DNA of 64,000 nt from Octopus vulgaris (lineage: Eukaryota): positions 208,320,001 through 208,384,000 of the forward strand of contig OX597815.1 in assembly GCA_951406725.2 (NCBI GenBank). The letters run 5' to 3'. Positions within the stretch are counted from its first letter, which is position 1. The number at the start of each line of letters is the position of its first letter. The notes under the pieces are model-generated. The model saw only the letters and a list, made by a program, of their open reading frames with translations. It was not told the DNA's origin and ran no database searches. Positions 1 through 64,000 of this stretch are shown here, in pieces. The position numbers were made by a program, and so were the translations under genes.

Positions 1-613
1 CTCACCCTTTCCCTATTCTTCTCCTCTCCCCTTCACCATTCCCTCTCTCTCTCTCACTCTTCCTCCTTGACTCTCTCGTTGCACACACGTGACCAACGAC
101 CATTCTTTCTTTCTTCCACATCCTTCCTAAAGACAAAACGTACTTTTATCTGTCATTTCTCAAAGTTCGTTTTTCCAGCGTCCACCACTTCACATCGACT
201 TGGTTTAACAGCCCTCACCATTTGCTTTTACTGTTTTGTTCTCACTGTCCCGTTTTTGTTACCACTTTCACCCTCCACAAAAAATCCCAACTTTTATTTA
301 ATTTCCTTTGCAGGAAGGACAGTTTTAACGAAGTTGCATCTTGTCCTTACCTTCAAAACGCTGAGTAGATAAAACAGGGGACAACTGATGAAGGGAATGT
401 TCTTTATGTTGCATGTCTCGTTTCTCTGTTTGCTTTTTTTTATTGTTCAAAAAAATTTCGTTTTCTATGTTTTTGTTTTTTATATTCTCATTTCTCATTC
501 TGTCTCATTTTTTTTTATGTCCTGTACTCATATATGCATATATACATATATACGTAGGTACGTACATATATTTATGTATATACGCAGATATTTATATATT
601 ATGTGAGTTATAC

Positions 614-620
<7 letters not shown>
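1..620 (+). mobile_element. Penelope-like 3' UTR/pLTR fragment with type II-topology hammerhead-like fold (314-405)
   Basis: CT-rich tract, then GAAG-TTGCA-TC, stem TTGTCC/GGACAA and CTGATGA (385-391). Homologous to 33775-34030 and 53300-53660, and ends in (TA)n. Confidence 0.6.
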
Positions 621-651
<31 letters not shown>

Positions 652-743
652 TGTGTGTGTGTGTGTGTGTGTGTATACATATATAGATATATATATACAT
701 GTATATATATATATATATATAGATAGATAGATATGCATACATG

Positions 744-775
<32 letters not shown>

Positions 776-780
<5 letters not shown>

Positions 781-1072
781 TGTACATTTAAACACATAAG
801 AGGTAGCCATCATAGGATTCTTTGCATGCCAGAGAGGACAGTTAATTCCAAACCACTATTAGGGATAGAATTTCATTCAAAATTCTATCCCTAATAGTGG
901 TTTGGAATTTAACTGCCCTCTCTAGCATGCAAAGAATCCTATGATGGCTACCTCTTATGTGTTTAAATGTAAACTGTATTTATATGAATAATATATAGTC
1001 TATTGACTAAATTTTTACACGCTAGGCCACTGGCAATGGAAATTTCAAATATTTCTGATTACCCTTTGACAT

Positions 1073-1073
<1 letters not shown>
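776..1073. mobile_element. Fold-back element (~98-bp arms, 6-nt loop) with a conserved one-sided tail, inserted in (TA)n
   Basis: 776-873 is the near-perfect reverse complement of 880-978. Tail motif TTTTTACACGCTAGGCCACTGG is shared with 24864-24885. Confidence 0.75.
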
Positions 1074-1105
<32 letters not shown>

Positions 1106-1888
1106 GCACGTTCTTAATATCTTGCAAGCCCAGCATCAGAAAATGTTTTGTTCTTTGCTTGCAAGGGTTTTCTGCTCTCTAAGCTCAGCACAGGAACAAT
1201 CATTAGTTTCTAGATTTTTTTCAAAAAGATGAAAATAAACTCTAAAACCAAACAAAAGCACTTGTCTAGTCATTAGTGACAATATGCAACTTACTTAAAA
1301 AAAAAAGTAAACACACTCCGTTCTGACTTAAATAACAGATAATATACCGCATCACCATTTAGCAGTTATTCCACATTCACATCCACCCACCCTTGTTAAA
1401 TTTGCCACCCAACAACACAGTTTTCATCCAATGGAAGCAATTTCCGTGCCACTAGTTAAGCCAGTTCTACGTGTTTGATGTTTGTTAGAGGGTTGCTTTG
1501 TTTTTCTTTTTAGATATTTGTGGAGTGTTTAGTATTCTAACAAACCTTCAAATAGCAAAGGTGGCCACCCCTTAACACATCTGCCTCTCTTCTATAAATC
1601 ATGACATGCCATCATTAATATGCCACTCTGTCGTCCTACAAAAAACCCTCTACTCGACCCTGTTCATTCTGCCCCCTGTCTTTTAGTCAGGAGAGAAGGG
1701 AGTGCTCATGATCCTTCACAGAGCCTCTGAAACTGGAATGAAGGAAGGAGAGAACAAGGGTGAATGGTTGCAGCAGAATGGACTCTATTAAAAGGCACCT
1801 TACATGCCAGTTGGTGTTGTTATTAAACCAGGTCAGTGGTTCCTGACCTGGGGTCCAGAATGGTAGTACTAGGGGTCCATGAACTATA

Positions 1889-2074
1889 TTACTCTTTTAC
1901 TTGTTTCAGTCATTTGACTGTGGCCATGCTGGAGCACCGCCTTTAGTCGAACAAATCGACCCCAGAACTTATTCTTTGTAAGCCTAGTACTTATTCTATT
2001 GGTCTCTTTTGCCAAACCGTTAAGTTACGGGGATGTAAACACACCAGCATCGGTTGTCAAGCGATGTTGGGGAG

Positions 2075-2145
<71 letters not shown>

Positions 2146-2310
2146 TACGATGAGCTTCTTTCAGTTTCTGTCTACCAAATCCTTTCATAAGCTTTGGTCT
2201 GCCCGAGGCTATAGTAGAAGACGCTTGCCCAAGGTGCCACACAGTGGGACTGAACCCGGAACCATGTGGTTAGTAAGCAAGCTACTCACCACACAGCCAC
2301 TCCTGCACCT
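1889..2310 (-). mobile_element. tRNA-headed SINE family A (central microsatellite)
   Basis: Head AGGTGCAGGAGTGGCTGTGTGG...GGTTCAGTCCC (A/B-box-like), central (TA/CA)n and tail GACTGAAACAAGTAAAAGAG. About 25 copies in the window. Confidence 0.85.
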
Positions 2311-2738
2311 ATACATTCAAAAAAATAATATAATTTTTCTCTTTTTTTTTTCTTTTACTTGTTTCAGTCATTTGATCCTGGCCATGCTGGGGCTCTGCCT
2401 TAAATGATGAAGTCAAACAAATTGACCCCAGTACTTATTTTGAAACCTGGTTCATATTCTGTCTGTCATTTTTTGCTGAACTGCCAGGTTATGAGGACAT
2501 AAACAAACCAACACTGGTTGTCAAGTGGCAACAGAAGACAAACATAGACACACACACACACACATATATATAGATATACATATATACACCTATAATTTAT
2601 GATAATGCCTACATATGTATGTGTGTGTATACGTGTGTGTGTGTGTCTGTTTATATAAATATATACACTTGCTTATTTTAGACATTGGTCTGCGGCCATA
2701 CTGGAGCACTATTTTGATTTCTATTTAACAAACTGCTA

Positions 2739-2830
2739 ACCTGCATATCTCAGTCGGTAGAGCATCAGACTTTTATAGGTCAACCTTAGAAGTAATCTGA
2801 GGGTCGCGGGTTCAAGTCCCTCTGCAGGCG
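2739..2830 (+). tRNA. tRNA-Lys(TTT) with 19-nt intron (2776-2794); possibly a pseudogene
   Basis: Spliced sequence matches the eukaryotic tRNA-Lys(UUU) pattern: CTCAGTCGGTAGAGCATCAGACTTTTA|ATCTGAGGGTC..GGGTTCAAGTCCC. A T7 terminator lies at 2839-2845. There are three stem mismatches (A1:C72, T10:C25, C50:T64). Confidence 0.85.
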
Positions 2831-3212
2831 TAAGGTAATTTTTTTAGACCTATAGAATAAGTACTGGGCCTACAAAGAATAAGTCCCCCGGTATTGATTT
2901 GCTCGACTAAAGGCGGTGCTCCAGCGTGGCCGCAGTCAAATGACTGAAACAAGTAAAAGAATAAAAGAGTAAACAAAGCAGACTGAGATTTTGAGTTATA
3001 TTAATGTAAAGACAGGCATTGAGACACTCCAACAGACACTGACACACAGACACACACACACACACACATGTGCAGATGCACACACACACACACACTGAAA
3101 TTAAGATCACATTGTTATGATTCAAACTTTTTTAAACACACAGCTGTGCATTTGTCAATGATCTATATGCATTATTACATATCTGTATAAATAATCACAC
3201 ATATGTGAGTGT

Positions 3213-3263
<51 letters not shown>

Positions 3264-3266
<3 letters not shown>

Positions 3267-3668
3267 TCTTTTACTTTTTACTTGTTTCAGTCAGTTGACT
3301 GCAGCCATGCTGGAGCACTGCCTTTAGTCGAGCAACTCGACCCCAGGGCTTATTCTTTTTGTAAGCCCAGTACTTATTCTATCGGTCTCTTTTTGCCGAA
3401 CCGCTAAATAATGGGGACGTAAACACACCAGCATCGGTTGTCAAGCAATGCTAGGGGAACAAACACATACACACATACATATATATATATATATACATAT
3501 ATACGACAGGCTTCTTTCAGTTTCCGTCTACCAAATCCACTCACAAGGCATTGGTTGGCTCGGGGCTATAGTAGAAGATACTTGCCCAAGGTGCCACGCA
3601 GTGGGACTGAACCCGGAACCATGTGGTTGGTTAGCAAGCTACTTACCACACAGCCACTCCTGCGCCTA
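3264..3668 (-). mobile_element. SINE family A, full length
   Basis: Same head, body and tail as 1889-2310. Confidence 0.85.
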
Positions 3669-4059
3669 TTATATATATATTTATACATATATGTATATAC
3701 ACACACCCACATATATGTATGTGAGTGCCCCCCCCCCCCTCATCTGATTGTCCTATAACTGTTATGGCCTTCTATTATTCTGTCTGGTAATCTCCTAACC
3801 TATTCATTCATTCATTCATTTTTGTGCACTCACATGCACACATACACCCAATACACACTCTCTGCAGTAGGTGCTTAACCTCTCCTGCACATGCATTACA
3901 CATCCACTTTAACATGTATACACACACACACTTGCATGGATACTTGCATAGAATCAGATATTGACAACCAGATAAATTAATCAATACATATTTCACCAGT
4001 AACCACCAGTAAACAGCTGCTCGCTAAGCTGACACCACTGCTTACTTTCAACATATGTT

Positions 4060-4670
4060 TTGTGTACACTGTTATACAGAAAATTTACCATACCATATCT
4101 CTGTTTTAATAACTGCTGTTCATCATTCTACATCATCTCGATACTGTATACAGCTATGGTACGACCACACTTGGAATTCGCATCATCAGTTTGGAACCCC
4201 TATCTTGCTCAGAACATTGACCTCCTGGAATCTGTCCAGAGACGTGCAACCAAACGCATATCCTCCATCAGACACCTACCATATTCTGAGCGCCTTGTTT
4301 CCCTGGGCATGGATTCACTGAAGCTCCGGCGTCTGGTGACGGACTTGGTAAACACCCACAAAGTTATCAACCACCTCACCAACAACAACACTGAACACCT
4401 TTTTGATCTCCATGTGTCTAACACACGTGGACATGCCTACAAAGTCAGAAAAAAACACAGCTCCCATGACTTTCGGAAACATTTTTTCACGCTCAGAGTT
4501 GCTGAAGCATGGAACAAACTGCCTGCGTCAGGTGTTGACTGCCATGACACTGCATCCTTTAAGGCCCTCATGCTTTCCGAAATCCGTCGAAACTACACCT
4601 GATTATACATACACTTTAGATGAGTTGTAGTGCACCTGAGCACTGTACACAATGTTTTATTATTATTATA
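4060..4670 (+). mobile_element. CR1-clade LINE 3' fragment (RT C-terminus)
   Basis: ORF has LYTAMVRPHLEFASSVWNPY..LESVQRRATK..TRGH..FFTLRVAEAWNKLP, followed by a (TTA)n tail. Confidence 0.9.
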
Positions 4671-4727
4671 ACTCACAAGCTCTTCAAGACTTGCCACTCT
4701 CTTTTATGACTGTTTCTGGTAACCACT

Positions 4728-5300
4728 GTAGAAAGGGAAGCTGAAAAGCTCATAGTTTTGGGTAAAAGAAAATACAGGAAGATCGGTTAATTATGATCTT
4801 TTTCAACATATTCCCCTCTCAGGGTCACACACTTATTGCAGCAGTTCTTCAGTTTCTTGAAGCCCCATAAAAGAATCGAGAAAGTTGGGCCTCCAACCAT
4901 GTTGTTTGTTCCTTCTTGAGCCATGCCTGGCTCATAAGGGTCGGTTTCCCGGTTTCCTTGGCGTATAGGTTCCCCACCTGGATGGAACACTGGTCTGTTG
5001 CAGGTGCTCTTTTACAGCCTAACCAGGCTCACGGGCCCTGTTTCCCAGTTTCTATGGTGTATGTGTTTTCCAGCTGGACAGGACATCAGTCCATTGCAGC
5101 GTTACTCATTTTTGCCAGCTGAGTGGACTGGAACAATGTGAAATGAAGTGTTTTGCTGAAGAACACAACGCGTCGCCCAGTCCAGGAATTGAAACCACAA
5201 ACTTACAATCATGATGCTGACACCCTAACCACTAAGCCACGTGCCTCCAACCAGGCCTTTCACGATAACCTTAAAGCCAGGAACTTAGCAGTCCCTTGTA
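4728..5300. mobile_element. Mariner-type MITE interrupted by a minus-strand tRNA-SINE (~4900-5248)
   Basis: Degenerate termini GCTGAAAAG.. and ..CCAGGAACTT..CAG. CCAACCA is duplicated on both sides of the SINE. Confidence 0.55.
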
Positions 5301-5649
5301 TAATGTTTCAATTGATTCACACATATTTCAGTTAGCATACTTAACTGTATACCCTCTGAGTTCTGTGTTCAAATCCAGTCTGAATTAGTTGACTTTCATC
5401 ATTTTTTTTTTTAATTTTTACTTTTTCCTTTTCAATTTAGTCACTGGACAGGCCATGCTGGGACACAACTTTGAAAGGTTTAATCAAGTGTTTCTACCAT
5501 TTTGTTACCTATGGACCCCTTTGATTTCTATTTTATTCAGATGGACCCCATAGCCACTTGATGCTTAAAAAATCTTATATCTTTAGAAGTAAATATTATT
5601 AAGAATTGCATAAGAAAGAATTTGGTAAGGTATTTTGTGTATTGTAGAT

Positions 5650-6020
5650 GAAGGTGTGGCAGTGTGATAAGTAGCTTGCTTACCTACCACATGGTTCCAG
5701 ATTCGGTTTCAGTGTGTGGCACCTTGAGCAAGTGTCTTCTACTTGGTTGCCTCGGGTCAACCAAAGCCTTGTGAGTGGATTTGGTAAATGGAAACTGAAA
5801 GAAGTCCATCATATGTGTGTTACTGTTTGTCCTTCCACCACTGCTTGACAACTGGTGCTAGTGGGTTTACATTCCCCTAACTTAGTGGTTCAGCAAAAGA
5901 GACTGATAGAATAAGTACCAGGCTTTAAAAAATAAGTACCGAGGTTGGTTCATTCGACTAAAAATTCTTCAAGGAGGTGCCCCAGCATGGCCGTAGTCTA
6001 ATAACTGAAACAAGTAAAAC
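5650..6020 (+). mobile_element. SINE family A (diverged) inside an hAT-like MITE (~5487-6077)
   Basis: SINE homology. The flanks carry ATGGACCCC subterminal repeats and end in GGTTGATAACCACTG. Confidence 0.6.
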
Positions 6021-6816
6021 AGCAAAATCTTATATGAACCCCACGAGGGCTATATGGACCCTGGTTGATAACCACTGGTTTAGTCAAACAGACAAGTCCC
6101 AATCTCTTTTGCCAAATTGATGAGTTACGAACATGTAAAGAAACCAACATTTGTTGTCAAGCGAAGAATGGAGGACAAAGACACACACATACATATATAC
6201 ATATACACATATCCGTACATGCACATATACACATTCACACTTACACACACTCACGCACATATGTTGGGCTTCCACACAGTTTCTGCCTGCCAAATTTAAT
6301 TACAAAGCATTGGTTGATTTGGAGCGATAGTAGAAGACACTTGACCCAGGTGCTTTGCAGTAGGACTGAACTCAGGGCCATGTGGTTGCAAGGCAAGGTT
6401 CTTAACCACATGGTCATGCCTGCACCACCACTTCTTTTTTTTTTTAATTTTGTTTTGTTTACACTTTTTTTGTGAGGAGGGAAGGCAGTGGCCATGATCT
6501 TTGGGGAGGCCTCTGAGTTTGGTGTGTTGGGGGAGAAGAGAAATCTTTCTTCAAACTAATGACCTTGCTTGAAGCTTCCAAAGGAATGAACTGTGCAAAA
6601 TAGGCACCCAAGGACCAGGATCAAATTTACCTCCCATGTAGGGCCAGGGCAGGATTTAAATATAGAGTGCAAAGAACCAGAACAAAACCAAGAGTAAAAA
6701 GGGTTTGGTTAAGACCAACACCCTGACTTAGTAAAATACAAAATTACAGAAGCATTGAAGACAATTCAAATCCAACATGACCTGGGAGAGGAAGGCCTTC
6801 CTCTTCTTTCACACAA

Positions 6817-7175
6817 ACATCATCATCATCATCATCATAATTTAACATCTGCTGTCCATGCTGGCATGGGTTGGACAGTTTGACCAGGGCTGGTAAACTG
6901 AGGAGCTGCACCAGACTCCAGTCTGATTCGGCATGGTTTCTACAGCTGGATGCCCTTCCTAATGCCAACCCCTCCAAGAGTGTAATAGGTGCTTTCACGT
7001 GCCACCAGTTTGAGCGCCAAGTGTGTGACACCAGTCTCTGCCACGGCTATGATTTCACTTGGCTTGATGGGTCTTCTTCTCGAGCATGGCATATTGCCAA
7101 ATGCCTCGGTCATTTGTCATTGTTTCTGTGAGGCCCGATGCTCGAAAGGTGCTGTTTATGTGCCACCAGTACAGA
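6817..7175 (-). mobile_element. RTE-LINE 3' UTR-derived repeat (family C) with (GAT)n tail
   Basis: GGTTGGCATTAGGAAGGGCATCCAGC motif. The same sequence abuts RTE RT coding at 44770-45260. Confidence 0.7.
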
Positions 7176-7509
7176 TGCTATTTGCACAACAGCTGAGAGA
7201 GAGGCAAGGATCCAACTGGAGAGAAGCAGAAAAAGACAACCCAGAATTGAGAATAGAGGAGAAAAGTTGTTGATGGCCTTTGCTTCATAGAGACTGAATG
7301 GCTTAAGCCATCAGCATTTAAACCAACTGCTGTCTGGCTCAAATATTCCACCCACTTTTTCTTCAAACCAGTCAGGATCTGGCCTCACAAAAATACACAA
7401 CAATGTCAAGCTAAACCTAAACAATAACATCATCAAAATTTCAAAGATATGAGGTAATGCATGATTAATTTCAAACAGTGCGCATAAATATGCATTGCAT
7501 TTGACCAAA

Positions 7510-7925
7510 TAGGTGCAGGAGTGGCAGTGTGGTTACTAGCTTGTTTACGAACCACATGGTTCCGGGTTCAGCCTCACTGCATGGCACCTTGGGCAAGTAA
7601 CTTCTATTTAGGCCTCAGGCTGACTAAAGCCTTGTGAGTGGATTTGGTAGATGGGAACTGAAAGAAGCCCGTTGTATATATATATGTGTGTGTGTAAGTG
7701 TGTGTGTATATGTTTGTGTGTCTGTGTTTGTCCCCGCAACATCACTTGACAACTGATGCTGGTGTGTTTATGTCCCCGTCACTTAGCGGTTCGGCAAAAG
7801 AGACCGATAGAATAAGTACTAGGCTTACAAAGAATTAGTCCTGGGGTCAATTTGCTTGACTAAAGGTTTTGCACCAGCATGACCACAGTCAAATGACTGA
7901 AACAAGTAAAAGAGTAAACGAGAGT
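7510..7925 (+). mobile_element. SINE family A inside a piggyBac-type MITE (~7303-7951)
   Basis: SINE homology. The flanks match the MITE at 47290-47517 and end in AAAGGGTTAA. Confidence 0.75.
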
Positions 7926-8727
7926 AAATAATCTGAAAGCTAAAGGGTTAAATATGTAAATGCAGAAATGCTATTGGCATGACTTGACTTGATTCAGGGT
8001 CAATTGATACTGTTGTAAGTATTTAGGGTCCATCCTCATTCAGGTTTACCTGCAGATATTTATATGCAGGTGTTCAGGTTGAGCTTCAACTACATCAATT
8101 TCACCAGTGTGTGAGTATGTGTGAAATTCACAGATACTGCTTCTCTGCTTCTTCTAACTACCTCATCAAACAGAGTTCAATTGATCAATCTACTTTCCAA
8201 TCAATTTGTGGCTGGGTGCCATTGTGAGAAATCGATTGGCAAAGAACCACACCGAATGCCTTATGGTATTTAGCTGCATCCCTTTTATTCCAGGTCTCAA
8301 ATCTTTACTTCGAGTCAATTGCATAAGTACCAGTCAAGTAATGGGGGTGAGGGGGAGGAGGAGGAGGAGGAAGGGGAAGTAACCAACTCCACCTCCTATC
8401 CACTCTTAATAAATTTATGGCCTCATACGATTGTGAGAAATTATTATTACATCTGCTTTGATCATCATTAATTACATTTTGTTTTAACCAATTAATGGCA
8501 ACCCGAAGCTATACAAAAGCAACTGATATAAATCATCTCATTAAGCAATTATTCATCTGGTTAATATGGAAACATAGTGCAGGAACTTTGTCGAGGCCAG
8601 TGTTATAGTAGTGCCATATAATTCAAACAAGAGCCTACTGTGAACCGTATATTACCTTATCCATTAAACGCATGTATTGCTAGTAGCCATTAGGCAAACC
8701 TCCCTCTCTTCCTCGTAAGGAACTTAC

Positions 8728-8758
8728 CGATTCCAAAGAGAGGGAGAGGAATATGTTC
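8728..8758 (-). CDS. Candidate 31-nt micro-exon (phase 1 to 2), (G)TYSSPSLWN(R)
   Basis: attcag|GAAC...AATCG|gtaagt with a perfect donor, in a repeat-free island. In frame with the upstream candidate exons. Confidence 0.4.
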
Positions 8759-9814
8759 CTGAATTATAATTGCCACCCAATGCCGGCAATAAGAACAATA
8801 AAATTTTAGTGAGCAGCTCCCTTTATGGACGCATTATCTTACAATTATTACGAGTGAAAAACACCTGCTTTTGACTGAAGCAAAACTTTGCTGGCATATA
8901 TCTTCTAATTAATAATTGTGCTGATATTATATGATGCAAATTAACTCTTATTTCCGTTGTATGCAAACAGATATATCAGATGAGAAGTATTTCCTTCCTT
9001 TTGTGTATATACGACATTAAGGAAGGCAGTCGATACATCGTGACATACTTCTATGATTAATGGCGGTGATAGGATTCTTGTAAAATTTCAGCGTAGTTCT
9101 AACTTCGTTTCTCTTACACAGTTTACCTCTAAATCAGGGGAAATCGTGGTAGCTCACTGTACAGTGTTGACCTTTTGGATAAAGTTATGAGATCGCATTT
9201 TGTCGCTGGCACAATGCTGTACTCTTGACGGAGTATTAAACTTATCTTTTTGCCCAACTTTCTTGCCAAGGGCAAGAGAGAGAGAGAGAGAGAGAGAGGA
9301 GGAGGAAGGGGTAAAAGGAGAAAGGGGACAGAATATGATGCAACGATAGAACAGCAAGAGTAATTGAAACTTGATGAGTGATTTACAAGTCTGCTGTATC
9401 GAAATTGAATCTCCTCACACGGTAAATAACCGAACCACTAAAATCCATGTTTATCTCTATGTTTCTGACTGTAGATATGCTATACATCATATCTGTATTG
9501 CAACATATTCTAAATGTATAGAAAATTGATTGTTGCATAATGCATTTACCTGCTGCAATGCATGCAAACATAAATATTTTCCTGATAATGCTGCACTCAG
9601 AATATACATGATTGTTTTATTTTCATTTTATTATATACCTAAATCCTCTATATACATCTGGAAAATGTCATATATATTTTCCTAGAATTTACAAATTACA
9701 GGAAAATCTTACATCAAATTTCTAAAGCAGTTTTCTATTCTAATTTTTGCTGGAATATAAGTATTTGTTCCAGTTGATAAAACCAATATATTTTCTCCAA
9801 ATAAATAATGCTTG

Positions 9815-10385
9815 ACAGAATTGTTAGAGAATCAGACAAAATGTTGAGTGGTGTTTCTTTCAGATCTTTACATTGTGGGTTCAAATGCTGCTGAGGTCAA
9901 CCTTGCCTTTCATCCTTTAAGGGTTGGTAAAAACAAAGAACCAGTTGGGCACTGGAGTCAATAGATGTAATCAACTTGTCTCCACTCCTCAAAATCACTG
10001 GACTTGCACCTAAACTGCAGAATCGTTAGCGCACCAGGTGAAATGCTTAGCAGTATTTTGTCCATCTTTATGTTCTGAGTTCAAATTCTGCCAAGGTCAA
10101 CTTTGCCTTTCATCATTTCAGGGTCAATAAAATAAGTATCAGTGGAGCACTGGGGTTGATGTAATCAACTAGCCCCTACTCTAAAGCTTCAGGCCTCATG
10201 CCTATAACAGAAAGGGTTGGCAAGATGGCAGAATCTTTACCACACCAGACAAAATGCTTAACATTCTGGGTTCAAATGCTATGAAGACTGACTATGTCTT
10301 TTATCCATTTGGGGTCAATAAAATTGGTATCAGTTGAACTCTGGGTCAATATAATCAACTTCCTTCTTCCCTTAAAATTGCTGGC
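9815..10385 (+). mobile_element. Three degenerate tandem Nin/Deu-domain SINE copies (family B)
   Basis: Repeated GGTCAAC.TTGCCTTTCATC...GGGTCAATAAAA..AGTA.CAGT. Confidence 0.7.
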
Positions 10386-10698
10386 CTTTTTCTTGTTTGT
10401 TTAATGTTTCTCATAGATTGCCTTTAGGTACTGCAAGCACCACTGGGCATGGAAGTTGCCTGCTGTTCTAAAACATCATTAGTACCTTTTAAGTGGACCA
10501 GGCTGCCGGTGGCACGTAAAAAGCAACCCACTACACTCACGGAGTGGTTGGCATTAGGAAGGGCATCCAGCCGTAGAAACACTGCCAGATCAGACTGGAG
10601 CCTGGTGCAGCCTCCTGGCTTCCCAGACCCCAGTCAAACCGTCCAAACTGTACTAGCATGGAAAACGGACGTTAAATTATGATGAGGAGGATGATTGA

Positions 10699-10734
<36 letters not shown>

Positions 10735-10737
<3 letters not shown>

Positions 10738-11020
10738 AGTGTAATGTGGGACAATTATTCGGTAGCCATGATAAAACTCCGAGTTTCGGATGCCGAGGTG
10801 GAAATCCATGCCGCCATCTCTTCAGTTATCTGGCCATCGGAAAAATGCTATGAAAAATGACCATCATACAAAGGGAAATTACTGTGTGATTGACCATTAA
10901 TAAAACAAAAGAGCTATTTGAATGACCGCTAAGTAAGGGGAGGGAGTAAAAGTAAGGGGGTAAAAAGTTCATAGTATCCGCGTAAGCGCACAAGTTCATA
11001 CCTACACATGAGCGTGTAGA
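10735..11020 (-). mobile_element. PLE-type short element abutting (TA)n
   Basis: Contains the hammerhead at 10770-10830 and starts at the edge of the (TA)n tract. Confidence 0.55.
10770..10830 (-). ncRNA. Type I hammerhead ribozyme motif
   Basis: GATAA-CTGAAGA-GATG..CATC-C-GAAA-CTCGGAG-TT-TTATC. Stem I extends as GGCCA/TGGCT, and the predicted cleavage triplet is GUU. Confidence 0.7.
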
Positions 11021-12274
11021 ATATTTGGGCTGGATATGACTGGTTTAAATGTCAAAGGATTTTTTGGCTGTTGTGTATATCGGAAAAAATGTTCATTTTT
11101 TTTTTTTTCTTTTTGGAAGTAAACTTAATCTATTATTAAATACTACATTGTTGAACTTAGAGAAAAAGTTATCTCATTTTACTATGGAAAAATGTGTAGA
11201 GTAGCTAGAGGGAGCAAGGTGGAGCGGAACACCCTGAGCAACCCTTTTATTTGAGGAGAACACTTTTGGGTCTGCTGCGTATTAGCTTAAGTGGGGTGGG
11301 TCAATATACAACTCAAGGGCTGCCCTTGTAAAAAAATCACCAATTAAAAGGTGGACCAAATCTAAAATAATTATGTGTTAAAATATCTATCATTGCATCA
11401 ACTCATTAAGATTCATCCTAATCAGTCACATGTGATGTAACCCCTTTTGATAGGTTCCTCCCCTCTCAGTCTTTCCCTCCTCCAGCACATGGCACTGTTA
11501 GGGTTTCCATATGTCTCCTTTTAGGAACTGGAATTTCAGTAATTTTTCTCTCTCTCTGCCATTCACATCTTCATTTGAATTAAATCAAGATCAGGTGCAG
11601 GCGTGGTCATGTGGTAAGAAGTTTATTTCCCAACCACACGGTTCTAGGTTCAGTCTCACAGCATGGCACATTAGGCAAATGTCCTCTACCATAAACTAGG
11701 TCTAACCAAAGCCTTGTGAGTGGATTTGGTGCATGGAAACTGAGAGAAACCCTTTGTGAAAATGTGTGTGTGTCTTTGTGTTTGTCCCCTACCACCTCTT
11801 GAGAAGTGACGTTGGTTTGTTTTTGTCCCTGTGACTTAGTGGTTTAGCAAAAAGAAACCAACAAAATAAGTAGCAGGCATCAAAAACAGTACTGGCAGGG
11901 TGTGGGGGCTGATTTGTTCAACTAAACCCTTTAAGGGGATGCCCCACGATGGCTTCTGCTCACTGACAAAAATAAGTGAAAGAGGAGAGAGCAAAGATAA
12001 TTGTTAGAATCTTTGCCAGTGTCACCAGTCATGAATATCTCGAATGACATTTTGGTGAATAATATTTTGTACTTCATGGCCGAATATCATAGAAATTTCA
12101 ACTCTGTGAACTTTAACAATGATTGCTGAGACATTGTCTTCACAAAGCATTTATTTTAGCATTATTTCTTTCAGAAATAAAATGTCTTCAAAACTGTGGA
12201 AATCTTTTTCCACCTCAATTACAAAAAGTCTCTCAAATCTTCTATCTATCTGCTCAGTTAAAGTCAACTCTCGG

Positions 12275-12495
12275 TTACTCAATGGATCTGTGTTCTCCAG
12301 CCAGTTCTATCCTGGGACGCTTCTTTCAGATTGGCTATGGCCATTCCTGTGTCACTCTTGATGGCGTCAAGCCAGCGGGTTCTTGGTCGGCCTCTTTCTC
12401 TCTTGCCACTGACCATTCCGAGCATAATGTCCTTCTCCAGGGATTTTCTCTGCATAACATGACCAAAATATTCCAATCTATGCTTGGTGATCCTA
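12275..12495 (-). mobile_element. RTE LINE 3' fragment
   Basis: YFGHVMQRKSLEKDIMLGMVSGKRERGRPRTRWLD. Confidence 0.85.
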
Positions 12496-12816
12496 GTTTG
12501 AGATCTTCAAATCTTCATAAATAAAATGACAAACATACTTTCGTTTCTTTTTTGTTTTTTTTTATATTGTTACAAGAATTCAAATTAGTAACAGAAGCTA
12601 TTGTTTTCCTTTCATCACACATTTATTTGGAATGATGCACATTGGCGTTAGAAAGGGCATCCAGTAATAGAAACCGTGCCAAATAAGACTGGAACCTGGT
12701 GCAACTCCCCAGCTGACCAGCTTTCAATCAAACAGTCCAACCCATGCCAGCATGGAAAACAAACGTTAAATGATGATGCTGATTATGATAAAAGTGATCC
12801 ATATCATCAGATATCA

Positions 12817-13215
12817 TAGGTGCAGGAGTTCCTGTGTGGTAAGTAGCTTGCTTACCAGCCACATGGTTCTGGGTTCAGTCCCACTGCATGGCACCTTGGG
12901 CAAGTGTCTTCTACTATAGCCTCAGGCGAACCAAAGCGTTGTGAGTGGATTTGGTAGACGGAAACTGAAAGAAGCCCATTGTATATATGTATATATATAT
13001 GTGTGTGTGTGTGTGTATGTGTTTACGTGTGTCTGTGTTTGTCCCCCCAACATCGCTTGACAACCGATGTGTCTGTGTTTACGTCCCCGTAAGAGACCAA
13101 TAGAATAAGTACTGGGCTTACAAAGAATAAGTCCTGGGGTCGATTTGCTCAACTAAAAGGCGGTGCTCCAGCATGGCCACAGTCAAATGACTAAAACAAG
13201 TAAAAGAGTAAAGAG
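12817..13215 (+). mobile_element. SINE family A
   Basis: Family homology. Confidence 0.85.
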
Positions 13216-13228
13216 CATATGCACATGT

Positions 13229-13524
<296 letters not shown>

Positions 13525-13819
13525 TTTTATGACTACTTTTCCATGCTTGCATCGGTTAGACAGAATTCATTGATGTAGATTTTCCATGGCTGGATTCTCT
13601 TATTGTAACTCACCTTCACCTGTTTCCAAACAAGGTAATATTCCCCATGGCTAGACGTGTCTTCATCAAAGAATGGAATCAAAGGACACTAATCTTAGTA
13701 CTTTGATGTTAGACACAAATACACACACCCATGTAAGAATTCTCTCTCCTTCGTAAAGGATCACATCCGTGGAATTAGCTCATCCTGGGATACAGATGTG
13801 ATTTCTGTAGAGCTCCGAA

Positions 13820-13985
13820 TAGGTGCAGGCATGGCTGTGTGGTAAGAAGCTTCCTTTCAAACTACATGATTCAAAGTTCAGTCCCACTACTTGGCACCTT
13901 GGGCAAGTGTCTTCTGCTATAGCCTTGGGCTGACCAAAACCCATGAATGGTTTTAGTAAATGGAAACTGAAAGAAGCCCGCCATA

Positions 13986-14028
<43 letters not shown>

Positions 14029-14277
14029 GCATGCACATACATACACACACATACACACGTGTGTGTGTGTGCCTTTGTGTCTGTGTTTGTCCTCCACCAC
14101 CACTTGACAACCAATGTTGGTTTGTTTACATCTCTGTAACTTAGTGATTTGGTAAAAGAGATCAATAAAATAAGTACCAGGCTTAAAAAAATAAGTTCTG
14201 AAGCCGATTCATTTAACTAAAAGTTCTTTAAGGTGGTGCCTCAGCATGGCCACAGCCTAATGACTGAAATAGATACA

Positions 14278-14280
<3 letters not shown>
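13820..14280 (+). mobile_element. SINE family A
   Basis: Family homology. Confidence 0.8.
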
Positions 14281-14325
<45 letters not shown>

Positions 14326-14394
14326 GTGTGTCTGTATGTGTGTGTTTGTGTGTGTATTTGTATGTATGTGCATGTATACATGCCCCTATATATA

Positions 14395-14815
14395 TGACCA
14401 CTGCCATGTTAACGTTTGTTTTCATTTTGCCGCAAAGGCATTTTTCAAATACGCCAGCCAAGATAAATTAAAAATTGTCTAAAGTCGTAAGACGCCCGCT
14501 GTTTTTGTCCTGCTTACCATTCTTGTTTTTTATTTCTATTTTTTGTTTCTTGTATTTATATTCATGTGGCATCCTGTCTTTGTTTCGTATACATTCGATC
14601 CTCTTTCCAAGAAATCTAATGCCTGTGGCTTAGTTTTTCATTGGGGCTGGCCGGATCGGAGTGATATCGAGATTAAACAACCGAAATTGCTAAGATGATT
14701 CGGTTCCGACTGAAGATTAGAGGCTTCGAGTGACCCATCTGTTTTTTTTTGTGTCGTCTCTGTGTGTTTTTGCGTTCTTGTCCCACTTTGTAATTTATAT
14801 TTTATATTTAATTTC
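14395..14815 (+). mobile_element. PLE-like pLTR element between (TA)n tracts; second copy at 51405-51650
   Basis: Shared ACATTCGATCC..CAAGAAATCTAA..GGCCGGATC..GACTGAAGATT..TTCGA. Confidence 0.55.
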
Positions 14816-14816
14816 T

Positions 14817-14851
<35 letters not shown>

Positions 14852-14853
<2 letters not shown>

Positions 14854-15209
14854 AGCAAAACGCCCCCCCCCCCATCCAATGGACGGTGCTGAGTTGTCAA
14901 ATATTTAAACCAAATTTTCTCAAATGAACTCGTCGGACCTCTCCTTTGAGAAACACTGATTTAACCTCAATTTGAGACACCAGCAAAAGAAGAAATAAAG
15001 ATAGACATTTTGTCTGTTCCAAGAAAAACGATTTTACAAATGCACGTTCCCACGGCTTTATCGATTGCATTCTCACCTGAAATTGATTTTTGTAATTTTT
15101 GCAAGACTTATACACGCCCTGATACCGTCGGTATCTACATATCAAATTTAAGTGCAATCGGATGGAGGATGCCCGAGATCCTAGAACAGACAGACAGAAC
15201 GGATTTTAT
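14852..15209 (-). mobile_element. Non-autonomous Helitron-like element
   Basis: 5' (CTGT)n and CCGATTGCACTTAAATTTG motif. 3' hairpin CCGTC..GATGG, then CTTG|T. Confidence 0.6.
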
Positions 15210-15744
15210 GGCCCAGTGGTTAGGGCAGCGGACTTGCGGTCGGAGGATCGCGGTTTCGATTCCCAGACCGGGCGTTGTGTGTGTTTATTGAGCGAAAACA
15301 CCTAAAAGCTCCACGAGGCTCCGGCAGGGGATGGTGGTGATCCCTGCTGTACTCTTTCACCACTCTAAAGGCGGTGCTCCAGCATGGCCACAGTCAAATG
15401 ACTGAAACAAGTACAAAAAAAAAAAAAAAATATATATATAATGAGCTTCTTTGAGTTTTCTGTTTACCAAAGCCATGCACAAGGCATTAAATGAGCCCAA
15501 GGCTATAATAGAATATCCTTGCCTAAGGTACCACACACTGGAACTGTACTCAAAACCACAAGAAGGAATTTCTTTTGGCTTTGAATGCACTGTATGAAAT
15601 AACTTTAATTTCTTCTAGTTTATGTCAGACATCTTATCTATTATTCCACATCTTTGCAGTTACCTCACCACCATTCCTATAACCAAAACCAATCATCTTC
15701 TGTCAGTCATCAAGACTATGGTTGTTCATGGCTTTGGCATGACT

Positions 15745-15949
15745 TACTCTCTCTCTCTTTTACTCTTTTACTTGTTTCAGTCATTTGACTGCGGCCATGC
15801 TGGAGCACCACCTTTAGTCGAGGAAATCGACCCCGGGACTTATTCTTTGTAAGCCCAGTACTTATTCTATCGGTCTCTTTTGCCGAACCGCTAAGTGACG
15901 GGGACGCAAATACACTAGCATCGGTTGTCAAGCAATGCCAGGGGGACAA

Positions 15950-15986
<37 letters not shown>

Positions 15987-16150
15987 CGACGGGCTTCTTT
16001 CAGTTTCTGTCTACCAAATCCACTCACAAGGCATTGGTCAGCCCGGGGCTATAGCAGAAGACACTTGCCCAAGATGCCACGCAGTGGGACTGAACCCGGA
16101 ACCATGTGGTTGGTTAGCAAGCTACTTACCAAACAGCCACTCCTGCGCCT
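15745..16150 (-). mobile_element. SINE family A, young full-length
   Basis: Family homology. Confidence 0.9.
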
Positions 16151-16154
16151 TGAT

Positions 16155-16460
16155 AAGCTTTCTCCGTACTGGTCAGCTTTTCACTTGAGTTTGCCATTCA
16201 TCATGATTGATTCCTTGCCACTTCATAATCCTTTTTGCAATATCTTTGAATCTCAGTCTAGGTTTTCCATGGTTTCTATTCCCCTTGCATAATTGGGACT
16301 ATAGGATTTGTCTGGGGAATCTGCTGTTGTTCATCCTGTGTACCTGACCCAACTAACATAAATTTCTATCAGTGAGGATTTCCATCAAAGAAGGCAAACC
16401 AACATGTTGTAGGGTCTCTTCATTCTTGATCTCGTCAAAGAGAGTAATATTCATAATTGT
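16155..16460 (-). mobile_element. RTE (BovB-like) LINE fragment, degenerate
   Basis: EIKNEETLQHVGLPSL..LGQVHRMNNSRFPRQIL..GKPRLRFKD. Confidence 0.65.
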
Positions 16461-17578
16461 TGCTAATTCATAGCGGACCTCATCATGCACAACTTTCATC
16501 CTTAACATTCTCAAATTAATTAATTATTGATTCTTCACTACGCAAGATATCCTCTTCAATTGTTAACTTACCATCTTTATCAAGAATCTCTTTGATGAGA
16601 GACACATGGTTTGAAATTTTGTGGAGAGGGGCCAGTTGATTACATCAATGCCAGTGCTCGACTGATACGTATTTTATTGATATCAAAAGAACAAAAGGCA
16701 ATGTCATACTCAGTGACATTTGAATTCAGAAGGTAAAGTTGGAAGGAATGCCACTAAGCATTTTGCCTAGTGTGATCACAGTTCTACCAGCTCGCCACCT
16801 TTTATCTCTATAATCAATAAACATTATTAATGTCATTTTCAATATGTTCCGTTGCTCCCTAACACATTACAATTGACTGTTTTAATTCCATTTAGAAGAC
16901 ATATCTATTTTAAAAGACCTATTGAAATATTTATTGCTGTAAATTTCTTATCTCAGAAAATATCTCTTGCTGATGGCTTGTCTGTTCTTAATATCAAATA
17001 AATCCTTTCATAGGCACAGGTGTGGTTGTGTGGTAAGAAATTAGCTTCCAAACCACATGGCTTAGGGTTCAGTCCCATTGCATGTCACTTTGGGTGATCT
17101 AGTGTTGCCCTTGAGTGACCAAAACCTTGTGAGTGGATTTGGTAGATGGAAACTTAAAGAAGCCTATCATATATACAATTATATATATGCATACATGTAT
17201 GTATGTATGTATACATGTATGTATGTATGTATGTATGTATGTATGTATGTATGTATGTATGTATATTTGAATAAAAATTAGAGATCTATACAAATAAAAT
17301 TTTATATGAAAAAAGATAGAGGTGGAAATAGCACAGAATTAAGTCTAAGACATTTATTAATATTAATATTACCGATTTCTATGTTCTTGACCACCAAACA
17401 AAAGACAGACTGTTTTTCCTTCAAAGTTTTCAAATTTTCATAAATTTTTACTAATATTTGATAAGATAAAATACATCAAAAGTGGTAATATTCATATTTT
17501 TATTTATATAATCTTTTATTAAATTCCCTCTTAAACTGAAATGACTTAATTCTGTGCTATTTCCACCTCCATCTTTAT

Positions 17579-18178
17579 ATCATCATCATCATCGTTTAAC
17601 GTCCGTTTTCCATGCTAGCACGGGTTGGACGGTTCGACCGGGGTCTGGGAAGCCAGGAGGCTGCACCAGGCTCCAGTCTGATCTGGCAGTGTTTCTACAG
17701 CTGGATGCCCTTCCTAACGCCAACCACTCCGTGATTGTTGGGAGTAGTTTTTACGTGCCACCCGCACAGGTGCCAGACGGAGCTGGCAGACGGCCATGGA
17801 CGGATGGTACTTTTTACGTGCTACTGGCATGGGGGCCACGCGAGGCTGGCAATGGCCACGATCGGATGGTGCTTTTTACGTGCCACAGGCACGGGGCCCA
17901 GGCCAGGCTGGCAACGGCCACGAACGGATGGTGCTTTTTACGTGCCACCGGCATGGGGGCCAGGCGAGGCTGGCAACGGCCATGAACGGATGGTGCTTTT
18001 TACCTGCCACCGGAACAGAGGCCAGTCGATGCGGCACTGGCAACAGCCACGATCGGATGGTTCGCTTACTTGTCACCGGCACTGGTATCACAGCTGCAAT
18101 TTCCATTGATGTTGATCAGCTTCGATTTTGGTTCTGCTTTCTGATATCTGATTTGATTTGGTTTGATTTTGATTTTTA
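17579..18178 (-). mobile_element. Family C (RTE 3' UTR) with an internal ~62-bp tandem array (about 5 units)
   Basis: Repeated GGATGGTGCTTTTTACGTGCCAC..GGCTGGCAA.GGCCA.GA. Confidence 0.8.
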
Positions 18179-19119
18179 TATATATATATAAATAGATATG
18201 TATGTATATGTATGTGTATATGCATGCACATGTGTGTGTCCGTGTGTCTGTGCATGTGTGTGTGCATCTTATTGTCTCCCTGTTTTGACACCACATGATG
18301 TTTGTAAATGAGTGTAACTATCATGGAAGTGACATCCTTCATTTCCAATCTTCCATGAAAAACTTGTCTGTCCAAAGAGAAATTATTTCCTCGGTTGGAA
18401 ACAAGTGAAGGTTGGGGGATAGGAAGAGCATCCAGATGTAGAAAATCCACCTCAACAAATTCCATCTGACCCTTAGAAATATGGAAAAGGGGACACTAAA
18501 ATGATGATAAATTACACCTATTTTATGGTCCTCTTGTATTCTGAGATTTCCATCCTTTTTTTTTTTTTTTTCTTTTGCATCATCACAAACAGAGAAGTCC
18601 AATTATTCCTTCCAGAAGGAATCATTTCTCAGAGATCCTCATTAATTATTTTCTCTAGCTTCTCTATGACTAATGGCTTAATGCGTATCAGTAATGGTCT
18701 TACTTCAAAATAACATGACCTATTATTGCTTTTGAAAAGAATGTTTGCATTAAAAGCTCTTAATCTCCAAAATAATTCTGAGGAATTAATGCTAAGCAAT
18801 CAATTTTTCCATCAAATCCATTCTAAAGAAGCCGTGATTTTGATTTTTCTACATTCAGTAACACTGACACTCATGACATTTGTTCTCTTATTAGTTTCCA
18901 TTAAGGCATCAAACTTGACCAAAATTTTAACAAGTGATCATTCAAATTGTTTCAGTCGGCGATTGCTGTTCAACATCGGTTTATATCAAATCCATCCAGA
19001 ACTTCTGAGACCTTACCAGTTCCTGACTGCCAGTATCATCTTGCAGCATCATGTTAACATTCAGTTTTACATTACTCTTCGAAGCATTCTATTTTATTTT
19101 ATCTTATTTATTTATTTAT

Positions 19120-19506
19120 CTCTCTTTACTCTTTTACTTGTTTCAGTCATTTGATTGCGGCCATGCTGGAGCACAGCCTTTAGTCGAGCAAATCGACCCT
19201 GGGACTTATTCTTTGTAAGCCTAGTACTTATTCTATCGGTCTCTTTGCCAAACCACTAAGTGACGGGGACGTAAACACACCAGCATCGGTTGTCAAGCAA
19301 TGCTAGGACAAACAGAGTACAAACACACGCATACATATATACGACAGGCTTCTTTCAGTTTCCGTCTACCAAATCCATTCACAAGGCATTGGTCGTCCCG
19401 GGGCTATAGCAGAAGACACTTGCCCAAGATGCCACACAGTGGGACTGAACCCGGAACCATGTGGCTGGTTAGCAAGCTACTTACCACACAGCCACTCCTG
19501 CACCTA
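19120..19506 (-). mobile_element. SINE family A
   Basis: Family homology. Confidence 0.85.
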
Positions 19507-19572
19507 TCTTATTTATCTATTTATTTATTTAATTTGCCAATTTCATAAACACTTGCAGAAACTTCATTTTCT

Positions 19573-20593
19573 AAGGCGGTGAGCTGGCAGAAATGTTAGC
19601 ACCCCGGGCGAAATGCATAGCGGTATTTCGTCTGCCATTACGTTCTGAGTTCAAATTCCGCCAAGGTCAACTTTGCCTTTCATCCTTTCAGGGTCGATTA
19701 AATAAGTACCAGTTATGCACTGGGGTCGATATCATCGATTCAATCCGTTTGTCTGTCCTTGTTTGTCCTCTCAGTGTTTAGCGCCTGGTAGGTAGTAAAG
19801 AAATAGGTATTTCGTCTGCTGTTACATTCTGAGTTCAAATTCTGCCGAGGTCGACTTTGCCTTTCATCCTTTCGGGGTCAACTTTGCTTTACATCCATTT
19901 GGGGTCGATTAAATAAGTACCAGTTATGCACTGGGGTCGATATAATCGACTTCATCCCTTCGTCTATCCTTGTTCGTCCCCTCTATGTTTAGCCCCTTGT
20001 GGGTAGTAAAGAAATAGGTATTTCATCTGTCGTTATGTTCTGAGTTCAAATTCTGCTGAGGTCGACTTTGCCTTTCATCCTTTGGGTCGATTAAATAAGT
20101 ACCAGTTACGCACTGGGGTCGATGTAATCGATTTAATCCGTTTGTCTGTCCTTGTTTGTCCTCTCTGTGTTTAGCCCCTTGTGGGTAGTAAAGAAATAGG
20201 TATTTCGTCTGCTGTTACATTCTGAGTTCAAATTCTGCCAAGGTCGACTTTGCCTTTCATCCTTTCGGGGTCGACTTTGCTTTTCATCCATTTGGGGTCG
20301 ATTAAATAAGTACCAGTTACGCACTGGGTTGATGTAATCGACTTAATCCCTTTGTCTGTCCTTGTTTGTCTCCTCTGTGTTTAGCCCCTTGTGGGTAGTA
20401 AAGAAACAGGTATTTCGTCTGCTGTTATGTTCTGAGTTCAAATTCTGCCGAGGTCGACTTTGCCTTTCATCCTTTCAGGGTCGATTAAATAAGTACCAGT
20501 TACGCACTGGAGTCGATGCAATCGACTTAATCCCTTTGTCTCTCCTTGTTCGTCCCCTCTGTGTTTAGCCCCTTGTGGGCAATAAAGAAATAA
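19573..20593 (+). repeat. Nin/Deu-domain SINE (family B) with its body amplified 5 times in an A-B-A-B-A pattern
   Basis: GGTATTTC at 19622, 19806, 20017, 20199 and 20409. Units 2 and 4 carry an extra ~28-bp duplication. Confidence 0.9.
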
Positions 20594-21156
20594 GAAACTT
20601 TATTTTTAGTTTCTTTTATCATTTACCCTTCACTTGGTCAACTCATTAGACTACAGCCATGCTGGGGCAACACCTTAAGAACTTCAATTGAACTAATCAA
20701 CCCTAATATTACAGTTTTTTGTCTCTTTTTTTTTATATAGTTTAGTACTTATTTTATCAGTCTTTTTTTAACTGAGCACTAAAGTTATTGAGATGTAAAC
20801 AAACCAACGCTGGTTGAACAAGCACTGGAGGAGAGGTAAGAAACAGTCACAAAGATACATGCACACATCCACACAATCATACACACATATGTGAATGTGT
20901 GTGTGTATGTGTGTGTGCATATATTCTTTTATTCTTTTACATGTTTCAGTAATTTGACTGCAGCCATGCTGGAGCAGTGCCTTTAGTTGAACAAATCAAC
21001 CCCAGAAATTATTCTTTGTAAGCCTAGTACTTATTCTATCAGTCTCTTCTGCCAAACTGCTAAGTTACAGCGACATAAACACACCAACATCGGTTGTCAA
21101 GCGATGTTGGGGGGGGACAAACACAAGTACACAAAAATACTCTCACACACACACAC

Positions 21157-21356
21157 ATTAGCTACTGCACGCATTTTTTTTCTCTCCTTCTTTCTGTGTT
21201 TTTTTTCTCTCTGTGTATCTTTCTGTTGAAGAGCGTAGGCTCGAAACATTAAAGACTTGTTTTATTTATATTTCCTGAGCGCCATACTAATACAATTGTT
21301 CGTTTGTTTTCCACCTGCCTTCGTCTTTTGTCTATTTTCATAAAGCTTCCCGTCAT
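21157..21356 (+). mobile_element. PLE-like solo pLTR with variant hammerhead (21218-21255), inside the central tract of SINE A (~20925-21495)
   Basis: TCTTT-CTGTTGA-A-GAGC-GTAG-GCTC-GAAA-C-ATT-AAAGA. Confidence 0.6.
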
Positions 21357-21908
21357 ATATACAACAGGCTTCTTTCCGTTTCTGTCTACCAATTCCACTC
21401 AAAAGGCTTGGGTCGACCCGAGGCTATAGTAGAAGACACTTGCTCATGATACGTCATAGTGGTACTGAACCTGAAACCACAGGCTGCAAAACATGTAGCT
21501 ATCTCCTCATTTACGCTCCAAAACATCTGGATCAAAATAGTCATCTGGGAGGTCATGGATGGAAAGGTAGAGAGGCTTTGAAAATGAGGAAGCACAAGTA
21601 GATGACAATCGTCTGTGAAGATGGAATAATCAACATAAGCGTATGTATGTTGAAAGAATAGATATATTTCATTAACATATGCAACATAGACAGCCAGACA
21701 GACACACACACACACACACACATTTAACTCTCTTTGTGCATGTATATGTGTATGTGTTTGAGTTTGTGTATCTATCAATCTACCTACTGACTTACAAAGC
21801 AACCTATTTGTCTGGTAATCAAATAATCTTACTTTCTCTTAATGAAGGAGATGCACAAATTCTTGACAAACTTCACATAATATAAGACAGAAGTCCATAT
21901 TCATTATC

Positions 21909-22260
21909 TACATTATTTACATTTGATGGATATTTGTCCTCATCTTGTTTGTTGTTAGCGCAATGTTTCAGCTGATATACCCTCCAGCCTTCTTCGGGTG
22001 TTTTGGGGAAATTTCGAACCTGGGTTCTCATTCCTAAGGTATTTTTCAATGTTATTCCGAGTTTGATTCTATGCAGTGACCTGAACAACAACAACAGCAA
22101 GAACAACAACAAATACCTTAGGAATGAAAACTCAGGTTCAAAATTTCCCCAAGACACCTGATGAAGGCTGGAGGGTATACCAGCTGAAACATTGTGTTAT
22201 CAACAAAGATGAGGACAAATATCCATCAATTATAAATAATGTACATAATTCCTCATCTCT
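21909..22260. mobile_element. Inverted pLTR (fold-back) PLE element with hammerhead at 22153-22198 (+)
   Basis: Arms 21909-22044 and 22111-22243. Motif GACAC-CTGATGA-A-GGCTGG..CCAGCT-GAAA-C-ATT-GTGTT. Confidence 0.8.
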
Positions 22261-22487
22261 TAACCTTTTCGTTACTAACCCGGCCGAAACCGGCTCTGGC
22301 TTTGAGTATAAATGTCTTGTTTTCATAAGTTTTTAATTAAAATCTTCCACCAAACCTTAGTCACAGTTTATGTTCCTAACACTAGCTTAATGATAACTAA
22401 GTTATTTTACTAAATTCTTTGTAATATACAAAGTAATTGAAAGAAATACAGAGCATCTCAAAATAAATACAGTAACGAAAGGGTTAA
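22260..22487. mobile_element. piggyBac-type MITE
   Basis: TTAA TSD and TIR CC(T/C)TTTCGTTAC/GTAACGAAAGGG. An inverted copy lies at 25966-26191. Confidence 0.85.
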
Positions 22488-22776
22488 ATATAGAAGTTCA
22501 TATTGTATCAAACTGCCCTCTGTTACACCAGCTGTATTTAGACAACTTATTATTATAAATCTGTGTTCTTCAAATTTATTATAAATAACGATCACAGATT
22601 ATTGTGGTCTCATAGTAAGCAGCATTTAATTAGAAATTTCTTTTGCTTTATGATACAAACTGAAATAGCTGCAGCTTGAGTTTGTCTCTTAGAAGTGTTG
22701 TTGTTTAATACCAACTCATCTCCATGATTTTCATTATCATCATTTAACATCCAATTTCCATTCTGACATGGGCTGA

Positions 22777-23437
22777 ATATTCTGTTGTGTTTGGGGAGAG
22801 TAATTTTCTTTTTGTACCTTTATAATGTAACACACTCACCGGTAAAATTTCCACTTTTTTCTTATTTTTATGAAGATGTACTTGCAGAGCAAGTGATTTG
22901 ATCTGAGATCATGTGTGCTGGAACGAAAACAATTGCAGCGTGGAAGGTGTTTGTAAGCCATTTAAGAAACACACAAAATCCGTTCGATTCACTTCAACAT
23001 TTAAATTTAATTTGTCAAAATATTTTCGTCGCTAAAATCCGCGACCTGTTCACTGACAAAAATCCGTGCTCAGTGAACAGGTCGCGGATTTTAGCGATGA
23101 AAATATTTTGACAAAATAAACTTAAATGTTGAAGTGAATCGAACAGCTTTTGTGTGTTTCTTAAATGGCTTACAAACACCTTCCACACTGCAATTGTTTT
23201 CTTATTTTTATTTTTATAAAATTTTCGTTGTGTCTTGCAACATTTTCAATAGTTTTGACTATGCTGATTTTACTGAGAAGATCTTCTGTACTAAATATTA
23301 AGAAAGTCAAAACTATTGAAAAGTTTGCAAGACGCAACAAAAATTTTAGGAAAATAAAAATAAGAAATTTTACCGGTGAATGTGCTACATTATAAGGCAC
23401 AAAAATAAAATGACTCTCCCCAGACACAACAGAATAT
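22777..23437. mobile_element. Outer fold-back element with a nested second fold-back (22871-23200)
   Basis: Outer termini ATATTCTGTTGTGT../..ACACAACAGAATAT. Inner arms 22925-23056 and 23070-23201. CTTATTTTTA is duplicated on both sides of the inner element. Confidence 0.85.
23012..23059 (-). ncRNA. Hammerhead-like motif with G3-C8 swapped core
   Basis: TTGTCA-GTGAACA-G-GTCGC..GCGAC-GAAA-ATAT-TT-TGACAA. A covarying copy lies at 31288-31336. Confidence 0.6.
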
Positions 23438-23717
23438 GCGTCAACACAAGAACTCATATAAAGAATCTTGCAAACCAAATCCAAAAGCGAAATGGGTTGA
23501 ATAGTTTGATAGGAACTGGCAAGCCAGAAGAGTGTACCAAGTTCAACTGTCTGCTTTGGTATTGATGCCTTTCCCGTTGCCAACCATTTTACAGAGTGGA
23601 CTTGGTGCTTTTATATGGCATAAGCACCAGTGAAATCACCAAGTAATTACATCCTCATCAGTGCTGGTGCCTCATAAAATACATGCAAGACACTCAGTAA
23701 AGGGGCTGGTATTAGGA

Positions 23718-24135
23718 AGGCGGAGCGCCGGCAGAAATGTTAGCAGGCCGGGTGAAATGCTTAGCGGTATTTCGTCTGCCGTTACGTTGTGAGTTCAAAT
23801 TCCACTGAGGTCGACTTTGCCTTTCATCCTTTCAGGGTCGATTAAATAAGTACCAGTTACGCACTGGGGTCGATATAATCGACTTGATCCGTTTGTCTGT
23901 CCTTGTTTGTCCTCTCTGTGTTTATCCCCTTGTGGGTAGTAAAGAAATAGGTATTTCGTCTGCCCTTATATTCTGAGTTCAAATTCCGCCGAGGTCAACT
24001 TTGCCTTTCATCCTTTCGGGGTTGATAAATTAAGTACCAGTTACGCACTGGGGTCGATGTAATCGACTTAATACCTATGTCTGTCCTTGTTTGTCCCCTC
24101 TGTGTTTAGCCCCTTGTGGGTAATAAAGAAATAGG
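23718..24135 (+). mobile_element. SINE family B with duplicated body
   Basis: Two GGTATTTCGTCTG units after one head. Confidence 0.85.
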
Positions 24136-24409
24136 TATTAGGAAGTCTTGTGATATTTCCTCATTACCATTGGTCAACATCATTAATTTAATGGATCGCA
24201 CTTTTAGACAAGGTGGTGTGCTCAACCTGACAAACCCACTTCATTTCATTTTGGTTTTTCTTTCCCTCCAGCAGCCAGATCCTCAATGTTCTTTTGAATC
24301 AAGAGTGATAACGAAGAGGGTATTCATGTTCCCTTTACATAATCCATACATACCTTAACCCATTAGCATTTATCTGGATAGAGTAACTGCAGATTATTTT
24401 GCTACTGTA

Positions 24410-25095
24410 TACTCTCTTCACTTGTTTCAGTCATTTGACTGTGGCCATGCTGGAGCACTGCCTTTAGTTGAGCACATTGACATCAGAACTTATTCTTTGT
24501 AAGCCTAGTACTTATTCTATCGGTCTCTTTTGTTGAACCACTAAGTTACGGGGACGTAAACACACCAGCATCGGTTGTCAAGCGATGTTGGGGGAACAAA
24601 CACAGACACACAAACATATACACACACATACATATATATACACATACACGTGTATATTCAAAGGGCAAGACCACTAGGTAGTCTGCCGCATGCTAGAAAT
24701 AGATCACCAACGATCAAACTACAAAGAATGTAGAGAACATTGTTCTAGAGAACATTCTTTGTAGTTTGATCGTTGGTGATCTATTTCTAGCATACGGCTG
24801 ACTACCTAGTGGTCTTGCCCTTTGAATATACACGTGTATTAGAATTTTCTCTGATTTTTCAGATTTTTGCATGCTAGGCTACTGGTTTTAAATTGATGTT
24901 AATTAAATTAATATTAATTTATCTCCCTCATTATTTAAATATTAAAATTTATATATATATATATATATATATGGGCTTCTTTCAGTTTCCATCTACCAAA
25001 TCTACTCTCAAGGCTTTGGTTGGCCTGAAGCTATAGTAGAAAACACTTGGCCATGGTGCAAGCAAGCTATTTACTACACACCCACTCCTACACCT
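24410..25095 (-). mobile_element. SINE family A split by a fold-back element (24644-24950)
   Basis: Inverted arms 24644-24731 and 24752-24839. Tail motif TTTTTGCATGCTAGGCTACTGG. Confidence 0.8.
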
Positions 25096-25582
25096 ACTGA
25101 CAAAAAATTTTAATGGCCACAAGAAAAAAAAAACCCCAGAAAATCCAGTGTTTCTCAAATGATTTCTCAAGTGATATTTGTTCTAGAATGATTCATGAAC
25201 GTTTCTTCATCAATGTTATCTGCAAAAACGCAATGAACCAGTGATTGGCTTATTGACGAAAACCTGTAACCGATATTGATTTCAAATTTTGGCACAGGAC
25301 CAGAAATTTTGGGGTTGGAGCTAAGTCACTTAAATCAACCCCAGTGCTCACCTGTTACTTATTTTATCAACCTCAAAAGGATGAAACGCAAAGTCAACCC
25401 CGATGGCATTTGAACCCAGAATGTAAAGATTGACAAAATGCTGCTAAGTATTTTTCCCAATGTGCTAACGATTCTGCCAACTTTCCACCTTAAATCTGCG
25501 ACCAATATTGCTACCGTTATCCATTTGCAATATAAGATTGTGATAAAGTGAAATGAAATGAAATGAATTGGTTAGTCATATC

Positions 25583-25811
25583 TATTGGATTGACTGGATA
25601 GTTCGTGCCGATTTATAGTAGCTTACCTTTCGACTTACCCTCCCAGGCACCTCAATTCTGGGAAGAGGGTATTTTCAAGTTAAAGGAAAGATGGAGACGC
25701 ATTGTGCAACAAAATGGTTCATATTTGGTTGATTAAAAATGTAATGGCAAGTATTTATTGACCTTTTTCTTTCCTTTAAAAATCGGCAAGAACTTTGCGG
25801 ACAACCCAATA
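25583..25811 (+). mobile_element. Internally deleted mariner (MITE)
   Basis: TA TSD and ~30-bp TIR TTGG.TTG.C.G.A.AGTTC.TGCCGATTT. Retains the C-terminus FWEEGIFKLKERWRRIVQQNGSYLVD*. Confidence 0.85.
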
Positions 25812-25965
25812 CATTGAGTAGTTACATCTACAACGCCCATCTTATTCTAAAACCCATCATCATAAGCTGTCTGGATACAAATCAGTCTCTGAAGTTTCAA
25901 ACATCTTTCCATAGTTCTTATTAGTGCTGTAATGGGGATATTTCTGCTAGCATTTAGGAAAGTTC

Positions 25966-26191
25966 TTAACCCTTTCATTACTGTATTTATTTTGAGATGT
26001 TCTGTGCTTCTTTCAATTACTTTAAATATAACAAAGAATTTAGTAAAACAACTTAGTTATCATTAAGCTAGTGCTAGGAACATACATTGTGACCAGGGTG
26101 GAAGATTTTAATTCAAAACTTATGAAAACAAGAGATTTGTACTACAGAGAGACAGAGTCGGTTTCAGCCGGATTGGTAACGAAAGGGTTAA
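25966..26191. mobile_element. piggyBac-type MITE
   Basis: TTAA-CCCTTTC..GAAAGGG-TTAA, the reverse complement of 22260-22487. Confidence 0.85.
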
Positions 26192-26270
26192 ACTACAGGT
26201 ATTCATTCCTGAGTGCTTTTTTTCAAACCTGAACACCACAAAGAGTAAAAAGAGAAGAGGGAGGAAACAC

Positions 26271-26368
26271 CTGACTGTGCACTCTGGAAAACCTGATCGT
26301 ACAACTTAGCTTCTGAGGCTTCACTAACTCTCCCAAGCTGTTGCTCTACCGAGTAATTTTCTTCTTTA
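26271..26368 (-). CDS. Candidate 98-nt exon (phase 2 to 1), (S)KEENYSVEQQLGRVSEASEAKLYDQVFQSAQS(G); could instead run to the stop at 26203
   Basis: catcctctgtag| acceptor, open protein-like frame and a weak donor CAG|gtgttt. Confidence 0.3.
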
Positions 26369-26467
26369 CTACAGAGGATGGCATAATGACAAATAAGTTT
26401 TTTTTTATCAGCAAATTCATTGTATATCAATTATCAATTGAACTGTTATGGAAGTGAAAAGGCAAAA

Positions 26468-26508
<41 letters not shown>

Positions 26509-26676
26509 AAAAATAATAAAAAATCCTCGAAAGTAATTATATATTTATGTTGCACAGTACTAAGATTTATAGGATGAATACAACGTACATTAGTAAGATG
26601 TATAATTATATCATGAAGTCTTCTGTCAGAAAGTATATTTATATGTTTATAAACATACATACATACATACATAGAA

Positions 26677-26722
<46 letters not shown>

Positions 26723-26839
26723 GAGGGGAGAGCAAGTGAGCGAGAAAGAGACATGTGTGTGTGTGTGTGTGTGTGTGTGCAAGCTACGGGAAAATGGACA
26801 TTAAAACAATGAATTATATATTTAGTTTGAAACATATAT

Positions 26840-27007
26840 ATAGGCGCAGGAGTGGCTGTGTGGTAAGTAGCTTGCTAACCAACCACATGGTTCCGGGTTC
26901 AGTCCCACTGCGTGGCATCTTGGGCAAGTGTCTTCTGCTATAGCCCCGGGCCGATCAAAGCCTTGTGAGTGGATTTGGTAGACGGAAACTGAAAGAAGCC
27001 TGTCGTA

Positions 27008-27060
<53 letters not shown>

Positions 27061-27285
27061 TTGTGTGTGTGTTTGTGTGTATGTTTGTGTGTCTGTGTTT
27101 GTCCCCCTAGCATTCGCTTGACAACCGATGTGTTTATGTCCCCGTAACTTAGCAGTTCGGCAAAAGAGACCGATAGAATAAGTACTGGGCTTACAAAAGA
27201 ATAAGTCCCGAGGTCGATTTGCTCGACTGAAGGCGGTGCTCCAGCATGGCCGCAGTCAAATGATTGAAACAAGTAAAAAGAGTAT
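26840..27285 (+). mobile_element. SINE family A
   Basis: Family homology. Confidence 0.9.
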
Positions 27286-27964
27286 ACAAGCAACAACAAT
27301 TCACACCAACAAAAATATTAATGTTTAATGTTATGTCCAGGTGAAGCCTTGTAACCAAAACCATTGCTTGGTCTGGTTTCAGTCCTACAATGCTCACTTT
27401 GTGCAGGGGTCTTCAACAACTGTGGGCTCATAAATGAGCAATAGAATACTTTCATCACCATCTTCATCATCGTCATCATCATTTAACGACTACTTTTCCA
27501 TGCTTGCATGGATCAGATGGAAATTGGTGAGGCAGATTTTCCAAGGCTGGATGCCCTTCCAGTCACCAACTCTCAATTGTTTCCAAAGGAGATAATGTTC
27601 CCCATGGTCATACATGTTACATCTATCACATAAAGTCAGTGAAATTTAGGGGACAGAAACAGAGCAAATCATAAAGGTCGTTGTAAGAGTGTATTGCATA
27701 GTTTAGAAGTTCAATTCACAAAGACGTGGGTTCAAGGCAAATGTGTAGTATAAATGTAGAGGCATTTGATACAGGGATGCAGATGGTTGGCATGGATTTT
27801 TCATCGTATTCATCATCATCGTCATCATCGTTTAACGTCCGTTTTCCATGCTAGCATGGGTTAGATGGTTCGACCAGGGTCTGGGAAGCCAGGAGGTTGC
27901 ACCAGGCTCCAATCTGATCTGGCAGTGTTTCTACAGCTGGATGCCCTTCTTAATGCCAAACACT

Positions 27965-28158
27965 CTGGGTCGCGGATCCATGGAATAAGCTGCCAGATGA
28001 GATTGTGAAGATGCCGACGACCGCTCGGTTCAAAGTCTCCCTTGACCTCAAGTGGCCTGAACTCTTTACATGATCACCACCCTGTACATAACTCCATGTC
28101 CCCCTACATGGCCTTGCTTTTTGCTTTTTGAGCCAATAAATTAACTAACTAACTAACT
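27965..28158 (+). mobile_element. CR1 LINE 3' end with (AACT)n tail, inserted in a family C copy (27810-28455)
   Basis: VADPWNKLPDEIVKMPTTARFKVSLDLKWPELFT*, then AATAAA and (TAAC)n. Confidence 0.8.
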
Positions 28159-28879
28159 CCGTGAGCGTAGTGGGTGCTTTTTACATGCCACTGGTACAGG
28201 GGCCAGAAGTGGCCAGGAAACAGCCACAATCGGTTGGTGCTTTTTACATGTCACCGACATGGACGCCAGTCAGGCGGCGCTGGCATCTCCCACGTTCTGA
28301 TTTCCTACGATTTCCATTTGATATTTTTTTGATGTTGGTGTTGACGTACTTGACTCGATAGGTCTCCTCAAGAACAGCGGGTCACTCTACGATCCAAGGT
28401 TAGCACAGCAGGTCGTCCTGCGAGCCATGAACTCACTTCATTTGTCGAGTCACTTGGAGGTAAGGAAATGGCAGCAGATGCAAATGTGAGATGAAAGGAA
28501 AGAAAAGAAGAATATGGAGTCTGTGGTAGAAAATGCTGTTGGGAGAGAATTGGGAAATAGATGGGAGTAAATATGAAGGAAAAAGAAATTGCAATACAAG
28601 AGTGGTGCAAAATAGAAAAATCCTTTTGTTTCTATGAAAGAAGAAAATTAGTGGGTACATGTAGGGTTATGATGAATGTGACATGGCAGAGGTGTGTGCA
28701 TATACTGGAATGCAAAGTGTTAAGCATGTAAGAGGAATGAGGGGGAAAATGAAAATTAAATTTAAAAGATGATGAAGATGAAAAACGAAGGAACAATTAA
28801 TTCTTAGTAAATATTAAATTTATATTTATATGACCTGAGCATAATATCTTCAGAGGATAAAAAATATACCCTTTAAATT

Positions 28880-28924
<45 letters not shown>

Positions 28925-28926
<2 letters not shown>

Positions 28927-29341
28927 CCTTTCCTTCTTGTGACATAAACCCTACTTGTGAAGACCTGTTGAGGCAAGTGAAAATCAAAATTGAAATCAAT
29001 CAACATCAATGGAAATTGTAGCTGTGATACCAGTGCCACATAAGAGAACCATCCAAACGTGACCATTGCCAGCGCCGCCCCGACTGGCCTCCGTGCCGGT
29101 GGCACGTAAAAAGCACCATCCGATTGTGGCCGTTGCCAGCCTCATCTGGCCCCCGTGCAGGTGGCACGTTAAAAGCACCCACTACTCTCTCAGAGTGGTT
29201 GGCGTTAGAAAGGGCATCTAGCTGTAGAAACACTGCCAGATCAGACTGGGCCTAGCGCAGCCTTCTGGCTTTCCAGACCCCAGTTGAACCGTGCAACCCA
29301 TGCTAGCATGGAAAACGGATGTTAAACAATGATGATGATGA

Positions 29342-29345
<4 letters not shown>
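28925..29345 (+). mobile_element. Family C (RTE 3' UTR)
   Basis: Reverse complement of 44770-45270, with a (GAT)n tail. Confidence 0.8.
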
Positions 29346-29381
<36 letters not shown>

Positions 29382-29816
29382 CAACAGTGTATGTATGTGT
29401 GTGTGTTTGTTTATATATATATATATATGTATGTATGCATGTACAATACTGAAAAGTCTGCAGGGTTTACATAACTGGTACAAAGTCCAGAAAGGCAGAA
29501 GCTGATAAACTAAAAGCAAGCAAAAGAGATGTAGGCATGTGTAGGAGTGTTTATAATACAGGGGAGCAAAAAAGGAAACAAAGTGTTTTTAAAACCATTT
29601 TACACAGCTGGGGGAGACTTTTATGTGTCCAACGATGGTAAAATAGGAATAAATTCTAGTAGTAAATTATAGCAAGGGAGAATAGATTTGAAGAGAGTTG
29701 AGTTGAAATGTGCGGATTAGCCAAGTAATGTAAGAAATGTGAGGTGAAGGAAAGGAAACACGATCTCTTTTGATAAAAGAGTGAAAAAAAAGGAGGGGAG
29801 AAACTGTGGAGAATTG

Positions 29817-30790
<974 letters not shown>

Positions 30791-31147
30791 TGTGTGCATA
30801 AGTAAGAATATTGGCATAGAGTGGTGGAGGAATATGGTGAAATGGTGTGGGTGAATTGAGGGCATGTGGATGAGTGAGATGTGAGTTGAGGTGAAAGTGT
30901 GAGTGTGACTGGAGTTCATGGGAGTCACATGGCAGAAGAGTTGCCAGTTGAGTGGACTGGAGCAATGTGATATGAAGTGTTTTGCTCAAGAACACATGTC
31001 ACCTGGTCTAGGAATCAAAATCAGAACCTTATTATCATGTACCAAGCACCCTAATTCGGTGTTTCTTAACCTTTTTACCCTTGCATAACCCTCAGAATAA
31101 ATTACATGTCTCAAGGAACACCTGCCAAAAATATATATATATAACTA

Positions 31148-31350
31148 TGGAGATGTACTTGCATAGCAAGTGACCTGATCTGAGATCATGTGCTGGAACG
31201 AAAACAATTGCAGTGTGGAAGGTGCTTATAAGCCATTTAAGAAACACACAAAATCTTTTAGATTCAACTTCGGCATTTAAATTTAATTTGCCAAAATTTT
31301 TTCGTCACTTTGAGCCCGTGACCTGTTCACTGACAAAATTCCGTGCCACA
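31148..31350 (-). mobile_element. Single-arm copy of the 22871 element, inside an hAT-like MITE (~31057-31553)
   Basis: Homologous to 22871-23068. G3-C8 hammerhead-like motif at 31288-31336. Confidence 0.75.
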
Positions 31351-31359
31351 TCTGAGCAC

Positions 31360-31410
<51 letters not shown>

Positions 31411-32199
31411 ATGTATGTACATGTATAGTAATATTACGATCATGAAATTAGCCTTAGCTTATCTCACTCTTTCTTGCAGAACCTCTAGGAACCGTTTACG
31501 GAACCCCTAGGAATCTTTTGCAGAACCAGGGAAACCTGGCTGAGAAATGCTGCTCTAATCCTTAAGCTATATCCCTCCTCTACTTATGGAAATTGGTGGC
31601 AGAGTCAGATTGGATGTGGCAGAAGAGGTTGAGGATGGTGTGTAGTAGGGCCAGGGTGGTAGGTAAGACGAAAGGGGATGCAACAACTGAGATTTATCTC
31701 AGATTTGAGGTGTTAAGGCTGATGTGCTATCAATGGCACAGGTGTAGGAGAGAGCAGAATGGATAAGGTTGCAGCATCGAATGAAGAAGTGAGCTCTATG
31801 TTGAGCCTGGGTCTTGAAGTTGTAGATTCTGTTAGAAGAAGCACCATAGACAGAGGATCTGGGAATTGGGGCTGGAATGCATTATGTGGGTGAAAAGTTA
31901 AGGTAGGAGTTGGAGCCAGTGAGTAAGTTGAAGATGGAGGTGGAGAGGGTGAGGGAGTAGGGTGGCTGATGGAGGCGGTGATGTTGAAAAAATGAAAGGA
32001 TGTATCAGAGATGGAGGATGTAATCTGGTGAGAGGGCTGAAAAGAACTGACATAGGAGATGAAAGTGTTTAGCCTCACGCAGGAGAGAGAGATGGCACCA
32101 GAGAACTGGGAGAAGATTTGGCTACCTATTATGTGACACCGGCATCGACCATGGCTACAGTTTCACTTGGCTTGATGGGTTTTATCTATATATATATAT

Positions 32200-33765
32200 A
32201 TAAATATATGAAAGAATGGAGTTGAACGACGAATTAACAAAATTCCTTTATTTTCGACATATGTTTCGAAGGCTGCATATTCCTAATTGCGAAGGAATAA
32301 GGAAAAGCAAGGAACTTATGTCAACATTAAGATGCACAAAAAACTTTTAGATGACTGCTCACATGGAGCCCATAGCGATAATGAATGTCTCTTTAAAATA
32401 TTCCTTTATAAGGAGTGACGTCAAAATGGTTAGCTGTAGAAGATTCTAGAAGGTTCTAAAGGGTCAAGGGTTCAAACGAAGTAGAAGAGAGGCATATGAA
32501 TAGGAAGGTGAAAGGGTGCAGTTCAAATGAATGGTGAATTTTCTTTTGTGAATGAGTGTCTGTGACTGTATATAACTGTATTAATGTGTGTGTGTGTATG
32601 TGTGTGCGTGATTGTGTATGTGGATGGGTGGATGTCAGAAAACAGACAGTGGTGAGGTGAACGGTTTGTGTCTGTGTGTTTGATTGTGCTTACTATAGAG
32701 AGAGAGAAAGAGAGAGAAAGAGGAGGGCGAGGTATAGGGACAAAGGTAACACATACCTCACTGGATTGGGTAGTAGTTCTTTGAAAGTATAAAAAGGATT
32801 TTTTTACTATGGGGGTGAAATATATAAAAAAAAGAGTTATATTAATTAAAATTCAAGTGGCTATCTATAATAATCATTATTCATATGAGTGAAAGGTGTG
32901 TTTTTGCCAGTGCATGCATCTGTAGGACCTCTCGACGATTGTATTTATTAAAGGGACTTTGGCGAACAAAATATGAAAAAGTTTGGAATTACAGACGCCA
33001 CAATGTTTTCTGCCCTTGTCAAACGGGAAGGACACCGACAATATGGACCATTCCAGTTTGAAAGTTGTATTTCTGTCCTTCAGATACCAAACTAATTTAC
33101 TTAGTCCCGTGCTGTGTTGTTTTCTCTTATCTCGGAAAGTTGAATAATGGTTGGAGATCCTTTGGGCCAATTTAGAAGAAGTTGCTCCAATGTAGAAGAA
33201 GACATCGGTTCCAGAAGAAATTTTGCACAGAATTGTAAAGGGAAGATAATCTGGTACTCAACTGAGGAAAGAAAACTCCAAACGACCTGTCCTTGCTTTC
33301 TTTGTATCATCTTTCTGGATGTGTTGTTGTCCCATTTTTGTATCACCTAATTGTCCGGATGTTTTGCATTCTTGTCCCATTTTGTATTATAGAAATGATT
33401 TTAATGATCTCAATAATTTATATTATGATTTTTATAATCTGTATTCTTATCTTATATGTATTGAATTATAAGATATATATATGTATGCTATTAAGGTTCT
33501 CATTTTGTTAAATGAATAAACATTCTAATATCCGAAAGCTGATGAACAAACTAAATTGTTTCTCCATTTTCTTATTTGTATTATAAATTAACGGTAAAAA
33601 TATTTCTTTACCTTCACCCGTTTAATACAATAAATAAGTTAATTGAATTGCAATTAAAAACATTTATGTATTAAGAATTTGGGTACTTTACCAACAGTAT
33701 ATTGGATAAATACTATCCCTTAGTGGGTTGCATCCATAACCCCTCACTAAATTTGTGTTTTACAT
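32200..33765 (-). mobile_element. Penelope-like element retaining the GIY-YIG endonuclease (~32877-33240) and half a hammerhead; no RT visible
   Basis: CKISSGTDVFFYIGATSSKLAQRISNHYSTF..STGLSKLVWYLK..LEWSIL..CGVC..LIN..E..RCMH. GAAACATATGTC at ~32256-32267. Flanked by (TA)n. Confidence 0.8.
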
Positions 33766-33774
33766 ATATATATA

Positions 33775-34030
33775 TCTTGACCTTCGAAATGTGGAGTAGA
33801 TGAATCTAAGGCGACTGAAGAAGGGGAATTTTCCTTGTTTTGTATGTCCTGTACTCTATTTTATCGTTGTTTAAGAAAAATGTCCATTTCCTTGGTTTTG
33901 TGTTTATGTTTTCGTTTCTCATTGTGTTCGACGTTTGTTTGGTGTCCTGTACCCATATATGCATGTATATATACATGTAGAGGTAGGTACGTACATATAT
34001 GTATGCATATATGCATATGTTTTATTTATT
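33775..34030 (+). mobile_element. Truncated pLTR of the 53300 family
   Basis: CCTTCGAAA..AAGGCGACTGAAGAAGGGGAATTTTCCTTG matches 53426-53482. Confidence 0.75.
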
Positions 34031-34372
34031 TATTAATTTATATATAAATATATATTTGTTTGTATTATTGTTTAAAAAACAGTTTGATTCCGTCCTTTGC
34101 AGCTTAGAATTTCAAAGGCTCAGCTGAAGAACTCAGCTCATCAGGTTCAGGCAACCACTGAATGTGTTGAAGAGATCATAGAATGTATGATGAAAGAACT
34201 TTGACAGATGTATAAACTAAAGATAATACAAATAAATAATGATGTGAAGATCGAATAAACAGGGCGTGTGTTTAATTGGCAAAAAGAATACAAAAAGAAT
34301 GACCATCCCTATGCATTACACTATGTTTCAGCATATGTCTACATCAAGAATCTTGTAAAACAAACACAAACA

Positions 34373-34451
<79 letters not shown>

Positions 34452-34455
<4 letters not shown>

Positions 34456-34616
34456 CGCAGGAGTGGCTGTGTGGTAAGTAGCTTGCTAACCAACCACATG
34501 GTTCCGGGTTCAGTCCCACTGCGTGGCATCTTGGGCAAGTGTCTTCTGCTATAGCCCCGGGCCGACCAATGCCTTGTGAGTGGATTTGGTAGACGGAAAC
34601 TGAAAGAAGCCTGTCG

Positions 34617-34678
<62 letters not shown>

Positions 34679-34895
34679 TTGTGTGTCTGTGTTTGTCGCC
34701 CTAGCATTGCTTGACAACCGATGCTGGTGTGTTTATGTCCCCGTCACTTAGCGGTTCGGCAAAAAGAGACCGATAGAATAAGTACTGGGCTTACAAAGAA
34801 TAAGTCCCGGGTTGGAGTTGCTCGACTAAAGGCGGTGCTCCAGCATGGCCGCAGTCAAATGACTGAAACAAGTAAAAGAAATAAAAGTAAAAGAA
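34452..34895 (+). mobile_element. SINE family A, young
   Basis: Family homology. Confidence 0.9.
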
Positions 34896-34909
34896 TATAT
34901 GCACACATA

Positions 34910-35725
34910 AAGGGTAAATTGTCGCCATTTTATATTATTAATTTTGTGCATGCGCATTGTTTGTTTTTGATTTTGTTGACTACACAGTATAGTAGGGTCA
35001 GTTGGGCACCCTCTGTGAGAAAAACAACACTGAAACGCAATTCACTCTGCCAGAAATTTGGAAACGACATGCTGTGCTGCTTGGCATTCGCCCTGGAAGC
35101 TCCAATATGAACAGATGGTGAACACACAGAACTTCTGTTGGCTTACCATGGTGTTTCGAGTGATTGCTAGTGATGGCGATGTTATGCCTCCATTCATCTT
35201 CCCACACAGCCTCACACTCAACACAGAGGCCTTCATCAAGTGCCTGGAGGAGGTGGTGCTTCCTTGAGTCAAGAGGGTGGCTGCTGGAAGATCTTATGTT
35301 TGGCAACAGGACTCTGCACCATGCCACACAAGCAAGAGAACCTAGTCATGATTGTCAGACAATTTCTGCGACCATATCACCCCTAACATCTGGCCACCTA
35401 ACTCCCCAGACTGCAATCTCCCTGATTATTATGTGTGGGGCACAGTTGAGCGAGAGACCAACAAAACTCCTTGTAACACCCAAGATGAACTGAAGGCAGG
35501 GATTATGGCAGCATTCATTAACTTAAACAAGGAGACCACCCAGAAGAGTTGCAGGAGATTCTGAAGTCGTCTGGAGGCCGTGGTTGAAGCCAATGGCACT
35601 TTTATTGAATAAATTTATTCTTCAGTATTTCAAGATATTTTTATGTAATTTTGGTAAACACACCTGTTAAAATGAGGTGTCAGTGTTATTTTCATTTCTG
35701 CGTAATTTAGGCAATATATTCACTA

Positions 35726-35730
<5 letters not shown>
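34910..35730 (+). mobile_element. Internally deleted Tc1/mariner-superfamily (maT/DD37D-like) transposon
   Basis: MVFRVIASDGDVMPPFIFP..YVWQQDSAPCHT..WPPNSPDCNLPDYYVWG, with stops and deletions. Confidence 0.8.
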
Positions 35731-35767
<37 letters not shown>

Positions 35768-36592
35768 GAAGGTTTGGAGATGAAGTACAGGTATTATATA
35801 TTAGAAGAAATGAGGTAATCAGAAGATCGGATGGTTTATATTTAAGATATTTATTTATATATTACATCTTATATATATATATATCATATCACTTAGATCA
35901 TTAGCGCTTTCTCCCATTCTAGTGGGGTTTTCAAATCAAACTAAGTTGATATATATATATATTATAGATAGATACCAACACACACACACACACACACTCT
36001 AGCATTAACACAGGTGTGGTGTTACTCCTTACCATGCCATCTGACTGACTCCTTTTCACTGTTCATGTACGTGTGTGTGTAGAATGTAGGTGTGCGTACG
36101 TGTGCGAGTAAGACTGTGTGGATATGATTATTGTTTATATTTGAACGAAATCATACAGAAGAGTTACTTGTCAGCTTTTATACTCTGTAATCGATCTGTA
36201 ACGATTGATTCGACTAGAGGTGGTATTCTGAGCTCCGCAGCTGAAGTGTGTTAGGTTAGGAAGGCGGTTTGTACGTCTGTGTATGTGTGTGCGTGTGTGT
36301 GTGTATATGGCAGTCGCTGTGTGTTTCTCTAATATTAATTATTTGTTTCTAAAGAATGGATTTTTAAATGAATAAATCATGTTACTGTATGCGTGTGTAT
36401 GTATATATGTATGTATGTATGTATGTATGAATGTATGTATGTGTCGTTTTAAGGCTCAAGCATATCGATCTGTTGTCTGGGGTCACTCGGGTCTAGGGGC
36501 CCAGTGTTTACCCATATTGTTATTGTGTATGTTGTTGGCTTTCATGCATTGCTTTGCCCGTGCGCCTATAAATAGTTCTGTCGAATAGGCCA

Positions 36593-36934
36593 TCTATCTA
36601 TCTATCTATCTATCTACCTACCTACCTACCCACCGACCAACCAACCTACCTACCTACATACCTACCTACCCACCGACCTACCTACATACCTACTTACTTA
36701 TCTACCTACCTACCTATCTATCTATCTATCTATTTATCTATCTATCTACCGACCGACCTATCTATCTATCTACCTACCTACCTACTTACCTACCTACCTA
36801 CTTACCTACCTACCTACTTACGTACCTATCTATCTATCTACCTACCTACCTACTTACCTACCTATCTATCTATCTGTCGGTGTATGTTTCTATGTATATA
36901 CGCGCGTGTGCGCATCCGTGTGTATGTGTGTGTG

Positions 36935-36976
<42 letters not shown>

Positions 36977-37378
36977 TATGTGTATGCATATGCATCTATA
37001 AGCGACTTTACTATTGCTGTTGTTTAACCGCAAGTCAGTCTCAATTAAGCAGACAGATGATCAAAGGTGTTCCAGCCGTGATCATCCTGTCATTTTTTCC
37101 CCTATGTACAAGGACCACCACATCATCTAATGTAACTTTATTTTAAGATGATCAGATGTAATTTCGTGGGAAGTTTGACTTCTATTTCTAGGAGGTGGAA
37201 CGACCGCTTAGCAACTCCCTCACCGAATGTAAGAACCTGTATGTTCCTGTATGTGTGTGAGGTTTTAGATTCGTGCGTTGTGTTCTATGAGTGTACGTGT
37301 GTATATGTGCCTATGTCGACAGCTGTGTGTGTTTGTGTGAGAGCGTATGTCTATTTTAGGAATCTGATTTCGGGTGTG

Positions 37379-37410
<32 letters not shown>

Positions 37411-37810
37411 TGTATGTATGTATGTATGTAGTTCTCTGTTGTCTACACGTGATTGTCTTTGCGCTTTAGTTTTATAGCCGGAATTTCTGAATGAATGACG
37501 TCTGCGTTTGTGCACGCGAATGTACGTGTGTGTACGTTTGTGTGTGTACGTGTGTGTATGTGTGTGTGTGTGCGTAAGTGTACATGTGTATCTTGTATAT
37601 TTTAGCTTTAATTTCCTAGGTGTGATTCTATTCGAACGGTGCTGTATGTACCTGTGTAAGTGTGTGTGTGTGCATATATCTATCTATTTTTCTATTTGTC
37701 TATCTATCTGTCTATCTGTCTGTCTCTCTTTCTATCTATCTGTCTGTCTGTCTGTCTATCTGTCTGTCTGTCTATCTTTCTATCTGTCTATCTATCTATC
37801 TATTTTTCTG

Positions 37811-37857
<47 letters not shown>

Positions 37858-38058
37858 CTCTATCTATCTCTCTACCTAACTATCTGTCTATCTATCGATC
37901 TATCTGTCTATCTTTCTACCTAACTATCTGTCTATCTATCTATCTATCTATCTATCTATCGATCTAGCTGTCTATCTTTCTGTCTATCTACCTATCCATC
38001 CCTCCATTCATTCATCCATCCGTCTATCTACCTGTATGTCTGTCCATCCGTCACATGT

Positions 38059-38091
<33 letters not shown>

Positions 38092-38297
38092 ACACACACC
38101 GTATATGCACATACACGGACATACTTACGAATATACGCATGCAAATATATATATATATGTGAACACGCACTAATTAAAACCAAAGAAACCCATAAGTTTT
38201 ACATCCACGTATTTCTCTATAAATTCCGAGTCTATTTGTTAGCAACGTGCACATGCATTAAAACTCACACAGCCATGAGAATGCACGTTTCTGATTG

Positions 38298-38335
<38 letters not shown>

Positions 38336-38577
38336 ATATATATATATATGTATGTATATATATATAGTTCTTTGTGCACAATTTTATCTGAAGCAAAATA
38401 AAGCTGGTGTGTGTGTTTATACATGAACGTGCACTAATGTGATTTCGTATGGAGAAATAATATTATTTTTAGGGCCTCAGTTGGGGAAAATAGTTACAGG
38501 GTTAGTAAAATACCAGGGACGATGTAAATATACATATATATACTATCCCTGACGATTTTATAGCTTTGCATGCGTGC

Positions 38578-38651
<74 letters not shown>

Positions 38652-39357
38652 GTGTGTACGTATGTATGTACGTATGTATGTACGTACGTAGGTATGTATG
38701 TGTGTATGTGTGTATGTATGTATGTATGTATGTATGTGTGTGTGTATGTATGTATGTGTGTATGTATGTATGTATGTGTGTATGTATGCATGCATGTATG
38801 TATGTATGTGTGTGTGTGTGTGTGTACGTATGTACGTATGTATGTATGCATGCATGTATGTGTGTACGTATGTATGCCTGTATGTATGTACGTATGCTTG
38901 TATGTATGTATGTATGTATGTACGTATGTATGTATATACCTATGTATGTATGTATGTATGTGTATGTATTAAGAATGTATGCGGGTATATATATAATATA
39001 TGTGTGTGTGTATATATATATATATATATTGTGTGTGTGTACATATATATAAATGTATCTGTATATATGTACATACTTGCATATGTGCGTGTGTGTGTGT
39101 GTAAGAAATGATTCTTTCTGCGTATGAATTTACTCGTATGAGGACATATGTGCGTGCGTACGTGTGTGTGTGTATGCGTGCGTGTACGTGTGTAAGTGTG
39201 TTTGTGCCAGAGCATGTTTGTTTTCATGTGTATGTTATTTATATATGTGTATATGAAGGAAAGATCGAACGAGAGCAAAAGAGAAACGAAAAAGCGAACG
39301 TGTGAAATATAAGTTCACCCCACACACGCAACCACTCACACACATACACGCACACAA

Positions 39358-39425
<68 letters not shown>

Positions 39426-39435
39426 ACATACATAC
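36593..39435. repeat. Cluster of (CCTA/TCTA)n, (TCTG)n, (TATG)n and (TG)n microsatellites
   Basis: Direct reading (36593-36875, 37680-37990, 38578-39110, 39335-39435). Confidence 0.95.
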
Positions 39436-40704
39436 ATTTTCCGGGACAGGAACACAGAAGGATGGAAGATAGATCTGTAGATTGAAGTGGGGATCAGATT
39501 CAGAGAAATGAAAGGAAACAATAAGAATTTCTTTTTTCACATATGCGCAAAATCACACTTTTCTCTGTGTATTTAATGGAAACGTTTAACTTATTTAATT
39601 GATAAATCGTTCATCCGTATTTAATTTGCTTTTATTTTTTTTTACTATGAAATGAGAAGAGAAAAAAAGAAAAAAAAAAGAAGGGAAGTCGACTCCGGCG
39701 TGATCTGAACTCAGAATGCGAAGGGACGAAGCAAAGCACCGCAAGGCAGTTTCTATTTAGTTATATAAAGAGAGAGAAAGAGAGAGAGAGAGAGACAGAG
39801 ATTGTTAGAGAGTAGGGCTTGAATAAGCATGATAGAGACAAAGAGAAAGATAGTGTGCGTGTGTATATAAGAAAGAGAGAAGAGGAGAGAGAGAGAAAGA
39901 GATAAAGGGAGAAAATGAAAGCAAGAAAAAGGAAGAAAGAAAGGGTAGCAGAGAAGAAATTACCTGTATAGAAGCGTGCACATATGCATGTTTGTATATA
40001 TGTGCACACATGTATACACACACACATATCTATACACACACACAGACACACACACATATCTATACTTATATGGGCAAACTAACATCAGTGTGTTAACATA
40101 AGCGCGCGTGTGTGTGTGTTTGTGTGTGCGTGAGAATTACAGAAAGGAGGAAAAGATGTTAGTGTAGGTACAATAATACGACAGAAAGAGATAGGGGAAG
40201 GAAAAGAGGAAAACAAAAGAAAAAACAGAAACGAGAAAGAGTGAAAGAAAAGGAATAAATGAAAGAGAGAGAGAGAATGCGCTCGCGTGTTTGTGTGTGC
40301 AGGCGCGTGATGCACTTGGTACAAGAACGAGTGTAGATTCTTGTATGTGAATGACTATTTCCTCTTAGCTTACTCGTGTGTGTGTGTGTGTGGCACCTTG
40401 GAAAATAAACTGCATTGCAAGCTGCTCTTAATAAAGATATGTTGTAGGGAAATATATCTACATAAAGTATTTATTAATTACTGTTTTCAACTATGTATCT
40501 GTTATATATTTTATTTATTATTTATTTATATATATATATACGTATATACATTTCTCGATGTATTATTAAAGAGATAAACGTTGCGAATGGCAGAAATGGT
40601 AAAATGAATGACAAAAATATTACTCGCTGTTCACTTAAGCTCTTTTTTATGTTCTGTGTGTGAAGTTCGAATCCCAACAAATGTAGCACTCAAAATTATT
40701 TAAA

Positions 40705-41125
40705 TACTCTTTTCTCTTTTACTCTTTTACTTGTTTCAGTCATTTGACTGCGGCCATGCTGGAGCACCGCCTTTAATCGAGCAACTCGACCCCCGGGACT
40801 TATTCTATTTGTAAGCCCAGTACTTATACTATCGGTTCCCTTTGCCGAACAGCTAAGTAACGGGGACATAAACACACCAGCATCGGTTGTCAAGCAATGC
40901 TAGGGGGACAAACACAAACACACAAACATACACGCACACATATATATATATATATATATACATATATACGACAGGCTTCTTTCAGTTTCCGTCTACCAAA
41001 TCCACTCACAAGGCATTGGTCGGCCCGGGGCTATAGCAGAAGACACTTGCCCAAGATGCCACGCAGTGGGACTGAACCCGGAATCATGTGGTTGATTAGC
41101 AAGCTACTTACCACACAGCCACTCA
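40705..41125 (-). mobile_element. SINE family A
   Basis: Family homology. Confidence 0.9.
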
Positions 41126-41266
41126 TGTATTTTCTCTCTGAAAAAGTGCGACCACACACACACATATTATTTATTCATTTAAGTTAATGGATTGCGGCCA
41201 TGCTGTGATAACATTCTGTGGGGTTTAGAGAAACAAATCGTTTCCAGGACTAATTATTTACAAGTC

Positions 41267-41580
41267 TAATGGCTCGGTGGTTAGAACACCAGGTTCATAA
41301 TCATGGGGTAGTGAGTTCCATTCTCGGACCGGGCTATGTGTTGTGTTCTTGTTTCATTATTGCTCCAGTTTACCCAGCTGTAGAAATGAGTTGCGATGTC
41401 ACAGGTGCCAAGCAGTATCGGCCCCTTTGCCTTTCCCTTGGAGACGGAAGGCTGGGATGCACAGGTGACTACTGGTCTTCCATAAACAACTTTACCTGGA
41501 CTTGTGTCCCAGAAGAGAACTTTCTAAATGCAACCCTATGGTCATTCTTAACCGAAGGGGGTCTTTACCCTTTACCCTCT
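41267..41580 (+). mobile_element. tRNA-headed SINE family D; second copy at 52913-53253 (-)
   Basis: TGGCTCGGTGGTTAGA (A box), GAGTTC.ATTC (B box) and CAGCTGTAGAAATGAGTTG core. (TTACCC)n tail. Confidence 0.75.
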
Positions 41581-42049
41581 TCTACTTATTCTCTTGAACT
41601 CTTTTGCTGAAGAGCTAGATTACAGGAATATAAACAAACTAACACCTGTTGTCAAGCAGTGGGGAAGAGACAAATTCCAACACCAAGATAAACACATTTA
41701 TAAATGATGGGCTTCTTTCAGTTTCGGTCAACCATATCCACTCACAAGACTTCAGTCAGCCGAAGGCTGTAGTAGAAGATTTTTACACAAGGTATGCCCA
41801 TCACTAAAGGTGTGCACTGGATGGTGCAGTGCCCTCACTGTTCAATGGAGCACCTTCAAATTTTGAAATTCCACTTTAGCATTATTACAAATTAGTGTCC
41901 TACAAGAACATTTTGAAGTACCCCCAAAGTCTGGTGATGGGCCTAGCACAAGGTACCCTGCAATAAGACTGAACCCCAAAACCAAGTGGTTTGGAAGCAA
42001 CTTTCTTACCACAAAGCCACGTCTGCAGTAACAATACAATATCACCTTG

Positions 42050-42340
42050 ATCACCTTGACCGGCCAGTCCATCAGGCGTCCATTTGACACTGCTGGTCAC
42101 AGCACGCTGTCCACTCCTCTCTGGATCGCACCTTTCTCGTCCACGTGATCCCAGTCATAACTCCACCGTCGTGGAGGCCTTCTGGGTGTTCGTTTCCGCT
42201 TGCGCGGGTACCACTCGACAACTGCGCGGGTCCACCAATTATCGGTGAGCCGGGTGATGTGTCCAGCCCATCTGAACTTGCTGCGTGTATTCTCTGCGAT
42301 GACATCCCTCACGCTGGACTTCTTTCTGATGATCTCGCTA
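42050..42340 (-). mobile_element. RTE LINE 3' fragment
   Basis: KFRWAGHITRLTDNWWTRAVVEWYPRKRKRTPRRPPRRW. Confidence 0.85.
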
Positions 42341-43133
42341 AACTATATAATATATCATCATACGTCATCGTTTAGCGTCTGCTTTCCATGCTGGCATGGG
42401 TTGGACGGTGTAACTGGGGTCTGGGAAGCCAGAAGGCTGCACCAGGCCCAGTCTGATCTGGCAATGTTTCTACGGCTGGATGCCCTTCCTAACGCCAAAT
42501 ATAATATAATACGTAATATATAACAAATGGATTTGGAATGCAGTATGGAAGATGTAGAATATAACTGGCACTCGGTCGGATATGACGATGAGAGTTCCAG
42601 CTGATCCGATCAACGGAACAGCTTGCTTGTGAAATGAATGTACATGTGACTGAGTACTCCACAGACTCCTGTACCCTTAACGTAGTTTGCAACGAGATTC
42701 AACACAACACAGAGTGTGACAAGGCTGGCCCCTTGAAATACGGGTACAACTCATTTTTGCCACCTGAGTAGACTGGAGCAACCTGAAAATTAAAGTGTCT
42801 CACTCAAGGACACAATGCATTACTGGAAATTGAACTCATGATCTTACAACCATGACCTGAATACCCTAACTAAGCCATGCACTTTCACTGTAGAATATAC
42901 TACATAGGTATTTGTATATTAAATCAAACTACCATATTAGAAGGTTTTAGAAGATACACTTTTTTTCTCAAATCAATTGTTCAAAAAGTTACCTTGGGTC
43001 CTCTATGTCATGATGGTCCTATAGTAGATCTTTTTGATGTGCTAAAACCTTACTCCTTGAATATGCACTGATGGAATTAAGGGTACATCGAATATGTCCA
43101 TGCATCTTTTATGTCTTCGAAGATGGTATATAT

Positions 43134-43368
43134 AAGGCGGCGAGCTGGCAGAAACGTTAGCACGCTGGGCAAAGTGCTTAGCGGTATTTCGTCTGCGTTA
43201 CGTTGTGAGTTCAAATTCTGCCGAGGTCGACTTTGCCTTTCATCCCTTCGGGGTCGATAAATTAAGTACCAGTTACACACTGGGGTCGATGTAATCGACT
43301 TAATACCTATGTCTGTCCTTGTTTGTCCCCTCTGTGTTTAGCCCCTTGTGGGTAATAAAGAAATAGGT
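43134..43368 (+). mobile_element. SINE family B monomer (others at ~50281-50500, ~57170-57390, ~58452-58680 minus)
   Basis: AGGCGGCGAGCTGGCAGAAACGTTAG head and GCCTTTCATCC.TTCGGGGTCGATAAATTAAGTACCAG Nin/Deu-like core. Confidence 0.85.
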
Positions 43369-44097
43369 ATATACTGAAACACACGGGTGGCTGTGTGGCA
43401 AGAAACTTGCTTCCCAACCACATGGTTCTGGGTTCAGTCCCACTGCATGGCACCTTGGGCAAGTGTCTTCTGCTATAGCCTCAGGTCGACCAAAGCCTTG
43501 TGGGTGGATTTGGTAAACAGAAACTGAAACAAGACCATCATGTGTGTGTGTGTGTGTGTGTTTTGGACGCTCAGTAAAAGATTCAAGGACATCAACTTTC
43601 TCTCTTGACTAAGCAAATAATAATGATGATGATGACAGTGATGACAACAACAATGACAATGATGATAAAATGCCCTGATGCAGTACCAGGCAGTGGCTCT
43701 CATGCCTCTTGATCCTAACTGATTGGAAGTATTATAATGTGTGAGTGTGTGTGTGCGTGCACATGCATATATGTATTTGTATTTGTCACCCACCACTGCT
43801 TGACAACCAGTGTTGGTGTGTTTGTGTCATTGTAACTTTGCAGTTCAGCACAAGAGACTGATACAATAAGTGACCAGGCTTTAAAAAACACATAAGAACT
43901 GGGGGTCAATTCATTGAACTAAAGATTCTTCAAGGTGGTGCCCTAGCATGGCCACAGTCCAATGACTGACACAAGCAAAAGAATATAACACTATATTCAT
44001 GTATTCTATACCTTCCTGGCCATATTCCACGTCCTCGTGTTGCTGTATTTTCTTGCTTGTTCATATTTGGATTGACTATATATATATAAGTATATAC

Positions 44098-44330
44098 ATA
44101 CACAAGGACCTGAAGAGAGAAATAAGCAGATCGTGGGATTGCAGAAATATGGAGAATGTATCAATTGTCATCAGAGCCTTCGGAACGATGAGGAAGAGGC
44201 TCAAAAAGAGAATAGAAGAGATTGACTCGCAGAAGCACATAGAATGCATGCAACTGACCTGCTTGTAAGGAAAGGCAAAGATCACTCAAAAGTTCTTGGA
44301 TGGCCGAGGTCACAGGAGGTGACATGTTAT
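44098..44330 (+). mobile_element. R4/Dong-type LINE 3' remnant (restriction-like endonuclease end)
   Basis: KDLKREISRSWDCRNMENVSIVIRAFGTMRKRLKKRIEEI resembles the KY.DL..EI.RLW...V.PIVIGALG pattern. Confidence 0.55.
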
Positions 44331-44769
44331 CCAAGAGTAAATTGATCTAAAATCCATCTCAAGGGTGATACAAATAAATTTTGAAATAAATAATAAAATT
44401 AATGAAATGAAAATATATATAAAAGATAAAAAACCCTGCTGTATATATATAGAGTAAAATCCTCTTTTTGTTGTTCCACGACAAAGGCAGTACATATGTC
44501 TCTTTTACTCTTTTACTTGTTTCAGTCATTTGACTATGGTCATGCTGGAGCACCGCCTTTAGTAGAGCAAATCAACCCCAGGACTTATTCTTTGTGAACC
44601 TAATACTTATTCTATTAGTCTCTTTGTGCCGGACCACTAGGTTACAGGGACGTAAACACACCAGCATCGGTTGTTAAGCGATGTTGGCGGGGACAAACAG
44701 ACATACAAACATACACACACATATATATATATATATATATATCATCATCATCATCATCATATATATATA

Positions 44770-46026
44770 TATATATCATCATCATCATCATCGTTTAGCG
44801 TCCATTTTCATCAGGCCCAGTCAAATCTGGCAGTGTTTCTATGACTGGATGCCCTTCCTAACGCCAACCACTCCGTGAGTGTAGTGGGTGCTTTTTACGT
44901 GCCACCCGCACAGGTGCCAGACAGAGCTGGCAAACAGCCATGAACGGATGGTGCTTTTTATGTGCCAACGGACACGAACGGATGGTGCTTTTTACGTGCC
45001 ATCGGCACGAGGCCAGTCGGGGCGGTGCTGGCAATGGTCGCGAAATGGAAGGTTCTCTTACATGCCACCGGCACTGGTAACACATCTGCAATTTCCATTG
45101 ATCGATTTCCATTCTGATCCTCACTTGCCTCAACGGGTCTTCACAAGTAGAGTTTCGACATGCCACCGGCACTGGTAAGACATCTGCAATTTCCATTGAT
45201 CGATTTCGATTCTGATCCTCACTTGCCTCAACATGGTCTTCACAAGTAGAGTTTTGTGTCCCAAGAAGAGAAGGTATGCATACGTAGGCTGGCTCCATCC
45301 CATGTAGAAGGCCACGGGTTATGGACTCACTTGTCCTGCCGGGTCTTCTCGCGCACAGCTCACTTCCAGAGGTCTCGGTCTCTAGTCATTTCCTCAGTGA
45401 GACCTAAAGTTCAAAGGTCGTGCTTCACCACCTCGTCCCAGGTTTTCCTGGGTCTGCCTCTTCCGCAGGTTCCCTCAACAGCTAGGGTGTGGCACTTTTT
45501 CACACAACTATCTTCATCCATTCTCGCCACATGACCATACCAGCGCAAACGTCTCTCTTGCACACCACAACTGATGCTTCTTAGGTCCAGCTTTTCTCTC
45601 AAGGTACTTAGACTCTGCCAAGTATGAACACTGACATCATACATCCATCGGAGCATACTGGCTTCATTTCTTGCGAGCTTACGCATATCCTCAGCAGTCA
45701 CGGCACATGTTTCACTGCCATGTAGCATGGCTGTTCGTACACACGCATCATACAGTCTGCCTTTCACTCTGTGCGAGAGGCCTTTTGTCACCAGCAGAGG
45801 TAAGAGCTCTCTGAACTTTGCCTAAGTTATTCTTACTCTAGCAGTTACACTTTCAGCACACCCGCCCCCGCTGCTGACTTGGTCACCTAGGTAACGGAAA
45901 CTATCAACTATTTCTAGTTTTTCTCCCTGGAAAGTGACGGAAGTTGGTCTCAGAGCATTTTCAGTGTTTATTGTTCCTGAGCATCTGCCACATACAAAAA
46001 CCATCTTCCTAGTTAGCCTTCCTTTG
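44770..46026 (-). mobile_element. 5'-truncated RTE LINE (RT C-terminus plus 3' UTR) inserted in the central tract of SINE A (44498-46208)
   Basis: EKLEIVDSFRYLGD..KGRLYDACVRTAMLHGSET..RLRWYGHVARMDE..GRGRPRKTW, then family C sequence and (GAT)n. Confidence 0.9.
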
Positions 46027-46517
46027 AATATATATATATATATATGACTGGCTTCTTTCAGTTTCCGTCTACCAAATCCACTCACAAGGCTTTGGTCGGC
46101 CCAGAGCTATAGCAGAAGACACTTGCCCTAGATGCCACGCAGTGGGACTGAACCCAGAACCATGTGGTTGGTAAGCAAGCTACTTACCACACAGCCACGC
46201 CTGCGCCTGTGTCTACAGATTTTTACTAACACCAACCTGCTAGAAATATGATTTGTGTCCAGAGCAAATATAAAATATATTACTTTATTTCAATATTTAG
46301 TTTGATTTGATTTTCAACTGTCTCCTCATTGTAATGCTGTATCTGTGTGCATGTATGCACGCATGTGTGAGTGTGTGTGTTTTTGTATGTATGTGTCTAT
46401 GTGCATGTGCATTTGTGTGTGTGTTTGTTTGTTCACACATTTGCCTTAAATTAATACAACACCCCATTCCTGCAGATTAATTTAACATTTGTTTCTTAAG
46501 ATAATTTCAATGATATA

Positions 46518-46925
46518 TAGGCGCAGGAGTGGCTGTGTGGTAAGTAGCTTGCTTACCAAACACATGGTTCCGGGTTCAGTCCCACTGTGTGGCATCTTGG
46601 GCAAGTGTCTTCTACTATGGCCCCGGGCCGACCAATGCCTTGTGAGTGGATTTGGTAGACGGAAACTGAAAGAAGCCTGTCGTATATATGTATATATATA
46701 TAAGTGTGTGTGTATATGTTTGTGTGTCTGTGTTTGTCCCCCTAGCATTGCTTGACAACCGATGCTGGTGTGTTTACGTCCCCGTTACTTAGCGGTTCAG
46801 CAAAAGAGACCGATAGAATAAGTACTGGGCTTACAAAGAATAAGTCCCGGGGTCGATTTGCTCGACTAAAGGCAGTGCTCCAGCATGGCCGCAGTCAAAT
46901 GACTGAAACAAGTAAAAGAGTAAAG
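46518..46925 (+). mobile_element. SINE family A, young
   Basis: Family homology. Confidence 0.9.
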
Positions 46926-46993
46926 AGATTCACTACGAAGAGAATGCTGTCTGACAGGCTGAAAGTAAACAACAACAACAACAAGAAGCTCAC

Positions 46994-47031
46994 CTTCACA
47001 GAACACAACCAGAAACAATACCCAAAGACAA
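46994..47031 (-). CDS. Candidate 38-nt exon (phase 2 to 1) encoding a hydrophobic core, (S)CLWVLFLVVFCE(G)
   Basis: gtgtctccag|TTG...GAAG|gtgagc, in frame with the exon at 48009-48065. Confidence 0.5.
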
Positions 47032-47289
47032 CTGGAGACACTTGACAAATAATAGGTTTGCCTTCAAAAGAATGCTGCCAGGCATCAGCAGCCAGGATCC
47101 CTTCCCATGTCCAGGTTCTCCTTTCCAATCCATTCTTTCATGTCATCAGTCAACAAACATCTTTGACAGCCCCCTTCTCTCTTCATTTCCATATTTCTTG
47201 TTAGGATGGGTCTCAGGCAGGGACTTGTGGTGAATTGCTTATCTAAAATATGATAGTTCTGTGAACTTGTTTCACAACATTTAGTGTCT

Positions 47290-47517
47290 TTAACCCTTTA
47301 GCAATCAAACCGGCCATATCTGGCCAAAATATTTAACCTGTTATATATTGAAACTGACCAGATCTCACCTCTCCCCTCAGCCCTACCATGTCGTACTAAA
47401 ACTAAAAAATCACATCACTGAAATCTCTAAACTACAAGATAATGCAGGATTAATTCAAACCATTTTAAATAAACAAACATCACATTTGACAGAATAATCT
47501 GAACACTAAAGGGTTAA
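47290..47517. mobile_element. piggyBac-type MITE (second family)
   Basis: TTAA-CCCTTTAG..CTAAAGGG-TTAA. Confidence 0.8.
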
Positions 47518-48008
47518 ACATACAACTCTAGTACCGCAGTGCTTTTCACTCTACCTTTCCAGCTTATTCTGTCCAGTCTAAGAAAATCCACATCGCAAAA
47601 GGTTCTCTCTTCTCTGTTGTTGGGTACCTTATGTAGGTTTCTGCACTGTAGAGAGCAATTGGCATGATCATCATCATTTAGCATCTGCTTTCCATGTTGG
47701 CATGGGTTAGGTGGTTTGACTGGAATTGGTAAGCTGGGGAGTTGCCCTAACCACTAGGCCATTGCACATCCACATGTGCAAACATGCATCTTTAAATTTA
47801 ATTTTTCTCTGCTTTGGGATGCATTAAATTGATTCTTCTTTCCTCCCATCCTTTTCCCTTTCTTCCTTTCTTCTTTTCCTTCTTCCTTCCTTTCTTTCAG
47901 AAAAGTCCAAACTATTTTAAAAAACAAAAAGAAAAATCCCTATTTCATTAATTTCCTCCACAATTGTTCTCTTGAATATGTCTTTAAGTCTTGCAGGTTT
48001 TCACTCAC

Positions 48009-48065
48009 CTGATGGTTTCTAATTCCAAAGCCATGTCTGAAGGACTATTCTGCGCAAACTCAACC
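48009..48065 (-). CDS. Candidate 57-nt exon containing a possible start codon (MALELETI)
   Basis: Branch-like CACTAAC/GCTAAC, tctgcag| acceptor, GACATGG Kozak context and CAG|gtgagt donor. Confidence 0.5.
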
Positions 48066-48493
48066 CTGCAGACATTTCCTTTTGATAGTTAGCGTTAGTG
48101 TTAAGTCTTAGAATTAGCTTTTCTGATATACTAACTTTGTCATTGTTAAAGAAATCTTGCCATCGGATCTGTAATGATTTTCATAAACATTTCTTTCATA
48201 GTGTAGGCTAGGTTTTCAATTGTTTTCTTTGTTTGAAGACGATGTTTTGAATATATTTTGTGTATGAGAGAAAGTGGAGGCTGCAAAGTCTTCTGGTCTA
48301 TGTGATGTAAAAAGGAAAAGCAAAAAGGAAAAAGGTAACAACAGTAATAATAATAAAGGAATGATAATTTTACAAGTATAAACCTCGTGTGGTGTGTGTG
48401 TGTGTATATGTGTGTGTCGTTGTGTGTGTTAAAAGTGCAAAACAGATGAATACAATTAGAAACATACAAAATGACTCCATGTAAGCTTCTCTG

Positions 48494-48537
<44 letters not shown>

Positions 48538-48551
48538 ATGTATGTATATAT

Positions 48552-49195
48552 AAATTAGAGAAAAACCACCATATAGTAATTCAACAATGAAATAACAATG
48601 ATATAATTAAATTATACCATATAGAAAAAAATTAAAAACACGATATAACATATAACAATAATTAAGTAAAGTACAAAATAATAAATAAATAGTATATAAT
48701 TGGTATTTATTACGATCGGTATTTTCCAGTAAATATCGGTGCTTCATTGTGCCATTTATTTACTTTTATATGTATAATTTTACCCTTACGGGATATCCTT
48801 TACTGGAAAGCAATACTCTCGTATTGCATTACTATTTTCATTGAAACTTCTTCACTGTTCTCGTTCTGTTAACGTTTTGGTGTTCAGACGAGTGTACTGG
48901 CGTAGATGTGGCAACATTTGAAATAATGTCGATGTATATGCAGCTGATGAGGATAAATCAAATATACGTTGGAAAACGTATTTTGAAGAATCTGAAACCG
49001 GTACTGCATTATCCGTTTCTAGGTTTTTTCATTTTTCAGATGTTCTTCCTAGAGGTAAGACAATTTTTTTCATGTTTGTTGCACACACGCATCTTTACTA
49101 GTACATACGCAGTGAAGCTATACATTAGCGTCGTATTTATTACGTTCGCTATTTTCCAGTAAATATTGGTGCTTCGTTGTGCCATTTATTTACTT

Positions 49196-49206
<11 letters not shown>
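48552..49206 (+). mobile_element. PLE/retrozyme-like element with a 74-bp direct repeat (period 430 bp) around a hammerhead
   Basis: 48703-48776 repeats at 49133-49206. Flanked by (TA)n. Confidence 0.75.
48938..49009 (+). ncRNA. Minimal type I hammerhead ribozyme, intact core
   Basis: ATGCAG-CTGATGA-GGAT..(TACGTT-GGAA-AACGTA)..ATCT-GAAA-CCGG-TA-CTGCAT. Predicted GUA cleavage after 49003. Confidence 0.85.
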
Positions 49207-49226
<20 letters not shown>

Positions 49227-49230
49227 CACA

Positions 49231-50005
49231 TACAGGGTGCAATGAGTAAATTGTTGCCATTTTATATTTTTTATTTCACACATGTGCATTGCTTGTTTTG
49301 AGTTTTGTCTGCTACACAGTATGGTAGGGTTGGTTGTTGTTTGTTCCTTGTCGAAGCACGCCTGGCTCATAAGGGCTGGTTTCCCAGTTTCCTTGGCGTA
49401 TAGGTTCCCCACCTGGATGCGACACCGGTCTGTCGCAGGTGAGCTGCATGATGCAGGAGGAAAGAATGAGAGAAAGTTGTGGTGAAAGAGTCAGCAGAAG
49501 TTCGCCGCTACCTTCTGCCGGAGCCACGTGGAGCTTAGGTGTTTCGCTTATAAACACACACATCGCCCGGTCTGAGATTCAAACCCGTGATCCCTCGACC
49601 GCAAGTCCGCTGCTCTAACCACTAGGCCACGTGCCGCCTAGAGTTGGTTGGGCACCACCTGTGAGAAAAACAGCACCATGATGCAATTCTCTCAGCCAGA
49701 AATTTGGAAACATCACACTGTACTGCTTGGCATTCTCACTGGAAGTGCCATTACGAAAAGATGGTAAACACACAGAACAACTTTTGGCTTGCCGTGTCCC
49801 CAAAACATGTTCCAAGAGTGATAAAAAACAAACATCCAGTCAACATCATGGTGTTTGGAATGATCACTAGTGATGGCGACGTTATGTTTCCACTCATCTT
49901 CCCACATGGCCTCACACTCATCATGGAGGCCTGGGTTAAGAAGGTGACTGCTGGAAGACCCCATGTCTGGCAACGGGACTCAGCACCATGTCACACAAAT
50001 AGGAG
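49231..50005 (+). mobile_element. Second maT-like transposon remnant, interrupted by a minus-strand tRNA-SINE (~49333-49638)
   Basis: TACAGGGTGC terminus and KHPVNIMVFGMITSDGDVM..WQRDSAPCHT. Confidence 0.75.
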
Positions 50006-51650
50006 CATGGTTTGGGTGGCCAGTGACATGTAAAATGCATCCATGCTCATGACACAAATGGCACCCGCAACGGTGATACCTAAAATGCACCCATGCTGGT
50101 GATATGTAAAAGGCACCCATGCCAGTTGCACATAGAGGGCACCTGCACTGGTGGCACGTAAAAAGCACCCATGCCAGTGACACATAGAGGGCACCTGCAC
50201 TGGTGGCACGTAAAAAGCACCCATGCTGGTGACATGTTAGAGGCACACAGCACACTCTGTAAAGTTATTGGCATTAAGAAGGGCAGAAACGTTAGCACGC
50301 CGGGCGAAATGTCTAGCGGTATTTCGCCTGCCATTACGTTCTGAGTTCAAATTCCGCCGAGGTCAACTTTGCCTTTCATCCTTTCGGGGTCGATAAATTA
50401 AGTACCAGTTATGCACTGGGGTCGATGTAATCGACTTAATACCTATGTCTGTCCTTGTTTGTCCTCTCTGTGTTTAACCACTTGTAGGTAGTAAAGAAAT
50501 AGATTAAGAAGGGCATCTAGCCTTAGGAACCTGGCCAAAACAGACTGGAGCCCAGTGCAGCTCTCCAGCATAATAGCCCTGGTCAAACCATCTTACCCAT
50601 GATAGCATGGAAAACCGACACTAAATGATGATGATGATATTAAGGTCTTCAGAACTGAGTAAGGAAAACCAAACCAAAGCAGTCTGACAGGCAATTGAAA
50701 GGAGCAAGCCACCTCTGCTTTACAAAGAATTTGGATATGTATGTACAATAATTTACAGGCTTAACAAATTTCCAGACGGTTAATATGTTTCTGGTATTTG
50801 GATAATTTTCAAGAAACTTTAATAGATAGAAACAAACATTCAGATAGAAGCAGACACTAATTTCACAGTCCTCGGGTTTGGAACATCACCTTCACTTTTG
50901 ACATTCAATATTTTATATTGAATATCGTATTTTGGCAAAGAACAATGAATTTTTCTGGGTTTTTTCTTTCTTTTTTTGTCTCTCTGGAGTCATGCCTGTA
51001 GCCACCCTGTTTGTCAAATGCTTGGAATATTGCTTAAAATAATGGTTTAAAATTTTGGCACAAGGCCAGCAATGGGTAAGTTGATTACATTTACCCCATT
51101 GCTCAAAATGATTCTTATTTTACAGACTCTGAAAAGAGGAAAGGCAAAGTTGACCTCGGCAGAATTTGAACTCAGAACATACTGATGGAAGAAATACCAT
51201 TAAGTGTTTTGCCCAGCACGCTAATGATTCTACAAGCTCACTGCCTTTCTTTTTCACTAAATAACTGTTTATCTTTTACCTGCTTAAGTCATTGGATTGT
51301 GGCCATGCCAAACTGCTAAGTTACGGGGACGTAAACACACCAGCATCGGTTGTCAAGTGATGTTGGGGCTTGGGGGGACAAACACAGACACACAAACATA
51401 GACACACGTGGCATCGTCCGTTTTTCTGTCCTTGTTTCATATACATTCGATCCTTTTTCCAAGAAATCTAATGCTCGTAGCTTAGTTTTTCCTTGGGGCT
51501 GGCCGGATCGGAGCAATCTCAAGATTAATCAGCCATAATTGCGAGGATGATCCGGTTCTTGACTGAAGATTGAAGGCTTCGAATGTCCCGTCCGTGTTTT
51601 TTGAATCGTCTTCTAAATGTTTTACGTTCTTGTCCCAAATTGTATTTTTC

Positions 51651-51702
<52 letters not shown>

Positions 51703-52361
51703 AATATACATATATATGACTGGCTTTTTTCAGTTTCCATCTACCAAATCCACTCATAAGGCTTTGGTCGGCCTGAGGCTATAGTGGAAGACACTTGCCC
51801 AAGGTACCACACAGTGGGACTGAACTCGGAACCATGTGGTTGGTAAGCAAGCTACTTACCACACAGCCACTCCTGCGCCTATAATATATGTATCTATATA
51901 CTCTTTTTTTACTTTATTATTCTTTTGTTTCAGTCATTTGACTGTGGCCATGCTGGAGCATTGCCTTTAGTCAAACAAATTGATCCCAGGACTTATTCTT
52001 TGTAAGCCTAGCACTTATTCTATCAGTCTCTTTTGCCAAACTACTAAGTAACAGGGACATAAACACACCAGCATAGGTGGTGAAGAGATGGTGGGAGATG
52101 GGGACAAATACAGACACACAAACATAGACACTCATATATATATATTCGACAGGCTACAATCTACCAAATCCACTCACAAGGCTTTGGTCGGCCCGAGGCT
52201 ATAGTGGAAGACACTTGCCCAAGGTACCACACAGTGGGACTGAACTCGGAACCATGTGGTTCATAAGCAAGCTACTTACAACACAGCCACTTATATATAT
52301 ACATATAACTAATATAAGTAAATAAATGGAGTTGAACGCAGGTGTTATTCAAATATTTTTA

Positions 52362-52447
52362 CTTTCGACATATGTTTCGAAGACAACATTGGTTTTATTC
52401 CAAAGGAATAAACAGTGTAAAATAATGTAATCTTCTCATCAGAAAAG
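52362..52447 (-). ncRNA. Minimal type I hammerhead ribozyme, intact core, in a PLE pLTR fragment (~52310-52485)
   Basis: CTTTT-CTGATGA-GAAGA..TCTTC-GAAA-CATATG-TC-GAAAG with a GUC triplet. Flanks are homologous to the Penelope end at 32210-32270. Confidence 0.85.
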
Positions 52448-52487
52448 AAAGTGAACCTATTTCAACAACAAGACATCCATTTACATA

Positions 52488-52869
52488 TCTCTCTATATAT
52501 AAACGGCAGTTTGTCTGTGCGTGTTTCTGTGTGTCTGTTTGCTTGTACCCTCACCCTGACCACGGCTTTCAACCGATTCTGATGAAACTTGACACACACA
52601 TAGCCCAATGTCATAATTCAAAACTAACGCAGCGAAAATTTTGAAAAGTTCCCCCAGTTCTGAAAAATCGATAAATTCGACATGGGGTCGAGAATCAGAA
52701 ACACAAACAGCAAACTGTCTAGGGGACGCAACTCCACCTTTTTTACTCTCAAAAAGAATTTACCATCATTTTTTTTCCATTTTTTTGCTATTTTTTTGGC
52801 TATAACTCTCTAAAAATGCTTTATAGTTATTTCCCTTACAAACCTGAGCAACGCCGGGCGATACTGCTA

Positions 52870-52870
<1 letters not shown>
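52488..52870 (+). mobile_element. Non-autonomous Helitron
   Basis: A|TC start, CAACCGATT.TGATGAAACTT motif and subterminal hairpin C.TGAGC-AAC-GCCGGG. CTAG|T end. Confidence 0.8.
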
Positions 52871-52915
<45 letters not shown>

Positions 52916-53390
52916 GTAAGGACCCCCTTCGGTCATGAATGACCATGGGATTGCACCTAGAAAGTTACCCTCCTAGACACAGGTCCGGGCAAGGTTGTTT
53001 ATGGAAGACCAGCAGTCGCCCGTGCATACCAGCCTCCCCTCTCCACGCCACAAGTGTTATCCAAGGGAAAGACAAAGGTCGATACAGCTTGGCACCTGTG
53101 ACGTCACAACTCATTTCTACAGCTGAGTGAACTGGAACAACGTGAAATAAAGTGCCTTGCTCAAGAACACAACACGCAGCCCGGACCAGGATTCGAGCTC
53201 ACAACCTCACGATCGTAAGCTCGACGCTCTAACCACTGAGCCATGCGCCTTCACTTTATATATATATATACATATGTATATATATATATATATATATATA
53301 TTTTGTACTTACGTTACAGTCCTGTTTTTGTTACCATTTTTACCCCTCCGCAAGAAAATCTCAAATTTTATTTAATTTGATTTTCGCGGG

Positions 53391-53481
53391 AAGGAAAGTT
53401 TCATTGAAAACATGTATCGCCTTGACCTTCGAAACATGGAGTAGATGAAACAAAGGCGACTGAAGAAGGGGAATTTTCCTT
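53391..53481 (+). ncRNA. Type II-topology hammerhead-like motif in a pLTR (53300-53660)
   Basis: AAGGAAAGTTTCATT-GAAA-ACATG-TA-TCGCCTT..AAGGCGA-CTGAAGA-AGGGGAATTTTCCTT. 14 of 15 stem II positions pair, counting G-U. Confidence 0.65.
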
Positions 53482-53667
53482 GTTTTGTATGTCCTGTTGT
53501 TTAAGAAAAATGTCCATTTCCTTGGTTTTGTGTTTATATTTTCGTTTCTCATTGTGTTCAACGTTTTTTTGGTGTCCTGTACCCATATATGCATGTATAT
53601 ATACATGTACATGTAGGTAGGTACATATATGTATGTATATATGCATATTATTTATATATTAATTTAT

Positions 53668-53698
<31 letters not shown>

Positions 53699-53950
53699 GT
53701 GTGTGTCTGTCTGTCTGTATTACAGGCTTTTTCTATTTCCTTCTACTAAATCTGCTCACAAGGCTTTGGTTGGTATGGAACTATAGTAAAAGACACTTGT
53801 CCGAAGTGCTAAGCAGTGGCACTGAAGCTGAAACCATATGGATATGAAACAAGCTTCTCAATCATTTAGCCATATCTGCATCTCATACAGGAGAGAGAAA
53901 AAGATGCTTAGTACACATAAGGGAAATTAGATTATAATACTTCTTATATA

Positions 53951-54335
53951 AGGTGCAGGAGTGGCTGTGTGGTAAGTAGCTTGCTAACCAACCACATGGT
54001 TCCGGATTCAGTCCCACTGTGTGGCAACTTGGGTGAGTGTCTTCTGCTATAGCCCTGGGCCGACCAATGCCTTGTGAGTGGATTTGGTAGACGGAAACTG
54101 AAAGAAGCCTGTCGTATATACATATATATGTACGTGTGTGTTTGTGTGTCTGTGTTTGTCCCCCTAACATTGCTTGACAACCGATGCTGGTGTGTTTATG
54201 TTCCCGTCACTTAGCAGTAGAATAAGTACTGGGCTTACAAAAATAAGTCCCGGGGTCGATTTGCTCGACTAAAGGCGGTGCTCCAGCATGGCCGCAGTCA
54301 AATGACTGAAACAAGTAAAAGAGTAAAAGAGTAAA
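53951..54335 (+). mobile_element. SINE family A
   Basis: Family homology. Confidence 0.9.
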
Positions 54336-54693
54336 TATCCATACCTACAACTATGAGACCTACCATTTGAAGGTTGTTCTCGTTTGACCCTAAGAAATTA
54401 TGTTAAACCTACTTATATTTCTGAAATGTATCAGTATGCATGCTATTTTGTGAGTGTATGTGTGTGTGTGTGTGTGTACGTGTGCATGCGTAAGAGTGTG
54501 TTTTGTGTTCGTTTTGCAATAATAAATAATGGTTTGGAGGTAGTTTTGACGTTCCTATTCACGATATTTTCGTATTTACTTTTGTTGATAGCAATAAATT
54601 TCCTAGACTGATCGATGTTTATCGTTCAAGATCGTCTTGATCATAACTTCTGAATGAACTGGTATTAATGATGGTTATCTATAATATCTATTT

Positions 54694-54715
54694 CATACAC
54701 ACACACATGTATGTA

Positions 54716-54757
<42 letters not shown>

Positions 54758-55310
54758 TACATATATACATGCATACTTACATATACAAACACACACACAC
54801 ATATATATATACATATATATGTAAGTATGCATGTATGTATGTATATATATATATGTGTGTGTGTGTGTTTGTATATGTAAGTATGTATGTATGTATATAT
54901 ATATGTGTGTGTGTGTTTGTATATGTAAGTATGCATGTATATCATCATCATTAAACAATGATGATGATATGCATACTTACATATACAAACACACACACAC
55001 ATATATATATATATACATACATATACATACACACACACATATATATATATATATACATACATACATATACAAACACACACACACATATATATATATACAT
55101 ACATACATATACAAACACACACACACACATATATATATATATACATACATACATATACAAACACACACACACATATATATATACATACATACATACATAT
55201 ACAAACACACACACACATATATATATACATACATATATATATATATATACATACATACTTACACATACAACCACACACACACACATATACATGCATACTT
55301 ACATATACAA

Positions 55311-55342
<32 letters not shown>

Positions 55343-55392
55343 GTGTATATATATATACACACACATACAAATATATGTGTGTGTGTATGTGT
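54694..55392. repeat. Compound minisatellite built from TA/CA/TACA blocks, with an internal inversion around 54820-54970
   Basis: Unit ~CATACATATACAAACACACACACACATATATATATA. GCATACTTACATATACAAAC occurs in both orientations. Confidence 0.85.
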
Positions 55393-57099
55393 ATCATCAT
55401 CATCATCATTTGATGTCCGTTGTCCATGTTGGCATGGTATGGATGGTTTGACTGGGCTGGCACACTGGAAAAATGCACCAGACACTCCAATTTGATTTGG
55501 CATGGTTTCCTATGGCTGGATGCCCTTCCTAACACCAACTCCTCTGAGGGTGTAATGGGTGCCACCAGTATGAATGCCATTTGCATGACACTGAGGTGTG
55601 TTTACATGCCAGCAGCATGGGTACCAGTTTGTGTGACACAGGTATCTACCATGACTGCGATTTTACTCAGCTTGATGGGTCTTAAATATGTGTGTTTGTG
55701 TGTGAAGGTGCATGGCTCAGTGGTTGGAGTGTCGAGTTGACGATTGTGAGGTTGTGTAAACACAACCGGTGTTGGTGTGCTTACATCCCTGTAACTTGTA
55801 GTTTGGTAAAAAGATGAATAGAATAAGTGACAAGCTTTTAAAAGCAAGCACCGGGGTTGATTCCTTCAACTAAAATCCTTCAAAGAGCTGCCCCAGCATG
55901 GCCATGGTTTAATGATTGAAACAAGTAAGAGATAAAAGATAAAATTTATGCATTGTCCTTATCATATAATGTCCATTTTCCATTCTGAGATTGGATTGGA
56001 TGATTTGACAGGGGCTGGTGAGTCAGAAGACTGCACCAAACCTGACATTCCGGATGCCCTTCTTAACACCTACCACTTTACAGAGTGTCTTGGCTGCTTT
56101 TTATGAGGCATTGGCACCATAAATGTCACCAAGTAACCGGTGAAGCAATGACCTCTTGGGCTGAAAGTGGCAAAATATTTTCATGGTCAGCCTCTCTCTC
56201 TCTCTCTTCTTTTACTTGATCATCTCGTTTAAATTTTGATTACTCAACCATCTCATTTATATTCTGATCCCCGTCAGTTTTGTGTATGCCCAGCATTTTG
56301 CCCCCATCTATCTCCTGTTTTTTCTTGCACCCCTGCTGTCAGCTCCCCCTCTCTTTCTTCCTGCTTTTCCCTCAGGTCGGGTAACCATGTATCTACTTTA
56401 CAGCAGCTCAACAGTTCCTCTCCTCATTTGCTCTCTCTCTCTTCCTCTCACACTGGCCAGGTAAGCATGTACATCCCCCACAGTAAGACACCTGTTTCTG
56501 TGACTGTCTTACATAACCTTTCATCATCTGACACAAGATCACCTCCTTCAATGCCCCCTCCCCTCTCAAAGGACCTTTGTCTTGCAAGTTACTTGGTGAC
56601 CCTGCTGGTGCTTGTGCCACATAAAAAGCACTCAGTCCATTCTGCTGGGTGTTGGCGTTAGGAAGGGCATCCAGCCATAAAAACCTTGCCAAAACAGACA
56701 CAGAAGTCTGGTGCAGGCCCCTACCAGGTCAGCTCCCGCCAAAGCATCCAACCAATTCCAGCATGGAAGGAGGACTTTAAATGATGATAATGGTGTTGAT
56801 GACTCTTGATATTACCCCCAGAAACTACCCACTTCTGCAAGCTCATTTACATATCTACCTTTTTATCTTTTACTTGTTTCAGTCATTAGACAGTGGCCAT
56901 GCTGGGGCACCACTTTGAAGAATTCTAGCCAAACGAATTGACCCCACTACTTATTTATTTGAAGCCTGGTATATATTCTATCAGTTTCATTTGTCAAACC
57001 TCTAAGTTATGGGGATGTAAATACAACAACACTGGTTGTCAAGCGGTAGAAGACGACAAAAATAGATAAGAAGACATGCACACACACACACACATATAC

Positions 57100-57130
<31 letters not shown>

Positions 57131-57489
57131 TATACATATATACATTCAGTCAGCCAAAAGCTATAGTAAAGGGTGGCAAACTGGCAGAAACGTTAGCACG
57201 CCGGGCAAAATGCATAGACGTATTTCGTCTGTCGTTACATTCTGAGTTCAAATTCCGCTGAGGTCGACTTTGCCTTTCATCCTTTCGGGGTCGATAAATT
57301 AAGTACCAGTTACGCAATGGGGTCGATGTAATCGACTTAATCCCTTTGTCTGTCCTCTCTATGTTTAGCCCCTTGTGGGTAGTAAAGAAATATATAGTTA
57401 TATGCCCAATGTGCCACACAGTGGAACTGAACCCAGAACCATGTGGTTGGAAAGCAACTTCTTACCATGCAGCCATTCCTGTACCTATA

Positions 57490-57526
<37 letters not shown>

Positions 57527-57528
<2 letters not shown>

Positions 57529-57900
57529 ATATATACATATACATACATGCATACAAATATATATATATACATGCATACAAATATATATATATACATGCAT
57601 ACAAATATATATATACATACATACAAATATATATATACATACATACAAATATATATATATACATACATACATACAAATATATATATATACATACATACAT
57701 ATATATATATATACATACATACATACAAATATATATATACATACATACAAATATATATACATACATACAAATATATACATACATACATACATACAAATAT
57801 ATATACATACATACATACAAATATATATACATACATACATACAAATATATATACATACATACATACATACATACATACAAATATATATATATATATATAA
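57527..57900. repeat. Compound minisatellite (TACA)n-AA-(TA)n, ~20-26-bp unit
   Basis: Direct reading. Confidence 0.9.
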
Positions 57901-59523
57901 GTACATACATGCATATGTGTGTGTGTGTATTAAGTTGCAGGAGTGGAGAGGGAGAGATAAACATAGTGCATGTAGGAGAGGAAATGTAGTTTGGTTTATT
58001 GGGGTGGGGTAGGGTATGAGAAAAATTTTATACTACATGTGGGCAGAACATACACCACTTCCTCCTGAGCTCAGTTTCACTGAGGTAGGCGGATCTTCTC
58101 AATACATACATATATAGAAATATATCTACACACATATATTAATTGACTAGATAATAAAAGTGAAGTGAGACAATCCATTAGTTGACAGCTGTTTCATAAT
58201 CTGTGTTAGTTACATAAGCACCACATCATCTGTCATCCATATATCAATAGTCGATTGGAGATGGGTTGATGGCTCCTGTGAATACACCACAGCGACAGCA
58301 GCCAACATCATAACATATGTCACCACCGCCAATCTCCCACCACCACTGCCACCACCATGGGAAAATATGTCCCAACAACCATGTCCAGCAGATGGACAGT
58401 TGCTGCTGCTGCTGCTAAACCAAGCGTTGAGTAGTTTTTAAAAAAAATATATTTCTTTATTGCCCACAAGGGGCTAAACATAGAGGGGACAAACAAATAC
58501 AGACAAAGGGATTAAGTCAACTACATCGACCCCAGTGCGCAACTGGTACTTTATTTATCGACCCCGAAAGGATGAAAGGCAAAGTCGACCTCGGCGGTGT
58601 TTGAACCCAGAACGTAATGACAGACGAAATACCGCTGAGTATTTCGCCCGGCGTGCTAACGTTTCTGCCAGCTCGCCTTTTTATTAAAAGAATAATAAAA
58701 TCAATGTAAATACACATTTCTTAGACTGCTCCCTTCAGAAGATAGCCCTCTGTGCTCAAAATATAAAGGGCAATACCCTGGAACATGTCTGCAGATGCCT
58801 GACCAGCAAGGGGAAACAGCTGACCTCCCCTGTTCGAAGGACACGGGTTTGTGTGTCATATAGCTAGCAAGAGGCAATGGCCTCTTGGAGCTAATCAACA
58901 GCAGCTTTAGTCTTATATTTATGGACTGCCATATTAGCTTGGTGATAACTGTTAATATAAAAAGTTCTTTTTGTAAAACTTTCTGCATAGTTAGTAACTT
59001 ACCTTATCTCCTCTTTTTTTTCATTTTCTACTTCTGTATTATGATGCTTCAAGTGAACTACAATGCTCATATGTGTGTATGTGTGTGCGTACGTGCGTGT
59101 GTGTGAAAGTGAGTGTGTGTATTATCTTCCTTTCAGCTTCTACTTCCAGTGAAAGCTGATTACATCATTTTCTCTAAACTAGAACGTATACTTTCCATGT
59201 TTATATTTGAATTTTTAGCGTTTCAATAATTTTTCTCTGATTTTATGCATTCTCGAATTTGATGGATGTATAGTGGTACATAAGCCAACTCATGAAATCT
59301 CTAGTGAGACTTTTTATTAATGTACCCAAAGAAACCCAGAATGGGTCAAAACATGTGTTGTACCCAATAAAGTCTATTACACATTCCTTCTCCTACTTTA
59401 TTAATACTGTTACCCAACTGGTCCTGCAAAGTTCCTGCAGCAAGTCTACAGATACCAACAGGTAATCAAAACTATGCTAGTTCTTTACTGATCATCCATT
59501 TATACATTTTGTACAATTTCCCC

Positions 59524-59565
<42 letters not shown>

Positions 59566-59741
59566 TAAGAGATAGAACCTCCATAAAGTAATTCAAATAA
59601 TACTAAAAGATATCATATAAATTTAAATATATTATTATTAACGTTGTACTAAAAATTTCTACACATTAAAACGACTTTATTATTAATATCGTGCTAAAAA
59701 TTTCTATACTAAATAACATACATAAAAATACACATTAAAAT

Positions 59742-59846
59742 GACAACGTGCATTTCATGACTATGTATACGAATCTACAATATCAAAATTGATAATCAAA
59801 AATTAATATTTCTTTGATCCAACGATACATAGCCACTCTTCAGGTC
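59742..59846 (-). ncRNA. Type I hammerhead-like motif with long stem II in a (TA)n-flanked PLE-like element (~59560-59992)
   Basis: GAC-CTGAAGA-GTGGCTATGTAT..ATACATAGTCAT-GAAA-TGCAC-GTT-GTC, with a 12-bp stem II. Confidence 0.65.
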
Positions 59847-60249
59847 TCAATATCATTAAATAAATTTACAACATAGATGAAGACGTTATAATTACACTAT
59901 ACTTTATACTAGCTACGGCGGTACATATTCATTCAATCAATATAAATAATTGATAAGATTTAACAATATTAAGGAAAATTATGAGCATGACTTATATATA
60001 TATATATATATATATCCATATATATATGTATGTGTGTGTGTGTGTGTGTCTATATCCATAACTATAACTGTGCAGTAACATAATCAACAGATTATGCTTC
60101 AGAACATTCCATGGTGGGTTAAAATGCATTTATACTTATATACATACACATGCAAAAATATAAACATACATGTATGTATTCATGCATGTATATATTAGTT
60201 CCAGTATAAATCTTAAGGTGGAACTTATATGGGTAGTGTAGCCGTCTTC

Positions 60250-60500
60250 TCCACAGAGCACAAGTTGTAGTTCTTCTGCTGCTTGTATGCCTTAATGTCT
60301 TCAACAGCATTAATATCATACCCAAATCTTACACTGGCTTAACCAAGAACACTTTGAAATCTCGATTCTATCAGGATATCTATTCATTCAGAAACATGAG
60401 CAGAAAAGTAAACACCAGCTTGTCTGAATGTCTGAATATATAGAATCATTGAAAGACCAGCAGAATATCAAGCTTAAGATCAAGCAGAAAATTGCAGACA
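60250..60500 (+). pseudogene. Decayed Penelope GIY-YIG endonuclease remnant
   Basis: KSYTGLTKNTLKSRFYQDIYSFRNMSRKVNTSLSE..LKDQQNIKLKIKQKI. Confidence 0.6.
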
Positions 60501-60520
60501 CACACACACACACATATATA

Positions 60521-61245
60521 TATAGGTGCAGGCGTAGCTGTGTGGTAAGAAACTTACTTCCCAACCACATGGTTCTGGGTTCAGTTCCACAGCAGAGCAC
60601 CTTGAGCAAGTGTCTTCTACTAAAGCCTTGGACCAACCAAAGCCTTATGAATGGATTTGGCAGATGGAAACTGAAAGAATCCCATATATATATCTATGTG
60701 TATGTATCTCTGTGTGTTTGTTCCACACCACTACTTGACAACCAGTGGTGGTGTGTTTATATCCTTGTAATTTAGCAGTTCAGCAAAAGAGACTGACAAA
60801 ATAAGAACAAGTAAAAGATGAATATATTCGCCATTAGAGTTTGCTGAGTCATCCGTAGAGCTAAGTGCTTTGTGGATGCAAAATCATTGGTCTCTATGAT
60901 CAGACATACCCTTAAATGCATCATCATCATCATCATCATTTAACGTCTGTTTTCCATGCTAGCAACGGTTGGATGATTCGACCAGGGTCTGGGAAGCCAG
61001 GAGGCTGCACCAGGCTCCAGTCTGATCTGGTAGTGTTTCTACAGTTGGATGCCCTTCCTAACGCCAACCACTCCGTGAGTGTAGTGGGTGCTTTTTACGT
61101 GCCACCTGCACTGGTGCCAGGCAAGGTTGACAGTGGAAACAATTGGTTGATGCCTTTTACGTACCACCGGCATGGAAAAAAAAAAAGCACCAACCGATCA
61201 TGGCCGCTGCCATCCTCCCCTGGCACCTGTGCCAGTGGCACATAA
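60521..61245. mobile_element. SINE family A (60521-60815, +) and family C (60918-61245, -)
   Basis: Family homology. Confidence 0.8.
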
Positions 61246-61247
61246 AA

Positions 61248-61278
<31 letters not shown>

Positions 61279-62399
61279 TCAAATACCATACAACATAAGT
61301 TTTTGATTTATTAAAATTCTCTCCAGCTTTAGAGGGTATGTCGCAATTACCAAATGGCAATTGAGACCAGCTCTATAGAAGAAGGAGAGATAATCTCACA
61401 AATCAAGAACTCTCCAAAACTGACATGCCATGATTCTCCTGTCATCAATGGAAGAAGTTAAAAATAATTTTCATGTCCTTTGACAATATTTTGTACAAGT
61501 ATTTTTCATTTTGTTCGCATTTTTTTTTTTTATAATTACTATTAATATTTGAATTTGTATTAAGTTACATGCAAATTTCTCTTGAATTTCTTTGTCTGAT
61601 AGTATTCTAACATTTTAATGGAAAATCGTTGAAATACAAGTAGCTTATTCTAACATGCATCATTCTTCAGAAGACATTTAAAAAAATAAAAAAAACCTAT
61701 ATTTTTTGTGTTGAAATTCTTAAAACGACTTCTGAATTTCTCTCTTCTTGCTTTCTAGCATTTTTACGAAAAACCTGTTGAGATACAAGTAGCATTTTCA
61801 ACATGCAATTATACTTTAATTGAAATTAAAAAGGAAAACTTTATTTTTCAAGTTATTTTCTCTTGTTTTTACATTGAAATCCCTCAAACAACCTCTGAAT
61901 TTCTTTGTATACTCCTATTTTGGCATTTTACCAAAAGCCTATTGAAATACAAGTTACTTTTTTTATCATGTCCAATTCTTCAATGGAAATTTAAAAAAAA
62001 AAAAACCCTGTTTTCTTCAATTTTTTTCACTATATTTTTGCAAATTTCATAATTAACTAAGTTCATATTTTTGGATGATTATTTATATTTCCACAAGATC
62101 ACATGCACATTTTACCTTGAAATTCTCCAAAACAATTTTTGAACTGCTTTTTTTTTTTATTTATCCGTATATTTGTAATAATATAATTAGCAAATTGTCA
62201 TTGTAATAAATGGTTATTTTATTCTTTTAATGCTTGGGATTCATTTGTTTTCATATGACAAGAATAACAAAAATTTAATAGCATGACAACAGTTTTTACA
62301 TGGAACTATATTATATTTACTCTTCTGTTAATTGACCATAAAATAAATGTTCATTTAATACTTTTCCATGTAGGGCATATGTGGCTTTGATGCATTTCT

Positions 62400-63800
62400 T
62401 CATTGCTTATTTACAGTTTAAATTCCAACAATGAAGCACCAGGAAAACAGTGTAATTTCCAAGAAAAATTTCAATAACTGATTCAAGACAATCTCAAGAT
62501 GAAAGAAAATTCTTCAACAATTTCAATGAGTGATAACCTTTTATGGAAGCAAGAATTTCTTGAACATCAAACTTCAATATTTGTGTGATAAAATTCCAAA
62601 AACTGTAAAGGATGAAAGAAGAACTCTGGCAGATCGCTGGAATATGGCCGAGAAGTTCAATAGGTTACTCATTATCAAGAAGAAACCTGGTTGTGATTAC
62701 TGCTCAACAATTGAGCCCATAGGCATCAAGGGAATCCAGGTTTGAAGTGAATGAAGAAGTTGCAATTTTGAAGAATAGGAACCAAATAAAGTCATCTTGC
62801 AGGCAACATTGAGAATAAAATGCAAACAAAGTACAACTATTTCTCATCAAAATTAGATCCTTTACCCCAACCTTTTCTATGACCTCTGTCTAATTTAATT
62901 CCTGACTAAAATTAAGGCAGCTAAGTTCATTGAAAAGTATCATATTCCACTACAGTTTGAGATATCACAGGAGTAAAAGAAGTTATGATGAGATGTGCTC
63001 AAAGATGGGAGAATAATGCATAAATGCAACTTCTCAGATGTATTATTTTTCTTACTTCTGTAGTTTTTTGTTTAAATTACCTTTCAGTAAGAAAAATCTA
63101 AATGAAAAGGGCATACCTACACAAGCATGCCCCACACTGCCTGATTTTGTTTCCTCTCACAAAAATGGTTATTTGTAATGCAATTTCCTACATATTCATT
63201 GAAGATGATGTAGATTATAATTATATTGGCATTTAATGTAAAAAGAATTGGTCATTGTGTGCACATACATACATCACATATGTCACAATTCTTCCAAAAT
63301 TTCACATTGTTTTATAGATATATATGATGTGTGTCAGTTTGTATGTACACCCAACAATATTTTCCTTTTTTCCACATTACCTTCCAATATCATTGTAATC
63401 TACACCATCTCAAAAATATTAATAGAAAATTTCATTAAAAATACTTATTTTTCTATAAGTTATGAGGAAATAAAGTCAAAACTGGTACAATAGAAAAAGT
63501 AAAGTGGTCGGATATTAATAAAAGTAAGCTCTAAATTCAGCTTTAAACCATAATAACTCTATAGCTTTTATAATATATTTAGTATAATTATATTTATTTG
63601 AAAGCTCTCAATGAAAGGACTAGTTCTGTAAACCAAATGAAAATTGGTGCAGTAGAAAAAAAAAACGTAGAGGGCAAGAATATGTCAAACTGAAAAAGGT
63701 GTAATACTTGATATGGTCTTAAATCATATTTCTATTATTTCTGGGAGTTAAATGGTATAGTTAGGCTTTCTTAAAAGACTGAAATTGGATGAATCTAGTC
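62400..63800 (+). pseudogene. Possible very old Helitron Rep/Hel coding remnant
   Basis: Scattered fragments (KLDPLPQP, ITGVKEV, YFWELNG) loosely recall motifs upstream of Helitron Rep. Many stops. Confidence 0.2.
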
Positions 63801-64000
63801 AGGGCTGCCTTAACAACATTATAGATCTCAAAGCAAATTAGTGCATTAGGTCTTATAGTATTTATCTGTTGACAGCAAGCCACAACATAAATAGATCAGA
63901 ATTGGACCTGTAGACTCATGAGGCTCATGGGCAACTGCCCACTTGCAAACACAAACTTCATTTTGTGAAACTCTTCATTGAAAAATCAAGGAGATCACAT

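What the first reader, a model, noticed from the sequence alone, without database searches (positions are those of the whole stretch)
53391..53481. Circularly permuted (type II topology) hammerhead in an animal retroelement
Seen: GAAA comes before CUGANGA. Stem I is closed (TCGCCTT/AAGGCGA) and stem II is the open helix, with 14 of 15 positions pairing flush with both core strands. The divergent relative at 314-405 keeps this layout with different but still complementary strands (TTGTCC/GGACAA, AAGGACA/TGTTCTT) and the same 5-nt stem III spacer. Established: PLE-associated hammerheads are typically type I, and type II forms are known mainly from prokaryotic and metagenomic sequence. Inference: a permuted pLTR ribozyme family that type I searches would miss.
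Basis: partly seen in the sequence, partly recalled or inferred. Interest (0 to 1): 0.72.

Follow-up and report, generated by a model that had tools for sequence, protein, structure and literature searches.

The report
Scrambled, core-split hammerhead in octopus repeat
This stretch is one of thousands of copies of a small jumping repeat that carries every hallmark letter of a hammerhead self-cutting RNA, though not in the type II order proposed; the parts are predicted to be wired in a scrambled order that opens the chain inside the catalytic core, and it is likely the ribozyme that Naiad retroelements were reported to lack, with cutting itself still untested.

Summary
Its GAAA (53406-09) is nearly private to this copy (2 of 101 aligned copies), and it gives no helix III. 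Compensatory changes across subfamilies support another fold: helix II 5' strand (GAAGG, 53390-94), helix IV, cleavage-site block, GAAA block, helix IV', CUGAnGA block. This belongs to the non-circular (SGC/CSG) class of Eckert 2023, but is opened between A9 and G10.1, which that scheme assumed unbreakable. The predicted cut is still after 53416. 5'-truncated copies pile up just 3' of that bond (16 in 15 nt, 0 in the 43 nt before; n=95), and a second family does the same (4 vs 0; n=30). The host is an ~835-bp non-coding, (TA)n-inserted Penelope-like repeat with over 3000 copies. The same fold follows Naiad RT remnants in this genome and, read by eye, ends eight published Naiad consensus sequences. 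Cleavage is untested; a competing outer helix exists. This scan noted the same fold before on other DNA (five notes).

The parts
53300..53665 (+). 5'-truncated copy of an ~835-bp non-coding Penelope-like repeat, flanked by (TA)n on both sides
   Evidence: 40 best genome copies about 90% identical, 3442 candidates; shared 3' end running into (TA)n; head-to-tail unit of 836-875 bp
   Evidence: pairs with 53426-30 in 97.6% of cells; covaries across families: GAGCA/TGCTC, GACAC/GTGTC, GGCTG/CAGCC
53398..53405 (+). helix IV 5' strand
   Evidence: pairs with 53444-51; 4 of 8 pairs change on both sides across subfamilies
53411..53423 (+). S block: helix III 16.x strand CATG, U16.1 (53415), A17 (53416), predicted scissile bond 53416/53417, helix I 1.x strand TCGCCTT
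   Evidence: triplet GUA or GUC in 86 of 99 anchored parses
53426..53438 (+). G block: helix II 11.x strand CCTTC, conserved GAAA (G12 = 53431), helix III 15.x strand
   Evidence: GAAA in 91 of 101 copies (the selection pattern favoured it); helix III 95.2% paired, 3 pairs with compensatory changes
53444..53451 (+). helix IV 3' strand
53453..53466 (+). helix I 2.x strand AAGGCGA followed by C3-U4-G5-A6-A7-G8-A9 (CTGAAGA)
   Evidence: CTGANGA in 28 of 30 and 26 of 30 BLAST-selected copies
53467..53481 (+).
1..620 (+). older subfamily copy of the same repeat, with the same fold at about 313-391; G12 and G16.2 decayed to A in this copy
33776..34045 (+). third copy in the window, 5'-truncated about 4 nt 3' of the predicted scissile bond, in (TA)n

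Best explanation
The stretch is a copy of a high-copy non-coding Penelope-like repeat whose conserved motif likely folds into a non-circularly permuted hammerhead ribozyme with the chain opened between A9 and G10.1, predicted to cut after A53416. Order 5' to 3': helix II strand (GAAGG), helix IV strand, S block (helix III strand, UH, helix I strand), 2-4-nt linker, G block (helix II strand, GAAA, helix III strand), helix IV strand, helix I strand plus CUGAnGA. Helices I, II and IV would meet at the far end of the core and hold helices I and II together, as the loop-loop contact does in ordinary hammerheads. Chemistry is inferred to be standard (G12 base, G8 2'-OH acid). Likely role: cutting tandem or read-through transcripts to give the template its 5' end, or unit-length/circular RNA, for reverse transcription by a Naiad-type enzyme in trans. 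Shown: sequence, copy number, covariation, truncation pattern. Inferred: fold, cleavage, driver.
For: Fold on 42 copies: 90.2% of cells paired, 13 of 24 pairs change on both sides (2 of 500 shuffles reach this), slid controls 39-50%. Helix III variants TACG/CGTA, TGCG/CGCA, CATG/CGTG, CGCG/CGCG; helix I variants TCGCC/GGCGA, TCGCT/AGCGA, TTGTC/GACAA. The upstream helix II partner follows the 11.x strand when it changes (GAAGG/CCTTC, GAGCA/TGCTC, GACAC/GTGTC, GGCTG/CAGCC) while the downstream tail does not, and it always starts with G opposite C11.1. A strict descriptor gave 69 distinct hits in 1.30 Mb of fetched loci, 0 in reversed sequence (loci were chosen by related patterns). 5' ends of 95 copies anchored downstream of the motif: 16 within 15 nt 3' of the predicted bond, 0 in the 43 nt before it, 21 in the next 182 nt (p about 4e-10). 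Independent Naiad-type family: 4 vs 0 in the 35 nt before, n=30. The same fold lies downstream of RT-like ORF remnants in 13 of 30 and 5 of 20 loci, and that 3' region matches the published Naiad_Ovul/Obim consensus by eye.
Against: No cleavage assay and no usable RNA reads. In this family a downstream G10.1-C11.1 helix with two G-U pairs remains possible (91.7% paired, no covariation). Helix II is invariant within the 42-copy alignment, so its support comes only from four families. 53 of 95 copies read through the predicted site, so many templates were uncut or religated. The truncation pile-up could also come from RT stalling or TA microhomology. Subfamilies are related, so covariation counts overstate independent events. 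Eight rows are shifted by one column in the C block, which blurs helix I counts. No autonomous element with this family's own motif was found.
Confidence: 0.68

Rival explanations
1. Ordinary type-SGC hammerhead: the same S-G-C order, but helix II forms with the downstream A-GGGG after A9 (one extra nucleotide), as in HRIMA-1.
For: Downstream G-C, G-U, G-U, G-C is 91.7% paired in this family. An extra base between 9 and 10.1 is typical of PLE hammerheads (PMC4209133 passage) and is seen in SGC-1 (supplement oligos).
Against: No covariation; duplex energy 0.0 vs -4.6 for the upstream partner. In the GAGCA, GACAC and GGCTG families the tail gives only 0-2 pairs while the upstream strand gives 5-6.
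Confidence: 0.13
2. A structured but now silent relic: the fold is inherited from Naiads, but in this family the outer helix or a G8-A9-AGG/CCUUC pairing keeps it off, or the structure serves as an RT-binding element.
For: MFE and centroid folds give the rod (the program cannot form pseudoknots); energies; 53 of 95 copies read through the site.
Against: The core letters stay fixed across subfamilies whose stems changed in compensating ways, and truncation ends pile up just 3' of the bond.
Confidence: 0.16
3. Type II (GSC) hammerhead, using GAAA 53406-09 and the long outer helix.
For: All letters are present in this one copy, and the outer helix is stable.
Against: GAAA in 2 of 101 copies; A15.1 is G in 37 of 42; no helix III; fold 80% paired against 47-63% for slid controls.
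Confidence: 0.03

Closest known systems
Type-SGC hammerhead ribozymes (HRIMA-1 and variants), Eckert et al. 2023, PMC10085705 (read: parts 1 and 3-6 of 8, supplement part 1)
   Same: S-G-C block order, short (about 3-nt) linker from helix I to helix II, an extra helix tying helices I and II, all core letters
   Different: There A9 runs on into G10.1 (block C assumed unbreakable); here helix II's partner lies 5' of the S block. [quoted passage not shown]
Type-CSG hammerheads (same paper; two metagenomic sequences)
   Same: Same cyclic class; joining this motif's ends and reopening before helix IV' gives CSG. Several nematode Naiad consensus 3' ends read as CSG by eye.
   Different: CSG keeps block C whole at the 5' end.
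Naiad Penelope-like elements, Craig et al. 2021, PMC8557442 (read: abstract, passages, supplement part 1 and searched passages of the consensus file)
   Same: (TA)n targeting, partial tandems, 5' inversions, short tail; the same fold ends Naiad_Obim, Ovul, Bfor, Amil, Aacu, Anas, 2_Movir and Plae consensus sequences (by eye). The paper reports no canonical HHR and marks eight as 'HHR_half_core', Naiad_Ovul among them.
   Different: The window family is non-coding and has a different motif sequence; no ORF-bearing partner of it was found.
Minimal type I hammerheads of PLE pLTRs and non-LTR retrozymes (PMC4209133 passages; bioRxiv 10.64898/2026.07.22.740005 part 1 of 5)
   Same: Ribozyme in the terminal repeat of Penelope-like elements; tandem non-coding units
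   Different: Those are C-G-S with a minimal helix III needing dimers; here helix III has 4-6 bp in a monomer and the order is non-circular.
Pseudoknot (PK) hammerhead, Zhan et al. 2024, PMC11300833 (read: parts 1-2 of 6)
   Same: Extra helix IV and pseudoknotted periphery
   Different: It keeps A9-G10.1-C11.1-G12 as a short continuous stem; connectivity resembles the pistol ribozyme.

Membership tests
Type II (GSC) hammerhead | Conserved GAAA 5' of the cleavage site | tested here: not met
   2 of 101 copies; A15.1 column G in 37 of 42
Type II (GSC) hammerhead | Helix III closed between GAAA and UH | tested here: not met
   only A-U possible; 15.2/16.2 = A/G
Hammerhead ribozyme (class) | C3-U4-G5-A6-N7-G8-A9, G12-A13-A14-A15.1, U16.1-H17 | tested here: met
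   53460-66, 53431-34, 53415-16; kept across subfamilies
Hammerhead ribozyme (class) | Helices I and III flush with the core, with covariation | tested here: met
Hammerhead ribozyme (class) | Helix II beginning with G10.1-C11.1 | tested here: met
   upstream partner, G-C in 42 of 42; covaries in four families
Hammerhead ribozyme (class) | Site-specific self-cleavage after H17 | not testable with these tools
   indirect only: truncation pile-up
Type-SGC hammerhead (Eckert 2023) | Block order S, G, C | tested here: met
Type-SGC hammerhead (Eckert 2023) | Block C continuous: helix II strand directly after CUGAnGA | tested here: inconclusive
   weakly possible in this family, not met in three related families
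Penelope-like element, non-autonomous | 5' truncation, fixed 3' end, partial tandems, 5' inversions, microsatellite targets, short tail | tested here: met
Naiad | ORF with N-terminal GIY-YIG and C-terminal RT | tested here: not met
   window family is non-coding over its unit. RT-like remnants precede the sister motif only; Pfam did not name them, so the RT call rests on YIDD-type motifs recalled from knowledge and on the match to published consensus
Non-LTR retrozyme | Tandem non-coding units with a hammerhead, expressed as circular RNA | tested here: inconclusive
   11 tandem arrays among the first 100 listed matches; ribozyme is not type I; circular RNA not testable

The most novel reading that the evidence does not exclude
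Naiad retroelements and their non-coding derivatives carry an active hammerhead wired outside the six block permutations, with the backbone opened inside the core between A9 and G10.1. Split forms (ctenophore, cnidarians, acanthocephalan, octopus) and CSG forms (nematodes) are circular permutations of one scrambled circle, reshuffled within tandem repeats, and cleavage sets the 5' end of many insertions.
Probability: 0.55. Interest if true: 0.86.

Novelty: new variant of a known kind. Interest (0 to 1): 0.76.

Why it matters
It would put non-circularly permuted hammerheads, so far described from meta-omic contigs of unknown hosts, into animal genomes at thousands of copies. It would show that the catalytic core tolerates a natural chain break between A9 and G10.1, and it would explain why Naiads seemed to lack the ribozyme that other Penelope-like elements carry. 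It is testable with a 90-nt transcript, and the truncation pattern offers a genomic handle on what these ribozymes do in retrotransposition.

Tried and rejected
Rfam at E up to 1 on the window and up to 10 on 53320-53570: no hammerhead model. Single-strand folding: z about -1.2 to -1.6, uninformative for a pseudoknotted fold. Loose GAAA..TH pattern: uninformative. Sequencing runs: no RNA holder listed on record; contigs of four guessed-RNA runs laid on a sister copy cover the motif but cannot show ends, strand or splicing, so this is no evidence either way. Pfam on two RT-like fragments: nothing useful. Search for an ORF-bearing partner of the window family among 50 RT-hit loci: none in sense (flanks 1.5-2.5 kb, so not exhaustive). 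A GIY-YIG fragment in L094 lies on the other strand, kilobases away, and was not linked. L232 matched the search pattern but is a canonical type I motif and was dropped; L189, L194, L198, L203, L207 did not parse. A helix closing the A9/10.1 gap was looked for by eye only and not found consistently. Literature searches listed no paper describing this wiring or a non-circular hammerhead in Naiads; the library lacks most subscription journals, and bioRxiv supplements were closed.

Full report
Observation. Rfam has no hammerhead hit.

The family. The stretch belongs to a large repeat family: 3442 and 5112 first-look candidates for the two window copies, and 3061 exact matches to the two-block pattern against 0 for the reversed control. 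Copies are 5'-truncated, share a 3' end that runs into (TA)n, and show 5' inversions and head-to-tail units of 836-875 bp without an ORF; 11 tandem arrays appear among the first 100 listed matches. These are the structural marks given for Penelope-like elements in PMC8557442 (passages) and PMC11167929 (part 1 of 4). The genome is inferred to be an octopus from a match by eye of another repeat to the published Naiad_Ovul/Obim consensus.

The type II reading fails.

The conserved fold. Using the inner GAAA, helix III pairs the bases before the UH with those after GAAA, and helix I pairs the bases after the UH with those before CUGAnGA. The block order is S-G-C, a non-circular permutation in the scheme of Eckert et al. 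(PMC10085705). Two more helices complete it: GAAGG 53390-94 with CCTTC 53426-30 (helix II) and 53398-405 with 53444-51 (helix IV). This four-helix fold is 90.2% paired, 13 of 24 pairs change on both sides (2 of 500 shuffles), and slid controls give 39-50%. Caveats: copies are related, and eight rows are shifted by one column in the C block.

Which strand completes helix II. Within the family both an upstream perfect partner and a weak downstream one (G-C, G-U, G-U, G-C) are possible, and neither covaries. Related families decide it: where the 11.x strand reads TGCTC, GTGTC or CAGCC, the upstream strand reads GAGCA, GACAC or GGCTG, while the tail gives 0-2 pairs. In 99 anchored parses the upstream partner gave 5 or more pairs in 78 and the tail at most one Watson-Crick pair in 96 (the upstream partner was the best of 20 positions, so this comparison favours it, and a few rows are chance or inversion artefacts). 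The chain thus most likely begins at G10.1 and ends after A9, splitting the block that Eckert et al. assumed unbreakable. Joined end to end, it is the same circle as types SGC and CSG.

Link to Naiads. The GACAC/GTGTC family follows RT-like ORF remnants in 13 of 30 and 5 of 20 loci, and its sequence matches the 3' ends of Naiad_Obim and Naiad_Ovul. Craig et al. report that Naiads lack canonical hammerheads and flag eight as half-core. Read by eye in their consensus file (searched passages only, not scripted), Naiad_Bfor, Amil, Aacu, Anas, 2_Movir, Plae, Obim and Ovul parse as the split form, several with no downstream partner at all, and about seven nematode entries parse as CSG. Other Naiad ends shown (Mley, the Clytia set, 1_Movir, Dcar) did not parse in the passages seen. 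The window family itself is non-coding, and no autonomous partner was found, so mobilisation by a Naiad enzyme is inferred.

Indirect sign of cleavage. Among 95 copies collected by a pattern about 130 nt downstream of the motif, 16 begin within 15 nt 3' of the predicted bond, none in the 43 nt before it, 21 in the next 182 nt, 26 in the 130 nt after G12, and 32 extend further (p about 4e-10 for 16 vs 0). The Naiad-type family gives 4 vs 0 among 30, two starting at the UA of the site itself. The third window copy (33776) also starts there. This fits templates whose 5' end was made by cleavage. RT stalling or TA microhomology are alternatives, though the empty zone is also structured and contains TA.

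Against. No cleavage data; RNA contigs are uninformative. The rod of outer helix plus helix I scores -19.5 kcal/mol and would sequester the helix II and IV strands; since the tail is transcribed last, it may act as an off-switch (inference). 53 of 95 copies read through the site.

Novelty. Eight literature searches listed no description of this wiring; coverage is limited to open papers. I reached this reading before consulting the scan's notes; five earlier notes describe the same fold on other DNA, two in this genome. Verdict: a new variant of the hammerhead class, not type II; fold well supported, activity likely but unproven.

Noticed in passing
window 22153-22198 (+): A conventional minimal type I hammerhead of the PLE kind: GACAC, CTGATGA-A, GGCTGG/CCAGCT, GAAA-CA-TT, GTGTT.
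   Followed up: partly
window about 781-971: Near-perfect inverted repeat of about 190 bp with a 6-nt loop, MITE-like (seen).
   Followed up: no
window 2739-2830 (+): tRNA-like Rfam hit (43 bits), probably a SINE head.
   Followed up: no
L093, L025, L008 (repeat unit): A GTAAG donor-like site just after the unit's tail and, in some subfamilies, a CAG acceptor-like site directly before the helix II strand; the subfamilies at 53391 and 314 mostly read CGG there. A possible pLTR-type intron, not shown.
   Followed up: partly
L088, L097, L227: A further family with the same split fold and different stems (GGCTG/CAGCC; TCAAG/CTTGA), found by chance in flanks.
   Followed up: partly
PMC8557442 File S5, nematode Naiads (Ppac, Nbra-1, -2, -3 and neighbours): 3' ends read by eye as type-CSG hammerheads with an extra flanking helix, a type known from two metagenomic sequences.
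   Followed up: partly
L078, L110, L182, L062: Inversion breakpoints of 5'-inverted copies also fall near the G block, just 3' of the predicted cut; not counted in the truncation test.
   Followed up: no
L094 minus strand, about 8500-9020: GIY-YIG endonuclease fragment of a C-terminal-EN Penelope-like element, apparently unrelated.
   Followed up: no
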